From Candidatus Marinacidobacterales bacterium (GTDB lineage Bacteria; Acidobacteriota; Vicinamibacteria; Marinacidobacterales; SMYC01): a stretch of DNA of 64,000 bases. The stretch covers positions 352,001-416,000 of the forward strand of contig CBDCYI010000009.1 of assembly GCA_965224085.1 (NCBI GenBank). The letters are read 5' to 3'. The position numbers and the translations under genes are program-made. Of the stretch, positions 1 through 64,000 are shown piece by piece. Numbering within the stretch: position 1 is the first letter of the stretch; the number at the start of each line of letters is the position of its first letter. Below the pieces are notes generated by a model. That model saw nothing but the letters and a program-made list of their open reading frames with translations, made no database searches and was not told the origin of the DNA.

Positions 1-63
1 CCGCTGACGCCGCATCTTGACGCGGTCTCCCTGGCGTAGTATGACTATGCGACGGAGGTATGA

Positions 64-339
64 ATGAAGCGATATGTCATCGAGCGCGACATTCCAGACA
101 TAGGTAGCGCGGACCGCGATGCGCTCCGCGAAGCAGCCAAGAAATCGAACAGCGTTCTGGCCGAGTTCGCGCCCAATATCCAGTGGATCCATTCCTATGT
201 GGCGGGCGAAAAGACGTTTTGCGTGTACATGGCCAAGGACGAGGAGTTCATCCACGAACATGCGCGCCGAAGCGGATTCCCAGCGACAAAGGTCACGGAA
301 ATCGGCAAAATGTTCGACCCGACGACCGAGCGCGGGTAA
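64..339 (+). CDS. DUF4242 domain protein
   Basis: RYVIER start, QWIHSYV..KTFCVY.A..EE.I.EHARRSGFPA pattern; GGAGG RBS upstream. Confidence 0.85.
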   Translation: MKRYVIERDIPDIGSADRDALREAAKKSNSVLAEFAPNIQWIHSYVAGEKTFCVYMAKDEEFIHEHARRSGFPATKVTEIGKMFDPTTERG

Positions 340-346
340 CGAGAAT

Positions 347-2125
347 CTATTTGCGCGCTCGCGGCGTCAGCATCGTTTCCCGGCGTTCTCCGTCCCGTTC
401 GTAAACAACCTTGATCGGCTCGCCGATTTTTACGACATCGAGAGCGTAAGTGTAATCGTAGATATTCGTGATCGTTTGTTCCGCGAACTCGACGATGACG
501 TCGCCGCCGCGAAGCCCGGCTTCTTCGGCAGGCCCGCCTTCGATAACGCCGCTCAAGAGCAGACCCTGCACTTCGGTGGCGTAGTCTGGAATCGTTCCCG
601 TGAAGGCACGCACCGTGTCCCGGCTGCCAGCTTCTTGCTGCGTCCGGGCGACTTTGACGAACACGGGGCGCTCGTCGAGATTGGCGAGCTTCTCGGCGAG
701 AATCGCGGCGAACTGCGCGACCCTCTCCAAGTCTTCGAAATTGATGAGCTCGGCGCGGTCCGCCGGCCGGTGATACTCCTTGTGAGAGCCGGTAAAGAAG
801 TTGATGCTCGGGACCTCGGCCTGGTTGAAGCTCATCACGTCCGTGGGTAAGTAAGGATCGTCACTCGCCTGAATATCGAAGCCGACAGGAACGTTGGTCT
901 GCTCGATGAGGCGTGGCCAGATTGAGCTCGTTCCAAGAGCCTGAAGGACGAGCTTGTTGTCGCGCATCCGACCGACCATGTCGTAGTTCACGTAAGCGAT
1001 GAGCGCCTCCGGCGCAATCACTTTCGACGCAACGAAAGCACCGGAGCCGAGGAGGCCCATCTCCTCGCCGGACCAGAACCCGAAAGCGACGGATGCTTTT
1101 CGCCCGCGCGTCTTCAAGCGCTCCGCCGCGGCAAGGACGGCCGCGACGCCCGAAGCGTTATCGTCGGCGCCACCATGCGTCTCGCCCGTTTCGTCTTTGC
1201 CCGCGAGCGAGTTTCCTTGCCGGCCTCGTCCCAGATGATCGTAATGCGCCCCTAGAAGCACGAACGATCCCGCGCCTCCTTCGTCTACTCTCGGGGGAAA
1301 ATAGCCGGCGACGTTTCTGCCCGTCCCCTTCTTGCGCTCGAGCTGAACGTTCAGACGCAACGTCACGTCCGGGATCGCGAACCCGGAAACGTGAGGATTG
1401 GCGGTGTCGAGATCGGCTTGTGCTTGCTCGAGCGTCTTGTCGGCGACACCCTCGAACAGCTTGGCGGCCAATTCCCCGTTGATGCTAGCGGCCACGATCC
1501 CCGATCCCGCTGCAGCTCTATCAAAGTTCAGAGCGGCGAGATCCCCCGCGTTCGGCGACCGCGGCCCCGTGACCACCAGGAGGCCTTTCGCCCCGCGCTC
1601 GCGCGCGTTGAGCGCTTTGTAGCGAAGCCCCGAATAGCGAGCGAGGACCGTCTTGACCTCCGCCGAAGCATCCTCGGGAAAATAGCGGAGCACGAGCACG
1701 AACTTGTCTTCGACATCCAGTCCGAAATAGCTGTCATAGCCGAAGTTCTGGCTCTCGGGAACGGTGATGCCGTATCCAGCGAAAACCACGGGGCCTTCGA
1801 CCTCGCCAATCTCCGAGAACGAGAGCCCGCGAAGCGCGTCTGAGGGAGCGGACCATCCGCCCAAGGACAGTGAGGAGCCTGTGTCGCGCACACCGGCCGT
1901 GAAATCAAAAGGCAGTTGGAATGAGCTTTGGCCAGGAAGTGGCGAAGCGCCGAGACGCTCGAGCTCCTTAATAATGTAATCGGCTGCCATCCGGGCACCG
2001 TCCGAGCCCGTGAGCCGACCGCCCATGGTCTCGGAAGCGAGGGTCGTCACGTGAGTCTTGATGTTCTCGGCGAGGGATGCCGACGCGGTAAGCAAACACA
2101 AAGCGAGAGCACTTAGTTTCATCAT
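347..2125 (-). CDS. M28 family aminopeptidase with PA and C-terminal PDZ domains, secreted
   Basis: GAHYDHLG, GADDNASG, GEEMGLLGS, NYDMVGR and YHRPAD motifs; GGPAEEAGLRGGD PDZ; start at ATGATG overlapping the upstream stop (ATGA). Confidence 0.92.
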   Translation of the reverse strand: MMKLSALALCLLTASASLAENIKTHVTTLASETMGGRLTGSDGARMAADYIIKELERLGASPLPGQSSFQLPFDFTAGVRDTGSSLSLGGWSAPSDALRGLSFSEIGEVEGPVVFAGYGITVPESQNFGYDSYFGLDVEDKFVLVLRYFPEDASAEVKTVLARYSGLRYKALNARERGAKGLLVVTGPRSPNAGDLAALNFDRAAAGSGIVAASINGELAAKLFEGVADKTLEQAQADLDTANPHVSGFAIPDVTLRLNVQLERKKGTGRNVAGYFPPRVDEGGAGSFVLLGAHYDHLGRGRQGNSLAGKDETGETHGGADDNASGVAAVLAAAERLKTRGRKASVAFGFWSGEEMGLLGSGAFVASKVIAPEALIAYVNYDMVGRMRDNKLVLQALGTSSIWPRLIEQTNVPVGFDIQASDDPYLPTDVMSFNQAEVPSINFFTGSHKEYHRPADRAELINFEDLERVAQFAAILAEKLANLDERPVFVKVARTQQEAGSRDTVRAFTGTIPDYATEVQGLLLSGVIEGGPAEEAGLRGGDVIVEFAEQTITNIYDYTYALDVVKIGEPIKVVYERDGERRETMLTPRARK

Positions 2126-3222
2126 TCGCCCTTCGAGTCGCGAGGAGGCGCCGCCTTCAGCGCATCGAGCGCCGTTTCGTGGTTCCAGCTTGCTAGAAAG
2201 ATCTGCCCCCCGTCGCCACCATCGCGGTTCGACGTCCACGCGAGCTTGGTGCCGTCCGGCGAAGGCACGGGAAGCCCATCGAAGCCGTCGGTATAAGTTA
2301 TCCGAACGGGCTCCTTTTTTCCTTCAAAGTCGACCATAAAGACTTCGAAATTGGCGAAGCCGAGCTTGTTGGTCGCGAAGAGGATATACTCGCCCGAGGG
2401 ATGGGCATAGGGCGCCCAACTCATCGAGCCGAAGCTCGTGATCTGTTGCTGCTTGGTGCCGTCCGGCTTCATCGTCCAAATATCGGCAATGAGCCCTTCT
2501 TCGTCGAAACGACGCCACACGATGCGCTCACCATCAGCGCTAAAAAAGGGGCCACCGTCATAGCCAAGGACGTCGGTGAGCCGAGTTTGCTCCGACCCGT
2601 CCGCGCGCATGATGTAGATCTCCGCGAAAGTAGAGGGATTCAGCTCTAGCGTCTTCTGATCGTCCGCGCTCAGCTCGCGGCCATAGGCGTCGCGTAGCGA
2701 GGAGAACACGATCCACACGCCGTCGGGCGAGAAGCTCGCTTCCGCGTCGTAGCCGCGCGCGCGCGTCAAACGCTCGAGCTCTCCGGTGTCGTTGTGAAAG
2801 ACGTAAATCTCCATCTCCGGATCGTAGTCCCAAGAATAGCGTCTCTCTTGCCCCGAGGCGCGGAAGTCGAGCTCTTCTTTTTGAAGCTCCTTCGACCGCG
2901 GGTCGTGATGGGTCGAGCTAAATAGGATGTTTCCCGTCCCGGACTGAATGAACGCGCACGTCGTTTTTCCATGGCCCGGCGAGATGCGTCGGGTATCGCC
3001 GTTCGTCAAATCCAGCTCGTAGATCTGATAGAACGGGTTGCCAGGCTCCCGCTCGCTCTGAAACACCATGCGGGTGCCGTCCGGCGAGAAATAGCCCTCC
3101 CCGGCGCGACGCCCTTCGAAGGTCAGTCGCCGCGTCCGCGTCAGGAAATCGCTCTCGGTGTAGTCCTGTGCACCAAGGCTTCCGGCGAACAATAGGAACC
3201 ATAGCGTGTTATTCCTCTTCAT
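2122..3222 (-). CDS. TolB-like PD40 beta-propeller protein, secreted
   Basis: Repeated FSPDG/PSPDG motifs; GYDAEASFSPDG, GYDGGPFFS; signal peptide from MKRNN. Confidence 0.88.
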   Translation of the reverse strand: MKRNNTLWFLLFAGSLGAQDYTESDFLTRTRRLTFEGRRAGEGYFSPDGTRMVFQSEREPGNPFYQIYELDLTNGDTRRISPGHGKTTCAFIQSGTGNILFSSTHHDPRSKELQKEELDFRASGQERRYSWDYDPEMEIYVFHNDTGELERLTRARGYDAEASFSPDGVWIVFSSLRDAYGRELSADDQKTLELNPSTFAEIYIMRADGSEQTRLTDVLGYDGGPFFSADGERIVWRRFDEEGLIADIWTMKPDGTKQQQITSFGSMSWAPYAHPSGEYILFATNKLGFANFEVFMVDFEGKKEPVRITYTDGFDGLPVPSPDGTKLAWTSNRDGGDGGQIFLASWNHETALDALKAAPPRDSKGE

Positions 3223-3342
3223 CAGCGCCCATTCTACTCGAAGCATCGACACGATAGGCACGGCGCTTGCTCCGACGCACTCGATCAGGCTTTCGATTGC
3301 ACCGTCGCTCGGGGGCCGATACAATCCGCTATCGAAACGGCC

Positions 3343-4195
3343 GTGCAAACGCTATCCGCATTGATCGAAGCCGAGCCGGAGCCTCTCGGCGAGCTCGACA
3401 AAACACTGCCAACCGCATTTTGCTCACTTGTTACGCGGTGCCTCTCTAAGAAGGCTGCGGGCCGTTACGCCTCGACGAGCGAGCTACTCAAAGCACTCTC
3501 TCAAGGGATGAAGCGTCCCGCTTCGCACACCGCCGCGGCTCCCCCCGCACCTCGTCAACCAACGGTCGGCCGCGACGAGACCATCCACACGTTGAAGCAC
3601 GCTCTGAGCTCGGTGGAGGATGGCCGGGGTTTGCTTCTGTGCGTGGCCGGAGAGGGTGGGATCGGCAAGACCACGGTCGTGGAAGCCTTCCTCGATGAGG
3701 TGAGCTCGGCGAGTCCGACGCGGCGGTTTGCTCGAGGGCGCTGCTCGGAGCGCCTTGCCGGAACCGAAGCGTACCTGCCATTTCTCGAATCTCTCGAAAG
3801 CCTGTTACACGACGACGGGGAGAGCTCATCCACACGCCTCATGAAAGAAGTGGCTCCAAGCTGGTACTTTCACTTGAAGCCGCCGGTGTCCACCGAAGAG
3901 TCGCCTCCGCAACGAGCTAACTCTCCGGAGCGCATGAAATGGGAGCTGAGTACTTTTCTGGAACGCCTGTCTCAGGAGGAGAGCCTCGTGCTCCTCCTGG
4001 AAGATCTGCACTGGGCCACGTGTCGACGGTGGATCTTCTCGCGCACCTGGCCGACCGGTTCGATCGGATCCGGGTGATGATTGTCGTCACCTATCGCCCG
4101 GAAGAGCTGCGCCTCGCCAAACATCCGTTCCTCAAAGTGAGGTCGGACCTTATGGCGCGCGGAGCCTGCCGGGAAATTACGCTCCCATTTCTCAG
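3343..4195 (+). pseudogene. Fragment of Ser/Thr kinase tail plus AAA ATPase (P-loop) protein
   Basis: LVTRCLSK..GRY kinase tail, GEGGIGKT Walker A, LLLEDLHWA Walker B; frameshift near 4020; truncated at both ends. Confidence 0.75.
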
Positions 4196-4212
4196 CCACC
4201 GGATATCACCCC

Positions 4213-4455
4213 GACACGGAAATTCTCGCCGCGGCCGGTGTTCCCGGGTCGTTCCCGTTTCCTCCCGGCAAATCAGCTGCCTTGGCTCGATACGGGCTCA
4301 ACGCGCTGAGAAAGAAGAAATTCATGAGCGTGAATGGAATCTTCAACAAAGTACTCGTACAGGCGCTCAAGTTCATGCCGATACGGCTACGCCAAGCGAC
4401 CAACAAGATTCTCGTAGGAACACCGGAAAAGCGCTTTGCGGCGCACCGCGCCTAG
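4213..4455 (+). pseudogene. C-terminal fragment of a short-chain dehydrogenase
   Basis: Manual translation DTEILAAAG...ALARYGLNALRKKKFMSVNGIFNKVL...KFMP resembles an SDR tail; no start. Confidence 0.5.
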
Positions 4456-4505
4456 ACGGCGAACTATACTTTGGTCGCCAATCGGATCAGAGTGAGATCG
4501 AAGAG

Positions 4506-5135
4506 CTAAGCGGTATCTGACAATGACACCCGTTGGTCTAGCTGCCCCAGGCGCTTGTCGATCAAGCTCCTGCGAACCGTGGACGACACCGCACCGATCA
4601 TTTCTCTTGCTTTGCGCATACTGAAGTTTGGCGCCAGCTCCAACTCCGGTAGCGCGGTAAACAGACGCGACTTCGCTGGCGAGAGATAGAAGAAATCAAT
4701 CAGAGCTTTCTCCGGCACGGCCATCACAACGCCGTCATCCCCTGCCTCCTCATATCCAAAAAAGAAGGAAGGCGCGACGTGATGGATCGAGAACGTGCCG
4801 AGCGGGGTACTGTAGCTCCGCGTCCGCGCCGGCGAGATACAGTACGTGACGCTCGAGATTTGAGAAATCATGCCGTGGTAGTAAAGAGCGCTCTGAAGAG
4901 AAACGTAGCTCGGGAATGGCGCTGTGAGGAACCTTGGAAGCATGAGCGGATCCAGTTTTCCGTCGAGAACCCACAAACCACGTTTGACGCGCACGACGTG
5001 ACCGGAATCAGCCAGGCGCGCCAGTAGCTTGCTCGCGTGACTCTTCTCCAGGTCCAACAAGCCCATCACATCTGCCGTTGTTAGAACGGCCTGCCGGCTC
5101 TTCTTGATCTCAGCCAAGGCGACGATGAGCTTCAT
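4506..5135 (-). CDS. Type IV TA antitoxin, AbiEi family
   Basis: N-terminal wHTH (LARLADSGHVVRVKRGLW), SYVSLQSALYYHGMI, AVPEKALID. Confidence 0.88.
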   Translation of the reverse strand: MKLIVALAEIKKSRQAVLTTADVMGLLDLEKSHASKLLARLADSGHVVRVKRGLWVLDGKLDPLMLPRFLTAPFPSYVSLQSALYYHGMISQISSVTYCISPARTRSYSTPLGTFSIHHVAPSFFFGYEEAGDDGVVMAVPEKALIDFFYLSPAKSRLFTALPELELAPNFSMRKAREMIGAVSSTVRRSLIDKRLGQLDQRVSLSDTA

Positions 5136-5898
5136 TCTCCCCCACCGCTACTGAGGGCGTCTACAACGCTGAGCACAGCATCTTCCCATACGGGTTCGGA
5201 GTCCCACTGTGCTTGATATTCTGGATGGAGATACGACAACACTTGGGCCTTGAATACGTCAAACGTGACGGACATCGCTTTCGACTCGGCTTCTGCAATG
5301 CGGGCGCTCAGTGCTCGATCGGAAATGCGCCGGTCGACTCCTGAATTCAGAAGAAGGTTGAGATCAAAAACATCTCTTGCCTGCGTCGCTGTTCTGAATA
5401 TTAGAGCTCCGACTTTCTGCTCGTATGCTGCATGGGCATCGTAGTGATTGGCCATGATTGGAGTTAGACGGTGCGCCCTTATTACGTCCGGATCCAAGGC
5501 TTCAAAAACGGCACGCTCTTTCATACCCCTTCTCGAGAACTCCAGTTTCGTGTGGCGCAAGACATCCGAAGCTGGAACGGCCAAGCCAAGCTTCCACCAT
5601 TGGGTTGTCTCGCTCTGCTTCGGCGCTGACCAGCGATCTATCGCGATTCCGCGCGCGCGAAGAATGTCACGAAATGGTGCCGAATCGAGGAGGTCACTCA
5701 CGGTCTCCTCGAGCTTTTCTTTGGAGATGTTTTGAACGTCCAGATCCATATCCTCTGAATAACGAAAGCTTTGAGAAAAAATCTCAGGTTGCATCCACCT
5801 TTCACGGCGTAAAACCTCTTATCTACTTTCCTTCCGAAGACATCGAGAAATAGTAGGTGGAAGAGCTCGACGAGCTTCAACGTATCCTGGGCGTTCAT
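5132..5898 (-). pseudogene. AbiEii/AbiGii nucleotidyltransferase toxin, frameshifted
   Basis: KGGCNLRFF and RYSEDMDLD lie in different frames; adding one A to the AAA run near 5770 restores LKSFRYSED; C-terminal QARDVFDL. May be a sequencing error. Confidence 0.8.
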
Positions 5899-5912
5899 AC
5901 TTTGGCATTAAT

Positions 5913-5950
5913 AATACCTATAGTTGACTTATATATCAACTATAGGTATT
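5913..5950. promoter_or_regulatory. 15-bp inverted repeat, putative AbiEi operator
   Basis: AATACCTATAGTTGA-N8-TCAACTATAGGTATT, perfect arms, just upstream of the 5898 start. Confidence 0.75.
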
Positions 5951-5965
5951 TACGATGCGGCGAAG

Positions 5966-6832
5966 CTACACGACCTCCACTTTCTCGATCAGCGAGTCGA
6001 AGAAACCTGTGGACCAAATCTCTACCGCCTGGCGATTCAACAGAAACGGCAAGACGTCTTCGCGAGCGCGCTCGACCTCCAGGGTCTCCACAGCTTGTCG
6101 GAACATTTCATGAAATACGTCAGGGCTCAGCCGGCCTTCCGACGTGTAATCGCCGGACTGGCGCATCCGTTGTTCCAAGTGGCCTAGGTTGAGCTTGGTA
6201 TAGTTGGCCACATACCAGACGAAGTCGTACCAGTCGCGTCCCTTGACCCGATTACGCCATCGGCGGCACAAGAGCGCATGCATCTTTCCGGCAAAAAGGT
6301 CGGGAAGGGCGTACGCCCTAACCGCAAACGGGATCGGCTGCAGGATCGGTTTGGTCTCCGTTTCAAACCCAAGCGGCGGATCGATGTCAACTTCGAGCCG
6401 GATCTTGAGCTTCTGCTCGGATTGAATGCCACCGCGCCATCTGTGATCTGCGTTGATGACGATCATTTGTTTCAGCGTGTTCGTCTTGAGGAAGGCGGAT
6501 CGGAGAGTGCTCTCTCGACTCTTGTCTATCGGTGCGAACGAGACCTCGAAACCGAAGCTTGCCAACTCGCGTTCCAAGGCGGAACCGTACCTGCCGAGAG
6601 AAAAATCACGTTCGGGAACGAGTAACGAAAAATCCAAGTCTTCGGAATACCGGTCGAGCCCATAGAGGATGCGAAGCGCGGTACCACCGTAAAAGGCGGC
6701 TCGTTCGAAGAACTTGCTGCGCCACAGTCCCAGAAGAGCCAATTGCTGGAGGATGTCGCGAAGCGCGGCGACGTTTTCCTCACGTGTGTCGCGGGAGTAG
6801 CGGTCAAGCATGCGTTGAATCGCAGGATTCAT
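5966..6832 (-). CDS. AbiEii/AbiGii nucleotidyltransferase toxin
   Basis: FYGGTALRILYGLDRYSEDLDFS, LFAGKMHALLCR, KGRDWYD. Confidence 0.92.
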   Translation of the reverse strand: MNPAIQRMLDRYSRDTREENVAALRDILQQLALLGLWRSKFFERAAFYGGTALRILYGLDRYSEDLDFSLLVPERDFSLGRYGSALERELASFGFEVSFAPIDKSRESTLRSAFLKTNTLKQMIVINADHRWRGGIQSEQKLKIRLEVDIDPPLGFETETKPILQPIPFAVRAYALPDLFAGKMHALLCRRWRNRVKGRDWYDFVWYVANYTKLNLGHLEQRMRQSGDYTSEGRLSPDVFHEMFRQAVETLEVERAREDVLPFLLNRQAVEIWSTGFFDSLIEKVEVV

Positions 6833-7482
6833 GGACCTGAGCGCTTCAACTGAAAGAGATAGTCGCGTAGGAGACGGATCTTTCTCGACCCGTACTTGTC
6901 TGCGATGACATGGATCATCGCTTCATCTACGCCAAGTAACGATTCGCGGGATATACGCAAATCATCGTGGAGGTAAGCGTGGAAGTCTGCCGTTTTTCTT
7001 GGAGTAAACCGGGAATCCGCCCAAATCTTGTCAGCAAGAGCCTTGGCGGGAGTCGCAATCAAAAAGTGTTGATCTGGGCCTACTGATTGTTGATCGATTC
7101 CGACAGAATACTTGCGAGGCGACAGCCTGCGATACTTGAAGAATCCCACCGGCGTATCGAATCGGCGTGATGGCGCCAGTGTCACGGACGTTACCACCTC
7201 GACTCTTTCGGGAATGAAACCGTAGTCACTCAATGCGGTGTCGAGACTAACGTATGACGGCCCGTAGATCAGATTTGCGAGAACCTGGCGGGACCAGGGA
7301 GCACGCCGGTGGCGTTCAGAAAGGACGTAGAGTCCCTTTTTGGCGCGGATAATTTCCTCCGCCTTGAGCATGGCTCGGATCTTGTCCCGCGGTTTGGAGT
7401 AGCTCGCCAAACAATCCATGAGTTGCTGATAGTCGAACACGTCCGAATCGAAGGATTGCCTGAGATCATCTACCGCGGTCAT
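6829..7482 (-). CDS. Type IV TA antitoxin, AbiEi family
   Basis: IIRAKKGLY, LANLIYGPSYVSLDTALSDYGFIPERV, IATPAKALAD; 4-bp overlap with the toxin gene. Confidence 0.88.
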   Translation of the reverse strand: MTAVDDLRQSFDSDVFDYQQLMDCLASYSKPRDKIRAMLKAEEIIRAKKGLYVLSERHRRAPWSRQVLANLIYGPSYVSLDTALSDYGFIPERVEVVTSVTLAPSRRFDTPVGFFKYRRLSPRKYSVGIDQQSVGPDQHFLIATPAKALADKIWADSRFTPRKTADFHAYLHDDLRISRESLLGVDEAMIHVIADKYGSRKIRLLRDYLFQLKRSGP

Positions 7483-7502
7483 GACGCCATTGTGTCAAAA
7501 GT

Positions 7503-7535
7503 ATTATAGTATGTCCATTATTAATGGACATACTA
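7503..7535 (-). promoter_or_regulatory. Promoter -10 (TATAAT) overlapped by a 14-bp inverted repeat operator
   Basis: TAGTATGTCCATTA-T-TAATGGACATACTA at 7507-7535; TATAAT on the minus strand at 7503-7508. Confidence 0.75.
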
Positions 7536-7647
7536 ACACATTTATGTCCAACACGGTCTGGTGGTAACGCTTGCGTAAGAGCCAGGGACGGCGCTCAACC
7601 GGAAGCCTTGACTCTCAAGCCTTCGAGACAAACAATCTCGCTGCACG

Positions 7648-9474
7648 ATGAGTTACAAGAGCTTACGTGGCGCCCTCGCCGACCTCGACCGACACGGCCA
7701 GCTCGTACGCGTCACGGAAGAGGTCGACCCTCACTTGGAGATGGCCGAAGTCCAAAGACGCGCCTACGTCGCCGAAGCGCCCGCCATCCTCTTCGAGAAC
7801 GTGAAGGGCTCGCCCTTCCAAGCGGTGTCCAATCTTTTCGGTACCCTCGAGCGCGCTCGCTTCTTGTTCCGAGATACGCTCGCGCGCGTCCAGAAAGTCA
7901 TCCAGCTCAAAGCTGATCCGTCGCAGGCGTTGCGCCACCCCTTCGCCTACGCGTCCGCACCACTGACCGGGATCGCGTCCCTGCCGAAATCGGTGTCGAG
8001 CGGCCCAGTTCTGCAAAACCGCACCGACATCGCGTCGCTTCCGGCCATTCAAAGCTGGCCGGACGATGGGGGCCCGTTCATCACACTTCCCCAGGTCTAC
8101 ACCGAGGATCCGGACGGTCGAGGCGTGATGCGCTCGAATATCGGCATGTATCGGGTGCAGCTCGCCGGCAACGACTACGAGCCGCAAAAAGAAGTCGGCC
8201 TTCACTATCAAATCCATCGCGGTATCGGTGTTCACCACGCGGCCGCGCTTCGGCGCGGCGAGCCGCTCGAAGTGAGCATCTTCGTGGGAGGACCGCCCGC
8301 GCATACGCTCGCGGCCGTCATGCCCCTCCCCGAAGGCTTGAGCGAGCTTCTTTTCGCGGGCATGTTGAACGGGCGGCGATTCCGATATGCGCGACGTGAC
8401 GGCTTTACCATCGCTTCCGAAGCGGACTTCGTCATCACTGGGCGGATCCATCCGGAGCGCACCCTTCCCGAAGGCCCTTTCGGAGACCATCTCGGCTACT
8501 ACAGCCTCGCGCACGACTTCCCCGTTCTCGAAGTCGAATCGGTCTATCACCGCACCGACGCTGTATGGCCGTTCACCGTCGTGGGACGGCCGCCGCAAGA
8601 AGACACGACGTTTGGCAAGCTCATCCACGAGATCACGGCACCGATGGTGCCCGTCGAGCTTCCAGGTGTGAAAGCCATGCATGCGGTGGACGCCGCGGGG
8701 GTCCATCCGCTTCTGCTCGCCATCGGGAGCGAGCGCTACGTTCCCTATGGCGAGCGCGTCCCGCAGGAGATCCTCACGAACGCCAACGCCATTCTGGGTT
8801 TTAGCCAGGCGTCGCTCGCTAAATATTTGATGATCGTCGCGAAAGAGGACGACCCCGAGCTGAATCTAGACGACATCGAGCGGTTTCTGATCCATCTCTT
8901 GGAACGCGTCGATTTCCGCCGCGACCTGCATTTCCAAACGCGCACGACGATCGATACCCTCGATTATTCCGGGACGGATCTCAATGCGGGCTCCAAGCTC
9001 GTTATTGCCGCCGCAGGTGCGAAGAAGCGAAGCCTCGCGCGCAAGCTGCCCGAGCTTTCGTTGCCTTCCGCATGCCGCGACGCGGCGTTGGCTCTACCTG
9101 GCGTGCTCGTCCTGCAGGCGGCGCCGTTTTCAGGCTATGAGGCGATCTCACGTGAGATGATGGAGTTCACGTGCCATCTCGAGCGCCAGCCGCTCAACGA
9201 GCTTCCGCTCGTGGTGCTCGTCGACGACGCCGCCTTCACTGCGAAAACGTCGAGAAATTTCTTGTGGGTGACCTTTACCCGATCGAACCCGTCACACGAC
9301 GTGCACGGTGTCGCCAGCTTCACCGTGCACAAACATTGGGGCTGCGAGAAGTCGATGATCATCGACGCGCGCTTGAAGCCCCATCACGCCCCGCCTTTGA
9401 TAGAAGACCCAAAAGTCACGAAACGCGTGGACGCGCTCGCGGCGCCTGGAGGAAGCTTGCACGGCGTCCTGTAA
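7648..9474 (+). CDS. UbiD family (prFMN-dependent) decarboxylase
   Basis: NIGMYRVQ, EGPFGDHLGYY, VGRPPQED motifs. Confidence 0.92.
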   Translation: MSYKSLRGALADLDRHGQLVRVTEEVDPHLEMAEVQRRAYVAEAPAILFENVKGSPFQAVSNLFGTLERARFLFRDTLARVQKVIQLKADPSQALRHPFAYASAPLTGIASLPKSVSSGPVLQNRTDIASLPAIQSWPDDGGPFITLPQVYTEDPDGRGVMRSNIGMYRVQLAGNDYEPQKEVGLHYQIHRGIGVHHAAALRRGEPLEVSIFVGGPPAHTLAAVMPLPEGLSELLFAGMLNGRRFRYARRDGFTIASEADFVITGRIHPERTLPEGPFGDHLGYYSLAHDFPVLEVESVYHRTDAVWPFTVVGRPPQEDTTFGKLIHEITAPMVPVELPGVKAMHAVDAAGVHPLLLAIGSERYVPYGERVPQEILTNANAILGFSQASLAKYLMIVAKEDDPELNLDDIERFLIHLLERVDFRRDLHFQTRTTIDTLDYSGTDLNAGSKLVIAAAGAKKRSLARKLPELSLPSACRDAALALPGVLVLQAAPFSGYEAISREMMEFTCHLERQPLNELPLVVLVDDAAFTAKTSRNFLWVTFTRSNPSHDVHGVASFTVHKHWGCEKSMIIDARLKPHHAPPLIEDPKVTKRVDALAAPGGSLHGVL

Positions 9475-9502
9475 TCCATACACTTATGCACGGAGGTCAC
9501 CC

Positions 9503-11527
9503 ATGAACATCCGAATTCTTGCCACCTTGTCACTTTTCGCCATCGGGAGCGGCGCGTTTGCCGCCTCCGAGTCCAACCGTCTTACCGTCGATCGCTATCT
9601 GGATTGGGAAGACGTCGCGCGTCCCACGCTTTCACCCGATGGCCGCCAAGTTCTCTACGAACGGCGGTGGGTGGACGCCGTCAACGACCGCTGGGAATCC
9701 GCGCTTTGGATCATGGAGGCCGACGGATCCCGGAACCGCTTCCTCGTCAAAGGCTCGTCCGCACGCTGGTCGCCTGATGGGACGCGCATTGCTTTTCTTG
9801 CTGAAGGCGAGCCCGAAGGCACGCAGCTTTTCGTCCGCTGGATGGACGCCGAAGGCGCGGTGAGCCAGGTGACGCGGGTGCGCGAGACACCGTCCAACAT
9901 TTCGTGGTCGCCCGACGGGGGCTCCCTCGCGTTCCAGATGGTCGTACCGCCCGAGAAGGACGGGCGCTGGAGCATCGACATGCCGAAGCCGCCCGAAGGC
10001 GCCGAGTGGACGCGTCCTCCCAAGATTGTCGAGCGGCTCGATTACCGCCGCGACCGCATCGGCTACTTCCCTGCCGGGTTCCGGCACCTCTTTGTTGTCG
10101 ACGCCGATGGCGGCACGCCGCACGCCGTCACGGACGGCGACTGGCATCACGACGACTACCGCTTTATGCCCGATGGACGCTCGCTCGTCTTCCGCTCACT
10201 GCGTGTCGACGATGCCGAGCATCAGTGGCGCGAGTCCGAGATCTACAAGGCTGACATCGCTACGGGAGTAATCCAGCAACTTACACGACGCGCTGGGCCC
10301 GATCGCGGTCCGGTCCCCTCACCGGATGGCAGTCACATCGCGTATCTCGGGCACGACATGTCGGACGACACTTACACCGAGGAAGGCCTCTATGTCATGG
10401 CATCGGATGGGTCCGAGCCTTACGTCGTCGCGTCCGAGATGGGTCGGCGCCCGGGCAATCTCGAATGGGCGAAAGACGGAAGCGGTATTTATTTCACTGC
10501 CCAGGTCCAAGGGACGTCGAACTTGTATATCGCGCCTCTCGATGGAACACCGCGCCAAATCACGAGCGGCAACCACATGGTGACCGTGACCGATATCGAG
10601 GCCGGCCGCGCCGTAGGAACGCTGAGCAGCTACGCCGTCCCCAAGAACCTCATCACTTTCGAGCTCGAGAGCCCCGCGGAGTTGGCGACGCTTCACGTGA
10701 CGAATCGCGGCGTTCTCGCGGAAGTGGAGCTCGGAGAAGTCGAAGAGCTCTGGTACGACTCGGTCGACGACCTTCGGATCCATGGATGGATCGTCAAACC
10801 ACCCGATTTCGATCCGAACAAGAAGTACCCGCTCATCCTTCGCATCCATGGGGGCCCGCACTCGATGTATCACGCGGGCTTCGATTTCAAGAATCAGAAC
10901 CACGCGGCCAACGGTTATGTCGTGCTCTATACCAATCCCCGTGGAAGCTCCGGTTATGGCAGCCCTTTCGGCAACGCCATCGAGAACGCCTACCCCGACA
11001 AAGACTATGACGATCTGATGGCCGGCGTCGACGAGATCGTCAGCCGCGGCTACATCGACGAGCGCAACTTGTTCGTTTATGGCGGAAGCGGCGGCGGTGT
11101 CCTCACTTCTTGGATCGTCGGTCACACGAGCCGGTTTACCGCGGCGGTCGCCAAAGCGCCCGTGACCAACTGGCTCAGCTTTGTCGGCACGACGGACGGC
11201 TCTTCGTGGTACCGCAACTTCGACGCGATGCCCTGGGACGATCCGAGCGAGCACTTGAGACGCTCCCCGTTGATGTATGTCGGCAACGTCACCACGCCGA
11301 CCCTTCTCATCACGGGCGAGAAAGATCTGCGAACGCCCATGGAGCAGACAGAGCAGTATTACCGCGCGCTCAAGATGCGTAAGATACCCACGGCCATGAT
11401 CCGGCTCACCGACGGGTGGCACAGCCGAAGCCTCCCGCCCACCAACTTCATGAGGGTCCAGCTCTACCTGAGGAACTGGTTCGAACGCTTCATGGTGACG
11501 GAGGCCACTTCCACAGAGCAACCGTAA
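9503..11527 (+). CDS. S9 family peptidase (acylaminoacyl/dipeptidyl peptidase-like), secreted
   Basis: Propeller repeats, IHGGPH, NPRGSSGYG, GGSGGG nucleophile, GEKDLR, catalytic His in GWH. Confidence 0.93.
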   Translation: MNIRILATLSLFAIGSGAFAASESNRLTVDRYLDWEDVARPTLSPDGRQVLYERRWVDAVNDRWESALWIMEADGSRNRFLVKGSSARWSPDGTRIAFLAEGEPEGTQLFVRWMDAEGAVSQVTRVRETPSNISWSPDGGSLAFQMVVPPEKDGRWSIDMPKPPEGAEWTRPPKIVERLDYRRDRIGYFPAGFRHLFVVDADGGTPHAVTDGDWHHDDYRFMPDGRSLVFRSLRVDDAEHQWRESEIYKADIATGVIQQLTRRAGPDRGPVPSPDGSHIAYLGHDMSDDTYTEEGLYVMASDGSEPYVVASEMGRRPGNLEWAKDGSGIYFTAQVQGTSNLYIAPLDGTPRQITSGNHMVTVTDIEAGRAVGTLSSYAVPKNLITFELESPAELATLHVTNRGVLAEVELGEVEELWYDSVDDLRIHGWIVKPPDFDPNKKYPLILRIHGGPHSMYHAGFDFKNQNHAANGYVVLYTNPRGSSGYGSPFGNAIENAYPDKDYDDLMAGVDEIVSRGYIDERNLFVYGGSGGGVLTSWIVGHTSRFTAAVAKAPVTNWLSFVGTTDGSSWYRNFDAMPWDDPSEHLRRSPLMYVGNVTTPTLLITGEKDLRTPMEQTEQYYRALKMRKIPTAMIRLTDGWHSRSLPPTNFMRVQLYLRNWFERFMVTEATSTEQP

Positions 11528-11679
11528 GCTTCAAGAGGACGCTTCTGAACACGGGTAAGCTGCTCGGCGCGTTCTTGCTTGCTGCCGCCGGCGCGCACGC
11601 GGGTAAAGGTGCGGACGATGAAGCTCTCAAGAAGCTTCCTCGAGCCGAGAGGGTAGCAATCCTCAACGCACAGAGCTGG

Positions 11680-11950
11680 GTCTTCGACATGTTGCAAAAC
11701 GGTGAGGAGAGCTCTTCGCGGAATATGAACTGGGACACCGTTTGGTACTCCCGGGGAAACCAGACCCAGACGGGTTGGGAAGCCGAGATCGTCGTCCCCT
11801 TCAAATCTCTACGGTTCGACGCGCCCGAAGACGGCCGCGAGATCCTGTTCGGCATCGGCTTCAAGCGCAACCTTCCACGGAAGAACGAGGAGACCTATTG
11901 GCCCTTCGTCGGGAATGACTCGACATGGTATCGCCCCGCGGAGATGGGGA
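11680..11950 (+). pseudogene. Internal fragment of a DUF5916/CBM9-like protein
   Basis: NWDTVW...GWEAEIVVPFKSLRF...GIGFKRNLPRKNEETYW; no proper start or end. Confidence 0.6.
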
Positions 11951-12083
11951 CTCCATGGTCTGAAGAACATCCGTCCAGGACGCGCGCTGAGCGTGAAGCT
12001 CAACTATCTCTTCGCGTTTTGAACTGGGTAGCTCTTCAGCAAGTCCACCATGTTTTGGTAGCTGCCGGGTCGGTCTTCGTTCA

Positions 12084-12420
12084 TTACTCCGCAGTAACGA
12101 TGGCGCTTATCCCCGAATCCCCGACGGCACTCGGGTCCGCGCCGAGCTCGAGCAGCATCGCGGCACTTTCCGCGTTTCCGGAATTCACCACGTCACGAAG
12201 TCTTTCGTTCAAGTTCGATGCCGCCAGCGGGGGCACGCGCCGCGCTTGTCGAGAAGGGCGAGGCTTTCTTTCGCGCCCCATGAAAGCGCCGTTTCGAACG
12301 GAGCGAAGTCACCGTCAGGTCCCTCCGCAAGTGGGCTGACGAACGCGCAGAGCGCAGCCCGTTCGTCCGCGCCAACGTCGATGAAACGCGCACCGACACG
12401 AACCCACGCCTCGGAGGAAA
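12084..12420 (-). pseudogene. Degraded remnant with PilZ-like and ankyrin-like segments
   Basis: VGARFIDVGADERAALCAFV (PilZ tail-like) and GNAESAAMLLELGADPSA (ankyrin-like) in different frames. Confidence 0.35.
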
Positions 12421-12576
12421 GACGGAGATCCACACGCTTTACGGCAGTTCTCAAATCCGCTCTTTCGTCAAGTGGACTTTTGGCCAAACGAGAAACGGAC
12501 CGGCCGTCAAGCCAGCTCGAGGCCTTCACATCTGTGTTTGACGCTTGTCGATGTGACCACTAGGTTAACTTGAGGC

Positions 12577-12969
12577 ATGGGACGTGAGTTGCGGAACTTG
12601 AGCGGTCAACCCGACCGCGACCTCGCGCCTCTAGTGGCCGACATTACAAAGCACGAAACACTCGAAGACGTTTTTCGATGGGTGCGAAGCCTCGGTATCC
12701 ATGACGGCACTGAGAATCTCATCAAGCAGGATGAGTTCACCCACGATGCGATTTTTCCCTATCGTGACAGGCTTTACGTCGTGTATGGCGTGACGTGACT
12801 CGGAGCCGTAACGGCCGTCTCCGTGTGGGACCATCGGCCGTCAGCAGAAGAAATCTTAGCGGATCGATTGACGCAAGGTTGGGAGCCCAGCGCATCGCTT
12901 CTCGTCGATGGCGAGCGCGTGCTCGGATACGCTAGCTGCCTGGTGGATACGGATCACTCCCCGAAATAG
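12577..12969 (+). CDS. Putative selenoprotein of unknown function (130 aa, Sec at residue 74)
   Basis: GAGG RBS and ATG; in-frame TGA at 12796-12798, then 56 open codons (LGAVTAVSVWDHRPSAEEILADRLTQGW...GYASC) to TAG; SECIS-like hairpin directly 3' of the TGA. Confidence 0.7.
12811..12841 (+). promoter_or_regulatory. Putative bacterial SECIS hairpin
   Basis: Lower stem ACGGCCG/CGGCCGT, upper stem TCTC/GGGA, apical loop CGTGT starting 24 nt after the UGA. Confidence 0.62.
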
Positions 12970-12994
12970 TGACTAGAAAGCGGGTACGCCGAGC

Positions 12995-13828
12995 TCACTC
13001 CCGCGGAAGCAAGCTCACTTGGAGGCCCGCGCCACCCGGAGTGAAAATCGGAGAGAGGGCAAACCGGGTGTCGCCATAGCCAAGGGTTACCGTGCGGCCC
13101 GCTAGAAAGCCGACGGCGGCGCCGAAGACGACATCACTCAGGAAGTGCTGGTTCTCACTCAAACGAGACGCCGCCACGTAGCCCGCCACGCCATAAGCGG
13201 GCAAGCCGACCTTCCATCCGTAGCGCCTCTGCAGCACCGTCGCGGTGGCAAAGGCGCCAGAGGAATGTCCGGATGGGAAGGACCGCGTGTTGCTCTCGTC
13301 CGGACGCGTCCGCCCAACGCTGTATTTGAGTATTTGCGTCATGGCCTGGCTCAAGATCTGGGCCCGAACCAGATCGCGGCCGAGAGCTTCGATCTCCGGA
13401 TCGGAGACGATTTTGCCGATGCCAAACGTCACGAAGGCGCCGCCCACTTGAACGAGGCTCGATCCCAGTACTTCACCGGCCTCGAAGGCAGTATCCGTTC
13501 CCGATCCATCGAGACCCTCTGTGTTCAATCCACTCGTCTGTACGGCTTGGTCGAAGGGCTTGGCCACGGCGGCGGCACCGAGCCCTGCACCTAGAATCAG
13601 CAGGGTCTCTTTGGACGTGAAGACGGTACGAAAGTCCAAAGCGATTTGGCGGTAGAGTCGCGGCGCGGGAGGGGCGCTTTCCGCAACCCATGAGGGGTCC
13701 AGCTTGTCGTCCCAAAAGCCAGGGCCGGGCGCGAAGAACTTGTCTTTCGCTTTGGATTCCGCGAGCAGGATCGGCCCGGTGCCGAGGATCGATACGAGCG
13801 CAAGGAGAGTGATTCTCGTGTTACTCAT
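12995..13828 (-). CDS. PAP2 family phosphatase
   Basis: K.SVGRTRP, SFPSGH and SRLSENQHFLSDV motifs. Confidence 0.9.
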   Translation of the reverse strand: MSNTRITLLALVSILGTGPILLAESKAKDKFFAPGPGFWDDKLDPSWVAESAPPAPRLYRQIALDFRTVFTSKETLLILGAGLGAAAVAKPFDQAVQTSGLNTEGLDGSGTDTAFEAGEVLGSSLVQVGGAFVTFGIGKIVSDPEIEALGRDLVRAQILSQAMTQILKYSVGRTRPDESNTRSFPSGHSSGAFATATVLQRRYGWKVGLPAYGVAGYVAASRLSENQHFLSDVVFGAAVGFLAGRTVTLGYGDTRFALSPIFTPGGAGLQVSLLPRE

Positions 13829-14213
13829 GACTGCACCTCTCGGCGGCGCCTGGAGCCATTATAGAGCAAGATGAACCCCTTGTGCCGCGAGGGATTCCGG
13901 AAAAGCTTACGGCTTCGCGCCCGGCAAGCTTGCGATGAAAGCGTTTATAACGGGCGTCATCGGATAGAACTCATAAGCGCCACCGTGTCCGCGCTCCGAG
14001 TCGATGACGTGTAGCTGGGCGGGCTTTCCCAACGTCTGCAGGATGTCGACGATCTCCGCCGCGAAATTCGGCCGCACGGAGCCGTCGGTGCGGGACGGCA
14101 TCATCAGAACGCGGGTCTCGACCGTTTGAAGTCCGATGGCGAGACTCTTCCGCCACCCGTCCGCGTCGCCTCGTCCCCATCCTAGATTTTGCGTCGTCAG
14201 CGCGCGCGATTAG

Positions 14214-14754
14214 TGTCTCTTCCGGGGATGGTCGAAACCCCTCGCCTTTAGGCGAAGAGAAGATCGTGGTATTGTGGTCGCGTGCGTCACTACAGGCACG
14301 GAGCGCACACGAAAACGGACCTAAAAGCGCACATCGTTTGGATACCGAAATATCGTAAAAAGGTTTTGATCGGTCCAGTAGCGGTTCGTGTGCGCGATCT
14401 GATTCGTCAGATCGCGATGGAACATGAGCTGCACATAATCTCGGGTAAGGTTGCACGCGACCACGTCCACGTGTTCGTATCCTACCGACCACACCAGGAC
14501 CTTGAGTACGATCGTGCAGTGGCTAAAAGGAATAAGCTCCCGAGTACTCCTTCAGGAGTTTGCTCACCTGAGGAAGAAGTTTTGGGGCCGGCACTTCTGG
14601 GCCCGAGGATATCTGGCGGTGAGTTCAGGAAGCATAACGGACGAGATGGTAAAGGAGCACATAGACTCCCAGGATGGCGAGCCTCTTCACGACGACAGTC
14701 AATTTCCAATTGACAGCCCTTGAAGCCACCGCCTTCTAGGCGGTGGTTGTTCAC
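14214..14754 (+). mobile_element. IS200/IS605 family element, tnpA only
   Basis: Left hairpin TCGCCTTTAGGCGA preceded by AAAC, with target TTAG at 14210-14213; right hairpin CCACCGCCTTCTAGGCGGTGG preceded by GAAG, ending TCAC. Confidence 0.88.
14282..14723 (+). pseudogene. tnpA: Y1 HUH transposase, frameshifted
   Basis: HIVWIPKYR, DHVH, LKG.SSR, FWARGY; +1 frameshift near 14500; YIxxQ reads HIDSQ. Confidence 0.88.
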
Positions 14755-15251
14755 TTAATACAGGTAGCAGTTCGCGTCGATCCCGACCTCGGACCGCGCG
14801 ATCGCGCGTTCGAGAAGCTCTTTCTCCATATCGAAGACATTGAAAACATTGAAAACATTGTTGTAAGGCGAGCTCTCAGGATCGACCTCGAGAAGACTCC
14901 TCTCGTACCAATACGCGGAAGCGTTGTAGCTCGACGTCGCGGTGAGGGACGCGATCGCCATGCGTCGAGCGTTCCGTATGTCTGATAGACCACGGTGACC
15001 GACGCGATCGTGTGTCCGTTGAGAAGCTCGACGTCGCTCAGCGTGCGCGTCTGGGGCTCGATGATCTTTTCGTAGGAGATCGCATGTGACGTGAGCAGTA
15101 GAAAAAACAGAAGGCGAGTTGGGCGCATGAGCTCGTGTCCCTCTTGGTTGCAGCGGTCTCCGAGATGCCGCCAATATAATGCACCCCCGACGTCAGTTCG
15201 AGACCACGCCTCGATCCTGGCAGCGAGCCGTTATAGTATGCGCCGAAGCCA

Positions 15252-16556
15252 ATGAGACGCTTCGCCGCTTTACTCGCTGTCAGCCTGCTTTCGGGTCTCG
15301 CATCAGCGCAAGATTCGTACTGGCCTCAGTGGCGGGGGCCAGAGCGCAACGGCGTATCGCAGGCTTCCGGACTACCGCTCGAATGGAGCGAGCGCATTCT
15401 TTGGAAAACACGCGTCGAGGGTCGAGGGCACTCTTCCCCGATCGCGTGGGGCAACCAGATGTTCGTAACGACCGACATCGAAGGCGATGTGATTCCAGGA
15501 AAAAAGGCGCCGCACCATATACGAGCCCGGGAGACCTACTTGCATCCCGCGGCTCAGAGCGCCGATCGCCGGCACACGTTGAAGGTCCTGAGCCTCGACG
15601 CCCGCACCGGGGAGATTCTGTGGACGCGCACCGCGCATGATGGACCGGTTTTCGACAACCGTCATCGGCGAAACACCTATGCGACGCCGACCGCGGTAAC
15701 GGACGGCCATCTCGTCTACCTATATTTCGGCTCGCAGGGTCTGTTCGCCTACGATTTCGACGGCTATCTCGCATGGAAGGTCGACCTCGGGAACATCAGT
15801 ACTTGGGGCCACGGTCACGGAACGTCTCCGCTGCTCTACGGCGACTCTCTCATTCTCCAAGTCGATCAGAACGAAGGCGACGGCTCATTTCTCCTCGCCC
15901 TCGACAAGAAAACGGGGCGGCAGGTCTTCAGAACGGCTCGCGAGGAGCGCATCAACTACAGCAGTCCCATCCTCGTCGAAGCCTACGGGCGTCACGAGCT
16001 CATTACGACGAGCTACAACTTCGTCGTCGCCTACGACCCCACGAACGGAAAAGAGCGCTGGAGGCACAAAGGCTTCATCGGAAACGCTGTCCCGACGCCC
16101 GTCGCGAACGACAGCACGGTGTTCGTCACATCGGGCTACCCCGACAAATTGACGCGAGCGATTCGCATCCCCAAGAAGGGCGGCTCGCCCAAAGTGCTCT
16201 GGGAGTACAAGAAAGGCACCGGCTACACGCCGTCATCTCTGCTTTATGGTGGCTACCTCTATTTGGTGTCTGATAAAGGCATCCTGACCTGCTTCGACCC
16301 GGAGACGGGGCGCGTCGTCTATGAAGGCGGCCGGATTCCCGTGGCCACCTTTGTTCGGGCCTCACCGGTGGCGTGGGAGGACAAGATCCTGCTCGGCGGC
16401 GAAGACGGAGACTTCTTCGTGATTCGTGCCGGCGCGACACACGAAGTGCTGTCCTCGAATTCCATCCGCGAATCAGTGACCGCGTCTCCAGCCATTGCCG
16501 GAGGCAAGATCTTCTTGCGGGGCGAAAGCCACCTTTACGCCATCGGCACCCAATAA
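15252..16556 (+). CDS. PQQ-binding-like beta-propeller repeat protein
   Basis: WPQWRGP start, GHSSPI, ATPTAVTDG, GTSPLL, TASPAIAGGKIFLRG. Confidence 0.9.
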   Translation: MRRFAALLAVSLLSGLASAQDSYWPQWRGPERNGVSQASGLPLEWSERILWKTRVEGRGHSSPIAWGNQMFVTTDIEGDVIPGKKAPHHIRARETYLHPAAQSADRRHTLKVLSLDARTGEILWTRTAHDGPVFDNRHRRNTYATPTAVTDGHLVYLYFGSQGLFAYDFDGYLAWKVDLGNISTWGHGHGTSPLLYGDSLILQVDQNEGDGSFLLALDKKTGRQVFRTAREERINYSSPILVEAYGRHELITTSYNFVVAYDPTNGKERWRHKGFIGNAVPTPVANDSTVFVTSGYPDKLTRAIRIPKKGGSPKVLWEYKKGTGYTPSSLLYGGYLYLVSDKGILTCFDPETGRVVYEGGRIPVATFVRASPVAWEDKILLGGEDGDFFVIRAGATHEVLSSNSIRESVTASPAIAGGKIFLRGESHLYAIGTQ

Positions 16557-16581
16557 GGTCGATTCCATCGGGAGGAAAAAG

Positions 16582-18627
16582 ATGAGTCGTTCACGTGTTG
16601 TCATCCGTCTAACCCTTGCTTGCCTGAGCGCGGCCGCGGCGGCCGCCGAACGGCCCATGACGCCAATCGATCTATTGGAAGTTCCGCGTCTCAGTGAACC
16701 TCAGCTCTCACCCGACGGGCGCGCGCTCGTCTACGTTCTCGCCGAAGCGGATTGGAAGGCGAACAAGCGCATCGCACACCTTTGGCGCGGCTCCACCGAG
16801 ACCGGCGAAGCGATCCAACTCACCCGAGGAACGTCGGGCGAATCGACGCCCCGCTGGTCGCCCGATGGTGCAGATATCGCGTTTGTCACGGAGCGTGCGG
16901 ACGACGCGTCGGAGCAGATTTACCTTCTTCCCGCGAGTGGCGGAGAAGCGCGACGGCTGTCCCATCACCCAACCTCAGTATCGAATATCGCTTGGTCGCC
17001 GGATAGCGAGACGATTTACTTTCTCGCCGAGGACGCGAAGACGGACGAGGAGAAACGTCGCGACGAGCTTCGGGACGACGTCTTCGCGTTCGACGAAGAC
17101 TGGAAGCCGCGCCACCTGTGGTCGATAAAGGTGAAAGATGGCAGCGAGCGCCGTATAACCACGGGCGATTTCCACGTTCGCAGCTATCGGCTGTCGCGTG
17201 ACGGAACGCGGCTCGCCCTTCACCGTGCGCCGACGCCGCTTCTCGATGACTCTCTCACTGCCGAAGTATGGGTTCTCGCAAGCGACGGAACGGGCGCCAC
17301 GCGCGTGACGGACAACCAGGTGCCGGAACGCGGCGCCGAGCTCTCGCCGGACAACACGCGAGTGCTTTTCATCTCCGATTCGAACGCACGTTTCGAGTTC
17401 TACTACAACCGCAATCTCTTTATCGCCCCGGCTTCCGGGGGCCCTGCCAAGCTGCTCCTCCAAGACATGCCCCACGAGGTCCAGAGCGCGAGTTGGTCTA
17501 CGGACGGGCAGTCCATCTATTTTACGGCGAATACAGGTGTTCGCGCCGAGCTCTTTCGCGTGGACGTGGCGAGCGAGGAGCTCCATCAACTCACACAAGG
17601 CGATCACACGTTGACGAGCTGGACCTATTTCCCGAAGCAGAAGCGACACGTTTATCGCATTGACGAGCCCACCAATGCGGGCGATGTGTGGGTTGCGGGC
17701 GAGGGTGCGGAAATCCCGAAACGGGTGACCCATGCCTACGACTATCTCGCCGAGTTCGAGCTTCCTCGCCAGGAAGCCATCCGCTGGAAAGGCAACGACG
17801 GTGTCGAGGTCGAGGGACTTCTTTACTACCCGCTCGGCTACGAGGAAGGCCGCCGCTATCCCCTCATCGTTCAGACCCACGGCGGTCCTCGCTCGTCGGA
17901 CAAGTTCTCGTTCGGCTCTTGGAGTCGATACGTTCAAGTGCAAACAGCGCTGGGCTACGCGGTGTTCAAGCCGAACTATCGCGGCAGCACGGGATATGGC
18001 GACGCGTTCCTACGCGACATGGTGGGCCATTATTTTCATAACGCGCATCTCGACGTCATGACAGGCGTCGACCACCTCATCGAGCGTGGGATCGCCGATT
18101 CCGACCACATGGTCAAAATGGGCTGGAGCGGCGGTGGTCACATGACCAACAAGATCATCACCCACACCACGCGTTTCAAAGCAGCGTCTTCAGGGGCCGG
18201 CGCCGTGAACTGGACCTCGATGTACGCCCAGAGCGACACCCGGGTGCAACGCACGCCGTGGTTCGGAGGCACACCTTGGCAAGAAGACGCCCCCGTCGAT
18301 CTCTACTGGGGACACTCCCCTCTCAAAGACATCTATAAGGCGACGACCCCGACACTCGTGCTCGTCGGAGCCAACGACGAGCGGGTCCCCCCGCCGCAAT
18401 CGGTGGAGCTCTACCGGGCGCTCAAATCGAACGGCGTTCCGACACATCTTTATATGGCGCCTCGCGAGCCTCACGGTTGGCAGGAGCTGCGGCACGAGCT
18501 GTTCAAGATCAATGTCGAGCTCGACTGGTTCGAAAAGCATGCACGCGGGCGATCTTACGAATGGGCCGTCGCTCCGGTGGACGGGGACGACAACGAACGA
18601 GACCGGCCGACCGAAAACGAGCCCTGA
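16582..18627 (+). CDS. S9 family peptidase, secreted
   Basis: HGGP, PNYRGSTGYG, GWSGGG, GANDERVP, EPHG; GGAGG RBS before ATG 16582. Confidence 0.93.
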   Translation: MSRSRVVIRLTLACLSAAAAAAERPMTPIDLLEVPRLSEPQLSPDGRALVYVLAEADWKANKRIAHLWRGSTETGEAIQLTRGTSGESTPRWSPDGADIAFVTERADDASEQIYLLPASGGEARRLSHHPTSVSNIAWSPDSETIYFLAEDAKTDEEKRRDELRDDVFAFDEDWKPRHLWSIKVKDGSERRITTGDFHVRSYRLSRDGTRLALHRAPTPLLDDSLTAEVWVLASDGTGATRVTDNQVPERGAELSPDNTRVLFISDSNARFEFYYNRNLFIAPASGGPAKLLLQDMPHEVQSASWSTDGQSIYFTANTGVRAELFRVDVASEELHQLTQGDHTLTSWTYFPKQKRHVYRIDEPTNAGDVWVAGEGAEIPKRVTHAYDYLAEFELPRQEAIRWKGNDGVEVEGLLYYPLGYEEGRRYPLIVQTHGGPRSSDKFSFGSWSRYVQVQTALGYAVFKPNYRGSTGYGDAFLRDMVGHYFHNAHLDVMTGVDHLIERGIADSDHMVKMGWSGGGHMTNKIITHTTRFKAASSGAGAVNWTSMYAQSDTRVQRTPWFGGTPWQEDAPVDLYWGHSPLKDIYKATTPTLVLVGANDERVPPPQSVELYRALKSNGVPTHLYMAPREPHGWQELRHELFKINVELDWFEKHARGRSYEWAVAPVDGDDNERDRPTENEP

Positions 18628-18633
18628 CCTACG

Positions 18634-19465
18634 ATGGGATACACGCGCAGGCAGTGGCTCGCGGCGTTCGCCGCGATAGGAGCACCTCTTGCGTGCCGTG
18701 AACCCGCGCGCGTCGATAACCGGTCCGCGGAGCTGACGCTTAGAGGTTTCGAGCCGCACAGCATGCTCCGGGTCCCGCGGACCAAAGTTGCCGCTGCGCG
18801 TTTTCCCGCCATCGACGTTCACACGCACTTGACGTGGTCCGCCGTCCCCCTCGGCCCCGAACCCTTTGGCGAGCGCGTCGACTTTCTCGACTCTCCGGAA
18901 AACCTTCTCGCGGTGATGGATCGCAAGAACGTCGCGACGATGGTCAACCTCACGGGAGGCGTCGGCGACGGTCTCGCATCCGTCCTCGAGCGCTACGACA
19001 ACGCGCACCCGGGACGGTTCATTTCTTTCACAGAGCCCTCGTGGAACGCGATCGAGCGCGAGGATTTCCCGACGTTTCAGGCCGAGCAAATCGAAAAAGC
19101 GTACGCGCTCGGAGCCAAAGGGCTCAAGCTCACCAAAACCCTCGGGCTCTACTTGCGGGAGAACGTCACCGCCGGCGCTCTCTTACCCATTGGCGACGCG
19201 CGTTTCGATCCCATGTGGGAGACCGCCGGCGGGCTCGGCATGCCGGTGGCCATCCACGTCTCCGATCCCGACGCCTTTTTTACCCCCACCGATCGCGTGA
19301 ACGAGCGCTATGAAGAGCTTTCCAATCACCCCGATTGGGCGTTTTATGGGAAGGACTTCCCTTCCAAAGAGGCGCTTCTCGAAGCGCGTAATCGTGTCTT
19401 CGAAAAACACCCGTCGACCCCATTCATATCCCTGCACGTCGGGAACCACGCCGAAGACCTCGACG
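18634..19465 (+). pseudogene. Amidohydrolase family protein, 3' truncated
   Basis: Tat-like signal, IDVHTH, GAKGLK, PVAIHVSDP; similarity stops after HVGNHAEDL. Confidence 0.78.
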
Positions 19466-19466
19466 A

Positions 19467-19664
19467 CTCTTCTTCAACAAGATCGTGATGGTACGGAACA
19501 AGTTACGCGTCCTCGAGCAGAACGTCAACAGCTCGGAGCTTCCCGCGGATGTCAAAATCAAGCTCCAAGGCTATATCACCGGATGCTACGGCTCGCTCAC
19601 GAGCTTCAACGTGCTCTTCGCCGACAGTGCCGACCAGTTCAAGGGGGCCGGTAAAGCGGACTAA
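19467..19664 (+). pseudogene. C-terminal fragment of an unrelated conserved hypothetical protein
   Basis: Manual translation LFFNKIVMVRNKLRVLEQNVN...KLQGYITGCYGSLTSFNVLF to TAA, abutting the truncated amidohydrolase. Confidence 0.55.
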
Positions 19665-19706
19665 ACGCGCAACGCGGCTGCGGGGCCGAGCGTCGCCCTA
19701 ACAGGG

Positions 19707-20744
19707 TCAAAGAACGAGCCGACTGAAACCGTGGGCGAGCACGACCGGGTACATCGCCAAGTTGCGCAGCAGCGCATAGGATTTCGAGTAGCTCGGTGGC
19801 GGCCCTCCGGTTGCGAGCGCTTTCGCGAGCGCACGCAAGTGCGTCGGTCCGAAGGGCCCGTCTTGGATGCGGTCGATGAGCTCCGATGGTCGCGATGCGT
19901 CGCCGTGGAGCGCGCCGACCCAACCACCGAGGATGGCGGCATGGGTATCGGTATCTCCACCCGCCGAGATGAGCTCGGTGAGGGCCCCGACGGGCTCGGA
20001 GCCGAACCGCACGAACGCGTAGGTGGCCATCGGAACCGAGTGGATAACGAATCCGGAGGTACCCAGCGCCTCGCCGGCCTCCCGCGCGCTCGCCCCGTCG
20101 CGCGCCTTCGCGTTCGCGGACGTGATGGCTTCGTTAAGGCTCTGCTCGCGCACGACGTCCAAGGCGCGTTCGACGAGTGCGCCACGATCCTCCCCTGATG
20201 GCGCGCCCACGGAGAGCGCCGTCAACTCTGCGACGAAAAGCGCGCCGTCGACCGCCCGAGCGTCGCGATGAGTGACTTCCGCCAGCGCTCGGCCATAGGC
20301 TTGTCGGACCGCCGCATCGTCGGTAAAAACCGCGCCCACGACCCCCGCGCGCATCGCCGCGCCGTTTCCCGCGGACATCACTCCCGAGCGCCGAAGTCCG
20401 AGCGCGATCTTGAAGCAGGCCCGAATCGTGCCGAGTCCGATCCCCCAAGGGAGTCGTAAAAACCAGCCGAGCATCGCGCGGCGAAACGCCCGGCGGCAGG
20501 ACTCCAAGTCCTCGCTTCGGGCGAGACTCTGCGCGACGAGCGCCGATTGTTCCGTGTCGTCGGAGACGAAGCCGGTGCGTCCAAGAATATGGAAATCGTC
20601 GATGCGGCCGAAGCGGCGGGCGATGGCGTCAGCGCCCATGCCTTCGCAGGCGAGCCCCAAAGCGTCCCCGAGCGCTGTTCCCAGGAGCGCCCCGGCGATC
20701 GCGGATTCGTGGTCTTTGTGCATGATACGAGCGAGTTGCTTCAT
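19707..20744 (-). CDS. ADP-ribosylglycohydrolase (DraG/ARH family)
   Basis: GDALG, SDDTEQ, SAGNGAAMR, GGDTDT; start may be 20723. Confidence 0.92.
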   Translation of the reverse strand: MKQLARIMHKDHESAIAGALLGTALGDALGLACEGMGADAIARRFGRIDDFHILGRTGFVSDDTEQSALVAQSLARSEDLESCRRAFRRAMLGWFLRLPWGIGLGTIRACFKIALGLRRSGVMSAGNGAAMRAGVVGAVFTDDAAVRQAYGRALAEVTHRDARAVDGALFVAELTALSVGAPSGEDRGALVERALDVVREQSLNEAITSANAKARDGASAREAGEALGTSGFVIHSVPMATYAFVRFGSEPVGALTELISAGGDTDTHAAILGGWVGALHGDASRPSELIDRIQDGPFGPTHLRALAKALATGGPPPSYSKSYALLRNLAMYPVVLAHGFSRLVL

Positions 20745-20770
20745 TTTACCAGGGGTAATACGATTCGTGC

Positions 20771-21634
20771 GTGGGGAAGCGCGAGCGCCGACATCGACGG
20801 GTGGCGGCCCTTACTATGGGGTTGGTCATCTTCGTGGTCTCGCTCGGGCTCGCACAGCAATTTCAGCAAAACCGCGGCTGGCGCGGGTGGTGGAATCGCG
20901 TCCCGCCCAAGTTCCCGACAGCAGAAGATCTGCGCGAGCGCTCCTTTTCCTTTTGTCGCGTCCTCTACGAGAGCGTGCGCGACGAGCCTCTCGGCCATGG
21001 CTGGAACACCGACTATCCCGACTCCGACATCAATTTCATGGTCCGTTTCTCCGAGCTGACATCGGCGCGCATCAACCGAGGCCCCGAGGGGCTGCCCAAC
21101 CACGTCGTGGTGACGCTCGACGACGACGCGATGTTCAACTACCCGTTCATCTTCATGTCCGATGTCGGCACCGCGGGGTTCACGCCGTCTCAAGCCGAGC
21201 GCTTACGGCAATATCTCCTACGCGGCGGCATGCTCTACGTGGACGACTTCTGGGGAGTCCGCGCCTTCGAACATTGGAAGCGAGAGATGGCCCAGGTGTT
21301 GCCTTCCGACAGGTACCCGATCGTCGATGTGCCGCTGGACCACCCGATCTTCCGGTCGTTCTTCACCATCAAGAAAATACCCCAAATCCCGTCCATTCAA
21401 TTTTGGAGGCGGTCGGGCGGAACGAGCACGTCCGAGCGCGGCTTCGAGAGCGACGAGCCTCACTTTCGCGGCATCTTCGATGAAAAAGGCCGCTTGATGG
21501 TCATCATGACTCACAATACCGACATCGCCGACGGTTGGGAGCGCGAAGCGGAAGACGACGAGTTCTTCTACCGTTTTTCCGTCCGCGCCTATCCACTCGG
21601 CGTGAACATCGCAATCTATGCGATGACGCACTAA
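20771..21634 (+). CDS. DUF4159 domain protein
   Basis: W.TDYPDSD.N, YPFIFM, LRQYLLRGG...DDFWG, HNTDIADGWE, LGVNIAIYAMTH. Confidence 0.87.
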   Translation: MGKRERRHRRVAALTMGLVIFVVSLGLAQQFQQNRGWRGWWNRVPPKFPTAEDLRERSFSFCRVLYESVRDEPLGHGWNTDYPDSDINFMVRFSELTSARINRGPEGLPNHVVVTLDDDAMFNYPFIFMSDVGTAGFTPSQAERLRQYLLRGGMLYVDDFWGVRAFEHWKREMAQVLPSDRYPIVDVPLDHPIFRSFFTIKKIPQIPSIQFWRRSGGTSTSERGFESDEPHFRGIFDEKGRLMVIMTHNTDIADGWEREAEDDEFFYRFSVRAYPLGVNIAIYAMTH

Positions 21635-21717
21635 GCGTCCCTACTCCGGTCGAAGATCATGCGGCGCAGCGTCCCCTAATCTCACTATTAGCGCTCCTGT
21701 CCTGCGCCGAGGGGAAG

Positions 21718-22500
21718 CCGGGGAGTCCCGTCTGCGCGCCGTCGCGTGACACGATTTTGACCGGATACCATACCGGCCACGCCTATATATGCGACAACGA
21801 CGAGATGGACGAGCGCGGGGACGTCTGGAACGACCCCGACCTCGAAGGCCAACGCCCGCTCCTCGCTGACACCGTCACCATGGGACATCTTCTCCAAGAT
21901 GCTGGCTACGCGACCGCCGACCGCCGCAATCGGCAAGTGGGGCCTTGGCTGGGTCGGCTCGAGCGGCGACCCGAACGAGCAGGGCTTCCATCTTTTCTAC
22001 GGCTATATTTGCCAACGGATCGCCCACAACTACTACCCGACTCATCTCTGGCGCAACGGTGAGAAAGATTGGCTCGACAACGAGGACTTCTCCGCTCGTC
22101 AGAAGCTTCCGGACGGCGCGGACCCAAAAAGCCCGTCCTCCTATGAAGGTTATTCAGGCCGCGATTACGCCATGGATTTCCTCACCGACGAGGCTCTCGC
22201 GTTCATTCGCAAAAACCGCAGCCGACCGTTCTTCCTTTAGGTTCCCTACGTCGTCCCGCACCTGATTGCACGCTGGCCGGGCCACATCGAAGCGGATGCG
22301 GTAAGCGATCGGATTTCGGCATCCTGGGATCTGCTGCAAGGCGTTTAAGCCATTCGGCGTGGCCGTTTCAAAGGCATTCGTCACGGTGTCGACAAGCCGA
22401 CGGAGCTCTACGATTTGCAAGACGACTCGGCTGAAAGCATCGACGTCGCCTCCGAACATCCCGACATCGTGCGCGAGATGCTGGAGCTCTTCTCGAGCGC
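21718..22500 (+). pseudogene. Arylsulfatase, fragmented
   Basis: VCAPSR (CxPxR), TG.HTGH, IGKWGLG, PFFL, ELYDL in several frames with deletions. Confidence 0.8.
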
Positions 22501-22543
22501 GCGTCGAATCCGAGCTGTTTCCACTAAGACTAAGAAAAAGGCC

Positions 22544-23143
22544 CTAGCGCCGCCTCGGCGGACCGACGAGAATCGAGATCGGATGATCTGTTCCGGGCCA
22601 ATGCGGTCCACGCGTGATATCGACACCTCCTTCGCGGAACACGTTGAAGACCGACGACGCGAACGTGTCCGGGACATCAGACGAGACCCCGAAAATCACG
22701 CCAGACGGTGTGTCTTCGTACCCTGGCAGGAGGAGCGGTGCGTAGGTCATACCAAAGGACGGCGGCACGTCCCAGCCGGCATCCTTCAGGATCGACGCAA
22801 TCTTACGCGCATATTCCGTCGTGTCGAGATCAGACGAGTTCGCGAGCACGAAAGCCGTCGGGCCGACGAAATTGCTCAACGCCTCGACCATCGCGGCTCG
22901 CGTTTCATCGCTGAAGCCGCGCTGCGTGGGAGTCGCTTCGAGAACAGCGATCCGCTCGCGCGCTTTTTGGATCTCGCCTAGAAGCTCTTCGCGGCGCGCG
23001 GCCCCGCTCGACCAAATTCCGAGCGCGGCGATCGCGATGACTACGGCGACGCCAGCAGCTGGCAGATCTTTGTGGCGCAGAAAAACCCATGCCGCGAGGC
23101 CGAGGGCGAGCCCAGCCGTCACGAGCAAAAGTGTTATGTTCAT
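22544..23143 (-). CDS. Hypothetical membrane protein (two N-terminal TM segments, coiled coil)
   Basis: 199-aa ORF with a hydrophobic N-terminus; no family recognised. Confidence 0.6.
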   Translation of the reverse strand: MNITLLLVTAGLALGLAAWVFLRHKDLPAAGVAVVIAIAALGIWSSGAARREELLGEIQKARERIAVLEATPTQRGFSDETRAAMVEALSNFVGPTAFVLANSSDLDTTEYARKIASILKDAGWDVPPSFGMTYAPLLLPGYEDTPSGVIFGVSSDVPDTFASSVFNVFREGGVDITRGPHWPGTDHPISILVGPPRRR

Positions 23144-23203
23144 GAACGTCTACAGAATACCTGCATCGCTGTCATTCCACCACTTCTGCTAGCCTTTCTA
23201 CGT

Positions 23204-23690
23204 GTGCACGCGATAGCGAAGCTCTGCAAAGAAGCGTTTTCCGGAATTCCCCGCGATCTGTGGCTCCTCGCCCTCGGGGCGCTCATCAACCGCAGCGGCA
23301 CGATGGTCCTGCCTTTCCTCACGCTGTACCTGACGGCCGAGAGAGGCGTGAGCGCGGCAGAGGCTGGACAGCTCGTTGCGGTTTATGGCGTGGGCGCGAT
23401 GTTTGGCGCCTATCTCGGTGGCTGGCTCAGCGACCATATCGGCTCCATCCGAGCGCAGCAGCTGAGCCTCGTAACGGGTGGCGTGGGTTTTCTCATCCTT
23501 TCTGCCGTTCGTGAAAGATGGGCGATCGCGATAACGCTCTTTTTCGTCAGCATCGTCGTCGAGGCTTCCGCCCCGCGGTCATGGCGTCGTTTGCGGAGAA
23601 CTCGTCCGAAGAGAGCCGCGCGAAGGCGTTTGCCTTTCTTCGGCTCGCTGTCAATCTCGGCGTCGGTTTATCGATGAGTGTCGCACCGCT
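23204..23690 (+). pseudogene. MFS transporter, 5' fragment
   Basis: LINRSGTMVLPFLTLYLT, GGWLSDHIG; frameshift near 23570, then AFLRLAVNLG; truncated. Confidence 0.75.
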
Positions 23691-23785
23691 CCGACACAGT
23701 TTGGACAAGCGACGACGGCCGGCGGCAGCCGCCGGTGAGTAGCTATTCTATTGCTGAGAATCGGACGGAAACGGCGGGCGAGAAG

Positions 23786-24154
23786 TCAGAACCCTCTTTT
23801 CCTGCCCCGAATATTCCGGCGGCTGCCTTTCGGCTTACCACCACCCCCACGCGGTCCGCGAGCTGACGGCGGCCCGCCGCCATCGGAAAATCCGGACGGA
23901 CGACGCTGTCTTTCCTCGGCCGCGCTGACACGAAGATTCCTTCCGGAAAGCTCGTAGCCATCGTAACGCTCGATCGCTTGTTCCGCAGAGTCTTGTGCCG
24001 TGAACTCGACGAACGCGAAGCCTCGGGGTCGACCCGTGATTCGGTCGGTGGGAACGAAGATCTCGACGATCTCACCGATCTCGGAGAAAATCGTTTCGAG
24101 CTCGGCCCTCGTCGTGTCATAACTCATATTTCCGACGAACACTTTGCTAGTAAT
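23786..24154 (-). CDS. RRM RNA-binding protein with Gly/Arg-rich tail; probable ATT start
   Basis: RNP2 VFVGNM, RNP1 RGFAFVEF; AGGAGG 6 nt before ATT gives MTSKVFVGN. Confidence 0.88.
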   Translation of the reverse strand: MTSKVFVGNMSYDTTRAELETIFSEIGEIVEIFVPTDRITGRPRGFAFVEFTAQDSAEQAIERYDGYELSGRNLRVSAAEERQRRPSGFSDGGGPPSARGPRGGGGKPKGSRRNIRGRKRGF

Positions 24155-24502
24155 GATGGACCTCCTAATTCACTTATTGTACACACTTTCTAGAATCGAC
24201 GTCGGAGCCCCGTCCGGAAGCCGCAGCTCGGTGACGCCTGTCGCCTCGGCCGCCGACACGTTCGCGAGGCGGATAGTACGTGGGAGAGCGCGACACAGCG
24301 AGAAGGGTTTAGACGCCTCGCGCGAGAGCGCGCGCGAACAGTTTGGGGAGCTCACGGGCGGCCGGCCTGCGGGCAACGACCTTTTCGATCGAGGCCGGCA
24401 CGGCCGGATTGAGCCCACGGAGAGGCTCGGGCTTTTCGGTCCTATGCTGCATCGCTAGCTTCACCAGCCGTCAACTGGTGAGCAGGAACAGCCGGTGGCT
24501 TG

Positions 24503-25627
24503 TCAAGACACGGCGGCGCGTGTGGACCTCTTCTCGAGCACTTCGGAAAGGATCGCCACGGCTTCGTCGAAGCCCTCGTCGCACGTGCCAAAGCCAAGGC
24601 GAAAATGCGCCGGAAAGCCGAAGCAATCCCCCGGCGCGAGCACGACGCCGCGCGCGCAGGCAGCCTCGCAGAAAGATCGCGCATTCTTTTCAGCACACAA
24701 GCGCGGAAAGATAGTCATCCCGCCATTAGGCCGAACCCATTCGACCAAGTCGGCGTGCTTCATGAAAAGTTCGTCGAGCATGGCGAGATTGGCCTCGGCC
24801 ACCTGGCGGGTGCGATCGAAGATCGTCTCCCGGTTGCGGGTGGCGACTTCGGCGAGAATCTCGCCCGGCAGGTTGTTCGAGATGCTGAAATGCGCGCGCG
24901 TGTTCCAATAGGCTTCGCGTCTTTTCTCGTCGCGCTCCAGGATCCAGCCGATCCGGATGCCGGGGAGGCTGAAAGCTTTCGAGAAATCACCAAAAACAGC
25001 GGCATCGAGATACTCCCCTGCGGAAGGCGGCGCCGTCCCGCGATAAATAGGGTGGTAGACCTCGTCGACGACGAGCTGCACCCCGCGTTCTGTTGCGAAA
25101 GAGCTCAGCGTTTTCAAGCTGTCTGGGCTCATGGTCGCGCCCGTGGGGTTGTGGGGGGAGTTGACGAGAATGAACTCCGTATTCTCGTCGACGAGCTCTT
25201 TTATGGCGTCGACATCGACCTCGAACCCGTCCTCGAATCGCAGCTCGAACGGACGGATCTCGAGCCCGAGCCCTTCCGGAACGTCTAGAAAAGGCGGAAA
25301 AGCCGGGCTGGGCACGACGACGTTCTTCCCGTCCTCCGCGGCCAGATAGAACATCGAGAGAAGCGCTTCGGAAGCGCCGGCGACGACGAGCACGTCGTCC
25401 GGGCCCGCTCCGTACATCGCTGCGATTTCGCGGCGCAGCGACGCGTGACCGGTACCGGGGCAATAGGTAAGAGGGGTCTTCAAGAACCGCGCTTTCTCAT
25501 GCTCGTTCATGAGCCCGAGCAAACCCTCGACCGTCCATGACGGCCCGGTGCTCGCGGCAAGGTTGTAGCGCGCGGCATGCTCGTGCTCTTCGAGCCATAG
25601 GTCCAACAGAAAGGTCTTTAATTGCAT
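24503..25627 (-). CDS. PLP-dependent aminotransferase class I/II
   Basis: NSPHNPTG, VDEVY, SKAFSLPGIRIGW. Confidence 0.92.
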   Translation of the reverse strand: MQLKTFLLDLWLEEHEHAARYNLAASTGPSWTVEGLLGLMNEHEKARFLKTPLTYCPGTGHASLRREIAAMYGAGPDDVLVVAGASEALLSMFYLAAEDGKNVVVPSPAFPPFLDVPEGLGLEIRPFELRFEDGFEVDVDAIKELVDENTEFILVNSPHNPTGATMSPDSLKTLSSFATERGVQLVVDEVYHPIYRGTAPPSAGEYLDAAVFGDFSKAFSLPGIRIGWILERDEKRREAYWNTRAHFSISNNLPGEILAEVATRNRETIFDRTRQVAEANLAMLDELFMKHADLVEWVRPNGGMTIFPRLCAEKNARSFCEAACARGVVLAPGDCFGFPAHFRLGFGTCDEGFDEAVAILSEVLEKRSTRAAVS

Positions 25628-25688
25628 CGATATAGCTCCTGGTTCGAGCGTCTGGAGCTATCATATCCCCGACTCTCGGAGACCAAGA

Positions 25689-26120
25689 ATGTCCTACAAC
25701 ATTATTAATAAGCTTCAGGAAGGCCACATCGCACGGCTCCACGAGCTTTACCAGCTGGAATGGTGGACGCGCGGCCGCAACCTCGAGGACGTGCGCGCGA
25801 TGGTCTCGAGCTCGGAATATCTCTACGGGATCTCCGCGTTTGGGCATGACAAGCCGGGGGAACTCGTCGGTTTCGTGCGCGTTCTCTCCGATAGAGTCTT
25901 CAAAGCGCTCATCTTCGACGTTGTTGTCGATCCCGCCCATCGCGGACGGGCACTCGGGCGGCAACTGATGGAGCGCATCCTGAGCGACCCTCGTCTCGCG
26001 CACGTGAAACATTTCGAGCTCTATTGTCTGCCGGAGCTCGAGCCGTTCTACGAGCGCCTCGGTTTCTCCGCCGACGTCGGCGGCGTGCGCCTGATGCGCC
26101 TGACGCATTACTCGTTATAA
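25689..26120 (+). CDS. GNAT N-acetyltransferase
   Basis: LVGFVRV, DVVVDPAHRGRALG, FYERLGF. Confidence 0.9.
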   Translation: MSYNIINKLQEGHIARLHELYQLEWWTRGRNLEDVRAMVSSSEYLYGISAFGHDKPGELVGFVRVLSDRVFKALIFDVVVDPAHRGRALGRQLMERILSDPRLAHVKHFELYCLPELEPFYERLGFSADVGGVRLMRLTHYSL

Positions 26121-26197
26121 GCTGCGATCTCTCGAAGGCGAGCCTCGATGTCCTCGCTCGAGATCCACCGGCCCCGCACCATCACGCCGACCCGGCC

Positions 26198-26374
26198 ATG
26201 CCGCTCGAGCTCACGAAGCTCGAAGCGGAGTTCCACGCGAAGGTACTGGGGCAAGAGGATGCGATCAAAACCATCGTCAAGACCATCGGAATGATCAAAG
26301 CCGGGCTCTCGGATGTCCGAAGGCCGTTCGGTGTTTTTCTTTTCGTCGGCCCCACGGGCGTCGGCTTTTCTTGA
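26198..26374 (+). pseudogene. ClpA/ClpB second ATPase domain fragment
   Basis: VLGQEDAI, AGLSD..RP.GVFLFVGPTGVG, cut just before KT of Walker A. Confidence 0.75.
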
Positions 26375-26398
26375 TATTGATCTTTTCGAGCAGACCGC

Positions 26399-27190
26399 TC
26401 AAGGAACGACGGCGACGATCCGCACCGGGCCGCCCGAGCCCTTCCCGATCTTCACCGGCAGCGCAATGACCCAAAACCCCGTCTCGGGAAGCTCGTCTAC
26501 GCGCGCAACGTTCTCGAGGTTCGGCACACCACCGCTGGCCGCGATTTGATGCGCAATGAAGTCTTTCGACTGGCCGTAATCGATGCTCGCGGTGTCGACA
26601 CCAAGCGCTCCGACGCGACGCTGCTCCACCAAAAAACGCGTCGCTTCTTCGCCGTATCCGGGAAAGTGTAGATTCGACGCATCCCCCGGCGCGTCATCTC
26701 CCAAATAAGGTAATGCCTCGGGCCAACGACTCCCCCACCCCGTGCGCAGCAGGACGATAGCGCCTTCGGGCACCGGACCATGCGCCGCTTCCCAAGCCGT
26801 TACCGTGTCGAGGCTGAGACGCGCATCCGGATCCTGAGAGGCCTGCTCCGACATATCGATCACGACACCGGGTGCTATGAGCTGCCGCACGGGAATCTCA
26901 CCCGCCGTGCGCCCACCTTCGGCGAAGTGAATGGGCGCATCGAGATGGGTGCCGCCGTGCTCGGGCGTACAGAATGAATAGGCGGCATAGAAGTAGCCGG
27001 CTTCATTCAGCCCATAGTCGAGCTCGTCCAGAATGAAATCCGTGGGCGACGTGGGCCAATAGAGCGTCTCGTCATCATAGGTATAGGAGAGATCAATGAG
27101 CGTCGCCGTGGCCAGATCGAGACCTGGTGGTGGCTCGGGGGCCGCGGCACAGCCGGCCGCGCAAAGGAACAAAACCGAAAGCTTCTTCAT
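26399..27190 (-). CDS. Cyclase family metal-dependent hydrolase (kynurenine formamidase-like), lipoprotein
   Basis: EHGGTHLDAP.H, LLRTGW, GVDTASID, LENVA, GSGGPVR. Confidence 0.9.
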   Translation of the reverse strand: MKKLSVLFLCAAGCAAAPEPPPGLDLATATLIDLSYTYDDETLYWPTSPTDFILDELDYGLNEAGYFYAAYSFCTPEHGGTHLDAPIHFAEGGRTAGEIPVRQLIAPGVVIDMSEQASQDPDARLSLDTVTAWEAAHGPVPEGAIVLLRTGWGSRWPEALPYLGDDAPGDASNLHFPGYGEEATRFLVEQRRVGALGVDTASIDYGQSKDFIAHQIAASGGVPNLENVARVDELPETGFWVIALPVKIGKGSGGPVRIVAVVP

Positions 27191-27331
27191 GTCGGACTGA
27201 GCGTTCAAGTACTTCAGGAGCTCTATGTCGACGTCACCCGAAAGATCCCTACGCCCTTGCCCATCGCTACCGCGCGTGAGATCGTGCGAAACTTCATCGC
27301 CGGAATCCCCGTCGAGAACCCGTTCACTTAG
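27191..27331 (+). pseudogene. PIN-domain (VapC-like) internal fragment
   Basis: Manual translation LSVQVLQELYVDVTRKIPTPLPIATAREIV. Confidence 0.6.
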
Positions 27332-27345
27332 GAGGAGCGAAAAGA

Positions 27346-27774
27346 ATGGCCAACCAACCAACGCGCGCAACGCGCAACATGAACGCCAACGAGGGACGAA
27401 TCATCCGGGTGGAGCGTCTGTTTGGGAGGCTCGAAAAACGGATCGAGCGGCTCGAGATGCAAAACGCGACTCTTAAGGCTGAAGTCGCGAAAGGAGGGCC
27501 GAAGATCGGCCCTCAAAAGATCGCGCAGCTCGTAAAGCAAAATGCCAACTTGAAAGCCGAGATCTCGAAGCTTCGCGCTAGAGTCGACCAGAACGCGAAA
27601 GACAACAAGCAAAACGCCAGCACCATCACACGTCTCGATGGTCTCACTGAACCCGTGAAGGCGCTCGTGCGCAGCTTCAAGCAAACGCCTGGCGCCCCGT
27701 TTGCCGTGTGGACGATGTGGATGGTTTCGACTTTCAGAAAGCAAGGCGTTTACCGCAAGCAGATTTTCCGATAG
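27346..27774 (+). CDS. Hypothetical basic coiled-coil protein
   Basis: AGGAGG RBS; internal repeat QNATLKAEV/QNANLKAEI. Confidence 0.55.
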   Translation: MANQPTRATRNMNANEGRIIRVERLFGRLEKRIERLEMQNATLKAEVAKGGPKIGPQKIAQLVKQNANLKAEISKLRARVDQNAKDNKQNASTITRLDGLTEPVKALVRSFKQTPGAPFAVWTMWMVSTFRKQGVYRKQIFR

Positions 27775-27989
27775 TTCACGCAACGTTGTTGACTCTTTCC
27801 CTTCACCCATTTAGATTGACGCGGGCTCAACGCCGCCCCCGGTCAAGAAGGGCCGAACCACGCGGATTCGCATCGAGGAGACTTACACCGATCCCAGCCG
27901 CTACGGTTTGGTGGGTGAGAGGCTCGTTTGGCGTCGAAGCTTCGGGCGATCCTACAACGACATCGTGCTTCCCGAAGGTTGGTTTTCGG

Positions 27990-28921
27990 ATGTCTTTCTA
28001 TCGCGCTTTCGGGTTTCGCGCAAAAAACACGCGAAGTACCCCACGACATTTCGGAAGACGAGCTCAGCGAAAGTATGCTCGAAAACCTCCGGGGCTTAGG
28101 CCTCAGGCCGCGACAGAGCGAAGGCTGCCTTCACTGTCACGTCGGAGACATGGAGCAGCCGTCCGATTCCTGGGATTGGGCGTCGGATGCGAAGCCCGCT
28201 AAACGCAAGGCGCGGACGTTGATGGCGATGGTTCGGGAAATCAACGCTCAGCACTTGGAGAAGCTCGAGACACGCTTCGAGCCCCCCATGCGTGTTACGT
28301 GCTACACGTGCTACGCTGGGCGCATCGATCCGCGGCCGCTTCCGGATGTCCTCGCCGCCGCGTGCACGGACGGCGGGATCGAGAGCGCGACAGCTCGCTA
28401 CCGGAGCTGCGCGAGCGTTATTTTGGAGGGGACGCTACGATTTTCGCGTCAGCGTTCTTGTGGATGTCGCGTACGGGATGGCGCGGCGCGGCGCGTTCGA
28501 CGACGCCGTAACGCTCGCGGAGCTCAATGCTGAAGTCCATCCGACGGAGCCAGAGGCGCGAACCGTTTGGCTTCAGCTTCGCCTCGTGCGTACGGACGCC
28601 GCATCAGGAATCACGGCGGCGCTCAACGAGTTCGATCGTTGGGTGCGTGGTCCTGTGTCTGAAAGTATCGACCCGGTGCTTCTCGACGGGCTCGGGTGTG
28701 GGCTCCATCGTCGAGAGCGTCAGGACGATGCGCTCACCGTGTTCCGGCGCAACCATCAGCAATTTCCCGGGGAGTACATCCCGAACGAGAGCCTGGCCGA
28801 TGCGTTGTGGGATCGTGGAGAGCGCGAGACGGCTATCGAGATGTTCGAAGCCTGGCTCGACCAGCATCCCAATCACGCTATGGCGCGCCGTCGTGTCGCG
28901 ACGCTCGAGAGCCGCCTTTGA
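27990..28921 (+). pseudogene. c-type cytochrome (reaction-centre cytochrome c-like domain) with C-terminal TPR-like region, frameshifted
   Basis: CLHCH, WASDAKPAKRKAR..M.MV.EIN, second motif CYTCY in place of CxxCH; frameshift near 28400-28440. Confidence 0.65.
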
Positions 28922-28961
28922 TCTTGGCACAACCCGCCCCGGAGCCGTTAAGATACGGCGC

Positions 28962-29840
28962 ATGAAAAGCCTATTTACGCTCCTGCTATCGATCTGCCCA
29001 ACACTCGCTCTCGCCCAAGATCCTGTCCGGGTCTTCATCTCCGTCGATATGGAGGGTATCAGCGGCATCGCGCACTCCGAAATGACGGGAGCGAGCGGTG
29101 CCGAGTACGGGCGCGGGCGGGCGTTCATGGTCGCGGATGTAAACGCGGCGATCGAAGGCGCGCGAGAGGCCGGTGCCATCGACTTCCTCGTGAACGACTC
29201 ACACGGAAGCATGCGGAACGTGAAGATCGAGGAGCTTCTGCCGCCCGCTAGGCTCATCAGCAACAACTCGAAAGCGCTCGGCATGATGGAAGGGATAAGC
29301 TCCGACTTCGACGCGGTTTTCTTCATCGGCTATCACTCGATGGAGGGACAGCCGGGGCTTTTCGCCCATACAGGCTCGGGCGGGAAAGTCGCCGATATCA
29401 GCGTCAATGGGCGTTCGATGAGTGAAGGTGGTATGAACGCACGCGTCGCGGGGAGCTTTGGTGTCCCCGTCGCGTTGGCCACAGGTGACGAAGCGTTCAC
29501 GAAAGAGATCAAGGGGCTGGTCGATGGCGACATCGAGACGGTAGCCGTGAAGCGCCACATCCGACGCCGCACGGCTGAGCTTCTTCATCCAGAGGAGGCA
29601 CAACAACGAATCCGTGAAGGCGCGCGACGCGCCATCGAGCGACTCTCGTCCTTTCAGCCGACGCGACCGCACGAGCCTGTCTCCGTGGCCATCACCTACA
29701 AGAGCCCTGATCTCGCGGACATCGCCGCTGTTTTGCCGACCGTCGAGCGGACCGCTCACTACGCGGTCACCTTCGAATCCTCGAACTACGTGCACGCGTA
29801 CAAGATGATTCGCGTTCTCTACCGCAATCTCTCCGAGTAA
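28962..29840 (+). CDS. M55 family D-aminopeptidase (DppA-like) with signal peptide
   Basis: ISVDMEG, NDSHG, IGYH, AHT, SEGG.N motifs. Confidence 0.92.
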   Translation: MKSLFTLLLSICPTLALAQDPVRVFISVDMEGISGIAHSEMTGASGAEYGRGRAFMVADVNAAIEGAREAGAIDFLVNDSHGSMRNVKIEELLPPARLISNNSKALGMMEGISSDFDAVFFIGYHSMEGQPGLFAHTGSGGKVADISVNGRSMSEGGMNARVAGSFGVPVALATGDEAFTKEIKGLVDGDIETVAVKRHIRRRTAELLHPEEAQQRIREGARRAIERLSSFQPTRPHEPVSVAITYKSPDLADIAAVLPTVERTAHYAVTFESSNYVHAYKMIRVLYRNLSE

Positions 29841-29882
29841 CCACGCTCGCGCGAAAGAGGTCGATCGCAGTAGTCTACGGTT

Positions 29883-30539
29883 ATGCGCTTCAGGCTCGCT
29901 GGTTTCCCCGTCGAGATTCACCCGTCTTTTTTCATCCTCGCCGTGCTTTTGGGGCTCGGGGCCGGCGACCTCCGCCTCATCCTTCTCTGGGTCGTGGTCG
30001 TGTTGGTGTCGATCCTCGTTCACGAGCTCGGCCACGCGATGGTCGGCCGCTCCTTCGGCCTTCAGCCCCAGATACGCCTTTACTCTATGGGGGGCGTGAC
30101 GTCCTGGAGCTCCGGCCGCCGCCTGACGCCTCGCCAGAGCATCCTCATAAGCCTTGCCGGTCCGGCCGCTGGACTCGCTCTCGGTGGGATCGTCTACGGA
30201 TTCAGCGTGCTCGAGCCCATCGAGCTTACACCGATGGGGGGCTTCGTCGTTCTCCAACTCCTCTGGGTCAATATCATCTGGAGCATTCTGAACCTCATGC
30301 CAATCGTGCCGCTCGACGGCGGCAACGTCATGCGCTCGGTCGTATACATGTTTCGGGGCCGACGAGACGAGCGGACGCCAGCAATGGTCTCGATGGTCAT
30401 CGCCGCGGCTCTTTTTGCGCTCGCCTTATCGACCGGGAGGACCTTCGGAGCGATGATGGCCGCCTGGCTCGGTTACGCGAACTACCAGACGTTCACAGGG
30501 CAGGCTTACGGCGCGAGTTTTCCCGGCATGAGCCGCTAG
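29883..30539 (+). CDS. M50 family site-2 membrane metalloprotease
   Basis: HELGH, ISLAGP, NLMPIVPLDGG. Confidence 0.92.
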   Translation: MRFRLAGFPVEIHPSFFILAVLLGLGAGDLRLILLWVVVVLVSILVHELGHAMVGRSFGLQPQIRLYSMGGVTSWSSGRRLTPRQSILISLAGPAAGLALGGIVYGFSVLEPIELTPMGGFVVLQLLWVNIIWSILNLMPIVPLDGGNVMRSVVYMFRGRRDERTPAMVSMVIAAALFALALSTGRTFGAMMAAWLGYANYQTFTGQAYGASFPGMSR

Positions 30540-30557
30540 GGCGTTGTCTCAAAGACT

Positions 30558-31168
30558 ATGCCTCTCGAGTTCGGGACGAAGCTAGGCACTTACGTAATCC
30601 AGGCGGCGATCGGCACCGGAGGCATGGGAGCGGTCTACCGCGCCAAGGATACGAAGCTGGGGCGAGAGGTCGCGATCGTCGATCTCGAAGACGGATCCGA
30701 GCCCGTTCCCGCCGCCAAAACGCCCTTCGAGGAAGACTCGCCGCACTTCTCTCGGGACAGTGCGTGGCTCGCCTACCGCTCCTACGCCTCCGGACGGTCG
30801 GAGATCTACGTGCAACGTGTCGCCGATGGGACGGGCCGCGTGAAGGTCTCCTCGAACGGCGGTACGACCCCGGGATGGTCGCCGATAAACGACGAGCTCT
30901 ACTACATCGCGGAAGACACGATCATGGCGCTCGGCTACCGTGTCGGCGGCGGCGAGTTTCACGCCGACACCCCGCACGCTCTCGTAAAATTGCCGGAAGG
31001 TCACTGACCGCGTACAATCTGTCTTCGGCCGGACGCACGCTCGAAGTCTCTCCCGACGGCAAGCGCTTCTTGCTCGCCGTCGAAACCGGCGAAGATCCTT
31101 CACCAACGGAGCTGCACGTAAAGACGAACTGGGTCGAGGAATTGAAACGGCTGACGGACTCGAACTGA
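30558..31168 (+). pseudogene. Ser/Thr kinase-TolB propeller protein with a large internal deletion
   Basis: IGTGGMGAVYRAKDTKLGREVAI joined directly to propeller repeats, with no catalytic Lys, HRD or DFG; tail NWVEELKRL in another frame. Confidence 0.8.
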
Positions 31169-31185
31169 GGACCAACGATTTCACC

Positions 31186-32172
31186 ATGCGCGCGATGGTT
31201 CTCGAGGAACAGGGTCGACCTCTCGTCATGCGAGAGATCGAAACACCTCGCCCCGGTCCTCACGAGATTCTAGTGAAAGTGAGCGCGTGCGGCGTGTGTC
31301 GCACCGATCTTCACGTTCTCGACGGAGATCTGCGCGAGCCGAAGCTTCCTCTCGTGCTGGGCCACGAGATCGTCGGTACGGTGGCCGCGCTCGGAGCTGA
31401 AGTCGATGGTTACGATCTTGGCGGGCGGGTCGGTGTGCCATGGCTCGGCAAGACCTGCGGCCGATGTCCGTTCTGCCAGAGAAACGAAGAGAACCTGTGC
31501 GACGAGCCGTCTTTCACCGGATATCTCATCGATGGCGGCTATGCCGAGTACGTGGTCGCCGACGCGCAGTTCTGCTTTCCCGTTCACGGCGATTACTCCG
31601 ACGTCGAGGCAGCGCCCCTTCTTTGCGCTGGGCTGATCGGCTATCGATCGCTACGGATGGCTTCAGACGCCGAGCGTCTCGGCATCTATGGCTTCGGCGC
31701 CGCGGCTCACATCATCGCGCAAGTAGCGCGGCACGAGGGCCGCGACGTCTACGCGTTCACGCGCCCGGGCGACGGCGAGGGGCAGCAGTTTGCCAGAGAC
31801 CTGGGCGCGGTCTGGGCGGGCGATTCGACGACGTTCCCGCCGGTTGCGCTCGATGCGGCACTTCTGTTTGCCCCCGTCGGCGCGCTCGTTCCGGCCGCAC
31901 TGGCCGCCGTCAGGAAAGGCGGCATCGTCGTGTGCGCCGGAATCCACATGAGCGACATCCCGAACTTCCCTTACTCCATTTTGTGGGGTGAGCGCGTCGT
32001 CCGCTCGGTCGCCAACTTGACGCGCGCCGACGGCGAGGCGTTCCTCCGGCTCGCACCTCGGGTCCCGGTGCGGACGGAAGTGCAGACCTTCCCGTTGACT
32101 GATGCGAACCGGGCACTCGAAGATCTTCGCGCGGGGCGCATCCAGGGCGCGGCGGTGCTGACTCTGGCGTAG
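31186..32172 (+). CDS. Zinc-dependent alcohol dehydrogenase
   Basis: CGVCRTDLH, GHEIVG, CGRCPFC....ENLC, GFGAAA. Confidence 0.93.
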   Translation: MRAMVLEEQGRPLVMREIETPRPGPHEILVKVSACGVCRTDLHVLDGDLREPKLPLVLGHEIVGTVAALGAEVDGYDLGGRVGVPWLGKTCGRCPFCQRNEENLCDEPSFTGYLIDGGYAEYVVADAQFCFPVHGDYSDVEAAPLLCAGLIGYRSLRMASDAERLGIYGFGAAAHIIAQVARHEGRDVYAFTRPGDGEGQQFARDLGAVWAGDSTTFPPVALDAALLFAPVGALVPAALAAVRKGGIVVCAGIHMSDIPNFPYSILWGERVVRSVANLTRADGEAFLRLAPRVPVRTEVQTFPLTDANRALEDLRAGRIQGAAVLTLA

Positions 32173-32173
32173 C

Positions 32174-33196
32174 CTATTTCAGCTGTCGTACGGTGCGCTG
32201 CAGATCTTGTCGGTGCACCACGTCGAGGACCTCGAGCTCTTCGTCGGTCATGCGGAACAGCATGCGATAATCTTTCCCCACGCGTTGCCGCCAAACAGTT
32301 CGGTCGGTTGCGAGTCGCCGCGTTCCACGAAGGGCGGCGTGGTCGCCGGCTGCGATACGGCTCACCAGAACGAGTGCGTGTCGCTTCGTCGCGTCCGGCA
32401 AATGCTGCAGCGAAGCGCGAACGCGTTTGGTGAACACGGGAATACGAAACCGTGTCGACTCCGAGAGGTCCACGTCGTCCGGCTCGCTCTCGGCGTCATC
32501 GACGGGCGTCGTCTGCGGCGACGCCTCCTGCTCGGCCTCGAGGACGTGCACTCTCTTTCGCTCGCGCTCGAGCTGTCGTCGCAAATCGTTGCGCTCGGTA
32601 TGGCGCTGATTGAGCTCGCCCTTCAAGCTGTTGACGCGATGTTTGAGCGTCGCGAGGCGGCCGGGTTCCGGATCTTCGCTCTTTCGCTCGGGCTCGTGGG
32701 ACTCTGGGACCGCCGGCGGCTCGGAAGGCTCTTGGCTCCCGATCTGCTCGCGGAGTCCTGAAAGTTCTTTTCGCAGCCGGCCGAGCTCGTCTTCTTTGGC
32801 GTCGAGCTGAGCCTGCACTGAGCCTGACACATCTTGACGTGTTTAGGGTGCCGTGCGGGTGGAGGTACCGGACGCCCAATCGGCGTCGTCGTCGAGCTCG
32901 TCCCGCCATCCCCAGAGATCCAGCGTGTCCTCGATGGGGTCGAGCACCGCCATGTCGAGACGGTCCCGCCTACGTCCGAGCTCGACGAGCAGCGTGTCTA
33001 GATCATACAAAGGAACATGAGGCGCCACCCCGCGAGCTACAAGAATACCGAGATGGGGCCACGGGCTCTTGAGTAGGTCGATCGCAAAATCGCAACTGCC
33101 GTCATCGATGAACATGCTGGCCTCACCATTCAAGATGTCGAGAGCCTCGACCTCCTGGATCCCCGTTTGAGGAACCGAAACGGAAACCCGACCCAC
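32174..33196 (-). pseudogene. Coiled-coil protein with C-terminal RelE/ParE-like domain, split by an in-frame TAA
   Basis: ORFs 32843-33196 and 32174-32830 share a frame; tail WRQRVGKDYRMLF...VLDVVHRQDL is RelE-like. Confidence 0.55.
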
Positions 33197-33274
33197 GGTT
33201 CCTCCGGTGCGTCACGTCGCTAGCCAGCCGAGCCTAGCAGACGATGCCGGATAGGAGAGCGCCGCCTCGAATCC

Positions 33275-34267
33275 CTACTCGCTCGGCTCGGGAACGTCCT
33301 TGATGATCTCTTTCAAGATATCGTCGGTGTCGATATGGTCCGCCTCGCCCTCGAAGTTCAAGAGCAGGCGATGCCGCAACGCTGGGTAGGCGACCGCGCG
33401 GACATCCTCGCACGAGACGTGCACCCGGTCGTTCAGGAGCGCTTGCATTTTGCCACCGAGCACGAGCGCCTGCGTTCCGCGTGGGCTCGCGCCGAAGCGG
33501 ACATATTTGTTCGCGAGCGGATGGGAGTGGGGCGCGTTGGGATGGGTCCCGAGCGTTAGGCGGATAGCGTAGTCCTGGACCGGTCTCGCGATCGGAACGG
33601 ACAACACCGTTTCTCGCATTTGGAGCACTTCTCCCTGTTCCAGGACCGCTGTCGCTTGCGCCATTCCGACTTGCGTCGTGCGGTCCATGATGTCGTGCAT
33701 CTCGTCGCTGGTGGGATATTCGATCTTGAGCTTGAAGAGGAACCGATCCATTTGCGCTTCGGGAAGCGGGTAGGTGCCTTCGAGCTCGATCGGGTTCTGG
33801 GTGGCCATTACGAAGAACGGCTCGTCGAGCTTGTGCGTGATGTTTCCGACGGAAACGCTCTTCTCCTGCATCGCTTCGAGAAGTGCGGATTGCGATTTCG
33901 GGGTCGCGCGGTTGACTTCGTCGGCGAGCATCAAGTTGCAGAAGATGGGGCCTTGTTGGAACTCGAGATATTTCTCGCCATCTTCGGTCTCCCGAAGGAC
34001 GTTCGTGCCGATGAGGTCGCCCGGCATGAGGTCCGGGGTGAACTGAATCCTATTGAAATCGAGGTTCAGGACGTCGGCCAGTGTCTGGACGATCAACGTC
34101 TTTCCCAAGCCCGGGATGCCTTCGAGAAGCACGTGGCCTCGTGTGAGGAGGCACGACAGGATGCTGCCGATAACTTCCCGGTTTCCAACGACGACCCGGC
34201 TCATCTCCTCCTGGACAGCGTTATACTGTTTGTGAAACTGGCCGATTTCTTTCTCGATCGCGATCAT
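33275..34267 (-). CDS. MoxR family AAA+ ATPase
   Basis: GIPGLGKT, RIQFTPDLMP.D, DEVNRATPK.QSALLE, ATQNPIE.EGTYPLPEAQ.DRF, GASPR. Confidence 0.95.
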   Translation of the reverse strand: MIAIEKEIGQFHKQYNAVQEEMSRVVVGNREVIGSILSCLLTRGHVLLEGIPGLGKTLIVQTLADVLNLDFNRIQFTPDLMPGDLIGTNVLRETEDGEKYLEFQQGPIFCNLMLADEVNRATPKSQSALLEAMQEKSVSVGNITHKLDEPFFVMATQNPIELEGTYPLPEAQMDRFLFKLKIEYPTSDEMHDIMDRTTQVGMAQATAVLEQGEVLQMRETVLSVPIARPVQDYAIRLTLGTHPNAPHSHPLANKYVRFGASPRGTQALVLGGKMQALLNDRVHVSCEDVRAVAYPALRHRLLLNFEGEADHIDTDDILKEIIKDVPEPSE

Positions 34268-35847
34268 GGCTCTGGGCTCGTCTCCGTACTGGTAAGAATG
34301 GATAAGAAATAGCGCTTCACCAACGAGCGATATTGCCAGGGCACACCCTCGCGCTCCATGGCGCTCTCCTCGGCGTAGTCCCCACGCTGCTGAATGTCTT
34401 CGTAATTGAGGGTGGACTTCTCTTCTCTAGACAGTCTTTCGAAAATCTCTTCCGGGATAGGCTCCCCTTGTTCTTGCTGGGCGAGCATCTCGAGCTCGAG
34501 CTGAACTTCGAGGCTCGTCGCCTCCCCAAAAACTTGTTCGTCACTGCCGCCACCCGGGCCGGTCGTATCCCCGGCCGGCCCCGCATCCACGGGCACCGCG
34601 CTCGAGGGGTCGCCCTGCATCTGAGCCATCTGCGTTTGATTGCTCATCATGCCTTGCGCGCTTTGCATCGCCTGCCCGGAAGCCTCTTGCTGCTGCCCAG
34701 ATTGCTGTTGCTCGCCGGCTTGCTGTTGACCCATCGACGCTTGCAGCTGCTGCACTTCTTGGCCCATCTGGTCCATGTCCCGCTGAGCCATCTGCTGCCC
34801 CATGCTCTCGAGCTGCTCGGCCATCGCTTCGAGGCTTTGCGCCATCTTGGCGAGGTCCTCCGGCGACAGGTCACCGGCGGCCTGCTGGAGGTTCTCCATC
34901 ATCTCCGCGAGCTCTTGATTCTGAACGTTGGCGTTTTGCAGGGATTCGAGCAGCGCTTGAAGCTCTTCGGAAGTTTCGGCGTTCGCGAGACGCTCCGCGA
35001 GCTCTCGAAGAAGCTGGGCGGCTTCCTCCGTGTTTTGATTCTTCAGAGCTTCCGCGAGATCCGCGAGCGCAGCCGACGACTCGAGCTGGGCGGCAAGCTC
35101 CTCGAGATCCATGGAGAGCTGCTCCATGTCCACCTGACTCGCTGCAAGCGCGTCTTGGGCCTCGCTCAACGCCTGAAGACTCTCCGAAAGCTCGATGTCC
35201 CTCCGGCGCAGCCGGTCCAGAGCCTCCGAGAACTCTTGCAGCTTTTCTTCCTCAGGGGCCAGAGCTGCGGCTTGGTCGAGTAGCTCTTCGACGGCCTCCT
35301 CTTCCTGCTGCGCAGAAGCCGTAAAGAAATCGGCGTTCTGGAGCTCCTGAAACCAGCCAGGGTTCCATGAGAACAGGGTAAAGAGAACGACGCCGATGCC
35401 CGACGCATAATAAAGGTTGGTGGGGACGACGGTCGGGGCCATCTCCGCGGGCGAAAGCTTCGAGGCGGCGTCCGCGCTTCGCGCGATTTGCAGCTCCATC
35501 CACTCGGACGTTTGCTCGAGCCCGAGAAAAGCAAGGGCGCTCTTGAGCGCGTCTTTCAAATCACCGCCCCGGTCGGCGATTACGGCCGAGCGCGCGAGAC
35601 TCCGCCGCTCCAGGTAGTTCCACACGACCCATGCGGCGACTCCGGCGGCCGCGAGCACGAGCATGACGGTGCGCGCAGTGGCGAAGCTCCAGAGCCCGGT
35701 GAGCTTGAGCAAGAGCAGCGCCGACACAAATGCCCATAAACCTTGCGTCAAGTGCGTCAAGGCGTCGTTTCGGCGGAGACGTCGGTCGACCGAGCCGAGA
35801 AAGTCGAGGATCCGGTCGCGGTTTTTGGTGCCGTGCTCAGAATGCAT
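34264..35847 (-). CDS. MoxR-associated membrane-anchored coiled-coil protein
   Basis: N-terminal TMs, E/Q/L-rich coiled coil, tail VPWQYRSLVKRYF; 4-bp overlap with the MoxR gene. Confidence 0.78.
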   Translation of the reverse strand: MHSEHGTKNRDRILDFLGSVDRRLRRNDALTHLTQGLWAFVSALLLLKLTGLWSFATARTVMLVLAAAGVAAWVVWNYLERRSLARSAVIADRGGDLKDALKSALAFLGLEQTSEWMELQIARSADAASKLSPAEMAPTVVPTNLYYASGIGVVLFTLFSWNPGWFQELQNADFFTASAQQEEEAVEELLDQAAALAPEEEKLQEFSEALDRLRRRDIELSESLQALSEAQDALAASQVDMEQLSMDLEELAAQLESSAALADLAEALKNQNTEEAAQLLRELAERLANAETSEELQALLESLQNANVQNQELAEMMENLQQAAGDLSPEDLAKMAQSLEAMAEQLESMGQQMAQRDMDQMGQEVQQLQASMGQQQAGEQQQSGQQQEASGQAMQSAQGMMSNQTQMAQMQGDPSSAVPVDAGPAGDTTGPGGGSDEQVFGEATSLEVQLELEMLAQQEQGEPIPEEIFERLSREEKSTLNYEDIQQRGDYAEESAMEREGVPWQYRSLVKRYFLSILTSTETSPEP

Positions 35848-35949
35848 CTACCGGCAAACGACCTCTCCTATCTTTAACTGCCTTTTGGCCGGAGAACGAC
35901 CGGTCATTAGGACGGTCGCATTCTACACTATTCTGATAATCTCTGACGG

Positions 35950-36708
35950 ATGCGTGCTCTCCCGTGGACTCTCGTGGCCCTGCTTGTGTCGGCCTGCGAG
36001 ACGGGACAGACGCCCGCGACCCCTCAAAAGCCCGCGGCACCCGCGGCCTCCACGCCCTCCACCCCCTCTACCGGCGCCGCCGAGATGCCGCTCGTGCGCA
36101 TCATGCCGCTCGGCGACTCCATCACTCAGGGCGACTCGGTCCACAACAGTTACCGGCGCCCTCTGTGGAAGAGCCTGCAAGCCGAGGGTTACATCGTCGA
36201 TTTCGTCGGCAGCCTCCGCGTCAACCACCGCGGTCCGCCGCCAAACGACGATTTCGATCGCGATCACGAGGGACATTGGGGCTGGCGCGTCGACGAGATT
36301 CTCGGCGATATCCACCGATGGGCCGAAGAGCACCAGCCGGACGTCGTGCTCGTTCACCTCGGATCGAACGACGTTTTCCAGCGCCAGAGTCTCGAGAGCA
36401 CGCTCGACGAGCTCGGCGAGCTCATCGACGCCGTGCGCGAGGTGCAGCCGCAGGCGACGTTCCTCCTCGCCCAAATCATCCCGACGGACAGCCCCGCGGC
36501 CAATACGCGCATTCGAAATCTAAACGCGCGGGTCCCGGAGCTCGCCGCGGCCAAGTCCACCGCGATGTCCCGCGTGCTCGTCGTCGATCACTTCACTGGT
36601 TTCGACCCTCTGTCGCAAACATACGACGGTGTCCATCCGAACGCCGACGGTGAGACCCATCTGTCCGATCGGTGGCTCCAGACACTGCTTCTGGTGCTGT
36701 CGCCATGA
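35950..36708 (+). CDS. SGNH/GDSL hydrolase, lipoprotein
   Basis: IMPLGDSIT, HEGHWG, HLGSND, DGVHPN; LVSAC lipobox. Confidence 0.9.
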   Translation: MRALPWTLVALLVSACETGQTPATPQKPAAPAASTPSTPSTGAAEMPLVRIMPLGDSITQGDSVHNSYRRPLWKSLQAEGYIVDFVGSLRVNHRGPPPNDDFDRDHEGHWGWRVDEILGDIHRWAEEHQPDVVLVHLGSNDVFQRQSLESTLDELGELIDAVREVQPQATFLLAQIIPTDSPAANTRIRNLNARVPELAAAKSTAMSRVLVVDHFTGFDPLSQTYDGVHPNADGETHLSDRWLQTLLLVLSP

Positions 36709-37751
36709 AGGCCATCACGTTCCGCGGTAGCGAGAGCGTCGCGCTCGAGACCGTTTCCGATCCGAAGATCGAAGCCTCCACGGACGTTATCGTCAAGAAC
36801 CGCCTCACGGCGATCTGCGGCTCGGACTTGCACCTCTATTTTGGACGGGAGACGGGAAACGATCCCGGAACGCCGATGGGCCATGAGTTTCTCGGCGAAG
36901 TGGTCGAAGTCGGAAGCGCCGTCGGTATGTTGTCGCCCGGAGACGTTGTCGTGTCGCCTTTTACGTCCAACTGCGGCACGTGCTTTTATTGCAAGCAAGG
37001 ACTCACCTGCCGTTGCACACGCGGCCAACTCTTCGGTTGGGTCGAAAACGGCAAGGGCCTAGCGGGTGTGCAGGCGGAATACGCGCGCGTGCCGCTCGCG
37101 GACGCCACCGCGTTCAAGATTCCGGAAGGCATCGAAGACGAGCCAGCTTTGTTTCTCGGGGACGTCCTCGCGACCGGTTTTTTCTGCGCGGACATGGCGG
37201 GCGTCAAGCCAGGCGGCATCTACGCGGTAGTCGGCTGCGGGCCGGTCGGCCTTCTCGCAATCGTCGGGGCGCGTGAGCTCGGGGCGGAGACTTTGTTCGC
37301 CATCGATAGGCTTCCCGAGCGGCTCGAGCTCGCGAAGGGGTTCGGCGCCACGCCCGTGCACGCCGTCGATGAAGATGCCAGATCCGTCCTCGATGAGGCC
37401 ACGCGCGGCCGCGGCGCGGATGCGGTGCTCGAAGTGGTCGGAAGCCCGGAGGCCACCCGCCTCGCCGTCGATCTCGTCCGTCCCGGCGGCGTGATCTCCG
37501 CGGTGGGCGTCCACACCGAATCGAGCTTCGCCTTCTCGCCTGGCGAAGCCTACGACAAAAACCTCACCTACCGCGCCGGCCGCTGCCCGGTGCGTCATTA
37601 TATGGAGCGGCTTCTCCCGCTCGCACGCGACGGGAAGTACGATCTGAGCGCGATTGTTTCCCACCGGCTTCCCCTCGAGGACGGTGTGCGCGGCTACGAG
37701 CTGTTCGCCAATAAGCTCGATGCGTGCACAAAAGTCACGCTCATGCCTTGA
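36705..37751 (+). CDS. Zinc-dependent alcohol dehydrogenase (formaldehyde dehydrogenase-like)
   Basis: ICGSDLH, GHEF.G, CGTCFYC, GCGPVG. Confidence 0.92.
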   Translation: MKAITFRGSESVALETVSDPKIEASTDVIVKNRLTAICGSDLHLYFGRETGNDPGTPMGHEFLGEVVEVGSAVGMLSPGDVVVSPFTSNCGTCFYCKQGLTCRCTRGQLFGWVENGKGLAGVQAEYARVPLADATAFKIPEGIEDEPALFLGDVLATGFFCADMAGVKPGGIYAVVGCGPVGLLAIVGARELGAETLFAIDRLPERLELAKGFGATPVHAVDEDARSVLDEATRGRGADAVLEVVGSPEATRLAVDLVRPGGVISAVGVHTESSFAFSPGEAYDKNLTYRAGRCPVRHYMERLLPLARDGKYDLSAIVSHRLPLEDGVRGYELFANKLDACTKVTLMP

Positions 37752-37822
37752 CTTTGCTCTCAATATGAGAATAACTGAACCTTTGGCGGGAGCCATGCGT
37801 ATCCTTATTTATAGGTAAACTC

Positions 37823-38083
37823 ATGAACCACACGATTTTTCAGATTTTGTTGAGTCTCAATGACGATCCGCGAGACGCCGACGGCGTCCTCGAGGCGATG
37901 CGCACGCTCGGCGGCAAGCAGGCTGTGCCCGCGCTCGCCTCTTTCTACCGGGGGCTCAAAAAGGCCTCGGATTCCGGTTTCATCCGCGTGCTCGACGCCA
38001 CCAAAGGCCGGCGTCGGGGCCGGCCGCGCCAGCGCTACCAGATGACCCGATCGGGACGCTACGCGCTGCGTACGGAAGCCCGG
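37823..38083 (+). pseudogene. PadR-like wHTH regulator truncated by IS5
   Basis: FQILLSL, SFYRGLK, R.RYQMTRSGR.AL..EA ends at the IS left repeat. Confidence 0.65.
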
Positions 38084-39169
38084 TGCCTTGGTGCACAACT
38101 CGCGATCTCGGTCCACAATTGTCCTGTACTCGCGGATACGAGGTTCCCCATGAGCATTTCAAACGCACTCAGCGGAAGTATGTGAAGAAGGCCTATCGCG
38201 TGAGGAATTGGCGTGAATATGAGGCGGGTCTACGCAACCGCGGGAGCCTGACCGTCTGGATCTCGCTCACCGCCGGCAAGCTTGTGAACTGGGACGCGCC
38301 CCGGCCAAGGAGGAGGAAACCGGGCCGTCAACGCAAGTACTCGAACCACGCCATCGAGACGGCTGTCACCCTGGGCATGGTGTTTCATCTGTCGTCTAGG
38401 CAGAGCGAGGGATTGCTGCGATCGTTGTTCGCTCTGATGAAGCTAGACAATGATGTGCCCGATCACACCACGATCTCGAGGCGCAAGGCGAAGCTGGGTA
38501 AGGTCCCCTTCTACCAAGACAAGCAGAAGACGCCGTTGCACATCTTGATCGACAGCAGCGGTCTCGCTGTCCACGCCGGCCAGCTGCGCAGAGCACCAAA
38601 TAGCAGGGACTATCGCAAGCTCCATCTGTGTGTCGACGAGCAGAGTGGCGAAGTCGTCGCCGGCGAGCTGACGAGCAAAAGAGCCCGCGATTCATCGCGG
38701 GTTGCATCGCTTGTCAGACAGAGCGACAGTCCCATCTCATCGGCCAGAGCTGACACCGCATACGACGCCAGCGGCGTCTATGAGGCAATCGAGAATCACA
38801 GCGCTCATCGCTCGCCGAGGGTGCTGATACCGCCGCGCAAGGGCGCCCTGCTCGCATCGGGGCCGGCGAGCAGCCGACAGCGCAATCGCAACATTGCAGC
38901 ACAAGCTCGGCTCGGCAAACGAAAGTGGCACACAGAATCGGGCTACAGCAAACGGAGCAAAGTCGAGACAACGTTCCATCGCTACAAGGCTATCGTGGGC
39001 TCAGCGATGCGAGCGAGAGGGTTGGCGGCACAGAGAGTCGAGGCAAGGATCGGGTGCAAGATTCTCCACACCATGACGGCGCTCGGGATGCCTGATAGCG
39101 AGATGATCGGATGATGGGAGTCGGGGCCAAGCGAGCTCTCGGCCTCTATCGGAGTTGTGCACCAAGGCA
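38084..39169 (+). mobile_element. IS5 family (IS903-like) insertion sequence
   Basis: Perfect 18-bp terminal inverted repeats TGCCTTGGTGCACAACTC (38084-38101 and 39152-39169); no target duplication. Confidence 0.9.
38182..39114 (+). CDS. IS5 family DDE transposase
   Basis: NWREYE.GL..RGSLT.W, PDHTTISRR, IDSSG, ADTAYD, GY..RS.VE; true start may be ATG 38150 with a 1-nt indel. Confidence 0.88.
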   Translation: MKKAYRVRNWREYEAGLRNRGSLTVWISLTAGKLVNWDAPRPRRRKPGRQRKYSNHAIETAVTLGMVFHLSSRQSEGLLRSLFALMKLDNDVPDHTTISRRKAKLGKVPFYQDKQKTPLHILIDSSGLAVHAGQLRRAPNSRDYRKLHLCVDEQSGEVVAGELTSKRARDSSRVASLVRQSDSPISSARADTAYDASGVYEAIENHSAHRSPRVLIPPRKGALLASGPASSRQRNRNIAAQARLGKRKWHTESGYSKRSKVETTFHRYKAIVGSAMRARGLAAQRVEARIGCKILHTMTALGMPDSEMIG

Positions 39170-39586
39170 GCGCGCAAGCGACTTCAGGCATTGGTGTCGT
39201 GGCTCGAGCGAAACGGCTACGACGAAGCTTCCGGAAGCCTTCGTGAAGGGATGGAAGAGACACTCACGGTCGTGAAGCTCGCGCTGCCCGCCTTACTTCG
39301 CCAGTCTCTTGCCACGACGAACGCCATTGAGAATCTCAACGGAACCATTCGCAGAGTATCGAGAAACGTCAAGCGTTGGAAGAGTCCTTCCATGGTTCGC
39401 CGATGGACCGCTCTTGGCGTCGTCACCGCGCAGAAAGAGTTCCGGCGTATCAAAGGCTATCGCCATATGGGCGCTCTCGTTCACGCGCTTAGAAGCAAAC
39501 AGAAATCTCTTGACAGCGATGAGTTTGCTGCCTAAGAGTATTCACAGGTGCCGCCGCTACCCGACCAAATTCAACAGCGGCCGGGA
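39170..39586 (+). mobile_element. IS256 family remnant (transposase C-terminus to 39535 plus right end; last 7 nt displaced to 43513-43519)
   Basis: SLREGMEETLTV, TTNAIENLN, RNVKRW, FRRIKGY; end TTCAACAGCGGCCGGGA + CATCCCC. Confidence 0.85.
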
Positions 39587-39982
39587 GTGCGCTGGGCTAA
39601 CTGAAAGGAGCCTATGGGTGGAAGTCCAATCCGACCAAAAGTCGTAGCGGACAGGTCGGGACCGAGTCTTGCGGGCGTCGTGGCAACGCGGGGTCCGAAG
39701 CGTAGACAGGGGTCGTGCAGGGTGTGTGAATGTAGCCTCGAAATGCTGAATATCGCGGAAGGCCGAGTTGATTCCCGTCAATGAAGGCAGCATGTGGGCC
39801 ATCGCTATCGCGAGATGGTTACGCTCCGCCGGGGTCGTGGACCACATCACGTACGAAGAGTTCCTTTCGGGACCCAGGAGGTCCGGCCGGGTCCATCGGA
39901 ATGGTCACCGATGGGGGCGTCGCGCAAGGGAAAACCGAAGCGCGGTGCTGAGCTGAGGCCGGAAGTCGGACCGATTCATAGT

Positions 39983-42015
39983 GTGTGCTGGGCAGCGTCC
40001 AGATCAGGAAGGTTGAAGTCCCTCTGGTGCTCGGATGAGGAGCGCCATATCCAAAAGCGGGGGTAACGCCTCGCTGGCCGGGGAACGCGGATAAGGAGAA
40101 CCCTAAACGGGCACGAAGTTGGAAACGATGGCTACTGCCAAGGGGATGTACCTAAGTTCGGGTTCTGTCCACTGGACAACTGGAGGACAGGGTGTCCACC
40201 GCGAGGTGGAATCTGAAGGGTATGCGGAGCAGTACCGGGCCGTAATCGAGGGGGCGACCCCGTTGATGAACCGGTCGGCCAAAGGTGGGGCAAGGTCGAG
40301 CCTGCACTATGGAGGCGAAGGCGTTCTCATTCACCCACCGAATCAAGGTGTTTGCGGACGGCACGGTACGGAAGATCTGGACGTGACCCCAGGAGGGCTC
40401 ATTGGGTTCCCGAGTGGCGTCGGGATAAGCGACCCTATAAGCGAGAGCGAAATGGGAAGTGAAGCCGGGTGAGTCGTCGGACAGCCCAATAGTACCTGAA
40501 GCGCGGTGAAAGTCGTGTGATCGAGAGATCGGCAGCCGAGTGGGCTGGGGAAGGGGGCTGGCAAAGGTGGTTGGTGACAACAAGGATGACAGACGAGTAA
40601 GGGCGATGACGCGGATAAGTTCCTTTAGTGAAAGACCCAGAAGTGATCGTCCGAGGAAACTGTCGGCCTGGTTGAACCCAACGGGTGAGAGGAAGGTCCA
40701 CTCTCTGGTGGACAAGATATACAAGCGGAAGAACTTGGAGCTGGCCTGGAACCGAGTGAAGCGGAACAAGGGTGCCGGTGGCATCGATGGACAAACTCTG
40801 GACGAGTTTGAGGAGCAGCTTGATGCGCACCTCAACCGACTCCATGAGGAGCTCAAGACCGATGCCTATCGTCCACTACCTGTTCGGCAGAAACTCATTC
40901 CCAAGGCTGGACAACCGGGAAAGTTCCGCCCGCTCGGCATTCCGGCCGTTTATGACCGCGTGTGTCAGCAGGCACTGCAGAACCGGTTGGAACCGATCTT
41001 CGAGCAGGTGTTCGATGCCGCCAGCTTCGGATATCGACGAGGAAGATCGACAAAGGATGCTTTACGCAAGATCTGGCAAGAGATCGAAGAGGGTTACGAG
41101 TGGATCGTGGATGCGGATCTTTCCAATTTCTTTGGGACTGTGGACCATGAGAAGCTCCTCGCTCTTGTTGCCAAGCGAGTGTCGGATGGTCGCGTCCTTC
41201 GTCTTATTCGCAGCATGCTCAAAGCAGGCTGCATGGCGGAGGGGAGACGGCTCCCGACCGAGCAAGGTGCACCGCAAGGCGGTGTGGTCTCACCGATCTT
41301 AAGTAACGTCCTTTTGACTCCGTTTGATCGGGAGATGCGCCATCGTGGCTATCGCCTGACGCGGTATGCCGACGACTGGGTCGTGACATGCTGCACCAAG
41401 GCAGAGGCCCAGAAGGTGCTGGCCGAAGCCCGGATGATCCTTACGACGTTGGGTGTAACCTTGAACGTGGAGAAGACTCGTATCGTTCACGTTGCACACG
41501 GCTTCGAGTTCTTGGGATACAAGATCAAGCGGGGTAGTCGCCCTTTGGCCCTACCCTCACACAAGATCCGTACGGGTGTCCGCAAGGGTGACCTGTACGC
41601 GTACCCTCGACAGAAGTCGCTCCAGCACTTCAAGGATCAGATTCGGCGACGGACCTGTCGCAAAGCTCCTGTGAGTACGCAGCAGCTAATCGACGAGATC
41701 AACCCGGTTATTCGCGGTTGGGGTCTTTACTATCATAAAGCTCACGTCCGCAAGCTCTTCGCGCGTCTCGATCGTTGGATCCTGCGACGTATCTGGTCGC
41801 ATCGGTTCAAACGCTGGCGCTGTCGGGGGTGGAAGCAGCTCCCGGAGCGTCAGCTCTACGATGAGATGGGCCTCGTACGCTTTGTCTTCCTGATTCCTTC
41901 CATCAAGCCGCGATGAATAATCCAACCTTTGTGAAAGCCGGATACGGGAAAACTGTATGTCCGGTTTGAGCGGCGGACGGGGGTCAGCGCTGCGGTGCGC
42001 CCCCTCCGACCCGAC
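39983..42015 (+). mobile_element. Group II intron B nested in the ribozyme of intron A
   Basis: 5' GTGTG; domain V AAGCCGGATACGGGAAAACTGTATGTCCGGTTT near 41935; 3' end CCCGAC; EBS1 ACTATG (40306-40311) complementary to CATAGT (39977-39982). Confidence 0.9.
40606..41916 (+). CDS. ltrA: Group II intron reverse transcriptase/maturase of intron B, no endonuclease domain
   Basis: KVHSLVDK, RPLGIP, PQGGVVSP, YADD, FLGY, INPVIRGW. Confidence 0.93.
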   Translation: MTRISSFSERPRSDRPRKLSAWLNPTGERKVHSLVDKIYKRKNLELAWNRVKRNKGAGGIDGQTLDEFEEQLDAHLNRLHEELKTDAYRPLPVRQKLIPKAGQPGKFRPLGIPAVYDRVCQQALQNRLEPIFEQVFDAASFGYRRGRSTKDALRKIWQEIEEGYEWIVDADLSNFFGTVDHEKLLALVAKRVSDGRVLRLIRSMLKAGCMAEGRRLPTEQGAPQGGVVSPILSNVLLTPFDREMRHRGYRLTRYADDWVVTCCTKAEAQKVLAEARMILTTLGVTLNVEKTRIVHVAHGFEFLGYKIKRGSRPLALPSHKIRTGVRKGDLYAYPRQKSLQHFKDQIRRRTCRKAPVSTQQLIDEINPVIRGWGLYYHKAHVRKLFARLDRWILRRIWSHRFKRWRCRGWKQLPERQLYDEMGLVRFVFLIPSIKPR

Positions 42016-42042
42016 ACTGAGGAAGCTATCGAAGGCAACGAG

Positions 42043-43422
42043 ATGGTGGAGGGAAGGGATCGGCCTGGAGGGAACCCACGGGAGAGGGCTAAGGTCCGGA
42101 CACAGCGCCGGGTCGCCTTACCGCCAAATCTCACGCGGGTGAACGAAGCAGCGAAGCGAGATAGAAAGGCTCGGTTCACTGCGTTGCTGCATCACGTGGA
42201 TCACGAAGCGCTCTATCGAGCGTTTCGTCGGTTGAAGCGCAGCGCAAGCGCTGGTGTCGACGGAGAGACTGTCGCCGATTACGAGAAGAACTTCGTGAGC
42301 AACATCAAGGATCTTTGCTCGCGGGTACACGCCGGTCGCTACCGACCACTACCGGTGCGGCGCGTGTACATTCCTAAGTCGGATGGCGGAAAGCGCCCTC
42401 TTGGCATCCCCGCACTGGAAGACAAGATTGTCCAAGGAGCGGTAGCCGAGGTTTTGAGCGCCGTCTACGAAGTCGATTTCATCGGGTTCTCGTACGGGTT
42501 TCGGCCCGGACGGAGCCCGCACCAAGCGTTGCACGCGCTCCACACCGCGCTCATGACGCAACGCGTGAACTGGGTTCTCGACGCGGACATCCGCAAGTTC
42601 TTCGACTCGGTGGACCACGAGTGGTTGATGCGGATGCTTTCGCACCGGGTCGCCGACAAACGCATCCTTCGACTCATCCGTCAGTGGTTGCGAGCCGGCG
42701 TACTGGAGAAAGGAGAGTGGAGCGAGACAACTGAAGGGACACCGCAAGGGGCAGGTGTGAGCCCGCTCTTGGCTAACGTCTTTCTGCACTACGTTCTAGA
42801 TCTGTGGGTTCATCGATGGCGCCGGCTCGAAGCACAAGGCCGTATTTCCATCGTGCGATACGCTGACGACTTCGTCATGGGCTTCCAGCATCGGACCGAT
42901 GCCAGCAGGATGATGAGAGCGCTCAAGGAGCGACTAGCCCGATTCGGGCTTGCGCTCCACGAGAACAAGACCCGTTTGCTCGAGTTCGGGAGATTACCTT
43001 CCTTGTCACGCGAGCAACGGGGCCTTCGGCGGTGTGCGACGTTCGCTTTCCTGGGTTTCACTCATTATTGTGGGAGAACCCGCGATGGCCGTTTCGTCGT
43101 GAAGCGCAAAACGCAGAGCCAGCGGCTACGAGCCAAACTCAAGTCGCTACGGCTTCGCGCGAAGCAACGTATGCATGCTCCAGTCGCCGTCCAGCATCGC
43201 TGGCTTTGCCAGGTGCTGCGCGGTCACTACGCGTACTACGGACTTCCCAGCAACATCCGCTCTCTCCAATCCTTTTCTGAGGAGGTGACACGGTTGTGGT
43301 TTCGAAGCCTTCGTCGGCGGAGTCAGCGCCGAATGACCTGGCCTCGTTTTCACTTGTTGTTGGAGCGCTTTCCCCTACCAGTCCCTCACCTCACTCCGTC
43401 CCGACTACCTTGCCTTGTCTGA
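42043..43422 (+). CDS. ltrA: Group II intron reverse transcriptase/maturase of intron A, no endonuclease domain
   Basis: RFTALLHH, RPLGIPALEDK, GTPQG, YADD, FLGFTH, LRGHYAYY; start must be 3' of 42015 and is uncertain. Confidence 0.92.
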   Translation: MVEGRDRPGGNPRERAKVRTQRRVALPPNLTRVNEAAKRDRKARFTALLHHVDHEALYRAFRRLKRSASAGVDGETVADYEKNFVSNIKDLCSRVHAGRYRPLPVRRVYIPKSDGGKRPLGIPALEDKIVQGAVAEVLSAVYEVDFIGFSYGFRPGRSPHQALHALHTALMTQRVNWVLDADIRKFFDSVDHEWLMRMLSHRVADKRILRLIRQWLRAGVLEKGEWSETTEGTPQGAGVSPLLANVFLHYVLDLWVHRWRRLEAQGRISIVRYADDFVMGFQHRTDASRMMRALKERLARFGLALHENKTRLLEFGRLPSLSREQRGLRRCATFAFLGFTHYCGRTRDGRFVVKRKTQSQRLRAKLKSLRLRAKQRMHAPVAVQHRWLCQVLRGHYAYYGLPSNIRSLQSFSEEVTRLWFRSLRRRSQRRMTWPRFHLLLERFPLPVPHLTPSRLPCLV

Positions 43423-43532
43423 TTTCGGGTATACCTTCAGGAGGAGCCGAGTGCGGGAAAGCCGCACGCTCGGATCTGTGAGGGCGAAAGCCGAATGGCT
43501 GAGCTACTCGACCATCCCCGGTTCGACCCAAA

Positions 43533-43649
43533 TCACGGTATTTCATATTTCACCTGCTTGGCTGTAAAGCCGGCATCCACGGTCACCAGTGTGCCGGTCA
43601 TATAGCTGGCATCAGCTGAAGCCAAAAATACAACAACACGAGCAATTTC
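43533..43649 (-). pseudogene. SDR oxidoreductase C-terminal fragment
   Basis: Manual translation EIARVVVFLASADASYMTGTLVTVDAGFTA, cut at an IS end. Confidence 0.75.
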
Positions 43650-43850
43650 GGGGATATCCTGAATCTAGTTGAAATCGGTGAGTGACTCCGTTCAGATCGT
43701 CGGTCAAAGCTGGCGATCAAAAAGAAAGGAGCCACCCGGTGAGAGCAGATACGAAGAAGAGAAAGAATGCAACACAGATGCTGAGGGCGACGCAGGAGCA
43801 AGAGTGGTGGGCGGATCAAGTTGTGCATGTTTACCTCTTCTTTCACTTGA
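43650..43850 (+). mobile_element. Left-end remnant of a second IS256-like element
   Basis: GGGGATATCCTGAATCTAGTTGAA matches, as an inverted repeat, the rebuilt right end in spacing and conserved positions; followed by an AAGGAG RBS; right boundary approximate. Confidence 0.55.
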
Positions 43851-44081
43851 CGGACGTGGTACAAATGCGCGCTGACCAAGAACTTACGAGAAACTTCTTG
43901 AAGTAGTTTCTGAGCTCCAGCGTGTTCTTGGCGAACGTGACGGCAACGATGAGTTTCCCTTGTCAAGCCTCAGAAGAAATGACACTATCGGCCCCGAGGC
44001 GCGGAGAGTCCCCACGAGCCTTCGCCCCTGAATAGCAATCCATAGAACAGAGCCCTTTTCTGGGGAGAAAGGCGGGTTAAG

Positions 44082-45923
44082 GTGTTCAACGACCGTTTCA
44101 TTCGCCGTCGTGCGCTGATTGCATGGGCGTCGGTTCCTTTCATCATGTTCGCCGCGCCGCCGCTGGCCCAGCCAGGACAGCAGGCTTGGAGTCCGGTCGA
44201 CATACCCGGTCCCGATGAACATCCTGCCGAGTTGATCCAGCTCACAGAGGAGTTTCGCACCATCCTCGGATGGGGAAGCGGGGTTCCCGATTACGCTGGG
44301 ACAGTGGGGCGTCAAAAGGAGAAGCTCCCCGAGTTCCGTGCTCGCCTGGAATCACTGGACACCTCCGACTGGTCGGTTCACGAGAAGATCGACTACCTGC
44401 TGCTGCGCTCTGAGATGGACCGCCTCGAGTTCGACCTTTACGTCTGGCGACAGACAAGCCGCAACCCGAGCTTTTACGTTGCTCAGGCGATTCGGAACGT
44501 GGGCCGGCACTTGACCGGCGGCAGGCGCATGTACGTGCCGGAGCTGATGCCGTACACCAAGAAGCGTGCTCAGACCATCCTGCAAGCGCTGGCCGACACC
44601 CCAAAGTTCGTGGCCCAAGGTCGTCGGAACCTCACGGAGATGGTTCCGGCGCTGGCCGACATGGCGCTGCGGAATCCCGGGAGCTCAATCGATACCGATG
44701 ATCTGGACAACATCGTGGTGAACTACCGCAAGTGGGCCGAGGTCACTGCCGAGCATTTTCCCGAGCCCGAGGCGAGTCAACTTGTGTCCGCTGCAGAGGA
44801 GGCGGCACGACATTTGCTCGAGTTCGGCAACTGGCTCAAGGAAAACCGCGACGACATGCCCGGGAAGTACTACATCTCCGAGGAGGCTATTGACTGGTAT
44901 CACCGCCACGTTTTCTTGATGCCCTACACAACCGACGAACTCAGGCTGATGGCGGAGATGGAGCGCGCTCGCTCGCTTTCATACCTGCAGTTCGAGATGC
45001 ACAAGAACCGGAATCTGCCCAAGATCGGGCCGGCGGAGACGGTCGATGAGTACACAGCCTGGGATGACGAGACCGAGCTGATCATCCGGCGATGGTATAC
45101 AGAGAGCGGCCAGGACATCCTCAGCGACCGGGAGTACATGCTCAACAAAGATGTTCGAGTTGAGGAAGCCGTCCTCCTGCCTCCGTTCGGCCGGCTGGCG
45201 TTTCCTTACCAGGAGAAGCCAGATACCTGGCGAATCTTGATCGTACCCGATGATCACTGGCGCGCCAAAGATTCGAACATGGGATTCCGAACTGACCCCG
45301 GGGTGCTGTCCGCCCACGAATGGTGGCCCGGCCATACCTATGAAAGGGAGGTGCACCGGCGCAACCCATGCCCGATCCGCCGCGGTCATCGCGATAATGC
45401 ACACAGCCAGGGATGGTGCTTCTATCTCGCTGAGGAGCTTCTGGTAGCCATGGACTTTCCATTCGTGAGAGGCCCGCGTGCGCGGGAACTCCCGTACATC
45501 AACATGCTCCAGCGAGCCGAGCGAGTCTCCATGGGACTCGACCTGCTCACGGGCCAGATCACTCCCGAGGAGGCGTACATTGCTTTCCGCAAAAACGTCC
45601 CTCTCCTGGGATCGGGCCTGGGTGCAAGCGAATACGAAGCCTTTGAAGAGATGGGGGGAGTGCTGGTCCGGGGCCTGGATCACTGCCAAACCGGGAAGCT
45701 TCAGATCTTCAAGTTGTTAGCGGATCGCAAGATGCAGCTGAAGGAGAACTTCGACCTCAAGGAGTTTCACGATCAGGTCATCAGCCTTGGATCGGTGCCG
45801 ATTTCTCTCCTGAGGTGGGAAATCGCACGGCTGGACGATGAGGTCAAAGAGCTTTGGGAGCCGGTAAGGTTGGCTTCGGTCCTGCAGACGTTAGCGGAGA
45901 CGGATGGCGGCGAGAGCCAGTAG
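44082..45923 (+). CDS. DUF885 family protein, copy 1, secreted
   Basis: HEWWPGH, QGWCFY, FDLKEFHDQVISLGSVP. Confidence 0.85.
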   Translation: MFNDRFIRRRALIAWASVPFIMFAAPPLAQPGQQAWSPVDIPGPDEHPAELIQLTEEFRTILGWGSGVPDYAGTVGRQKEKLPEFRARLESLDTSDWSVHEKIDYLLLRSEMDRLEFDLYVWRQTSRNPSFYVAQAIRNVGRHLTGGRRMYVPELMPYTKKRAQTILQALADTPKFVAQGRRNLTEMVPALADMALRNPGSSIDTDDLDNIVVNYRKWAEVTAEHFPEPEASQLVSAAEEAARHLLEFGNWLKENRDDMPGKYYISEEAIDWYHRHVFLMPYTTDELRLMAEMERARSLSYLQFEMHKNRNLPKIGPAETVDEYTAWDDETELIIRRWYTESGQDILSDREYMLNKDVRVEEAVLLPPFGRLAFPYQEKPDTWRILIVPDDHWRAKDSNMGFRTDPGVLSAHEWWPGHTYEREVHRRNPCPIRRGHRDNAHSQGWCFYLAEELLVAMDFPFVRGPRARELPYINMLQRAERVSMGLDLLTGQITPEEAYIAFRKNVPLLGSGLGASEYEAFEEMGGVLVRGLDHCQTGKLQIFKLLADRKMQLKENFDLKEFHDQVISLGSVPISLLRWEIARLDDEVKELWEPVRLASVLQTLAETDGGESQ

Positions 45924-48479
45924 GGGGCTCCTTCATGGCGGACGTGGGTCTACGCTGGTCGTCTTTGACGAAAGCCGTTGGGCTTTGGCTGCATCCTTTA
46001 ATCTACGGCATCCATTGATAAATTGATGTCACGGTTTGCCATCAACCTTCAACAACAAGGAGTGTGAACATGAACAAGCTCTCGCGGGTGATCTCGCCTG
46101 GCGCTGTCATTTTGGTAGTCGGGATCCTTCTCGTCTCGCTTCCCGCTGGACTCAAAGCCCAAGGGGAAGCGTGGAGTCCGGTCGACATACCCGGTCCCGA
46201 TGAACATCCTGCCGAGTTGATCCAGCTCACAGAGGAGTTTCGCGCCATCCTCGGATGGGGAAGCGGGGTTCCCGATTACGCTGGGACAGTGGGGCGTCAA
46301 AAGGAGAAGCTCCCCGAGTTCCGTGCTCGCCTGGAAGCACTGGACACCTCCGACTGGTCGGTTCACGAGAAGATCGACTACCTGCTACTGCGCTCTGAGA
46401 TGGACCGCCTCGAGTTCGACCTTTACGTCTGGCGACAGACAAGCCGCAACCCGAGCTTTTACGTTGCTCAGGCGATTCGGAACGTAAGCCGGCACTTGAC
46501 CGGCAGCATCCGCATGTACGTGCCGGAGCTGATGCCGTACACCAAGGAGCGTGCCCAGACCATCCTGCAAGCGCTGGCCGACACCCCAAAGATCGTGGCC
46601 CAAGGTCGTCGGAACCTCACGGAGATGGTTCCGGCGCTGGCCGACATGGCGCTGCGGAATCCCGGGGGCGGAATCGATCAGGAAGGCGATGATCTGGACA
46701 ACATCGTGGTGAACTACCGCAAGTGGGCCGAGGTCACTGCCGAGCATTTTCCCGAGCCCGAGGCGAGTCAACTTGTGTCCGCTGCAGAGGAGGCGGCACG
46801 ACATTTGCTCGAGTTCGGCAACTGGCTCAAGGAAAACCGCGACGACATGCCCGGGAAGTACTACATCTCCGAGGAGGCTATTGACTGGTATCACCGCCAC
46901 GTTTTCTTGATGCCCTACACAACCGACGAACTCAGGCTGATGGCGGAGATGGAGCGCGCTCGCTCGCTTTCATACCTGCAGTTCGAGATGCACAAGAACC
47001 GGAACCTGCCGAAGATCGGGCCAGCGGAGACGATCGATAAGTACACAGCCTGGGATGACGAGACCGAGCTGATCATCCGGCGATGGTATACAAAGAGCGG
47101 CCAGGACATCCTCAGCGACCGGGAGTACATGCTCAACAAAGATGTTCGAGTTGAGGAAGGCGTCAGCCTGCCTCCGTTCGGCCGGCTGGCGTTTCCTTAC
47201 CAGGAGAAGCCAGATACCTGGCGAATCTTGATCGTACCCGATGATCACTGGCGCGCCAGATATTCGAACATGGGATTCCGAACTGACCCCGGGGTGCTGG
47301 CCGCCCACGAATGGTGGCCCGGCCATACCTATGAAGGGGAGGTGCGCGGGCACATCCCGTGCCCGATCCGCCGCGTTCATCGCGATAATGGCCACAGCCA
47401 GGGATGGTGCTTCTATCTCGCTGAGGAGCTTCTGGTAGCCATGGACTTTCCATTCGTGAGAGGCCCGCGTGCGCGGGAACTCCCGTACATCAACATGCTC
47501 CAGCGAGCCGAGCGAATCTCCATGGGACTCGACCTGCTCACGGGTCAGATCACTCCCGAGGAGGCGTACATTGCTTTCCGCAAAAACGTCCCTCCCCTGG
47601 GATCGGGCCTGGGTGCAAGCGATTTCGAAGCCCTTGAAGAGATGGGGGGAGTGCTGGTCCGGGGCCTGGATCACTGCCAAACCGGGAAGCTTCAGATCTT
47701 CAAGTTGTTGGCGGATCGCAAGATGCAGCTGAAGGAGAACTTCGACCTCAAGGAGTTTCACGATCAGGTCATCAGCCTTGGATCGGTGCCGATTTCTCTC
47801 CTGAGGTGGGAAATCGCACGGCTGGACGATGAGGTCAAAGAGCTTTGGGAGCCGGTAAGGTTGGCTTCGGTCCTGCAGACGTTAGCGGGGACGGATGGCG
47901 GCGAGAGCCAGTAGGGGGCGGCCGCGGCACGAAGCGACGGCCTCCTTCATGGCGGACGGTGGGCTACGCTGGTCGTCTTTGACGAAAGCCGTTGGGCTTT
48001 GGTTTGCATCCTTTAATCTACGGCATCCATTGATAAATTGATGTCAAGGTTTGCCATTAACCTTCAACAACAAGGAGTGTGAACATGAACAAGCTCTCGC
48101 GGGTGATCTCGCCTGGCGCTGTCATTTTGGTAGTCGGGATCCTTCTCGTCTCGCTTCCCGCTGGACTCAAAGCCCAAGGGGAAGCGTGGAGTCCGGTCGA
48201 CGTACCCGGTCCCGATGAACATCCTGCCGAGTTGATCCAGCTCACAGAGGAGTTTCGCGCCATCCTCGGATGGGGAAGCGGGGTTCCCGATTACGCTGGG
48301 ACAGCGGGGCGTCAAAAGGAGAAGCTCCCCGAGTTCCGTGCTCGCCTGGAAGCACTGGACACCTCCGACTGGTCGGTTCACGAGAAGATCGACTACCTGC
48401 TACTGCGCTCTGAGATGGACCGCCTCGAGTTCGACCTTTACGTCTGGCGACAGACAAGCCGCAACCCGAGCTTTTACGT
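44186..48479 (+). repeat. Tandem duplication with a unit of about 2 kb (gene plus intergenic spacer)
   Basis: 44186-46460 recurs near-identically at about 46170-48479; starts of copies 2 and 3 are 2015 bp apart. Confidence 0.9.
46070..47914 (+). CDS. DUF885 family protein, copy 2, secreted
   Basis: Near-identical to copy 1 after the signal peptide; AAGGAG RBS 7 nt before ATG. Confidence 0.85.
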   Translation: MNKLSRVISPGAVILVVGILLVSLPAGLKAQGEAWSPVDIPGPDEHPAELIQLTEEFRAILGWGSGVPDYAGTVGRQKEKLPEFRARLEALDTSDWSVHEKIDYLLLRSEMDRLEFDLYVWRQTSRNPSFYVAQAIRNVSRHLTGSIRMYVPELMPYTKERAQTILQALADTPKIVAQGRRNLTEMVPALADMALRNPGGGIDQEGDDLDNIVVNYRKWAEVTAEHFPEPEASQLVSAAEEAARHLLEFGNWLKENRDDMPGKYYISEEAIDWYHRHVFLMPYTTDELRLMAEMERARSLSYLQFEMHKNRNLPKIGPAETIDKYTAWDDETELIIRRWYTKSGQDILSDREYMLNKDVRVEEGVSLPPFGRLAFPYQEKPDTWRILIVPDDHWRARYSNMGFRTDPGVLAAHEWWPGHTYEGEVRGHIPCPIRRVHRDNGHSQGWCFYLAEELLVAMDFPFVRGPRARELPYINMLQRAERISMGLDLLTGQITPEEAYIAFRKNVPPLGSGLGASDFEALEEMGGVLVRGLDHCQTGKLQIFKLLADRKMQLKENFDLKEFHDQVISLGSVPISLLRWEIARLDDEVKELWEPVRLASVLQTLAGTDGGESQ

Positions 48480-49929
48480 GAACCAGGCCATTCGGAACGT
48501 TGGCCGACATCTGACGGGAGGCCGCCGGATGTATGTTCCCGAGCTAATGCCTTACACCGGGGAGCGGGCGCGAGCGATCCTGAAGGCGCTGGCGGATACG
48601 GAGAGCATATTGAATCAAGGGAGGCGGAACTTGACAGAGCCGGTTCCCGAGCTGGCCGACATTGCACTTCGCCATCCGGGAGGCGGTTACTACACGGAAG
48701 GGGGTGAGCTCGAGCATATCGTTTCCAACTCTCGAAAGTGGGCGGAGCTCACCGCCGAGCATTTTCCCGAGCCCGAGGCTGGCGAGCTCGTCTCCGCTGC
48801 GGTGGAGGCGGCAAAGCATCTGCTCGATTTCGGCAACTGGCTCGAACAGAGCCGCGATCGGATGACCGGTCGGTATTTCCTCGACGAAAGGTTGATCAAC
48901 TGGTACGAGCGGCACGTTCATCTCGTTCCATACACGACCGGCGAGCTCCGGTTGATGGCCGAGATGGAGCGGGCTCGCTCGCTCTCCTACCTCCAGTTCG
49001 AGAAGCACAAGAACAGACACCTGCCGAACATCGCGCCGGCGAAGACTTACGAGGAGTATCTCGCCTGGGATGACGAGACCGGGCTGATGCTTCGGCGCTG
49101 GTACAAGGAGCATGGTGAAGACCTCCTCAGTGACCGGGACTACCTCCGGGAAATTCGTTCTGAAGACGGCCTCTATCTCATGCCTTTCGGTCTCATTGCC
49201 TTCCCCTATGAAGAGAAGCCGGGGGTCGATCGCATTCTCCTCGTGCCGGCGGACCACTGGCGGGCCCGGATGTCCAACATGGGATTCCGAACCGATCCTG
49301 GCGTCCTGCACGGCCATGAGTACTGGCCCGGCCATACCTATGAGGGGGAAATCCACCGGCGGAACCCGTGTCCCGTTCGCCGCGGCCATCGTGACGGCGT
49401 CCACAGCCAGGGTTGGTGCTTCTACCACGAGGAGCTGCCCGTGGCCCTCGACTTTCCCTTCGTGCGGGGACCGCGAGCTCGCGAGCTCCCCTACATCAAC
49501 ATGCTGCAGCGGGCGGAGCGAATCTTGCTGGGGTTGGAGCTTCTCACGGGCAAAATAACAACCGACGAAGCCTTCGTCGCTTTTCAGGAACGGGTTCCCC
49601 CTCTCGCCTCGGGTTTGGGCGCGGCAAGGGAAGAGGCCTTCGAGGAGATGGAAGGAGTCCTGGTGCGCGGGCTGGACCACTGTCAAACGGGCAAGCTACA
49701 GATCTTCAAGCTGCTGGCAGATCGCAAGATGCAACTCAAGGACCAGTTCAATCTCAAGACTTTCCACGATGAGCTCATCACGCTGGGCTCGGTGCCCATT
49801 TCTTTGCTGAGATGGGAGATAGCTGGACTCGACGACGAGGTTCAAAAAGTATGGGAGCCGACGAGACTCTCTGTGGTGTTGCAGGCCCGATCGGCGGACA
49901 ACGCTAACGGCGGCCCTGCCAGCAGGTGA
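48085..49929 (+). CDS. DUF885 family protein, copy 3, secreted
   Basis: HEYWPGH, QGWCFY, FNLKTFHDELITLGSVP; 5' end near-identical to copy 2, diverged after about 48480. Confidence 0.85.
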   Translation: MNKLSRVISPGAVILVVGILLVSLPAGLKAQGEAWSPVDVPGPDEHPAELIQLTEEFRAILGWGSGVPDYAGTAGRQKEKLPEFRARLEALDTSDWSVHEKIDYLLLRSEMDRLEFDLYVWRQTSRNPSFYVNQAIRNVGRHLTGGRRMYVPELMPYTGERARAILKALADTESILNQGRRNLTEPVPELADIALRHPGGGYYTEGGELEHIVSNSRKWAELTAEHFPEPEAGELVSAAVEAAKHLLDFGNWLEQSRDRMTGRYFLDERLINWYERHVHLVPYTTGELRLMAEMERARSLSYLQFEKHKNRHLPNIAPAKTYEEYLAWDDETGLMLRRWYKEHGEDLLSDRDYLREIRSEDGLYLMPFGLIAFPYEEKPGVDRILLVPADHWRARMSNMGFRTDPGVLHGHEYWPGHTYEGEIHRRNPCPVRRGHRDGVHSQGWCFYHEELPVALDFPFVRGPRARELPYINMLQRAERILLGLELLTGKITTDEAFVAFQERVPPLASGLGAAREEAFEEMEGVLVRGLDHCQTGKLQIFKLLADRKMQLKDQFNLKTFHDELITLGSVPISLLRWEIAGLDDEVQKVWEPTRLSVVLQARSADNANGGPASR

Positions 49930-50143
49930 AGACAAGCGCGAGCGCGCGATCCAGAGCTGACGGGGCCTGAAAACCCTGGCCAAGACAGAGGTCAACCGGG
50001 CGGCGTCGCGTCGGAGAGCCATGGGGTCCGCCAGCTCACGCTCGTTTCCACCCATGCACGATGCTCACCGAACGACCTTGGAAAAGAACAGGTTAGCCCA
50101 AAACAATCTCGCCACTTCGACGGTCGCCACAAAGTAACAACGC

Positions 50144-52129
50144 ATGACGGGCCAAAGAGACGGAGCTCTCGAGAAAAGCAAGATCCCAGGCACGCAGAAG
50201 GACCTGAAGCCAAGCCAGCAGAGAAAGCTGACCGGCGTTTACGCTCGGGTGGCGTGGACCTGCGCGGTGTCCTTGCCGGTACTGACCCTCTGGTGCGCGT
50301 TCTCCGGCTGGTGGGACGCCATGACCCGGAGCGCCGGCCACCTCATGATCGCCGTCCCGCTCGTTTATCTGTACTACCCCGCGAGAAAACGCAGCTTTGA
50401 TCGGGTCACTGCCGTCGACGTCTTCCTTGCCGCTCTCAGTTTTGTGGCTTTTGGTTGGATCGTCGTCAGCCAAAACAGGCTGATGTGGCGTCTCGTCTAC
50501 GTGGATCCTCTCACTTGGCCCGACTTCATACTGGGAATCGCGGCGATCGTAGTGGTGCTCGAAGCGACACGACGAATTATCGGTTGGGCTCTCGTGATCA
50601 CGGCGCTCGTGTTTCTGTTCTACGCTCTCGCCGGCCCCATCATGCCGGGAGTGCTCCAACACCAAGGGGTGCGCCTGTCGCTGCTGATCGACCATCTCTA
50701 CATGGTACCGGAAGGATTGTTCAACATCCTCATGGGCATCATGGCGACCTATTTGTTTACCTTTCTTACTTTCGCGAGCCTTTTGCAAGTAGCAGGCGGA
50801 ACCCGCATCGTGATGGACTTGGCGGTAGCTCTAGGAGGCAGTTTCGTGGGCGGGCCGGCCAAGGTGGCGGTGGTGAGCAGCGCAATGATGGGCATGGTGT
50901 CGGGAAGCACTAGTGCCAACGCGGTGACCACCGGCTCGATCACCATCCCGCTGATGAAACGTCATGGATTCCGCCCGGTGGAGGCGGGGGCGGTCGAGAC
51001 CGCCTCCGGCGTCGGCGGTGCCCTGATGCCTCCCATCATGGGTGCGGGCGTGTTCATCATGTCGGAGCTCACCGGTATTCCTCTTCTTACTATCCTCTTG
51101 TACTCGATCCTTCCCGCCATACTCTATTTTGGCAGTGTCTTTGCCTATGTCCACATCAAAGCCGCCAAGCGGGGCTTGGCAGGCTCCGATTCCGCGGCAG
51201 CGATCACGGTAACATCCGCGCTCAAACAAGGCGCGCATCTGATCGTTCCTCTGGGGCTTTTGGTATGGATGCTGGTGGCGGGCTACACCCCCTTCTACGC
51301 TTCCTCGGTGAGTGTCTTGGCACTGATAGCTATCAGTTTCCTTCGCGAAGATACTCGGCTCACTCCCACTCGTCTAGCTAAGGGCTTCGAGCTTACCACC
51401 CGAGGTGCCTTCATTCTTTCAGTCATGTCGGCCGTCGCCGCCACGGTGATGGGCGTCATAACCAGCACGGGATTGATGTTGAAGATCACCTCCATCACCC
51501 TGGCTTTCTCCAATGGGTCGCTACTGATCGGGACCCTTCTCGTGGCCTTCATCTCCTTCATCATCGGCATGGGCCTTCCGGTAACGATGGGTTACATCCT
51601 CATTTCGACCCTGGCTGCTCCGGCACTGAGCGATCTGGGCGCCTCCTTACTGGTTGCTCATCTAGTGATCTTCTGGTTCTCACAAGTGGCTACCATCACG
51701 CCTCCCCTGTGCAACACCGCTTTTGTTGCTGCGGCGATCGCCCGCGCTCCGCCCATGCGCACCGGGTGGGAAGCGCTTCGGGTCGCCAAAGCGCTCTACG
51801 TGATACCGTTCATGCTTGTGTACTCGCACCTGATCACCGGCAGTATTGCCTCGATTCTCTACGACTTTGTGGCGGCATTTCTAGCCCTAGGACTCCTGCC
51901 GTCCATAGAAATGGGCTACCTTCACGGTCCTCTCTCAATGCCGGCGAGGACGACACTGGCGGCGGCAGCAGCCATGTCTCTCGTCGCCTGCTTCGCGCCG
52001 ACGATGGCGGCTAGCGCCCCATGGATGATCGGAGGTCTGCTGCTTTCTGTAGGAGTTTTTATCTATCAACACCGCGTGGGAACGGTCGCTGCCATGGACG
52101 CGGCCGCGGATTCTTACCCGGATCGTTGA
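50144..52129 (+). CDS. TRAP transporter fused 4TM/12TM permease (TAXI type)
   Basis: GGPAKVAVVSS, SGS..AN.VTTG..TIPLM, MPPIMGAG.FIM, GMGLP, ITPP. Confidence 0.93.
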   Translation: MTGQRDGALEKSKIPGTQKDLKPSQQRKLTGVYARVAWTCAVSLPVLTLWCAFSGWWDAMTRSAGHLMIAVPLVYLYYPARKRSFDRVTAVDVFLAALSFVAFGWIVVSQNRLMWRLVYVDPLTWPDFILGIAAIVVVLEATRRIIGWALVITALVFLFYALAGPIMPGVLQHQGVRLSLLIDHLYMVPEGLFNILMGIMATYLFTFLTFASLLQVAGGTRIVMDLAVALGGSFVGGPAKVAVVSSAMMGMVSGSTSANAVTTGSITIPLMKRHGFRPVEAGAVETASGVGGALMPPIMGAGVFIMSELTGIPLLTILLYSILPAILYFGSVFAYVHIKAAKRGLAGSDSAAAITVTSALKQGAHLIVPLGLLVWMLVAGYTPFYASSVSVLALIAISFLREDTRLTPTRLAKGFELTTRGAFILSVMSAVAATVMGVITSTGLMLKITSITLAFSNGSLLIGTLLVAFISFIIGMGLPVTMGYILISTLAAPALSDLGASLLVAHLVIFWFSQVATITPPLCNTAFVAAAIARAPPMRTGWEALRVAKALYVIPFMLVYSHLITGSIASILYDFVAAFLALGLLPSIEMGYLHGPLSMPARTTLAAAAAMSLVACFAPTMAASAPWMIGGLLLSVGVFIYQHRVGTVAAMDAAADSYPDR

Positions 52130-52153
52130 CATGAAACCAACGTAGGAGCAAAG

Positions 52154-53454
52154 ATGTCCAAGCCCAGGCGAAGTATCTGCGTGTTGACTCTCATGGCCGT
52201 GTGGATCATGACCGGCGCGGCGAGCGGGAGCCCCTCTCAGCCGGACGCGACGTTGGACGATGTGCTGAATCACATCACCAAAGACCAGGTCATCGAGTTG
52301 ACGCGCTCGCTCATCAAGATCCTCAGCGACTACAGTGAAGGTACCGCTGCCAATCATAACGAGATAGCCGACTACCTGGCCGAAAGGCTCAGGGGTATGG
52401 ATGTGAAGATCCTCGAACCGGAGCCTCATTACCCGATCGTCATAGGTCGGTTGAAGGGCTCTACGGGCAAGCCGGTGCTGGGGGTCATGGGGCACTACAA
52501 TACGGTTCCGGTGGGTGATCGGGAGCGCTGGACTTTCGATCCCTTTGAGGGCGTGATCAAAGGCAACAAACTGTATGGTCGGGGCGCCGCCGATCAAAAA
52601 GGCGGCATTGCCGCGGTGCTCGTGGCCACCCAGGCGATTCTCGATGCCGGTGTCCCGCTTCGGGGAGACCTGGTCCATGCCTATATACCCGGCGAAGGCG
52701 CCCAGGATCACGTGCTTCCCCACGTCGTAGACAATCAACCCGAGCTCATCAAGACCGATTGGTACCTGGACACCGACGGTGGGCCCGATATCATTCAGAT
52801 CGCAGCGGGGCACATCTGGCTCAAGATGACCGTCGAGGGCAAGTCGGCTCACCCCGGAGGCAGCCAACCTTGGGTGAATGCAGCCCTACAAGCTAGCCAA
52901 GGTGCTGATCGCCATCGAGGATATCGATAGCTGTGACGTACGAGCAGCATCCCCTTTTTACCAGCTTGGAGGGCAAACCTCGCGTCCAAGTCGGAACTCT
53001 GAACGCGGGCACGGCGGTCAACCAAATCCCCGACGTCGCGGAAGCGCAGATTGACATCCGTCTCAATCCGAAACAGACCGTAGAGGGCGTGATGGGCGAG
53101 CTCAATGGCGTTCTCGATAGACTGAAAAAGGAAGACCCCGAGCTCGAATTGACCCTCGAGAAGCTACCGGGAACGCAGCACGTTCCTTACCACCACTGGG
53201 CAGCCATCACCCCGGACGAGCCGCTGGTCAAGGTGATCCGTGAGATCGCGGCCGCACGAATGGGACGCGAGCCCGGCTTTCGGGGGAGTCGGGGCGGCGG
53301 CCGACCTGACCTATGGCGTATTGGCACCAAATGGATCAGCTGGAGCGCCAACGTGGGTGAGAACGAACATGCGCCGGACGAGTGGGTCGACATCGACGCG
53401 CTGTATCGCTCCGCTCAGATCTACGCCGAGATTATCTTGAGAATGGTGCAGTGA
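52154..53454 (+). pseudogene. M20 family (ArgE/DapE-like) metallohydrolase with signal peptide, two frameshifts
   Basis: GHYNTVP, YGRGAADQKGG, GEG, GKSAH, N.IPD, HAPDEWV; shifts near 52886 and 52933 may be sequencing errors. Confidence 0.8.
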
Positions 53455-53455
53455 A

Positions 53456-54613
53456 GTGAGTCCGACTGCCCCAAAGCCGCCACGGGACGTACCTGCTGAC
53501 GTGCACATTCGCAGCGTCTCGGTAACGCCCTATCGTATCCCGTACCGTCGCGTTCACTGGCAAGCCATAGGATCTCTGAATGCCATGGAGAACGTACTCA
53601 TCCGCATCGAGACCGACGTCGGTGTCACCGGAATCGGGGAGGCTCTCTCAACCAACAAATTCAATTCGAACACCCTCATGGGTACGGCGGTTGCGATCCG
53701 CGACTGCCTGGGCCCGGCGATTGTCGGCGAGAACCCGTTCAATGTCGCAGACATATGGGAGCGCATGAATCGTGCCCGGATCGGAGAGCTCTTCGCCAAG
53801 GGCGGGATAGACATGGCGCTTTACGACCTAATGGGCAAGCTCCTGGGTGTTCCGGTGTGGGTGCTTCTGGGTGGTAGCGTAGTCGATTCAATCGACGTCG
53901 AAGGACCCGGGTATGGGATCGGCATCATGTCCCCGGAGGAAATGGCGGAAGCGGCGCGTCGTGCCGTCGACCATGGCCTCCACCAAATCGAGATCAAGAT
54001 CTCCGGAAATTTTCAGGATGACGTAGAGCGCCTTCGAAAGGTGAGACAAGCGATCGGCCCGGGACCTTCTTTGAAAATCGATATGACCGAGGGGTACTCC
54101 GTAAAAGAGGCCATTCGAGCTATCCGTGCTCTCGAGGAACATGGGGTCGATTGGATCGAACAGCCGGTTCATCACACGCTTCTAGATGGGCTGAGGGAGA
54201 TACGGCAATCCGTCACCGCGCCCATCGTCGTGGATGAAAGCGCCACGACTCTCGAGGACCTCCTGGCGGTGATTCGAGCCGGAGCTGCCGACGGAGTCCA
54301 CATCAAACTGCCGGTGGTGGGCGGCTTCACCATGGCCCAAAAGATGCTCGCCTTGACCGAGGCCGCCCAACTAAAGGCGCTTCCGGGAAGCGACACCGCC
54401 TCGGGAATCGGCATCGCCGCGGTCAGACACTTCGCCGCATCATCGCCATTGTTTTGTCGCGGTATTCATGGCTCGCCCCTCGCTCGGACGACGCACGACC
54501 TGGTCCGGGATCCGATTCCGGAAAGCGCCACCAAGCTGAGCGTGCCCAAAGACTCGGGGCTTGGGGTGGAGCTGGACGAAGAAAAGCTCGAAAGGTTTTC
54601 GGTCACGTTCTAA
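53456..54613 (+). CDS. Enolase superfamily, mandelate racemase/muconate lactonizing subgroup
   Basis: G.GE, IDMALYDL.GK..G.PV..LLGG, metal ligands ID/WIEQP/VDES, GLGVELDE. Confidence 0.9.
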   Translation: MSPTAPKPPRDVPADVHIRSVSVTPYRIPYRRVHWQAIGSLNAMENVLIRIETDVGVTGIGEALSTNKFNSNTLMGTAVAIRDCLGPAIVGENPFNVADIWERMNRARIGELFAKGGIDMALYDLMGKLLGVPVWVLLGGSVVDSIDVEGPGYGIGIMSPEEMAEAARRAVDHGLHQIEIKISGNFQDDVERLRKVRQAIGPGPSLKIDMTEGYSVKEAIRAIRALEEHGVDWIEQPVHHTLLDGLREIRQSVTAPIVVDESATTLEDLLAVIRAGAADGVHIKLPVVGGFTMAQKMLALTEAAQLKALPGSDTASGIGIAAVRHFAASSPLFCRGIHGSPLARTTHDLVRDPIPESATKLSVPKDSGLGVELDEEKLERFSVTF

Positions 54614-54619
54614 TACGCT

Positions 54620-55636
54620 ATGCACAACCTTTTGCTCTCCCTTCTAGCCGCTATTGGCATCTTGGCCTTAGCGTGCGACCAAGCGACTCGAGACGGGAAA
54701 CCCCCGCCACCTCGCACCAACATCATCACCGGGAGTACCGGAAGCACCTGGTATACCATCGGTTCCGGCCTGGCGGAAAAAGCCAACCTTTCTTTTGATG
54801 GACACCCGATTACCGCCGTTCCCGGCGCCGGTGGTGTGTCCAACCCGGTCCGCGTTTCAATGACCGGCATGGATCTCGGCATCTCCTACGGTCCGTTCCT
54901 TCAAGGGGCCTACCGTGGGGAGCCCCCTTTTCGTGAGGCCTATCCCGAGCTCCGTTTGGTGGCCAAACTGATCGTGAACACATTGCACCTCTTCGCCAAC
55001 CCAAAGCTGAACCTTGAGACGGCTGCCGACATAAAGACATTGGATGGAAGTGCGAGGATCGGTAGCGGATTGCCGGGGTCGGGTGAGCTTTTCTGCTTGA
55101 GAGCCGTTTTGAGCGTGCTCGGCGCCGACTTAGAGGAGTGGCAGGTCGACGGCCCGGTGCTGAGGCTGGCGGCGACTAGTCAGAGGTTCAACGATTGGAA
55201 AGATGGGCGTCTCGAGCTTGCCATGACTTTCGTGAACGATCCCTCCCCGCCTCTGACCGAGCTCATGTTCACGCGGCCCGGACGGTTTCTAGCCATGCCG
55301 GAAGAGCTTCTCCCTGTCCTTCGACAGCGGTGGGGTTTCGTCGAAATCCTGGTGCCGGCTGGCGCCTACCCAAACCAGGAGCACGAGGTAAGGACAGTTG
55401 GCTTACCCAGCATTCTTTTTACCGTCAAGGATGTGGATGACGAAATCGTATACGCCGCAACGAAAGCGCTCTACGAGAACCAAGCTTATATGAAGAAAGT
55501 ACACCCGGGATTCGAGCACTGGGAGCCTGCTGATTTGCCCGCGGACGTTGAGGTTCCCTTCCATGCTGGTGCGATTCAGTACTACCAGGAGCGGGGCTTA
55601 ATGGATATCGACCCGCAAAATCTCGAGGAAAACTAG
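54620..55636 (+). CDS. TAXI family TRAP solute-binding lipoprotein
   Basis: TGSTGSTWY..G, GG.SN, G.PGSG, PAGAYPNQ, VPFHAGA..YY; LALAC lipobox. Confidence 0.92.
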   Translation: MHNLLLSLLAAIGILALACDQATRDGKPPPPRTNIITGSTGSTWYTIGSGLAEKANLSFDGHPITAVPGAGGVSNPVRVSMTGMDLGISYGPFLQGAYRGEPPFREAYPELRLVAKLIVNTLHLFANPKLNLETAADIKTLDGSARIGSGLPGSGELFCLRAVLSVLGADLEEWQVDGPVLRLAATSQRFNDWKDGRLELAMTFVNDPSPPLTELMFTRPGRFLAMPEELLPVLRQRWGFVEILVPAGAYPNQEHEVRTVGLPSILFTVKDVDDEIVYAATKALYENQAYMKKVHPGFEHWEPADLPADVEVPFHAGAIQYYQERGLMDIDPQNLEEN

Positions 55637-55821
55637 TGTTTCTCGCGATCCATGACGCCGCCATGGGCAAAGAGCTTAGGGTCGAACTCATCGAACCTGA
55701 CGGTAACACTGCTTGGGCTGACTTTGGCCACGGCGACGACGGCTTCTGTAATACGTCTCGCCAACTCTCGCCTCTGCTCGTCAGAGCGCGTGTTGAACCA
55801 CTCAACCCTGATTCGTGGCAT
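55633..55821 (-). CDS. 4-oxalocrotonate tautomerase family protein
   Basis: Pro-1, RSDEQRREL...IT.A, V.V.F.E, terminal GG; GGAG RBS. Confidence 0.9.
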   Translation of the reverse strand: MPRIRVEWFNTRSDEQRRELARRITEAVVAVAKVSPSSVTVRFDEFDPKLFAHGGVMDREKH

Positions 55822-55904
55822 CGCTCCTCCCCCCTGGTGTCCAAGCGGTTCAGGGTAGCACGACTATGATTTCTTGCACAAGAGATCTCTTGAGGAGGCA
55901 AACC

Positions 55905-56699
55905 ATGGAAATTTATCCATTCAAGGTACGATTCATCCTATTGGCAGTGGCTGGGTGCGCGCTTGTGGGGTCCGACCCGGCTCGGGCTCAGTGCCGGAAC
56001 GGGGCGTGGAAAGTCGAAAAGAAAAATCTAAGCAGCGGCTCGGTCAACCCGGGAGAGAGATTGGATATTTTCTACGGCTCGTACTGGGCGCACCTAGGGC
56101 TTTCCGGCGAAGCGCGTATCTCAGAGCTTCGCTTCGTCGAAGAACCAGGTAAGTTCAAGCTGGTACATAGTTGGCATCCGGAGCGCGTGGGCGAAGTCCG
56201 GGATCGAAGCACTGGATGGGAGGAGACTTGCAAAGGCAATCGGATGGTGCAGACCAGCCTTCAAGAGCCAATGGAAGGAGGCAGAGACAAAGTCCAATAC
56301 GTTTATACACGACTGCCAACTCGACCGAGCAGTCTCGACGGCGTCTGGAAAGTGCAAATCGAGAACAAGAGCAGTCAATCACGGCTGCACAACGAGATCA
56401 CCGTGATTCGCTTTGGAAACCACGTGGCTTGGTTCCACCAACCCGAGGGGGAGGCGCTCACATCGGCTCTCGTCCAATTGGTCTCGGCGAACAAATGGAA
56501 GGTTCTGCTCAGCACCCAAGAGACAGATGTAAATAGCACCGTAGATCTCTCCATCGACCGTGGCGAAGAACATCGAGCCTCAGCACGGATCATTCAGTGG
56601 ACCGCAGCCAGTGATTTTCAGCTGGGGATGTTTACGATCAAGAAAGGAGATCGCGTCTCAGCCACGTGCTCGCCAGTGGACGATGAGGCCCAAGAGTGA
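55905..56699 (+). CDS. Hypothetical secreted protein with two internal repeats
   Basis: GAGGAGG RBS, signal peptide; NGAWKVEKKNL and DGVWKVQIENK repeat starts. Confidence 0.7.
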   Translation: MEIYPFKVRFILLAVAGCALVGSDPARAQCRNGAWKVEKKNLSSGSVNPGERLDIFYGSYWAHLGLSGEARISELRFVEEPGKFKLVHSWHPERVGEVRDRSTGWEETCKGNRMVQTSLQEPMEGGRDKVQYVYTRLPTRPSSLDGVWKVQIENKSSQSRLHNEITVIRFGNHVAWFHQPEGEALTSALVQLVSANKWKVLLSTQETDVNSTVDLSIDRGEEHRASARIIQWTAASDFQLGMFTIKKGDRVSATCSPVDDEAQE

Positions 56700-56821
56700 A
56701 ATCCGCTCTCAGCCCTTTACGGAAACGCGGCGCATGAACGCCTTCATGCGCTTAGCCGCTCCCTTCCCCGCGGAAGTTTGGCACACTTCTTTATTTCTCT
56801 GTAAACGAGAGGAGGAATGAA

Positions 56822-57577
56822 ATGAGATTTTTTCTTAGTGGGTCTTTTACCCTAACTGCTGTGCTTTTCTGCTTCCACTTGTTGAAAGCACAGGACGAAA
56901 CCACGAACCCGAACGGCGTTTTCCGATACGACATCAAGAATCTGACCACGGGAAAAGTGGAGGTGGAAAACGCAAAGTCGATTGTCTACGGTCGCTACCG
57001 TGCCTACTTCGGGCACGGTCCCGCCGGCCTGTATCATCAAAAAGCTCCACACAAGGATTTTCGGTTGATGCATACGAGCCCGGAACAGGTAGGACAACCT
57101 CTGGACATGTCCCGGGACTATAAAGAAAGATGGGAGGGACATGGAAAGCTGATAATCACTCACACGGGCATCGCGGGCAGGCGTGAAGGTCAAAGTATTC
57201 AGCGAACCTTGAGACGCATTCCGTCCCTATCTAGCGAAATCGACGGTGCGTGGCGAGTCGAGGTCAAAGACCTGACGGAACCGTCCGTAAAAGCAGGGGA
57301 GCACGTGGTGGTGAGAATGGGCGAATACGCGGGATTTTTTGTGCAAAACGAGGGTGCTCCTCTACATGCCATATATGCAGAGGAGGTCTCGCCCAACAAA
57401 TACCGCGTACTGTTCAGCACGCAAAGTGAAGAATCAGGAAGTTACCTGAACTTCTCAAAGGAGTATGACGGCCACTGGAGTGACCATAGATGGGTAGAGA
57501 ACTTCGTTGCCGCAGGTACTTTTCTTGGTCACCCGGGACACAGGATCCAACGCACTTACTCCCGTATGCCGAATTGA
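56822..57577 (+). CDS. Hypothetical secreted protein, paralogue of 55905-56699
   Basis: GAGGAGG RBS, signal peptide; NGVFRYDIKNL and DGAWRVEVKDL; VSPNKYRVLFSTQ matches VSANKWKVLLSTQ. Confidence 0.72.
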   Translation: MRFFLSGSFTLTAVLFCFHLLKAQDETTNPNGVFRYDIKNLTTGKVEVENAKSIVYGRYRAYFGHGPAGLYHQKAPHKDFRLMHTSPEQVGQPLDMSRDYKERWEGHGKLIITHTGIAGRREGQSIQRTLRRIPSLSSEIDGAWRVEVKDLTEPSVKAGEHVVVRMGEYAGFFVQNEGAPLHAIYAEEVSPNKYRVLFSTQSEESGSYLNFSKEYDGHWSDHRWVENFVAAGTFLGHPGHRIQRTYSRMPN

Positions 57578-57866
57578 GATGGCTTTTGCTCTTGTTCTGT
57601 TTCATCCGCATTCGTAGTGAGGTAGACATACGAAGGTCCTTTCGTGGGATTTCGTGTTCGTTTTGCAAACCCACGTTAACCCGGTGACCAGCACTCGCGG
57701 GAACCTGGCGACGACCCGCCCCAAGCTCCGCACAATAGAGAAACCGATGAGACGCGCTATTCTGCTAGCTATCTTCGCCTAGTAAAGATCGGGCGTTTGC
57801 CCGTAAGAGACACCGACGAGAGGCGATCAGTGAAGGTACAATCGCTGCTCCAGACTGGAGGCCATC

Positions 57867-58825
57867 ATGAAGCTCCGGTATTCATCGAACCCTTCGCCGT
57901 CACCCTTGTCCTTGGCGGGTGCTTGCTCGTCACCATGAGCGTCGAGGCGCAAGAGGCGACAACGTCGGCAGAGTACGACTACACCCGAGATGCGGAACTG
58001 GCGTCGCGGCTCGATCTCGACAACCCGGATCCGGACGAGATTCGGCGCATCTTCGCGCGTCGGCGGGCACGCGTGCTCCACGCCATTCCCGACGGAGCGA
58101 TGCTCGTGTTCTCCGCCGAACGATCCCAGCCGAGGCGGCTCGAGTTTCAGGTGCCCCACAGCGAGAATCACGACTTCATCTTCCTGACTGACGTCGAAGG
58201 ACTCGACAGCTACGACTCGGCGATTCTCCTCGTTCCCACCGAGGAGAAGGACTGGGTGGTTCTGTACACGTCGGCCGATGTCGAAGCCATGCGGTCGGTC
58301 ATTGGCATCGAGGAGGTTCGCCCTTTTCCGGAGCTCGAAGAAGACCTCTCGGTGGCGCTCACCGACTACCGCGACTGGCGCATCACCCAGATCCGCCGGT
58401 GGCCGCTTCCCGCCGCGCTCTCGAAGACCTGGAGTCGTGACGGCACGGTCCTCTATCTCAACTATCCGCGCTTCCTGCGACTGGGGATGCCCGCGGCTCG
58501 CGTACTTCGAGAGGCTGAAGCGATTCTCGCCCGAGCTCGACATTCGCGATTCGGGCGACATCCTGGACGCGGTCCGGATGCTCCACGACGCCTACGGCCT
58601 CGCCTCGCTCCGGCGCGCGGTGGCGATCACCGGGAAAGGGATCGTCGAGGGTTTGCGGGCGATGCGCCCCGGCCTTACCGAAAAGCACGTCATGGAGATC
58701 ATGGACTTCGTCTACCGGTATCGGGGAGGGATCCTGGGATTCCCGACCGCGGTCCGAAAAATGCCGATGGCCGGTCCGAAGCACCGCCGGGCGGTTCCCG
58801 ATGGCTTCATCCAGTTCGTTCCCCG
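57867..58825 (+). pseudogene. Aminopeptidase P (M24B) N-terminal part, frameshifted and truncated
   Basis: FARRRARV, ENHDFIFLT, LRRAVAIT..G, MRPGLTE; frameshift near 58495; ends at an IS remnant. Confidence 0.72.
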
Positions 58826-59070
58826 CGTTTTTTTTGGACGGCACGCCGTCCGCCACCCTTTCGCCGAACCCCGTCGAGCGCAACATTTCTCGTTAGCAAT
58901 TCCCTACGACCTCTGGCTACCGTGCTCGGATCCATCCCGAGCAGTTCGGCAATCTGTTGGTCGCCACCGTGACCGAGCTTCATGGCCTCGACTCCCGCGT
59001 ACAGACGGCGCTGCTTTTCATCGAGCAGGCTGTAGAAAAGAACGATCGCAGCCTTCAACTCCGCGGGGAG
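58826..59070 (-). mobile_element. ISAzo13-like transposase N-terminal remnant
   Basis: LDEKQRRLYAG.EA.KLGHGG...IA..LG....TVARGRREL...RRKGGGR, followed by an A8 run. Confidence 0.75.
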
Positions 59071-59099
59071 CACGCGGACTCCCCCGACCCAGCCCAGCG

Positions 59100-59458
59100 T
59101 GGACGGTGCCGCCAAGATGTCGAGCTCCACATTTCGGTGGCACCCTCCGCGCTGTCGCTTTCATCTTCAAACAGAAAGTCATTCGAAAAATTATGGATCA
59201 TCCGAAAACGTCCAAGACCCACTCCCGAGCTCCTCCTCAGCCTTAGCTTCGGCCTCTCAATTTCTTTTCCCCTGTGCGATTTCTCTCGCAACGCGACGCC
59301 ATACCTGTGTCTTCCCCGCTTGAACTCCCTCCCCTTCACCACCTTGTCTTGCTACGTACCTTTTGCTAACGTCACCGACATTTAATGACGTGACGCCACG
59401 TCGGCCATACTGGAGAAATCCAAGAAAACGCCTCGAGGAGGTTTTGGAATTCCCTATC
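59100..59458 (+). mobile_element. Possible IS91-like 3' remnant
   Basis: GGTLRAVAFI....VIRKI.DH...RAPP tail and a downstream GGAATTCCCTATC resembling an oriIS end. Confidence 0.45.
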
Positions 59459-59477
59459 CTTTCATCGAGAGGAGAAG

Positions 59478-60950
59478 ATGATGATGCTTCGAGCGATGTT
59501 TATCTTGATTTCTGTGACGCTCTCGTCCGCTTTCGCCAATGCGCAGCTGGGGGTGCATACGTCGAAGACCGGCGGGGAAGTTCTTCGTCTGATCCGAAAG
59601 GACAAGCTCGATCTCATTCTGCCGGGGGCCATGCGCGACAATGGCGTGGACATGTGGATTCATGTCACGCGTCACGGAGATCCCGATCCTATGGCTCAGT
59701 ACTTCGGAACAACCTACGGGTACTTGGTTTTTACCGACGTCGGCGACAAGATCGAGCGGGCTGCGTTTGGTGCAGCGGGAGCCGTCGAGAATATCGATGT
59801 ACGCGGCTCTGACGCTTTCGCGCGGGCTATTTCCAGTTATGACCGCGGATATCGCATGGCGTTCGGCTATGGCGATGAAGTCTACGACGAATTCAGAGAG
59901 TTCGTTGCTGAACGTGATCCAAAAACAATCGCAGTCAATACATCGGATTGGCTCGCCGAGGCAGATGGAATTTCACATTCTTCCTATCTGAAACTGGTAA
60001 AAACTCTAGGCCCCAAATATTCCGAGAGAATCGTGTCTGCAGAGAATGTCATTACAGACTTCGTGGTGCGAAGAACGCTCCAGGAGGTGACAGCACAGGC
60101 CAATACATTGGAAATAGCTCGTCAGATCCATGCTGAGGCTCTATCTCGTATCGAGCCGGGTGTAACGACGATAAGGGACATAACCTGGTGGGCCAAGGAG
60201 GAAGCATACAAGCGACATTTGGCGGGATACAGTACGTGGTCCCGAGGTGGAATCCGGGTCTACTACTCAGCATTGTCCGAACGCCCCCCCTATCCACCTG
60301 ACGCACGATATTGGATCTGGCACGGAGACTACGTTTTTCAGCGCGGCGATTTTTTCGCCTTTAATGTTGGCGTCAACTATATGGGCTTTGGGACGGACAC
60401 GAAGACGCACGCGTACATTCTGAGAGAAGGGGAAACGAGTGTTCCCGAGAGCATCCAGCGCCTCTTTGATCTGGCGGTCGCAGGCCAATGGATCATGCGG
60501 GATCACATGAAAGTCGGTATGACCGCGAAGGAGTCTCTCGACGCTATGGTTTCAGCAATGGAACAGGCGGGCTACATCTATACGCCCTTTGTCAATTCGG
60601 GGATCCAAGGAACGGGGCGCACCGCTGACGGCAAAGGAAATATCGACTACGTGATGATACAAAAGGCGCTCGCTAATACCGATGAGCCAGGATTCGCAAT
60701 CGATAATCATGCCTTCGGTAGTGTTGGCACCGGCACGCTCGGGCCCTCGATGACGAATTTTCGGGCAGACAGGCATCATTTGTTGATTCAAGAGAATCAT
60801 ATGTTTGCTTTCGAATACATGGTCCATATGAACATTCCCGAAAGGCCCGGGTTTCCGCTCGCCATTAATATTTCGAATCCTCAAATCGTAACCAGCCGAG
60901 GAGTTGAATGGCTCCAGCCTCCAAATGAGAGAATCGTGCTGATTCATTGA
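59478..60950 (+). CDS. M24 (Xaa-Pro peptidase-like) family protein, secreted
   Basis: LPGAMRDNGVDMWI, ERDPKTIAVN, ADGISH, IEPGVTT, QRGD, TD...AYILREGE. Confidence 0.82.
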   Translation: MMMLRAMFILISVTLSSAFANAQLGVHTSKTGGEVLRLIRKDKLDLILPGAMRDNGVDMWIHVTRHGDPDPMAQYFGTTYGYLVFTDVGDKIERAAFGAAGAVENIDVRGSDAFARAISSYDRGYRMAFGYGDEVYDEFREFVAERDPKTIAVNTSDWLAEADGISHSSYLKLVKTLGPKYSERIVSAENVITDFVVRRTLQEVTAQANTLEIARQIHAEALSRIEPGVTTIRDITWWAKEEAYKRHLAGYSTWSRGGIRVYYSALSERPPYPPDARYWIWHGDYVFQRGDFFAFNVGVNYMGFGTDTKTHAYILREGETSVPESIQRLFDLAVAGQWIMRDHMKVGMTAKESLDAMVSAMEQAGYIYTPFVNSGIQGTGRTADGKGNIDYVMIQKALANTDEPGFAIDNHAFGSVGTGTLGPSMTNFRADRHHLLIQENHMFAFEYMVHMNIPERPGFPLAINISNPQIVTSRGVEWLQPPNERIVLIH

Positions 60951-60954
60951 CTTC

Positions 60955-61206
60955 ATCGGGTACCCCGATCTGGCGCCACGGGTATCCGACTGGCTTAAAG
61001 CCGAGGGAAAGGGTCAGTTTTGATGCATCTCGCTCTTCCAGCGTGTCCAGAGAAAGAAAGACGTCTCTCTGCTTCTCAGTAATGATGTAGACCACCTCTT
61101 GCTCGAGCCACTTGAGACGTTCGGCAGACAGCTTGTCCAGCCGTTCATCACCAAACGCGTTAACTGCGAGGGAGATGATAACGGTCATCAATGCGTTCCG
61201 TTTCAT
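60955..61206 (-). pseudogene. GWxTD domain protein remnant (N-terminus joined to a distal fragment)
   Basis: Signal peptide, then KWLEQEVVYIIT..QR.VFL.L.T.EERD; AGGAGG RBS. Confidence 0.65.
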
Positions 61207-61342
61207 CAACCACCTCCTGGAGAAAGTTCGTAAGCCGCCGCGACTGCCTTCGAGCTTAGTCGTAAGCCGATTCGCGTTCAAGTGAGACCGTACGACGCCC
61301 TGGTCCTTCGAAGACCCCTCGAAAGGCAAGGAACCGACGCTG

Positions 61343-63883
61343 TTAGGGAGGGTCGTTCGAATCCTGAGCGAGTTCGGCGAAGGCCTGCCGACCCCGGCGC
61401 CAGAGTTGGACGACTTCTTCTTTTTGCGCTGGACTATCGAAAGCTTGGGAGGCTTCCAGCAGCTCCAGCACCCGCTCGGTCCACTTCAGAAAATAGCGGG
61501 CATCCTCCAGCGAACTCGGCGCCTGGTTGCCTTTGGTAACGTACACTGGGTTCGTATGGGCGTACACATAACTATCCATGAGCAGGTGCAGCTCCTCCGG
61601 CCCGGTCACCCGGGCCGCCACCCACCCGCTGCGGGCGATCGGCACGGTGGTATTGACTTTGATGTGGTACGGATCTTCCGGCTTCTTCGAAAAAACAACA
61701 TCACCGTTCACGATAATGTCCAGAGTATCCATGGGGAAGATGGAGCTTGCTTCCGCCTCCACCTGCAGCTGGCCGGGATCCCGACCCGGCATGCGCAGCT
61801 CGTCACCCGGCTCCCGCCCCTCCACACGCAACAACAGTAAAGGCCCGTTGGTAACGAACGAGCGCCCCAAGGTCAGGCCGCGGATCCAGTTTCCATAGTC
61901 CAGCGGAGAGCCCGATTTCACATACACCCGCGTGGTACCGATCGCGGGGGCACGCCAATAGTTCGTCATCGCGTCGGTGCCGGCAGAGGCGGGAACCCGG
62001 AAGCCCAAGTTGAGCACTCGATACCAAACGTCCGCCGAGACGTACTCGTCGCTCCAAATGCACATGACGTCGTAGTAGTCGATGTTACCCAGGGCAGCGT
62101 TGACGGGAAACTCTCGTGCCCCGCGGTAGTCGTTCTCGGAAGGATCCTGGTTGCGGCTGAGAAAGGGATGCACGTAGCCGGCAACGCCCCCCTGGGCGTG
62201 TGCGGCGTCCAGCACCTGTGAGTTTGTGGGGTAATGGGCGGCCACCGATGTGCCCTGGTAGCCATCGAATTGAGGGAAGAAAAACTCCTTTAGATTCAGC
62301 AGGGCCATATGGCCGGCAAAGCTGGGGCGATACTCCTCGTTGAAATAAAGCAACCGATTCGGCTTCGAGAGGGCGTTCAGCTTGCCTTCGAAATACTTTA
62401 GATCGTGTATGCGGGTTCCCCACTGATTGGCCACCAGGTCGTTGATGACGTGAAGATCCTCCGCATCGGCCTCGAGCAGCAGCGATTGGGGAGTCGCTTC
62501 GAAGATGCCCCCATAATTCATGTGGATATGGTTGTCGCCGGAGTACCAACCTCGCGCCGGCAGATCGATGAACCGCTCCAGCGTGAGCTCCAGCTCCTCA
62601 GTTTCGCCCGGCGCGATGTTCACCTGCTTTGTTTGAGGCCGGTACTCGAAGCCTTTGGTGACCTCCACCGTGACTTCTCCCACCGGTAGATCCACGGCGA
62701 AGCTCCCCTCGGTATGAAAGTAGTGATCGTCCGTGACCACGACCATTCGGTGAAAGTCAGCCAAAGGTGTATACGACTTCCCGTCAGCCGCTTTCAGGTA
62801 CACGCGGGCTTGGGTCTCGTCGCCGGTAGCCGCGTCCCGGACCACGACCTTTAGGCGACCCACCGGATACCGGTGCTTCAGGCCGGAGATCCCGACTTCG
62901 GACGGCATGCCGCCCACGCTAGCGATGGTCCAAAGAGTGAACTTGCCCCCCGAGTTCGAGATGTAAGCGAGTTTCCGACTGTCGGGTGACCAGGCAGGGG
63001 TGAAGACTTCGCCGTCCACAAAGGTGAGCCGCAAGGGGTTACCGTCGGTCGCCGACATTACCCACAACTGATTGTGCCCGCTACGGAATGACGCGTAGGC
63101 AACTTTGAGACCGTCCGGCGACCAGGCCGGGCGGGCGTGCCAGACCGTCTCCTCGGGCAGCAGTATCGTGGGGTGCTCGGCGCCGGAACGATACTTCCAG
63201 ATTCCGCCCGTGCCTTGGATCGGCCGGCCGTTCCAGGGCCGGTTGCTGACGAAAACGACCTCGTCGCCGTCGGGCGACCAGCTCGCGGTGATGTTTTGAT
63301 ACGCGTCTGCCAGCACGGGTTGAACCGTCCCCTCTTTGACCGATATGGACCAGAGTCCGAGCGCCTCGCCTTTGTCCATCGACTCGTAGAGAATGGTTCT
63401 TCCATCCGGAGACCAGCGGGGGTTGACGCTGAACGCAATGCTCTTGGTGAGCTGGCGAGGACTGGCTCCATCGGCACCGACCACCCATATGTCAATCACT
63501 TGACCGGTGTCGCGAGTGAATGCGATCTGTCCGCCGTCGGGCGACCAATCCGGCTCGGAGTCATAGTGGGGTCCCGACGTGAGCTGCACCGCCTCTCCCC
63601 CCTGGGCGAGGATCTTCCAGAGACTCCCTTGCATGGCGAACACGATCTCCCGTCCATCCGGAGACCAGGCCGGCGACCAAGGCCCCGTAGTCACCGGCGG
63701 CAGGTACATGCTCTCCATATACATCCCTCCACCGCCGCCAAAGATGTGACGGTAGGCGAGCGGAATCTGCGGAGCGTGCGCAAACAGCGGCACCGCGGAA
63801 AGCATGCAAGTCAAGGTCAACAAGGTCAACCAGAACAGGGCTGTAGCTGAGCGCTTGCGAGCGAAAGGTTGCATCATCATCAC
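61343..63883 (-). CDS. PD40/TolB propeller fused to a CehA/McbA-like (PHP-fold) metallohydrolase
   Basis: Several P.WSPDG repeats; GWYSGDNHIH, NEEYR, GH, YVHP, SAGTD, GRSFVTNGP, AHTNPVY. Confidence 0.88.
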   Translation of the reverse strand: MMMMQPFARKRSATALFWLTLLTLTCMLSAVPLFAHAPQIPLAYRHIFGGGGGMYMESMYLPPVTTGPWSPAWSPDGREIVFAMQGSLWKILAQGGEAVQLTSGPHYDSEPDWSPDGGQIAFTRDTGQVIDIWVVGADGASPRQLTKSIAFSVNPRWSPDGRTILYESMDKGEALGLWSISVKEGTVQPVLADAYQNITASWSPDGDEVVFVSNRPWNGRPIQGTGGIWKYRSGAEHPTILLPEETVWHARPAWSPDGLKVAYASFRSGHNQLWVMSATDGNPLRLTFVDGEVFTPAWSPDSRKLAYISNSGGKFTLWTIASVGGMPSEVGISGLKHRYPVGRLKVVVRDAATGDETQARVYLKAADGKSYTPLADFHRMVVVTDDHYFHTEGSFAVDLPVGEVTVEVTKGFEYRPQTKQVNIAPGETEELELTLERFIDLPARGWYSGDNHIHMNYGGIFEATPQSLLLEADAEDLHVINDLVANQWGTRIHDLKYFEGKLNALSKPNRLLYFNEEYRPSFAGHMALLNLKEFFFPQFDGYQGTSVAAHYPTNSQVLDAAHAQGGVAGYVHPFLSRNQDPSENDYRGAREFPVNAALGNIDYYDVMCIWSDEYVSADVWYRVLNLGFRVPASAGTDAMTNYWRAPAIGTTRVYVKSGSPLDYGNWIRGLTLGRSFVTNGPLLLLRVEGREPGDELRMPGRDPGQLQVEAEASSIFPMDTLDIIVNGDVVFSKKPEDPYHIKVNTTVPIARSGWVAARVTGPEELHLLMDSYVYAHTNPVYVTKGNQAPSSLEDARYFLKWTERVLELLEASQAFDSPAQKEEVVQLWRRGRQAFAELAQDSNDPP

Positions 63884-64000
63884 TCCTCCTCATCGCCGGG
63901 CTGTGTACGAGCGGAGGGCCAGCCGTGCGGCTCAGTCTATTTACTGGATGTCGGAGACGCCATGGCCGGGCCGCCCTTGTACACTTTGCCGTCCTTGACG

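Follow-up and report, generated by a model that had tools for sequence, protein, structure and literature searches.

On the forward strand of the window, which is the whole 64,000-nucleotide stretch of DNA analyzed here, an ATG at 12577 opens a reading frame that meets a TGA (12796-12798) as its codon 74 and then stays open for 56 further codons up to a TAG. A peptidase S9 gene lies upstream (9503-11527, + strand). Downstream, a PAP2 phosphatase gene (12995-13828) is in convergent orientation, and an IS200-like transposase ORF is found past it at 14282-14713. Read through the TGA, the frame encodes 130 residues (...LYVVYGVT-U-LGAVTAVSVWDHRPS... around the TGA codon), with the sole cysteine, C121, within GYASC. 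The part downstream of the TGA has no ATG, and the GTG at 12823 is the only start listed for it. Coordinates and translation agree in these respects with the initial annotation, which had described a 73-residue ORF halted by TGA, a frame open for 56 codons beyond it with the single Cys in GYASC, and no ATG of the downstream part's own. By a rough estimate, an open frame of 56 codons is not rare at 57-60% GC. The features of the locus are the following.

12577-12969, + strand: predicted complete selenoprotein coding sequence, 130 residues, with Sec at residue 74 and the stop codon TAG at 12967-12969
12727-12747, + strand: codons of the motif Q-D-E-F-T-H-D (residues 51-57), conserved in 85 sequences
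12796-12798, + strand: in-frame UGA, putatively read as selenocysteine (residue 74), in the predicted turn T-U-L-G between two beta strands
12811-12841, + strand: full hairpin as folded in the window's genome, with a 7-bp lower stem under the conserved apical part
12817-12831, + strand: predicted SECIS core of type B, a 5-bp helix of 12817-12821 with 12827-12831 and the loop CGUGU at 12822-12826
12937-12939, + strand: codon of Cys121, the candidate resolving cysteine, 47 residues past Sec

Four public runs, belonging to three studies, have contigs with the window stretch. Three of these runs cover it fully with zero differences; in the fourth it is spread over two pieces, and a single letter differs. 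The four may be the same strain or the window's own source. Near-identical contigs in four runs argue that the TGA is not an assembly slip.

At the level of sequence, the support that rises above chance comes from the comparison with relatives and not from the window alone. A search of relatives gave a homolog in three of 60 other genomes (44-46% identity), with an alignment that crosses the TGA and exactly one TGA in frame in each of the three. Within the phylum, strong matches were found in 15 of 400 other genomes, 12 with one TGA and three without; a further genome (G364) gave two weak matches only (E 1.5e-6, with an in-frame TAA, and E 8.4e-4) and was left out of the counts. All TGAs of the genome copies fall in one column, within [TS]-T-U-L-G (U-N-G in one copy), and 15 other Acidobacteriota genomes (3 + 12) have TGA at the column of residue 74. 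The three stop-free genome copies have Cys, encoded by TGC or TGT, at this same column, and 12 database representatives also have Cys there.

Metagenomes were searched with a pattern that specified TGA, TGC or TGT at the column, T before it, and L, G, W, P and E-x-L at set distances after it. At least 120 stretches matched, and 80 were taken as loci. By HMM, 77 of the 80 belong to the family (80-164 bits), all 77 with TGA among the matches listed; the three TGT matches among the 80 are unrelated to it. Since the pattern demanded downstream residues, the conservation of these residues in the metagenome set is partly by construction, which does not apply to the remaining positions. The 88 distinct Sec forms have no further stop from codon -23 to codon +47, and their nucleotide diversity downstream of the TGA is 0.29, 0.24 and 0.58 at codon positions 1, 2 and 3, respectively. 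Such third-position-biased diversity is characteristic of a frame that is translated. The proposal that TGA or Cys would occupy residue 74 with conservation on both flanks is thereby borne out in genomes, metagenome loci and database proteins alike, as is the conservation of the downstream frame, with coding-type diversity and without a further stop in 88 of 88 Sec forms.

How these genes are represented in databases was assessed with 126 proteins aligned to the family profile (124 representatives from an exhaustive HMMER search and two from a word-indexed search). N-terminal fragments that end exactly one residue before the Sec column account for 28 of them, and none of the 28 misses any profile column; 68 are C-terminal fragments that start past the Sec column. 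Twelve span the column with Cys, and the other spanning proteins present W (4), S (4), R (3), or G, P, A and V (one each). The remaining three are two C-terminal fragments reaching the column, one with Q and one with C, and an unclassed protein of 541 residues (P0075) with eight matched stretches. The only name that the databases give to these proteins is "hypothetical protein". With 96 of 126 entries being fragments that break at the Sec column, the suspicion that annotation commonly renders the family as one or two short ORFs proved justified.

The AlphaFold2 model of the read-through product, calculated with an alignment of 85 sequences, has a pLDDT of 91.5 and a pTM of 0.85. Its N-terminal half presents a strand (4-8), two helices (13-23 and 29-38) and four further strands (48-50, 55-62, 66-73 and 77-84), and the C-terminal part presents a helix (90-99), two strands (106-109 and 112-115) and a last helix (118-127). 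Sec74 is found in the model within the tight turn T-U-L-G that joins strands 66-73 and 77-84. Residue D52 is invariant in the 85 sequences, and Q51, E53 and D57 are retained in at least 90% of them. Provided that strands 55-62, 66-73 and 77-84 make up an ordinary meander, strand 55-62 begins beside the end of strand 66-73, so that the segment Q51-D52-E53-x-T-H56-D57 would come to lie beside Sec74. On this strand order, we infer that the conserved motif QDE[FY]THD adjoins the selenocysteine. Cys at position U+47 (C121) is present in 84 of the 88 Sec forms, but in only five of 11 Cys-form representatives.

Structural comparison gave no relative of this fold. Foldseek against the PDB returned no match at E up to 0.001 (best E 0.13, TM at most 0.35), and Foldseek against viral models returned none. 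A profile search of all PDB sequences reached E 1.3 at best, and the ESM Atlas, queried with a natural Cys homolog, gave no usable match. Against Pfam and NCBIfam, the protein encoded in the window had no match at E up to 1, and 85 family members gave scattered noise only; PADLOC and PHROGs gave nothing under E 0.017.

The known proteins to which the family invites comparison are the redox selenoproteins of thioredoxin fold (Trx, Grx, Prx, GPx-like and SelW-like). Like them, the protein studied here is small, has a single Sec with Cys homologs and has a possible resolving Cys. In contrast to them, it presents none of the motifs CxxU, UxxC or TxxU, with no Cys within three residues of U74; its Sec is placed by the model in a beta-hairpin turn and not at the N-terminus of a helix, and no thioredoxin-like structure is among the Foldseek matches of the model.

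As for the role of Sec74, we give an even chance to its being the catalytic nucleophile of a redox enzyme that would cycle through a selenenylsulfide, perhaps with Cys121. The presence of Cys at +47 in nearly all Sec forms is as expected for a resolving partner, and most known selenoproteins are redox enzymes, according to a recent review (PMC13188914 section 7). Against this stands a non-redox role, which we consider possible though distinctly less likely: Sec74 would bind a metal or metalloid as a ligand, or would serve a hydrolase or transferase as its nucleophile, assisted by the neighboring Asp, Glu and His residues. The lack of CxxU and UxxC and of a thioredoxin-like fold match would fit such a role, as would the invariant D52 and near-invariant Q51, E53 and D57, together with H56, which the model places on the neighboring strand. 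Ser stands in place of Cys or Sec in four representatives, and Cys121 is absent from six of 11 Cys forms; both observations point in the same direction.

The machinery for selenocysteine is encoded in the window's genome (6.87 Mb, 12 contigs). Matches to selA (550 bits), selB (365 bits) and selD (280 bits) are all over the curated cut-offs and have no internal stops, and a tRNA-Sec with anticodon TCA scores 74 bits, with a threshold of 47 bits. Among the TGA carriers, selA is present in 12 of 12 from the 400-genome phylum sample, and also in G012 and G060; in a further carrier (G055, 72% complete) selB was found (328 bits) and selA was not. The check for this machinery, which had been advised for the genome, therefore came out positive, and all TGA carriers that were checked have at least one of selA and selB. 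As selA is common in the phylum (297 of 401 genomes of the sample, a tally that takes in three genomes flagged as unpublished, with no family carrier among those three), its presence in 12 of 12 carriers is weak evidence, consistent with the reading as Sec.

As a second alternative, UGA would be decoded as one of the ordinary amino acids Trp, Cys, Gly and Arg, either by near-cognate suppression or under an altered code. The initial annotation had expected neither TAA or TAG nor Trp or Arg at the column of residue 74. The former expectation was confirmed, with no TAA or TAG in 15 of 15 genome copies and, among the matches listed, in 77 of 77 metagenome copies; the latter was not, for database relatives include W (4) and R (3) at this column. 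These residues, with the single G, count in favor of an ordinary reading; they may be encoded by genuine sense codons that differ from TGA by one base, or by TGA under another translation table, and the W and G in particular may result from such a translation by the gene caller. On the other side, 10 of 19 family genes from genomes terminate in TGA, which argues that the code of these same genomes is not reassigned, and the selA, selB and selD matches are read without internal stops. Moreover, Cys is the residue that alternates with TGA in genomes, and just past the codon lies a hairpin of SECIS type whose loop holds G-U, in a genome with the full Sec machinery. We regard the reading of UGA as an ordinary amino acid as very unlikely.

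The initial annotation had described a hairpin after the UGA, with a 7-bp lower stem and the loop CGUGU, and this hairpin is present at 12811-12841. In the lower stem, ACGGCCG (12811-12817) pairs with CGGCCGU (12835-12841), and the G-U of the loop is provided by the codon of Val83. On this sequence, RNAfold draws a 3-bp upper stem with the loop GUGUG; CGUGU is the loop in the register of the family consensus. The 7-bp lower stem is specific to the window and absent from the type B consensus of the relatives, and it is the 5-bp upper helix that is conserved. The published model of the bacterial SECIS has a loop of 3-9 nt, a stem of at least 4 bp, a G in the first two loop positions, a spacing of 16-37 nt and an MFE of -7.5 kcal/mol or lower (PMC13188914 section 5). 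The window's hairpin falls within this model, with its loop CGUGU, a stem of 5 bp + 7 bp, a spacing of 23 nt and -15.6 kcal/mol.

Judged on its single sequence, the window hairpin does not exceed chance. The 55 nt that follow the UGA fold with -17.2 kcal/mol, compared with -17.06 kcal/mol for dinucleotide shuffles (z -0.05; 93 of 200 shuffles as stable), and for the 31-nt hairpin alone, at the -15.6 kcal/mol given above, z is -1.9 and 10 of 200 shuffles are as stable. An Rfam scan of 12500-13000 gave no match at E up to 10.

A clearer picture emerges from the family. With hairpin positions counted from the U of UGA as 1, the 88 distinct Sec forms were sorted by residue 82. Type A comprises 59 sequences with Ala82 and the peptide T-A-V-A-V; its helix pairs 15-20 with 25-30, and its loop R-G-U-Y occupies 21-24. 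Type B comprises 27 sequences, the window included, with Ser82 and the peptide V-S-V-W-D; its helix pairs 22-26 with 32-36, with an extra pair 21-37 in 22 of 27, and its loop N-G-U-N-U occupies 27-31. Two Sec forms with Val82 retain the type A helix with a G-U pair. The two registers are mutually exclusive, the loop G-U coming from the codon of Val81 in type A and from that of Val83 in type B. The hairpin of E. coli fdhF is the prototype bacterial SECIS, and the type A loop GGUC (41 of 59 sequences, with AGUU in the other 18) is also that of fdhF, where it lies about as far from the UGA. As in the bacterial SECIS of the bSECISearch type, the stem-loop lies in the coding region directly 3' of the UGA and has a small loop with a G followed by a U; the loop in this family begins about 20-26 nt past the UGA, which is within that model. 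What differs is the existence of two exclusive registers in one family, which go with Ala or Ser at residue 82 and with different Val codons.

In type A, four of the six pairs are dictated by amino acids, and the others join third-codon positions that are free to vary. Over the 59 sequences, pairing extends to 95.9% of the cells, compared with 86.8% in shuffles (the observed value is attained by 0 of 500), and registers slid along the type A helix are paired at 22-75%. Columns 21-36, which are two third-codon positions, hold GC in 27 sequences, CG in 16, UG in two, AU in one and GU in one, and are unpaired in 12. Columns 24-33 hold GC in 56, AU in two and GU in one, and the loop-closing columns 27-30 hold GC in 41 and AU in 18, with none unpaired. 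In type B (27 sequences), 95.7% of the cells are paired and two double changes are seen in 162 cells. Its stem third-codon position (column 30) holds C without exception (27 of 27), and the third positions of the loop (columns 33 and 36) vary. RNAalifold, untold of these helices, recovers the helix core of both types; the helix recovered from the 27 type B sequences is that of 12817-12831, with a consensus energy of -4.4 kcal/mol.

The helices are largely dictated by the amino-acid sequence, and randomization of synonymous codons lowers the stability of the post-UGA fold only modestly (observed -17.8 vs -16.1 kcal/mol, mean z -0.60; z -0.02 to -0.10 in three control windows). At least 10 changes of the loop state are counted in a weakly supported tree, which was built from 177 nt that lie outside the element. 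With kinship controlled, three independent pairs on supported branches all go in one direction (sign test p 0.25); with only three such pairs, the tree-controlled covariation is not significant. The switch between G-C and A-U at the loop could partly track genomic GC content, which alone would not explain why the combinations at the loop ends are exclusively purine-pyrimidine complementary ones. Three Cys-form DNAs, all from one family, fold weakly at -7.6 kcal/mol; they were scored against a codon usage taken from GC-richer genes and are therefore an unfair control. Taken over the aligned DNAs, the hairpin is conserved and the type A register covaries, with what appear to be compensatory changes at synonymous positions. 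The comparative checks that had been recommended all came out in favor. Covariation is seen for type A relative to shuffles; type B is near-invariant and holds too little variation to show it, and the covariation is not significant once kinship is controlled.

These results argue that the short gene that apparently ends at TGA is very probably (about 0.9) a genuine selenoprotein gene of an uncatalogued family. Nearly as firmly we hold to the fuller statement that the locus is one gene for a 130-residue selenoprotein, with UGA74 recoded through SelB and an in-frame SECIS of two registers, and with family and fold both undescribed. By the proposed mechanism, the single gene 12577-12969, presumably translated, would yield a cytoplasmic selenoprotein of 130 residues, with the UGA at codon 74 becoming selenocysteine by the ordinary bacterial route. 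The small hairpin of the coding sequence right after the UGA would recruit SelB with Sec-tRNA(Sec) by offering the G-U dinucleotide in its apical loop, in register A or B according to the family member. The Sec would then be placed in the beta-hairpin turn, beside the acidic and His-containing motif QDE[FY]THD if the strand register of the model holds. The reading as a new Sec family, first suggested from the window, is upheld by the conserved TGA, the alternation with Cys, the Sec machinery and the want of a match to known families. That the TGA is instead a true stop, giving a 73-residue protein and a downstream frame that is either a decayed remnant or an ORF translated on its own, is the least probable reading of all: gene callers do annotate it so (the 28 N-terminal and 68 C-terminal database fragments), the window hairpin on its own is at chance level and no RNA run is listed among the public runs carrying the window stretch, but a remnant would not stay stop-free over at least 47 codons in 88 of 88 sequences or vary with third-position bias, the stop is TGA without exception, TAA and TAG being absent, in 15 of 15 genome copies and, among the matches listed, in 77 of 77 metagenome copies, the Cys-form homologs are continuous, and the only downstream start at this locus, GTG 12823, lies eight codons into a predicted beta strand.

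The T-U-L-G context had been said to fit no known selenoprotein family, and the comparison with catalogs agrees. A 2026 review of the prokaryotic selenoproteome lists 119 families or subfamilies and gives a domain identifier and a Sec motif for each (PMC13188914 Table 1). The motif T-U-L-G is absent from this table, and the family matches none of the Pfam and NCBIfam models cited there; a few rows carry cd or PTHR identifiers instead. The BSepDB paper, also of 2026, gives 111 known families, and ours is not apparent in the part of that paper compared here. The deep-Sep study, in the part compared, has no new selenoprotein in its one Acidobacteriota genome (PMC12013277). No description of the family was found in the literature outside supplementary tables, where it may be listed.

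The closest analogs in kind of evidence are computationally predicted bacterial selenoprotein families that lack a known domain, such as the hypothetical proteins DG, DW and DF of deep-Sep, and GOS_B and GOS_C. As far as their entries go (PMC12013277; PMC13188914 Table 1), they share with the family described here the small size of the protein, a single UGA, Cys homologs at its column, a hairpin after the UGA and the Sec machinery of the host. In the 2026 table all of those families carry NCBIfam or Pfam accessions, none of which matches the family here; the distinction is drawn with these models and with the motif T-U-L-G, which the table does not have.

It is an evenly balanced proposition that this is a selenoenzyme family of new fold, abundant in soil Acidobacteriota and nearly all in Sec form, with an active site unlike that of thioredoxins and with two interchangeable SECIS registers that constrain the peptide. 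If it is true, the shaping of T-A-V-A-V or V-S-V-W-D by the two registers would clearly exemplify how an RNA signal can mold a protein sequence. The paired registers would also be a natural experiment on the range over which the position of a SECIS can shift and on the constraint that it places on the coding sequence. A confident model (pLDDT 91.5) with no structural or sequence relative provides a testable selenium site outside the thioredoxin fold. Annotation regularly misses selenoproteins of bacteria, as here, where three quarters of the database entries (96/126) are truncated halves. A Sec-dominant family is now added to Acidobacteriota, and with selA in 297 of 401 sampled genomes, the use of selenium in soil may be under-counted.

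The family is centered on Acidobacteriota among the sampled groups, as far as sequence matches tell, and is mainly of the Sec form. No match was found in two samples of 251 genomes each, one drawn from the phylum to which a Verrucomicrobiae genome belongs and the other from that of an Acidimicrobiaceae genome. The distribution close to the window's genome is patchy, with the family in none of four genomes of the same genus and in one of 18 of the same taxonomic family. Conserved neighbors were sought among 950 flanking ORFs at 96 loci by BLAST clustering. The largest cluster covers only seven of the 96 loci; no operon partner emerges, and the gene stands alone. In another Acidobacteriota genome (L046), the copy is broken by two frame changes, the second of them in a run of G just past the Sec codon.

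The selenoprotein gene (window 12577-12969, + strand) could have been acquired horizontally, as the lower GC content around it, its patchy distribution and a transposase close by may hint when they are taken together. The GC content of window 12500-12999 is 0.568, compared with 0.59-0.64 in most of the adjoining 500-nt windows. A search of relatives found the gene absent from all four genomes of the same genus. An IS200-like Y1 transposase ORF is seen at a distance of 1.3 kb from the gene, and a second ORF overlaps it in a different frame.

14282-14723, IS200-like Y1 transposase ORF together with the overlapping ORF (Pfam Y1_Tnp match, ORF listing)
14451-14723, the second, overlapping ORF

The Y1_Tnp match in the transposase ORF (E 1.1e-16) is limited to profile positions 2-65 of 121, and the two ORFs are possibly a frame-shifted copy of an insertion sequence. 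On the other side, about 1 kb separates the selenoprotein gene from the peptidase S9 gene. The ORFs of this stretch gave zero matches when searched against Pfam, and no gene could be assigned to it.

11530-12570, stretch between the peptidase S9 and selenoprotein genes
11416-12339, + strand, ORF between the two genes, no Pfam match
12084-12281, - strand, ORF between the two genes, no Pfam match
12209-12529, - strand, ORF between the two genes, no Pfam match

The Sec genes of this genome are dispersed, as selB is found on contig C9, selA and selD on contig C5, and tRNA-Sec on contig C4. The selB gene, located by profile match at 725496-727388 of C9, shares its contig with the window and lies about 309 kb beyond the window end and about 361 kb past the selenoprotein gene. 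Across the Acidobacteriota sample, selA scored over the cut-off in 297 of 401 genomes, a tally that includes three genomes flagged as unpublished; this share struck us as high, the figure being drawn from that phylum alone.

Another Acidobacteriota genome (G459) carries an interrupted Sec-form copy (..STT-U-FG..).

L181 1250-1720 (locus extracted from G459; contig C16, about 890526-890995), Sec-form copy

Two frame changes are present in this copy, the second in a G run directly past the Sec codon; they would represent either an assembly error or a decaying copy. Among full-length database relatives, the protein sequences present Trp (P0004, P0008, P0017 and P0026), Arg (P0016, P0027 and P0112) or Gly (P0011) at the position aligned with Sec74. 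Each of these residues is one base from TGA, or is the product of TGA in alternative code tables.

Follow-up and report, generated by a model that had tools for sequence, protein, structure and literature searches.

Positions 39587-43512 of the window, by which we mean the whole 64,000-nt stretch of Candidatus Marinacidobacterales DNA that was analysed, are confirmed to be a twintron, two nested group II introns at the inverted repeat of an IS256-family insertion sequence (IS). It is very probable (about 0.88 by our estimate) that the locus is a nest of mobile elements on three levels, in which an IS256-family IS holds an outer intron and the outer intron an inner one, and we consider it just as probable that a lineage of class E introns homes to the conserved core of IS256-family ends in several phyla. 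The features of the region are as follows.

38084..39169, + strand: IS of another kind (DDE_Tnp_1_5/DDE_Tnp_1; Pfam and genome BLAST)
39170..39586, + strand: IS256-family IS, terminal 417 nt, the 5' exon of the outer intron (PF00872 match at 39155-39535)
39587..39982, + strand: outer intron, 5' segment with domains I-III and the start of IV (RF02005, E=1.3e-40)
39983..42015, + strand: inner group II intron, 2033 nt (Rfam, Pfam, genome copies)
42016..43512, + strand: outer intron, 3' segment with the remaining domain IV, the RT ORF and D5/D6 (Rfam, Pfam)
43513..43519, + strand: CATCCCC, last 7 nt of the right inverted repeat of the IS, the 3' exon (12/12 3' ends)
43533..43649, - strand: C-terminal remnant of a short-chain dehydrogenase (PF13561, E=3.4e-07)
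43650..43826, + strand: second repeated element, its tip and first ~178 nt (2 copies)

The host IS and the outer intron

Only the final 417 nt of the host IS are left in the window, this copy being cut off by the IS at 38084-39169, which carries a DDE_Tnp_1-type transposase ORF (38083-39114) and is present at about 50 copies in this genome. The remainder (39170-39586) comprises the transposase C-terminus (stop codon at 39535) and, at ~39546-39586, the right inverted repeat without its tip, and is 96-100% identical to complete IS copies. A complete copy encodes a 431-aa transposase matching PF00872 (Transposase_mut, E=4.5e-42); with the introns excluded the IS is ~1460 bp long, and its inverted repeats of ~44-47 bp differ by a 3-nt indel and in the spacer. 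Two ISs filled at both ends are flanked by the 8-bp target duplications CTCACGGA and CCCGGCAG. IS256-family elements are ~1.3-1.5 kb long, have terminal inverted repeats and make target duplications of 8-9 bp, and the Mutator-type DDE transposase, the repeats and the 8-bp duplications mark the host IS as a genuine member of this family.

The element boundaries given in the original prediction are right: the 5' exon (...TTCAACAGCGGCCGGGA) ends at 39586, the intron sequence runs from GTGCG at 39587 to CTCGAC at 43512, and CATCCCC follows at 43513-43519, beyond which the sequence is different at each copy. The end at 43650-43673, with which this site had been compared as another IS256-like end, does resemble one (16/24 positions) and its site is empty (CAGGA^TATCCCC, where ^ is the insertion site), but its IS256 nature is not upheld: it is the tip of a ~178-bp repeat, and no transposase follows 43650-43826. 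A search of the surroundings (43500-44100) found no inverted repeat. Between these two IS-type ends, outside the element, the dehydrogenase remnant (43533-43649) has been caught.

The outer intron (39587-39982 plus 42016-43512, 1893 nt) starts with GUGCG. Rfam places its domain I at 39621-39844 (RF02005, 140.9 bits, E=1.3e-40) and its D5/D6 at 43442-43512 (RF00029, 53.2 bits), the latter match ending exactly at 43512. The outer RT ORF (42043-43422, 459 aa) has an intact YADD and matches RVT_1 (E=4.6e-39), its only Pfam domain at E<=0.001; the two RT sequences of the twintron contain RYADDF and RYADDW. Pfam gives no endonuclease or DNA-binding domain in the outer RT, in agreement with the earlier description of the intron as endonuclease-less. 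The RT is ~67-70% identical to those of the Sinorhizobium meliloti pRmeGR4b intron and other rhizobial copies, so that by sequence the outer intron appears class E-like, a label based on likeness to one literature-named locus and not on a tree of reference classes.

The proposed EBS1, a UCCCG loop at 39774-39778 on a hairpin with stems UUGA/UCAA, is indeed complementary to IBS1, CGGGA at 39582-39586. The two covary, with CGGGA/UCCCG here, AUGGGA/UCCCAU and AGGGA/UCCCU in two relatives (L010 and L012, respectively), and many further unrelated pairs, still complementary, in distant relatives. The C at +1 is probably IBS3, and the conserved TTCAAC block (-17 to -12) probably contributes to targeting. 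For EBS2, a complementarity scan of 44 aligned relatives found the best register in only 6/44, and no single register suits both target types; one candidate loop, UGCUGAAU at 39744-39751, pairs with -18 to -11 at 7/8 positions and was rejected, as relatives of the TACACCA type are left unmatched. A joint skipping the outer intron (39586 to 43513) was not seen in contigs, three RNA libraries and one other run, a result neutral on splicing. The joint of 39982 to 42016 does occur in RNA-library contigs; the same joint exists as DNA, so it is neutral as well. Loose ends at 39586 that run on into CATCCCC and then into different flanking sequence come from empty copies of the IS at other places.

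Filled and empty IS ends

The ends of the outer intron in this genome (11/11 at 5' and 12/12 at 3') all show CGGGA^CATCCCC, in left and right repeats alike, and all 11/11 5' ends are preceded by AAATTCAACA-N6-GGGA; this sharing of flanks is far beyond chance. Thirteen IS ends are readable, 11/13 filled and 2/13 empty. Three ISs have an intron at both ends, another is filled at its left end and empty at its right, and in the IS copies on C4 and C5 a twintron occupies one end and just the outer intron the other. As the target is found in both inverted repeats, an IS provides a pair of sites facing opposite ways, and the outer intron always points outward from the IS. The rejoining of the exons that had been predicted can be seen in the genome itself, where the rebuilt 24-mer is uninterrupted at C4 895324-895347 and C7 303-326. 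Two near-matching sites are also empty, one (C9 533903-533914) with the same -13 to +7 but lacking TTCAAC and the other (C9 650047) reading TTCAAC...TGGGA^CATCCCC, so that the target rules are not fully defined. The intron sense strand lies on the G-rich strand in 4/11 copies and on the other in 7/11, with a GC skew (<=0.025 absolute) too weak to speak of strand bias.

Exact empty right ends of the same IS were found in 10/30 other genomes (1-102 in each; reversed control, 0), and the 15/15 IS ends that could be read across nine loci of relatives were empty. The outer intron was absent from the relatives' genomes save for one 534-nt fragment in a congener, which is 100% identical and is followed by CATCCCC.

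Probable history of the nest and its possible effect on the IS

The nest was very probably built in three steps. An IS256-family IS of ~1.46 kb would have inserted, making an 8-bp duplication; an endonuclease-less class E-like intron would then have retrohomed into the terminal repeat, 7 bp from the tip, with EBS1 UCCCG paired to CGGGA at -5 to -1; and domain IV of this intron would in turn have been invaded by the homing of another, at a site shortly before the RT gene. The outer intron would have arrived here recently and have filled nearly all ends of the IS. We infer that retrohoming is the mechanism and that priming takes place at replication forks, and an invaded IS, its repeat parted from the 7-bp tip, would be blocked from transposing.

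It is conceivable, though we regard it as doubtful, that the class E lineage is specialised as a hyperparasite of the IS256 family, freezing each IS that it enters and itself parasitised in domain IV. The core that it recognises would consist of a TTCAAC or TACACCA block, a free spacer and GGGA^C, at a constant 7 bp from the tip. Because this repeat core is conserved by the transposase, an intron reading it could track the IS256 family across phyla, and with the tip cut from the repeat and the IS frozen, it could naturally restrain the expansion of IS256.

It may instead be, and this seems to us no more than equally tentative, that the intron is a neutral passenger for which the IS end is a harmless repeated address, leaving the IS unimpaired, for example if the IS was already inactive or if intact copies keep supplying ends. 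Consistent with this, the four full-length ISs in the genome all have intact 431-aa transposase ORFs, the intron-free relatives span the whole range of 1-102 exact right ends, so that copy number is not tied to the intron, and bacterial introns generally reside in other mobile DNA, according to the available text of PMC4424553. Yet there are indirect arguments against it: 1.9-3.9 kb now separate the 7-bp tip, where cleavage must take place, from the remaining repeat, none of the four full-length ISs (0/4) has two intact ends, and RmInt1 in ISRm2011-2 is said to block the spread of its host (PMC5894124, available text). The intron as the cause of a low IS copy number was considered and rejected, several intron-free relatives having few copies too; four of these (G001, G002, G004 and G025) have just 1-3 exact empty right ends, and the comparison therefore lends no support to IS suppression.

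Probable homing to IS ends within the genome and across phyla

That the intron copies spread passively with transposition or duplication of the IS, and not by site-specific homing, is very improbable. Intron and IS are always found together in this genome, but relatives without the intron have plenty of this IS, at up to 100% identity, the two ends of one IS can differ in intron state, and both repeats are invaded at the same position in inverted orientation. Furthermore, the intron copies, which differ at 2 positions in total, both within one copy, are more uniform than the IS copies (mutually 95.6-99.9% identical), and the IS256-family hosts of diverged relatives have transposases just 24-28% identical.

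The view of IS256 ends as recurring landing sites is borne out in other organisms as it is within this genome. Close relatives, defined by an RT identity of at least 66%, consistently lie at IS256-family ends in either orientation; the flanks here are a genuine IS256-family end, and the targets of the close relatives are not unrelated. Their visible 5' exons fit [TC][TA]CA[AC]C-N(9-12)-GGA in 20/26 cases, 6/26 being without the strict motif; three of those six are TTCCACCAC variants. An IS256-family transposase lies <=300 nt upstream in 14/19 loci with at least 400 nt of upstream sequence, six on the same strand as the intron and eight on the opposite one; with at least 1300 nt upstream it is found in 9/12, the loci L009, L112 and L100 having none. 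Downstream, as a control, the count is 0/9. More distant relatives gave neither signal, with the motif in 0/12 and the transposase in 0/8 at 58-66% RT identity, and 0/45 and 0/37, respectively, below 58%; adjacency for all relatives below 66% is thus 0/45.

The 3' exons of close relatives begin with C in 19/20, and those of the TACACCA type fit C[AG][CT]G[AG][CT]C in 15/18, followed by unrelated sequence. In Mesorhizobium, the left repeat at one locus (L013) is unoccupied and the 8-bp duplication CTTAGCCC is present. At two loci of S. meliloti, one of them that of pRmeGR4b, the sequence reads ...CTACACCACtccctGGGA^intron^CACGATC, and the similarity between the two ends after +7. In the RT tree the IS-end introns (22/22) fall within one 37-row group (SH-aLRT 100), and the IS-end label requires 4 changes, where shuffled labels average 19.5 and 0/500 shuffles were as low.

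Chance use of a generic short motif, GGGA^C, in place of IS-end recognition is less credible still: EBS1 pairing covers just 5 nt and the genome has dozens of non-IS 12-mers within one mismatch of CGGGACATCCCC, but none of those places is filled, all filled sites have TTCAAC-N6-CGGGA^CATCCCC, and the close relatives have a transposase on the upstream side (14/19) and never downstream (0/9).

The inner intron

The inner intron begins with GUGUG and interrupts domain IV of the outer intron, leaving 27 nt between its own 3' end and the outer RT start. Its RT ORF (40540/40606-41916) has RVT_1 (E=1e-42), GIIM and YADD, with no HNH in Pfam; its D5/D6 at 41933-42015 scores 41.3 bits against RF00029 (gathering score 40), and its D1 match to RF02001, 27.9 bits, is below the gathering score of 32. 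A candidate EBS1, ACUAUG at 40306-40311, is complementary to CAUAGU at 39977-39982. The boundaries are set by four full outer-only copies, in which 39982 joins 42016; the inner intron is thus complete, and the outer intron is also found without it, as befits a twintron. Seven copies of the inner intron occur in the genome, six within outer introns and one within a third intron, and its hosts are of two intron types, RF02005 and RF02003. The original prediction had taken 39587-43512 for a single intron, and the stretch is unbroken from GUGCG to the D5/D6 ending at 43512, but the outer-only and inner-only copies refute one long 3.9-kb group II intron: there are two RT ORFs, two D5/D6 matches and two D1 matches, 39983-42015 is exactly absent from four complete copies, and the 2033-nt piece lies alone inside a different intron at C9 853583-855615.

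Comparison with known systems

Homing into the inverted repeats of an IS has already been published for RmInt2 in ISRm17, and the claim that this locus is a clear new example is well supported. RmInt2 from S. meliloti GR4, as described in the available text of Martinez-Rodriguez et al. (2014; PMC4615759), is a class D intron with a 419-aa IEP that homes into the ISRm17 inverted repeats, with mobility demonstrated by assay; its copies are mutually identical and other strains lack it, which the authors took as a sign of recent acquisition, and they pointed out that the targets are doubled, one always being on the lagging-strand template. ISRm17 belongs to the ISNCY family (PMC10194956). Like RmInt2, the outer intron uses the two repeats of one IS, left and right. 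Unlike the RmInt2 of that text, it appears class E-like, has a 459-aa IEP and is known from sequence alone; its host belongs to the IS256 family, and the IS-end habit extends across an intron lineage in several phyla.

S.me.I4, a disrupted intron on pRmeGR4b, was called class E by Toro et al. (PMC5894124, available text), and IIE ribozymes have been treated by Nagy et al. (2013; PMC3753933). As in S.me.I4 and the rhizobial copies, the outer intron has no endonuclease domain and its EBS1 is in a domain I hairpin, and as with the S. meliloti copies just 7 nt lie between it and the end of an IS256-family IS. It differs from the rhizobial relatives in its host IS (transposase 24-28% identical) and in its target, TTCAAC and not TACACCA, and from S.me.I4 in occurring as a twintron. 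We found no statement in the searchable papers that class E introns target IS256 ends. RmInt1, a class D intron, resembles the outer intron in being endonuclease-less with a homing site within the IS, and has one target per ISRm2011-2; in the available text of PMC5894124, inverted-repeat targeting is described only for RmInt2.

Twintrons are known from Methanosarcina acetivorans and other bacteria (Dai & Zimmerly, 2003, via the available text of PMC4424553). As far as that text describes them, these nests share with ours site-specific homing of intron into intron, outside housekeeping genes, into a perpetual homing site. They differ in that the inner site here is in domain IV upstream of the RT start and in two host intron types, and in that the entire nest lies within an IS end.

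In summary, the locus adds to introns homing into IS inverted repeats a second case, independent of the first and much broader, with an intron class and IS family unlike those of RmInt2 and ISRm17. Empty, outer-only and twintron ends form a natural series in one genome, and sister genomes have the IS intron-free. With the offset fixed at 7 bp and EBS1 covarying with IBS1, the target rules can be tested directly, and the intron lineage could supply endonuclease-less targetrons with a defined target. IS256 elements matter to the genome plasticity of many bacteria; if it is true that the intron disables its host, such introns would have a role in IS256 dynamics.

Two nested introns in one IS end

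The 5' exon ends ...AAATTCAACAGCGGCCGGGA at 39586, GTGCG opens the element at 39587, and the element closes ...GCTACTCGAC at 43512, followed by CATCCCC. The original prediction had read this as a single, endonuclease-less group II intron. Two domain I matches, two D5/D6 matches and two reverse transcriptase (RT) ORFs were found in this stretch, which therefore holds two introns: 39587-43512 is a twintron, in which the outer intron (39587-39982 and 42016-43512) carries the inner one (39983-42015) in its domain IV. The missing endonuclease was correctly foreseen, the outer RT ORF carrying RVT_1 alone.

Features of the twintron and of the adjoining insertion
38084-39169: DDE_Tnp_1-type IS, about 50 near-identical genomic copies; cuts the IS256-family copy in the window
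39621-39844: group II domain I, outer intron (Rfam RF02005, E=1.3e-40)
40195-40382: group II domain I, inner intron (Rfam RF02001, weak match)
40540-41916: inner RT ORF (RVT_1 and GIIM, without endonuclease domain)
41933-42015: D5/D6, first of two (Rfam)
41995/42043-43422: outer RT ORF (RVT_1 only, without endonuclease domain)
43442-43512: D5/D6, second of two (Rfam)

The outer RT shares 67-70% identity with copies on rhizobial plasmids, among them a two-piece match on Sinorhizobium meliloti GR4 pRmeGR4b, where Toro et al. locate S.me.I4, a disrupted class E intron (PMC5894124), and for this reason we call the outer intron, by its sequence, class E-like. Inner and outer RTs share 34% identity, and the best named relatives of the inner RT (58-65%) are from Paraburkholderia, Bradyrhizobium, Microvirga, Cupriavidus and Alicyclobacillus plasmids.

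Copies were counted in the 6.87-Mb assembly by BLAST with the region as query and by exact scans for the four intron ends, which returned 11 outer 5' ends and 12 outer 3' ends. Eight outer introns are complete, four of 3926 nt and four of 1893 nt, the shorter ones missing exactly 39983-42015. Six of the seven inner copies occupy the identical place within outer introns; the seventh (contig C9, 853583-855615), the only one outside an outer intron, is hosted, again in domain IV, by a third intron that differs in type (C9 about 853178-856090; locus L006, 2678-5590) and has an RF02003 match (E=1.7e-27), a weak D5/D6 match and an internally deleted remnant of an RT ORF. Both host sites share ...GUCGG...UAGU/A (a slash marks insertion points throughout), and the inner hairpin loop ACUAUG (40306-40311) is complementary to CAUAGU (39977-39982). 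A metagenome contig (L136, 2840-3010) holds a diverged twintron with the homologous junction ...CCGACCCGAC/ACTGATGAAGCC..., its outer RT 73% and the C-terminus of its inner-like RT 57% identical to those described here; locus L094 represents the empty form of the domain IV site that holds the inner-like intron in L136.

The host element and its occupied ends

The host is a genuine IS256-family IS. The 431-aa protein of complete copies matches Transposase_mut (E=4.5e-42), and the IS, introns excluded, is about 1460 bp long. The repeats at its left and right ends, of about 44-47 bp, differ by a 3-nt indel and in the spacer at -11 to -6 (-1 being the last 5' exon base and +1 the first 3' exon base). 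Duplications of 8 bp (CTCACGGA and CCCGGCAG) flank two ISs with introns at both ends, which places the IS termini at GGGGATG...CATCCCC. The window keeps only the last 417 nt of a copy. Several intron and IS256 copies elsewhere in the genome are likewise interrupted at recurrent positions (42399-42404 is one example), a pattern that suggests more IS insertions and rearrangements. A short-chain dehydrogenase remnant (last 38 codons, 43533-43649, minus strand; PF13561, E=3.4e-07) is stranded between two IS-type ends.

The central idea of the original prediction, that the intron is targeted to IS256 ends, held across the whole assembly: the IS repeat precedes 11/11 outer 5' ends, and CATCCCC, then unrelated sequence, follows 12/12 outer 3' ends. 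The junction can be read at 13 IS ends, of which 11 are filled (right 4/6, left 7/7); both empty ones are right ends (C4 895324-895347 and C7 303-326). An additional left end (C4 1360216) retains only about 4 nt of the intron start. At the filled end C11 195321 the neighbouring insertion of a 246-bp repeat has left just 17 nt of IS; this MITE-like repeat (C11 195339-195585; about 10 copies) went into the IS256 repeat, 17 nt upstream of where the intron starts. None of the four full-length ISs has two intact ends, and all four have an intact 431-aa ORF. The intron copies show 2 variable positions in all, both within one copy, and the IS copies are 95.6-99.9% identical among themselves. GC skew is weak and gives no readable strand bias of intron insertion, and contigs from public sequencing runs contained no informative splice joint.

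Mosaic spacers at -10, -8 and -6 were seen in 4/11 filled ends (window 39577, 39579 and 39581; other filled ends, C11 1218035/1219482, C4 256433 and C5 2151630). They are of three kinds: a right end with left-type letters, a left end with right-type letters, or a recombinant. The spacer is canonical in 14/15 empty ends read in relatives and in both empty ends here, and the introns are nearly identical. The mosaics may stem from conversion of a short stretch of 5' exon as the intron inserts, or from gene conversion involving intron copies in inverted orientation.

Target recognition

The proposed pairing of the EBS1 loop with the repeat was borne out: the hairpin loop UCCCG (39774-39778) is complementary to CGGGA at -5 to -1, and loop and 5' exon of the individual introns covary across the family, the -5 pair shifting from C-G to U-A to A-U within the clade of introns at IS ends. 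Position +1 is a near-invariant C, as a putative contact of the IBS3 type would predict. Within each target type, positions -17 to -12 form a conserved block, and the spacer up to GGGA varies freely. Complementarity searches among relatives did not locate EBS2; EBS2-IBS2 pairing is reported to be dispensable for self-splicing of IIE introns (PMC3753933). This genome also has two unfilled near-targets. The first (C9 533903-533914, minus strand) shares every target base between -13 and +7 and lacks TTCAAC; the second (C9 650047-650058, plus strand), a diverged IS256-like end reading TTCAACATGGGCTGGGA/CATCCCC, has TTCAAC but UGGGA. These two sites fit a need for both the TTCAAC and the CGGGA blocks.

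Related introns in other organisms

The outer RT family proved very large in the homologue search. We sampled 79 loci from named genomes (query, an alignment of 23 proteins) and 80 metagenome loci (query, the outer RT protein), and located the 5' ends of introns by an nhmmer profile search run iteratively (164 hits in 150/159 loci). Introns were kept if GTGCG or GTACG stood at the predicted start, which gave a set of 87; GAAAGCG- and GAGAGCG-type starts were excluded, as were three close relatives, L094 and L121 (contigs beginning inside the intron) and L124 (non-canonical start).

IS-end motif, [TC][TA]CA[AC]C-N(9-12)-GGA, in visible 5' exons, and IS256-family transposase within 300 nt upstream, by RT identity to the outer intron
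At least 66%: 28 introns; motif 20/26; transposase 14/19 (loci with at least 400 nt of upstream sequence), 9/12 (loci with at least 1300 nt)
58-66%: 13 introns; motif 0/12; transposase 0/8
Below 58%: 46 introns; motif 0/45; transposase 0/37

The expectation that exons of close RT homologues would be IS256 ends was thus upheld at 66% identity and above, with an IS256-family transposase upstream in 14/19. The non-motif exons of this group include three TTCCACCAC variants and one that misses the motif by one substitution. The adjacent transposase is on the intron's strand at 6 loci and on the opposite strand at 8; downstream flanks of the same group, taken as control, gave an IS256-family transposase in 0/9. 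These transposases are just 24-28% identical to that of the host IS. L013, a Mesorhizobium locus, has nothing inserted in the opposite repeat, and its duplication of 8 bp (CTTAGCCC) shows that the IS tip falls 7 nt past the intron. Two S. meliloti plasmid loci share ...CTACACCACtccctGGGA/intron/CACGATC and diverge from +8. Among 24 clade members examined, 19/20 with a 3' end found have C at +1, and 15/18 TACACCA-type members read C[AG][CT]G[AG][CT]C, then unrelated sequence. In an RT tree of 83 rows, 22/22 IS-end introns fall within one 37-row group (SH-aLRT 100); the IS-end label requires 4 changes (shuffled mean 19.5; 0/500 shuffles as low), a test of clustering rather than of the number of independent events, since kin share labels. 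Judged from these sequences, the IS-end habit extends across an intron lineage.

Two other putative target types emerged. Within the IS-end clade, a subclade (L118 3680 and L129 105, also L137 and L125) has 5' exons that resemble group II domain V (GAGCCGGGTGCGGG/), and its members appear to home into D5 of other introns; the host at L118 is itself an IS-end intron. Eight loci, mostly Acidobacteriota with 50-56% RT identity (L068, L079, L054, L043, L035, L082, L036 and L040), have EBS1 loops like AGGAG and 5' exons ending ...CTCCT/; in L054, a Shine-Dalgarno sequence plus ATG is what the exon reads as on the complementary strand. Antisense insertion at ribosome-binding sites seems to be the habit of this clade.

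The same IS in relatives' genomes

Across 31 genomes, this one included, the IS half of the junction query matched in 15 others, at up to 100% identity, and the matches end at the insertion point; one unpublished genome (G027) gave faint matches only. All 15 ends read in nine relatives' loci are empty. The right ends read ...AACAGCGGCCGGGA/CATCCCC, except for one variant tip (CATCTCC, L176), and the left ends ...AACATCCGGCGGGA/CATCCCC, except for one variant spacer. Counts of the exact empty right-end 24-mer in ten relatives are 102, 96, 69, 16, 9, 8, 3, 2, 2 and 1; this genome has 2 (reversed-sequence control, 0 in every genome). The outer intron was not found in the other 30 genomes beyond one 534-nt fragment in a congener (100% identity, 5' side cut off, CATCCCC still after the 3' end) and distant matches, which reach about 66-69% over a few hundred bases or 76-88% over stretches of 40-66 nt. 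Since the intron is found here while the relatives' IS ends are empty, we read it as a probable recent arrival, its targets here nearly saturated. Copy number is neutral on IS suppression, because four intron-free relatives also have 1-3 exact right ends. Three genomes from other genera and families of the order (G021, G023 and G016) have 69-102 exact right ends, and their IS is up to 100% identical over 417 nt; this points to recent IS spread between lineages.

Discussion

RmInt2 is reported to home into both inverted repeats of ISRm17, with retrohoming assays done (PMC4615759, PMC5894124), and the rationale, both IS inverted repeats serving as targets, is the same here. RmInt2 belongs to class D whereas the outer intron is class E-like, and ISRm17 is assigned to the ISNCY family (PMC10194956) and the host IS to IS256; the present case therefore parallels that system without being identical to it. 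Introns homing into other introns are likewise already known, as are twintrons in bacteria (PMC4424553). The full-text literature covered, including PMC3552965, contained no statement of class E targeting of IS256-family ends; Toro et al. (2002), Dai and Zimmerly (2002), Simon et al. (2008) and the supplements of PMC4615759 lie outside that coverage.

Homing and splicing of the intron here are what its sequence would predict. The outer intron may also disable the IS, as the original prediction held: it parts the tip from the remainder of the repeat, and the published view of RmInt1 in ISRm2011-2 points the same way. In summary, the strategy itself has already been published, and the finding is real: the element is richer than first described, a twintron that nearly saturates both ends of its IS and shares its habit with a whole lineage.

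Follow-up and report, generated by a model that had tools for sequence, protein, structure and literature searches.

A bacterial twintron whose inner group II intron probably homes to a conserved ribozyme motif of other group II introns

The 64,000-nt stretch of a Candidatus Marinacidobacterales genome that we analyzed (the window) holds one group II intron, intron B, inside another, intron A, which itself sits in an insertion sequence (IS). This raises the question of whether the nesting is genuine and how B came to lie at one point in A. The first-pass annotation had proposed a twintron with precise ends, and we found that intron B (39983 to 42015, 2,033 nt) indeed interrupts intron A (39587 to 43512), exact to the base. 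The parts of the nested locus are as follows.

39587 to 39982, plus strand: intron A, 5' segment, starting with GTGCG and comprising domain I, domain II (Y shaped), and domain III as far as its 5' strand (RF02005; constrained fold)
39983 to 42015, plus strand: intron B, complete (seven identical copies; RF00029 match; weak RF02001 match)
40609 to 41916, plus strand: intron B-encoded protein (IEP), 435 aa, reverse transcriptase (RT) and maturase (X) domain
41933 to 42015, plus strand: intron B domains V-VI (RF00029, 41.3 bits)
42016 to 43512, plus strand: intron A, 3' segment, with domain III continued to 42063, the ORF-bearing domain IV, and domains V-VI (identical copies; fold)
42043 to 43422, plus strand: intron A IEP, 459 aa from the ATG at 42043, or 428 aa if the GTG at 42136 is the start
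43442 to 43512, plus strand: intron A domains V-VI (RF00029, 53.2 bits)

We searched the genome for further copies of both introns. Intron B is present seven times, each copy 100% identical over exactly positions 1 to 2033, and its termini (GTGTG...CCCGAC) agree with a GUGYG 5' end and an AY 3' end. The 5' segment of A has 11 identical copies in the genome. Removal of B from A yields ...GGACCGATTCATAGT joined to ACTGAGGAAG, and this junction, predicted from the excision of 39983 to 42015, is present in five natural uninterrupted copies of A. A natural empty copy consists of the two window pieces joined, letter for letter. Thus, the locus is a real bacterial twintron, a kind already known. Among the 11 site-bearing copies of A, six are filled by B, and the five empty ones are the following.

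C11:193429-195320, C11:484183-486074, C4:257881-259772, and C5:2148291-2150182: uninterrupted
C5:683803-684454: 3' truncated

Intron A has the parts expected of a group II intron, namely, domain I (RF02005 match at 39621 to 39844, 140.9 bits), domains V-VI, and an RT ORF. Its IEP matched Pfam RVT_1 (4.6e-39), and neither an X domain nor an endonuclease (HNH) family was among the Pfam matches. Since the whole of this ORF lies 3' of B, its translation should not require splicing of B. In B, the RF00029 score barely exceeds the cut-off of 40 bits, and the RF02001 match (27.9 bits) is under its cut-off of 32; blastn showed the 3' end region to be conserved in 78 of the 80 metagenome relatives. We picked the ATG start of the B IEP from frame reading and homologue alignment. 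In Pfam, the protein matched RVT_1 (1e-42) and GIIM (1.4e-15) and no endonuclease (HNH) family, and its best solved relative is the GsI-IIC RT (1.3e-68), followed by other group II RTs. As annotated earlier, both RT ORFs are intact, and their 34% identity agrees with the claim that they belong to different lineages.

The flanks of A bear on the earlier claim that the IS, intron A, and intron B form a three-level stack.

38083 to 39114, plus strand: IS4/IS5-type DDE transposase ORF (Pfam DDE_Tnp_1_5, 3.1e-25; DDE_Tnp_1, 5.1e-15), beside the truncated IS256-like fragment
39155 to 39535: ORF with a C-terminal piece of a Mutator-family transposase (Pfam Transposase_mut, profile positions 288 to 365 of 379)
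39170 to 39586, unstranded: IS256-like fragment, about 417 nt of a 1,460-bp IS (95.5% match), ending as the 5' exon of A (...GGCCGGGA)
43513 to 43519, plus strand: 3' exon of A, CATCCCC, the 7 nt that close the IS256-like terminal repeat, found after every A 3' end

The fragment matched positions 1 to 418 of the IS query, whose first letter is the first base of intron A, 39587. Empty IS ends read GGGGATG/TCCCG. The IS ends and the exons of A show that the stack is real.

We then located B within the ribozyme of A, using the following elements.

39971 to 39977, plus strand: CCGATTC, 5' strand of the basal helix of the putative domain III of A, pairing with 42057 to 42063 (ORF-masked MFE fold)
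42057 to 42063, plus strand: GGATCGG, 3' strand of that helix (fold and covariation)
39977 to 39982, plus strand: CATAGT, IBS1 of B, within the conserved domain III internal-loop motif, pairing with 40306 to 40311
40304 to 40312, plus strand: EBS1 loop of B (GCACTATGG) on the stem GCCT (40300 to 40303)/AGGC (40313 to 40316), a hairpin of the RF02001 consensus
40488 to 40493, plus strand: AATAGT, the domain III motif of B itself, with one mismatch to its own EBS1

The first-pass annotation had placed B in a conserved domain II/III region. That the site is a conserved ribozyme motif was borne out, as the RF01998 consensus holds CAUAGU, with a stem GcC/GgC around AUAGU. The location itself had to be revised: domain order, this one Rfam consensus, the MFE fold, and covariation suggest that B lies in an internal loop of domain III of A, beside a covarying basal helix. 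Across loci, matched flanks gave a mean of 6.02 paired bases of 7 in this helix, versus 5.47 for shuffled partners (maximum, 5.69), and the matched flanks were better in 200 of 200 shuffles. For the domain IV stem of A, the unconstrained and ORF-masked MFE folds disagree. We considered CUGAGG/CUUCAG as the base of domain IV, which would put B at the domain III/domain IV junction, and dropped it for CCUGGAGG/CCUUCAGG because of the covariation support for the helix 39971-39977/42057-42063.

The pairing of the EBS1 core ACTATG (40306 to 40311) with CATAGT that had been proposed comprises six Watson-Crick pairs, or eight with its extension. Candidates for EBS2/IBS2 at homologous intron positions are AAUCG/CGAUU in the window and GUCGAU/AUCGAC in one homologue (L018); among the other four homologues compared, we found no consistent match. 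The earlier suggestion that the mismatched AATAGT limits self-insertion also fits the wider lineage. AATAGT is the own domain III motif in 48 of 82 members, and C stands at position -6 in 11 of 82 B-type own sites versus 47 of 50 host sites. Judged from these sequences, the one-base mismatch between AAUAGU and EBS1 would probably lower self-invasion by B.

If B recognizes this motif, its relatives should be found at the same place. The survey of insertion sites of B homologues gave a strong preference for intron targets in both genomes and metagenomes. Within the genome itself, all seven copies of B lie in group II introns, six in A and one in an ORF-less intron C, which has an RF02003 match (120 bits) upstream of B and a weak domain V-VI match (29 bits) downstream. 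The target in intron C, GGTAGT, pairs with the EBS1 of B at 5 of 6 positions, and an empty copy of C is present at C4:1590845-1591737. RTs related to that of B (66 to 82% identity) come mostly from introns inserted at the same motif. In other genomes, we found eight such loci (71 to 80% aa identity); the 5' flank ends in C[A/G]TAGT after an AGTC[A/G]G-type motif (GACGG in L024) in 6/6 full-length loci, the 3' flank begins with the base A in 8/8, host domains V-VI lie downstream in 6/8, and RF02005 lies upstream in 2. Two complete loci of Singulisphaera sp. Ch08 (L020 and L022) have the same nested architecture, as do dozens of metagenome contigs. These relatives were reached through protein only: the 5' 638 nt of B gave no match at an E value of ≤1e-10 in 40 related genomes. 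Likewise, blastn of intron A against the eight homologue loci returned nothing, despite the RF02005 matches in L020 and L022, which we attribute to A-type hosts at those loci being too diverged for blastn.

The metagenomes contain at least 580 relatives of B, and we read the junctions of the best 80 matches, which are mutually related, so that the counts are not of independent events. Four boundaries were corrected by eye, and L048, L049, L054, L041, L065, and L069 were corrected or dropped. The 5' flank ends in TAGT in the domain III context in 50 of 63 readable loci; the other 13 are noncanonical, 6 of them being one-letter variants. The base A starts 59 of 65 readable 3' flanks. Among the 36 loci whose downstream sequence reaches 500 nt or more, 27 encode a second RT on the same strand, and the host introns belong to several families. 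A loose regular expression for the 3' half of domain III proved too permissive as evidence; in its place, we took the identity of the first base, the result of the helix test, and the presence of a downstream RT. The exact EBS1 loop of B occurs in 55 of the 77 lineage members; changes in the loop track changes in the target, as in the following EBS1/target pairs.

UAUUCG/CGAAUA: L084, L100, and L106
AGUACG/CGUACU: L085
ACUACG/CGUAGU: L036
ACUAUU/GAUAGU: L049

Taken together, these data make it very probable that B is an autonomous group II intron that retrohomed into DNA copies of A at a conserved motif of the domain III region, mainly by EBS1 pairing. According to this model, B, with its own RT/maturase and no detected endonuclease domain, would recognize the sequence specifying linker J2/3 and domain III on its 5' side (...AGUCGG...CAUAGU/A), chiefly by base pairing of the EBS1 loop ACUAUG with CAUAGU, and would favor the base A at the first 3'-exon position. 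Several group II intron families have conserved this motif, so the B lineage would live by parasitizing other introns. In the transcript, B would separate the 5' strand of the basal helix of domain III of A from the rest of the domain. Since domain III is split in this way, B most likely must splice first, which would restore the ribozyme of A; A would then splice from the IS256-like terminal repeat.

Multiple identical copies of B, together with filled and empty sites, are indirect evidence of mobility, and we weighed whether the twintron instead moves as one unit, with the machinery of A mobilizing RNA that still holds B and no separate invasions by B. The six A-plus-B copies are identical in structure and sequence, and all A copies, like all B copies, are so nearly identical that independent insertions of B are indistinguishable from composite spread; composite mobility is also named as a possibility for the Thermosynechococcus elongatus twintrons in the accessible text of Mohr et al. 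2010 (PMC2882425). We nevertheless consider unit mobility improbable. An A ribozyme with domain III split by B is unlikely to reverse-splice, and occupancy is a mosaic, with one flanking A filled and the other empty in the IS pairs on C4 and C5. Furthermore, B occurs in the unrelated intron C too, and in other genomes its lineage is found in several host families.

Separate invasion by B could also have proceeded through RNA, with B reverse splicing into A RNA (excised intron or precursor), followed by cDNA synthesis and genomic recombination. In favor of this route, the motif targeted is exposed in the RNA, and the first-pass annotation had worded the idea in this way; the sequence itself does not separate an RNA from a DNA target. 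We regard this route as very unlikely, as bacterial group II introns retrohome by reverse splicing into DNA, and a DNA target explains precise insertion at six loci without a recombination step. DNA thus appears to be the target rather than RNA, and since retrohoming would act on DNA copies of introns, "preference for intron sequence" is a better description than the original "intron RNA."

Finally, both introns are multicopy at 100% identity and difficult to assemble, but we give almost no weight to an assembly artifact from collapsed repeats, since contigs from the runs of four studies contain 83 to 93% of the window's words, runs X1, X3, and X5 yielded contigs that span both ends of B, and the same architecture recurs in Singulisphaera and the metagenomes. 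The proposed check of the nesting on reads was therefore passed at the level of contigs. The X3 and X5 contigs also contain the empty joint (39982 joined to 42016) beside the filled junctions. Contigs of the RNA-library run X11 hold identical pieces of both ORFs at a depth of 2 to 5 and no joint, and they possibly derive from DNA.

Bacterial twintrons have been described as rare (PMC4649490, accessible text). In T. elongatus, TeI3 (F3) introns lie within TeI4 (F1) introns (Mohr, Ghanem & Lambowitz 2010, PMC2882425). As far as the accessible part of that paper goes, the outer ORF there stays translatable, as for intron A, and some introns likewise target an insertion sequence. In contrast, the inner T. 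elongatus intron is an ORF-less derivative of the same family that depends on the host intron protein and lies in domain IV, after the first and before the second ATG of the ORF, whereas B has an RT of its own and appears to lie in domain III; the B lineage, unlike those inner introns, occupies host introns of several families and in several phyla. Intron B is thus not of the T. elongatus type, as it has an intact 435-aa ORF, and a covarying helix downstream of it closes before domain IV begins.

Dai and Zimmerly in 2003 reportedly described Methanosarcina acetivorans introns that home into the ORFs of related introns, with nesting up to five levels. B, in contrast to the ORF targets and five levels reported for that system, occupies a ribozyme motif upstream of the ORF at one intron-in-intron level. 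The accessible text of a later review of these nested introns describes repeated site-specific homing into group II introns as a perpetual homing site (Zimmerly & Semper 2015, PMC4424553), a likeness to B in that group II introns home site specifically into other group II introns. In Trichodesmium erythraeum, sequential splicing of T.e.I7/T.e.I8 was demonstrated in vivo (Pfreundt & Hess 2015, PMC4649490, accessible text). There too, two distantly related ORF-containing introns are nested, with the inner one in a host ribozyme domain. That twintron occupies one site in a protein-coding gene, its inner intron lies in domain I, and the accessible text reports no lineage-wide target preference; A and B have many copies, a probable domain III site, and IS terminal repeat exons, and their order of splicing, B before A, is deduced from sequence.

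To our knowledge, the known intron-targeting cases concern one organism each, and their targets are the host intron ORF or domain IV. The B lineage would consist of autonomous introns that address a conserved part of the ribozyme itself. In the literature that we could search, we found no account of a domain III-targeting lineage; Simon et al. 2008 and Dai & Zimmerly 2003 may describe twintrons located in domain III. One published pipeline excludes nested introns at the ORF step (PMC4028801), and another misses outer introns (PMC8919778), according to the accessible parts of both descriptions; the B lineage is therefore probably undercounted. We favor, with some reserve, the broader view that B-type introns are a widespread autonomous hyperparasitic lineage with the domain III ribozyme motif as its ancestral, near-obligate homing site, with hosts of different intron classes in Planctomycetota and Gamma- and Betaproteobacteria, self-avoidance by a one-base change of its own motif, and occasional escape to nonintron targets by EBS1 retuning. 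With this motif as its address, the lineage would have homing sites that are inexhaustible and horizontally mobile and, judging from the sequence, may put a splicing hierarchy on the host introns. It would also offer a natural system for the study of tolerance to domain III interruption, intron self-avoidance, and the opening of new niches by EBS1 retuning.

We found two nested group II introns in the window, an outer intron A and an inner intron B, each with a reverse transcriptase (RT) ORF.

Intron parts (D1 to D6, intron domains) and ORFs in the window
39587-43512, + strand: intron A (GTGCG to ...CTCGAC), sequence read directly
39621-39844, + strand: RF02005 domain I match (Rfam, 140.9 bits)
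39983-42015, + strand: intron B (GTGTG to ...CCCGAC), sequence read directly
40540-41916: RT ORF of B, RVT_1 plus group II maturase domain GIIM (Pfam)
41933-42015, + strand: first RF00029 D5-D6 match (Rfam, 41.3 bits; cut-off, 40)
41995-43422: RT ORF of A, RVT_1 (Pfam)
43442-43512, + strand: second RF00029 D5-D6 match (Rfam, 53.2 bits)

The window's own genome holds seven copies of B, each 100% identical over the exact span 1-2033. We searched for A with the two segments flanking B separately and then mapped the copies using a natural A copy from this genome. We found four full uninterrupted copies (1893 nt each) and one uninterrupted copy with a 3' truncation, four full and two 3'-truncated copies that contain B, and four 5'-truncated copies without the B site; B occupies 6 of the 11 site-holding copies. 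The first-pass annotation had predicted the empty junction, and the empty copy at C11:484183-486075 (C numbers are contigs of this genome) reads just so, ...CGATTCATAGT^ACTGAGGAAG (caret, insertion point); it equals both window pieces of A joined, with every letter identical. Between 83 and 93% of the window's sampled words were present in public sequencing runs from four studies, and the run holding most of them is possibly its source sample. Contigs from run X1 cross the junctions at the 5' (39400-40273) and 3' (40294-43519) ends of B, and those from runs X3 and X5 cover both B junctions and also the empty-form joint 39982>42016. The nesting proposed earlier is supported by these contigs and, independently, by two loci in the complete chromosome of Singulisphaera sp. 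Ch08, which are ordered RF02005, B-type D5-D6, and second D5-D6. For practical purposes, we exclude an assembly artefact. We concluded that the arrangement is a real bacterial twintron with clean bounds, on the end of an insertion sequence (IS), and as such is of an already known kind; its splicing order and mobility mechanism we infer.

In a sponge metatranscriptome (X11), contigs matched parts of both intron ORFs (window 39400-43700) at a depth of 2 to 5. With 0 to 1 differences, they place this strain or a very close one in that sample; the material may be RNA or carried-over DNA.

The IS is a 1460-bp IS256-like element that carries A 7 nt within each terminal repeat, facing outward, between the 5' exon ...GGCGGGA and the 3' exon CATCCCC. 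A is present at 10 of the 12 IS ends in the genome; the other two, which lack it, have the sequence GGGGATG^TCCCG. Three IS copies carry A at both ends; 8-bp target duplications, CCCGGCAG and CTCACGGA, flank the whole composite in two of them, and in the third one A copy is 3'-truncated. The IS remnant in the window (~417 nt, 39170-39586) includes a C-terminal transposase fragment (Pfam Transposase_mut) and adjoins an IS4/IS5-type transposase ORF. About 10 nt of the IS 5' of A (39575-39586) differ among IS ends (ATCCGGCGGGA, AGCGGCCGGGA, AGCCGGCGGGA, AGCCGCCGGGA, ATCCGACGGGA) that are otherwise 98-99% identical; this could come from IBS2 drift, repair scars, or target escape. CGGGA, the final five bases, does not vary and would pair with UCCCG in a loop of A (39772-39777). 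The 5'-truncated A copies (C11:486544-487611, C4:1823517-1824760, C5:1938342-1939455, and C5:2297164-2298277) begin at A positions 648-825, with CATCCCC and a C-rich run on the 3' side and no IS sequence on the 5' side, and the flanks of two of the four are identical. These copies resemble products of incomplete reverse transcription, or else a duplicated segment may have carried them along. At C11:193429-195320, a full empty A copy has no recognisable IS around it; all that it shares with the IS ends is 18 nt on its 5' side (TTCAACATCCGGCGGGAG, ending in the G that opens A) and CATCCCC downstream. This roughly gives the limits of a minimal homing site for A or points to a solo terminal repeat.

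We masked the ORF of the natural empty copy of A and computed its fold. In this model, domain I would close at about position 291 and be followed by a Y-shaped element (positions 292-384), after which CCGAUUC (39971-39977) would pair with GGAUCGG (42057-42063); the next predicted helix, CCUGGAGG (42064-42071) with CCUUCAGG (43434-43441), lies immediately 5' of domain V. Because of the domain order, we took these three elements for D2, D3, and the D4 base. B would then sit in the loop ...C-AUAGU^A..., five bases past the 5' strand of the D3 basal helix. The RF01998 consensus in Rfam reads AGAAgUCAGCAGAgGcCAUAGU[26 nt]GgC, with AUAGU inside the stem GcC/GgC on its 5' side, and the host flanks of B-type introns have a common layout of A-NNN-GAAR, hairpin, YGGAG-N-RAAG, and 3' strand. 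We compared 49 distinct pairs of flanks: between the 7 nt 5' of the AUAGU pentamer and a 7-mer in the matching 3' flank, a mean of 6.02 of 7 positions could pair, versus 5.47 with shuffled partners (maximum, 5.69 over 200 shuffles); this set excluded loci missing a flank, two tandem loci, and metagenome loci L084, L100, L103, and L106. The partner 7-mer is mostly immediately 3' of RAAG. From the domain order, together with the consensus, the flank layout, and the flank pairing, we infer that the host element of B is domain III of A. The ATG at 42043 of the A ORF falls within this putative D3 element, and GTG 42136 (protein start MNEAAKRDRKARFTALLHHV...) may be the true start.

EBS1, the intron loop that pairs with IBS1 in the 5' flank, is ACUAUG in B (40306-40311), in the loop GCACUAUGG on the stem GCCU/AGGC; this hairpin is that of the RF02001 consensus. 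As claimed in the first-pass annotation, the hexamer is complementary to, and would pair with, CAUAGU (39977-39982). Six full-length copies, belonging to four organisms, keep the loop (one letter is missing in genome locus L024), and its stem covaries. Of 77 lineage members that could be read, 55 have GCACUAUGG as the loop. Across the lineage, EBS1 changes accompany matching 5' flank changes.

EBS1 and IBS1 in variant loci
L084, L100, L106: EBS1 UAUUCG, IBS1 CGAAUA
L085: EBS1 AGUACG, IBS1 CGUACU
L036: EBS1 ACUACG, IBS1 CGUAGU
L049: EBS1 ACUAUU, IBS1 GAUAGU
L103: EBS1 AUUCCUU, IBS1 AAGGAGU
L102: EBS1 ACUUCU, IBS1 GGAAGU

Adenine was the first 3'-exon base at all 8 genome loci and at 59 of 65 loci in the metagenomes. 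We also sought an EBS2 pairing for B and reached no assignment. The D3 motif of B itself is AAUAGU (40488-40493), again as first read. This own-site hexamer, AATAGT, recurs in 48 of 82 readable lineage members, and C occupies position -6 in 11 of 82 own sites versus 47 of 50 host sites. The correlation among relatives fits the first-pass proposal of a mismatch with EBS1, here G·A, that would limit self-invasion by B.

All seven B copies in the window's genome sit within group II introns. The host of the seventh (C9:853583-855615) is intron C, with an RF02003 match (120 bits) 5' of B, a weak D5-D6 match (29 bits) 3' of B, and an ORF shrunk to fused N- and C-terminal remnants; a near-identical empty copy lies at C4:1590845-1591737. 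Intron C, ORF-less and ~890 nt long, shows no GUGYG at its 5' end; its B-filled copy is L008:4168-7084 (C9, about 853167-856083), and relatives of greater divergence are found at C5:970707-971463 and C11:1238946-1239513.

Searching one-genome-per-species contigs with the B protein gave 10 loci; the analysis covered the 8 with 71-80% identity, the other two being distant (41-44%). The eight belong to a Planctomycetota MAG, an Ectothiorhodospiraceae MAG, Singulisphaera sp. Ch08 (three), Singulisphaera sp. PoT, Caballeronia udeis, and a Paraburkholderia, and six are full-length B relatives (~74-77% DNA identity). A host D5-D6 follows the B relative in 6 of 8; in L018 and L024, the host intron is reduced to remnants, with ordinary genes adjoining. 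Metagenomes yielded at least 580 protein relatives. We examined the best 80 (66-82% identity), 63 of which had readable 5' junctions; since the loci are related and were picked as best matches, their counts describe one lineage, not independent events. The proposed preference of B homologues for introns was borne out, as a preference for intron sequence. The 5' flank ended in C[A/G]TAGT, preceded by AGTC[A/G]G or GACGG, in all six full-length genome loci. Among the 63 readable junctions from the best 80 of at least 580 metagenome relatives, 50 ended in TAGT in D3 context (32 CATAGT, 15 CGTAGT, and 3 other), 6 had one-letter variants of the motif, 2 were head-to-tail B-B tandems, 2 were other junctions (L081 and L103), and 3 formed a non-intron subgroup at GCGAAUA^. 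A script had counted TAGT at 46 of 65 "observable" junctions; L048, L049, L054, and L097 were added once their boundaries had been corrected by eye.

At 36 loci the sequence extended 500 nt or more downstream, and 27 of these encode another RT on the strand of B, beginning 30-813 nt past the B end; its best match was the A protein, either of two further host proteins, or the B protein, the last only as a distant match. The other nine comprise six with D3-like flanks, which may be ORF-less hosts, and the three of the non-intron subgroup. Host ribozymes hit three Rfam D1-D4 families (RF02005, RF02003, and RF01998).

The non-intron subgroup (L084, L100, and L106) has the 3' end GACCCGAG, the EBS1 loop GUUAUUCGG, the site ...GCGAAUA^, flanks that are not intron-like, and no downstream RT; it looks like a target switch through EBS1 retuning. 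In the tandems L035 (around 294/295) and L096 (around 3399/3400), the 3' end ...CCGACCCGAC runs directly into GTGTG/GCGTG of the next copy, which could reflect insertion in tandem, a circle junction, or an effect of assembly. At L097:1505-1530, a 13-nt piece of a B-type 5' end (GTGTGCTGAGCGT) stands between the D3 motif ...GAAGTCGGACTCGCTGATAGT and a full B-type intron, possibly a scar left by a previous insertion.

Several bacterial twintrons are known, and Methanosarcina acetivorans introns home repeatedly into other introns (Zimmerly & Semper 2015, PMC4424553); bacterial twintrons are described as rare (Pfreundt & Hess 2015, PMC4649490). The inner intron lies in domain I in the twintron of the latter study, and the ORF-less TeI3 introns lie in domain IV of TeI4, between two ATGs (Mohr et al. 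2010, PMC2882425); in contrast, B is in the putative domain III. We found no lineage targeting domain III in the literature searched. The point of interest is an inner intron lineage that is autonomous, abundant, and spread over several phyla and that targets a conserved ribozyme motif of other introns.
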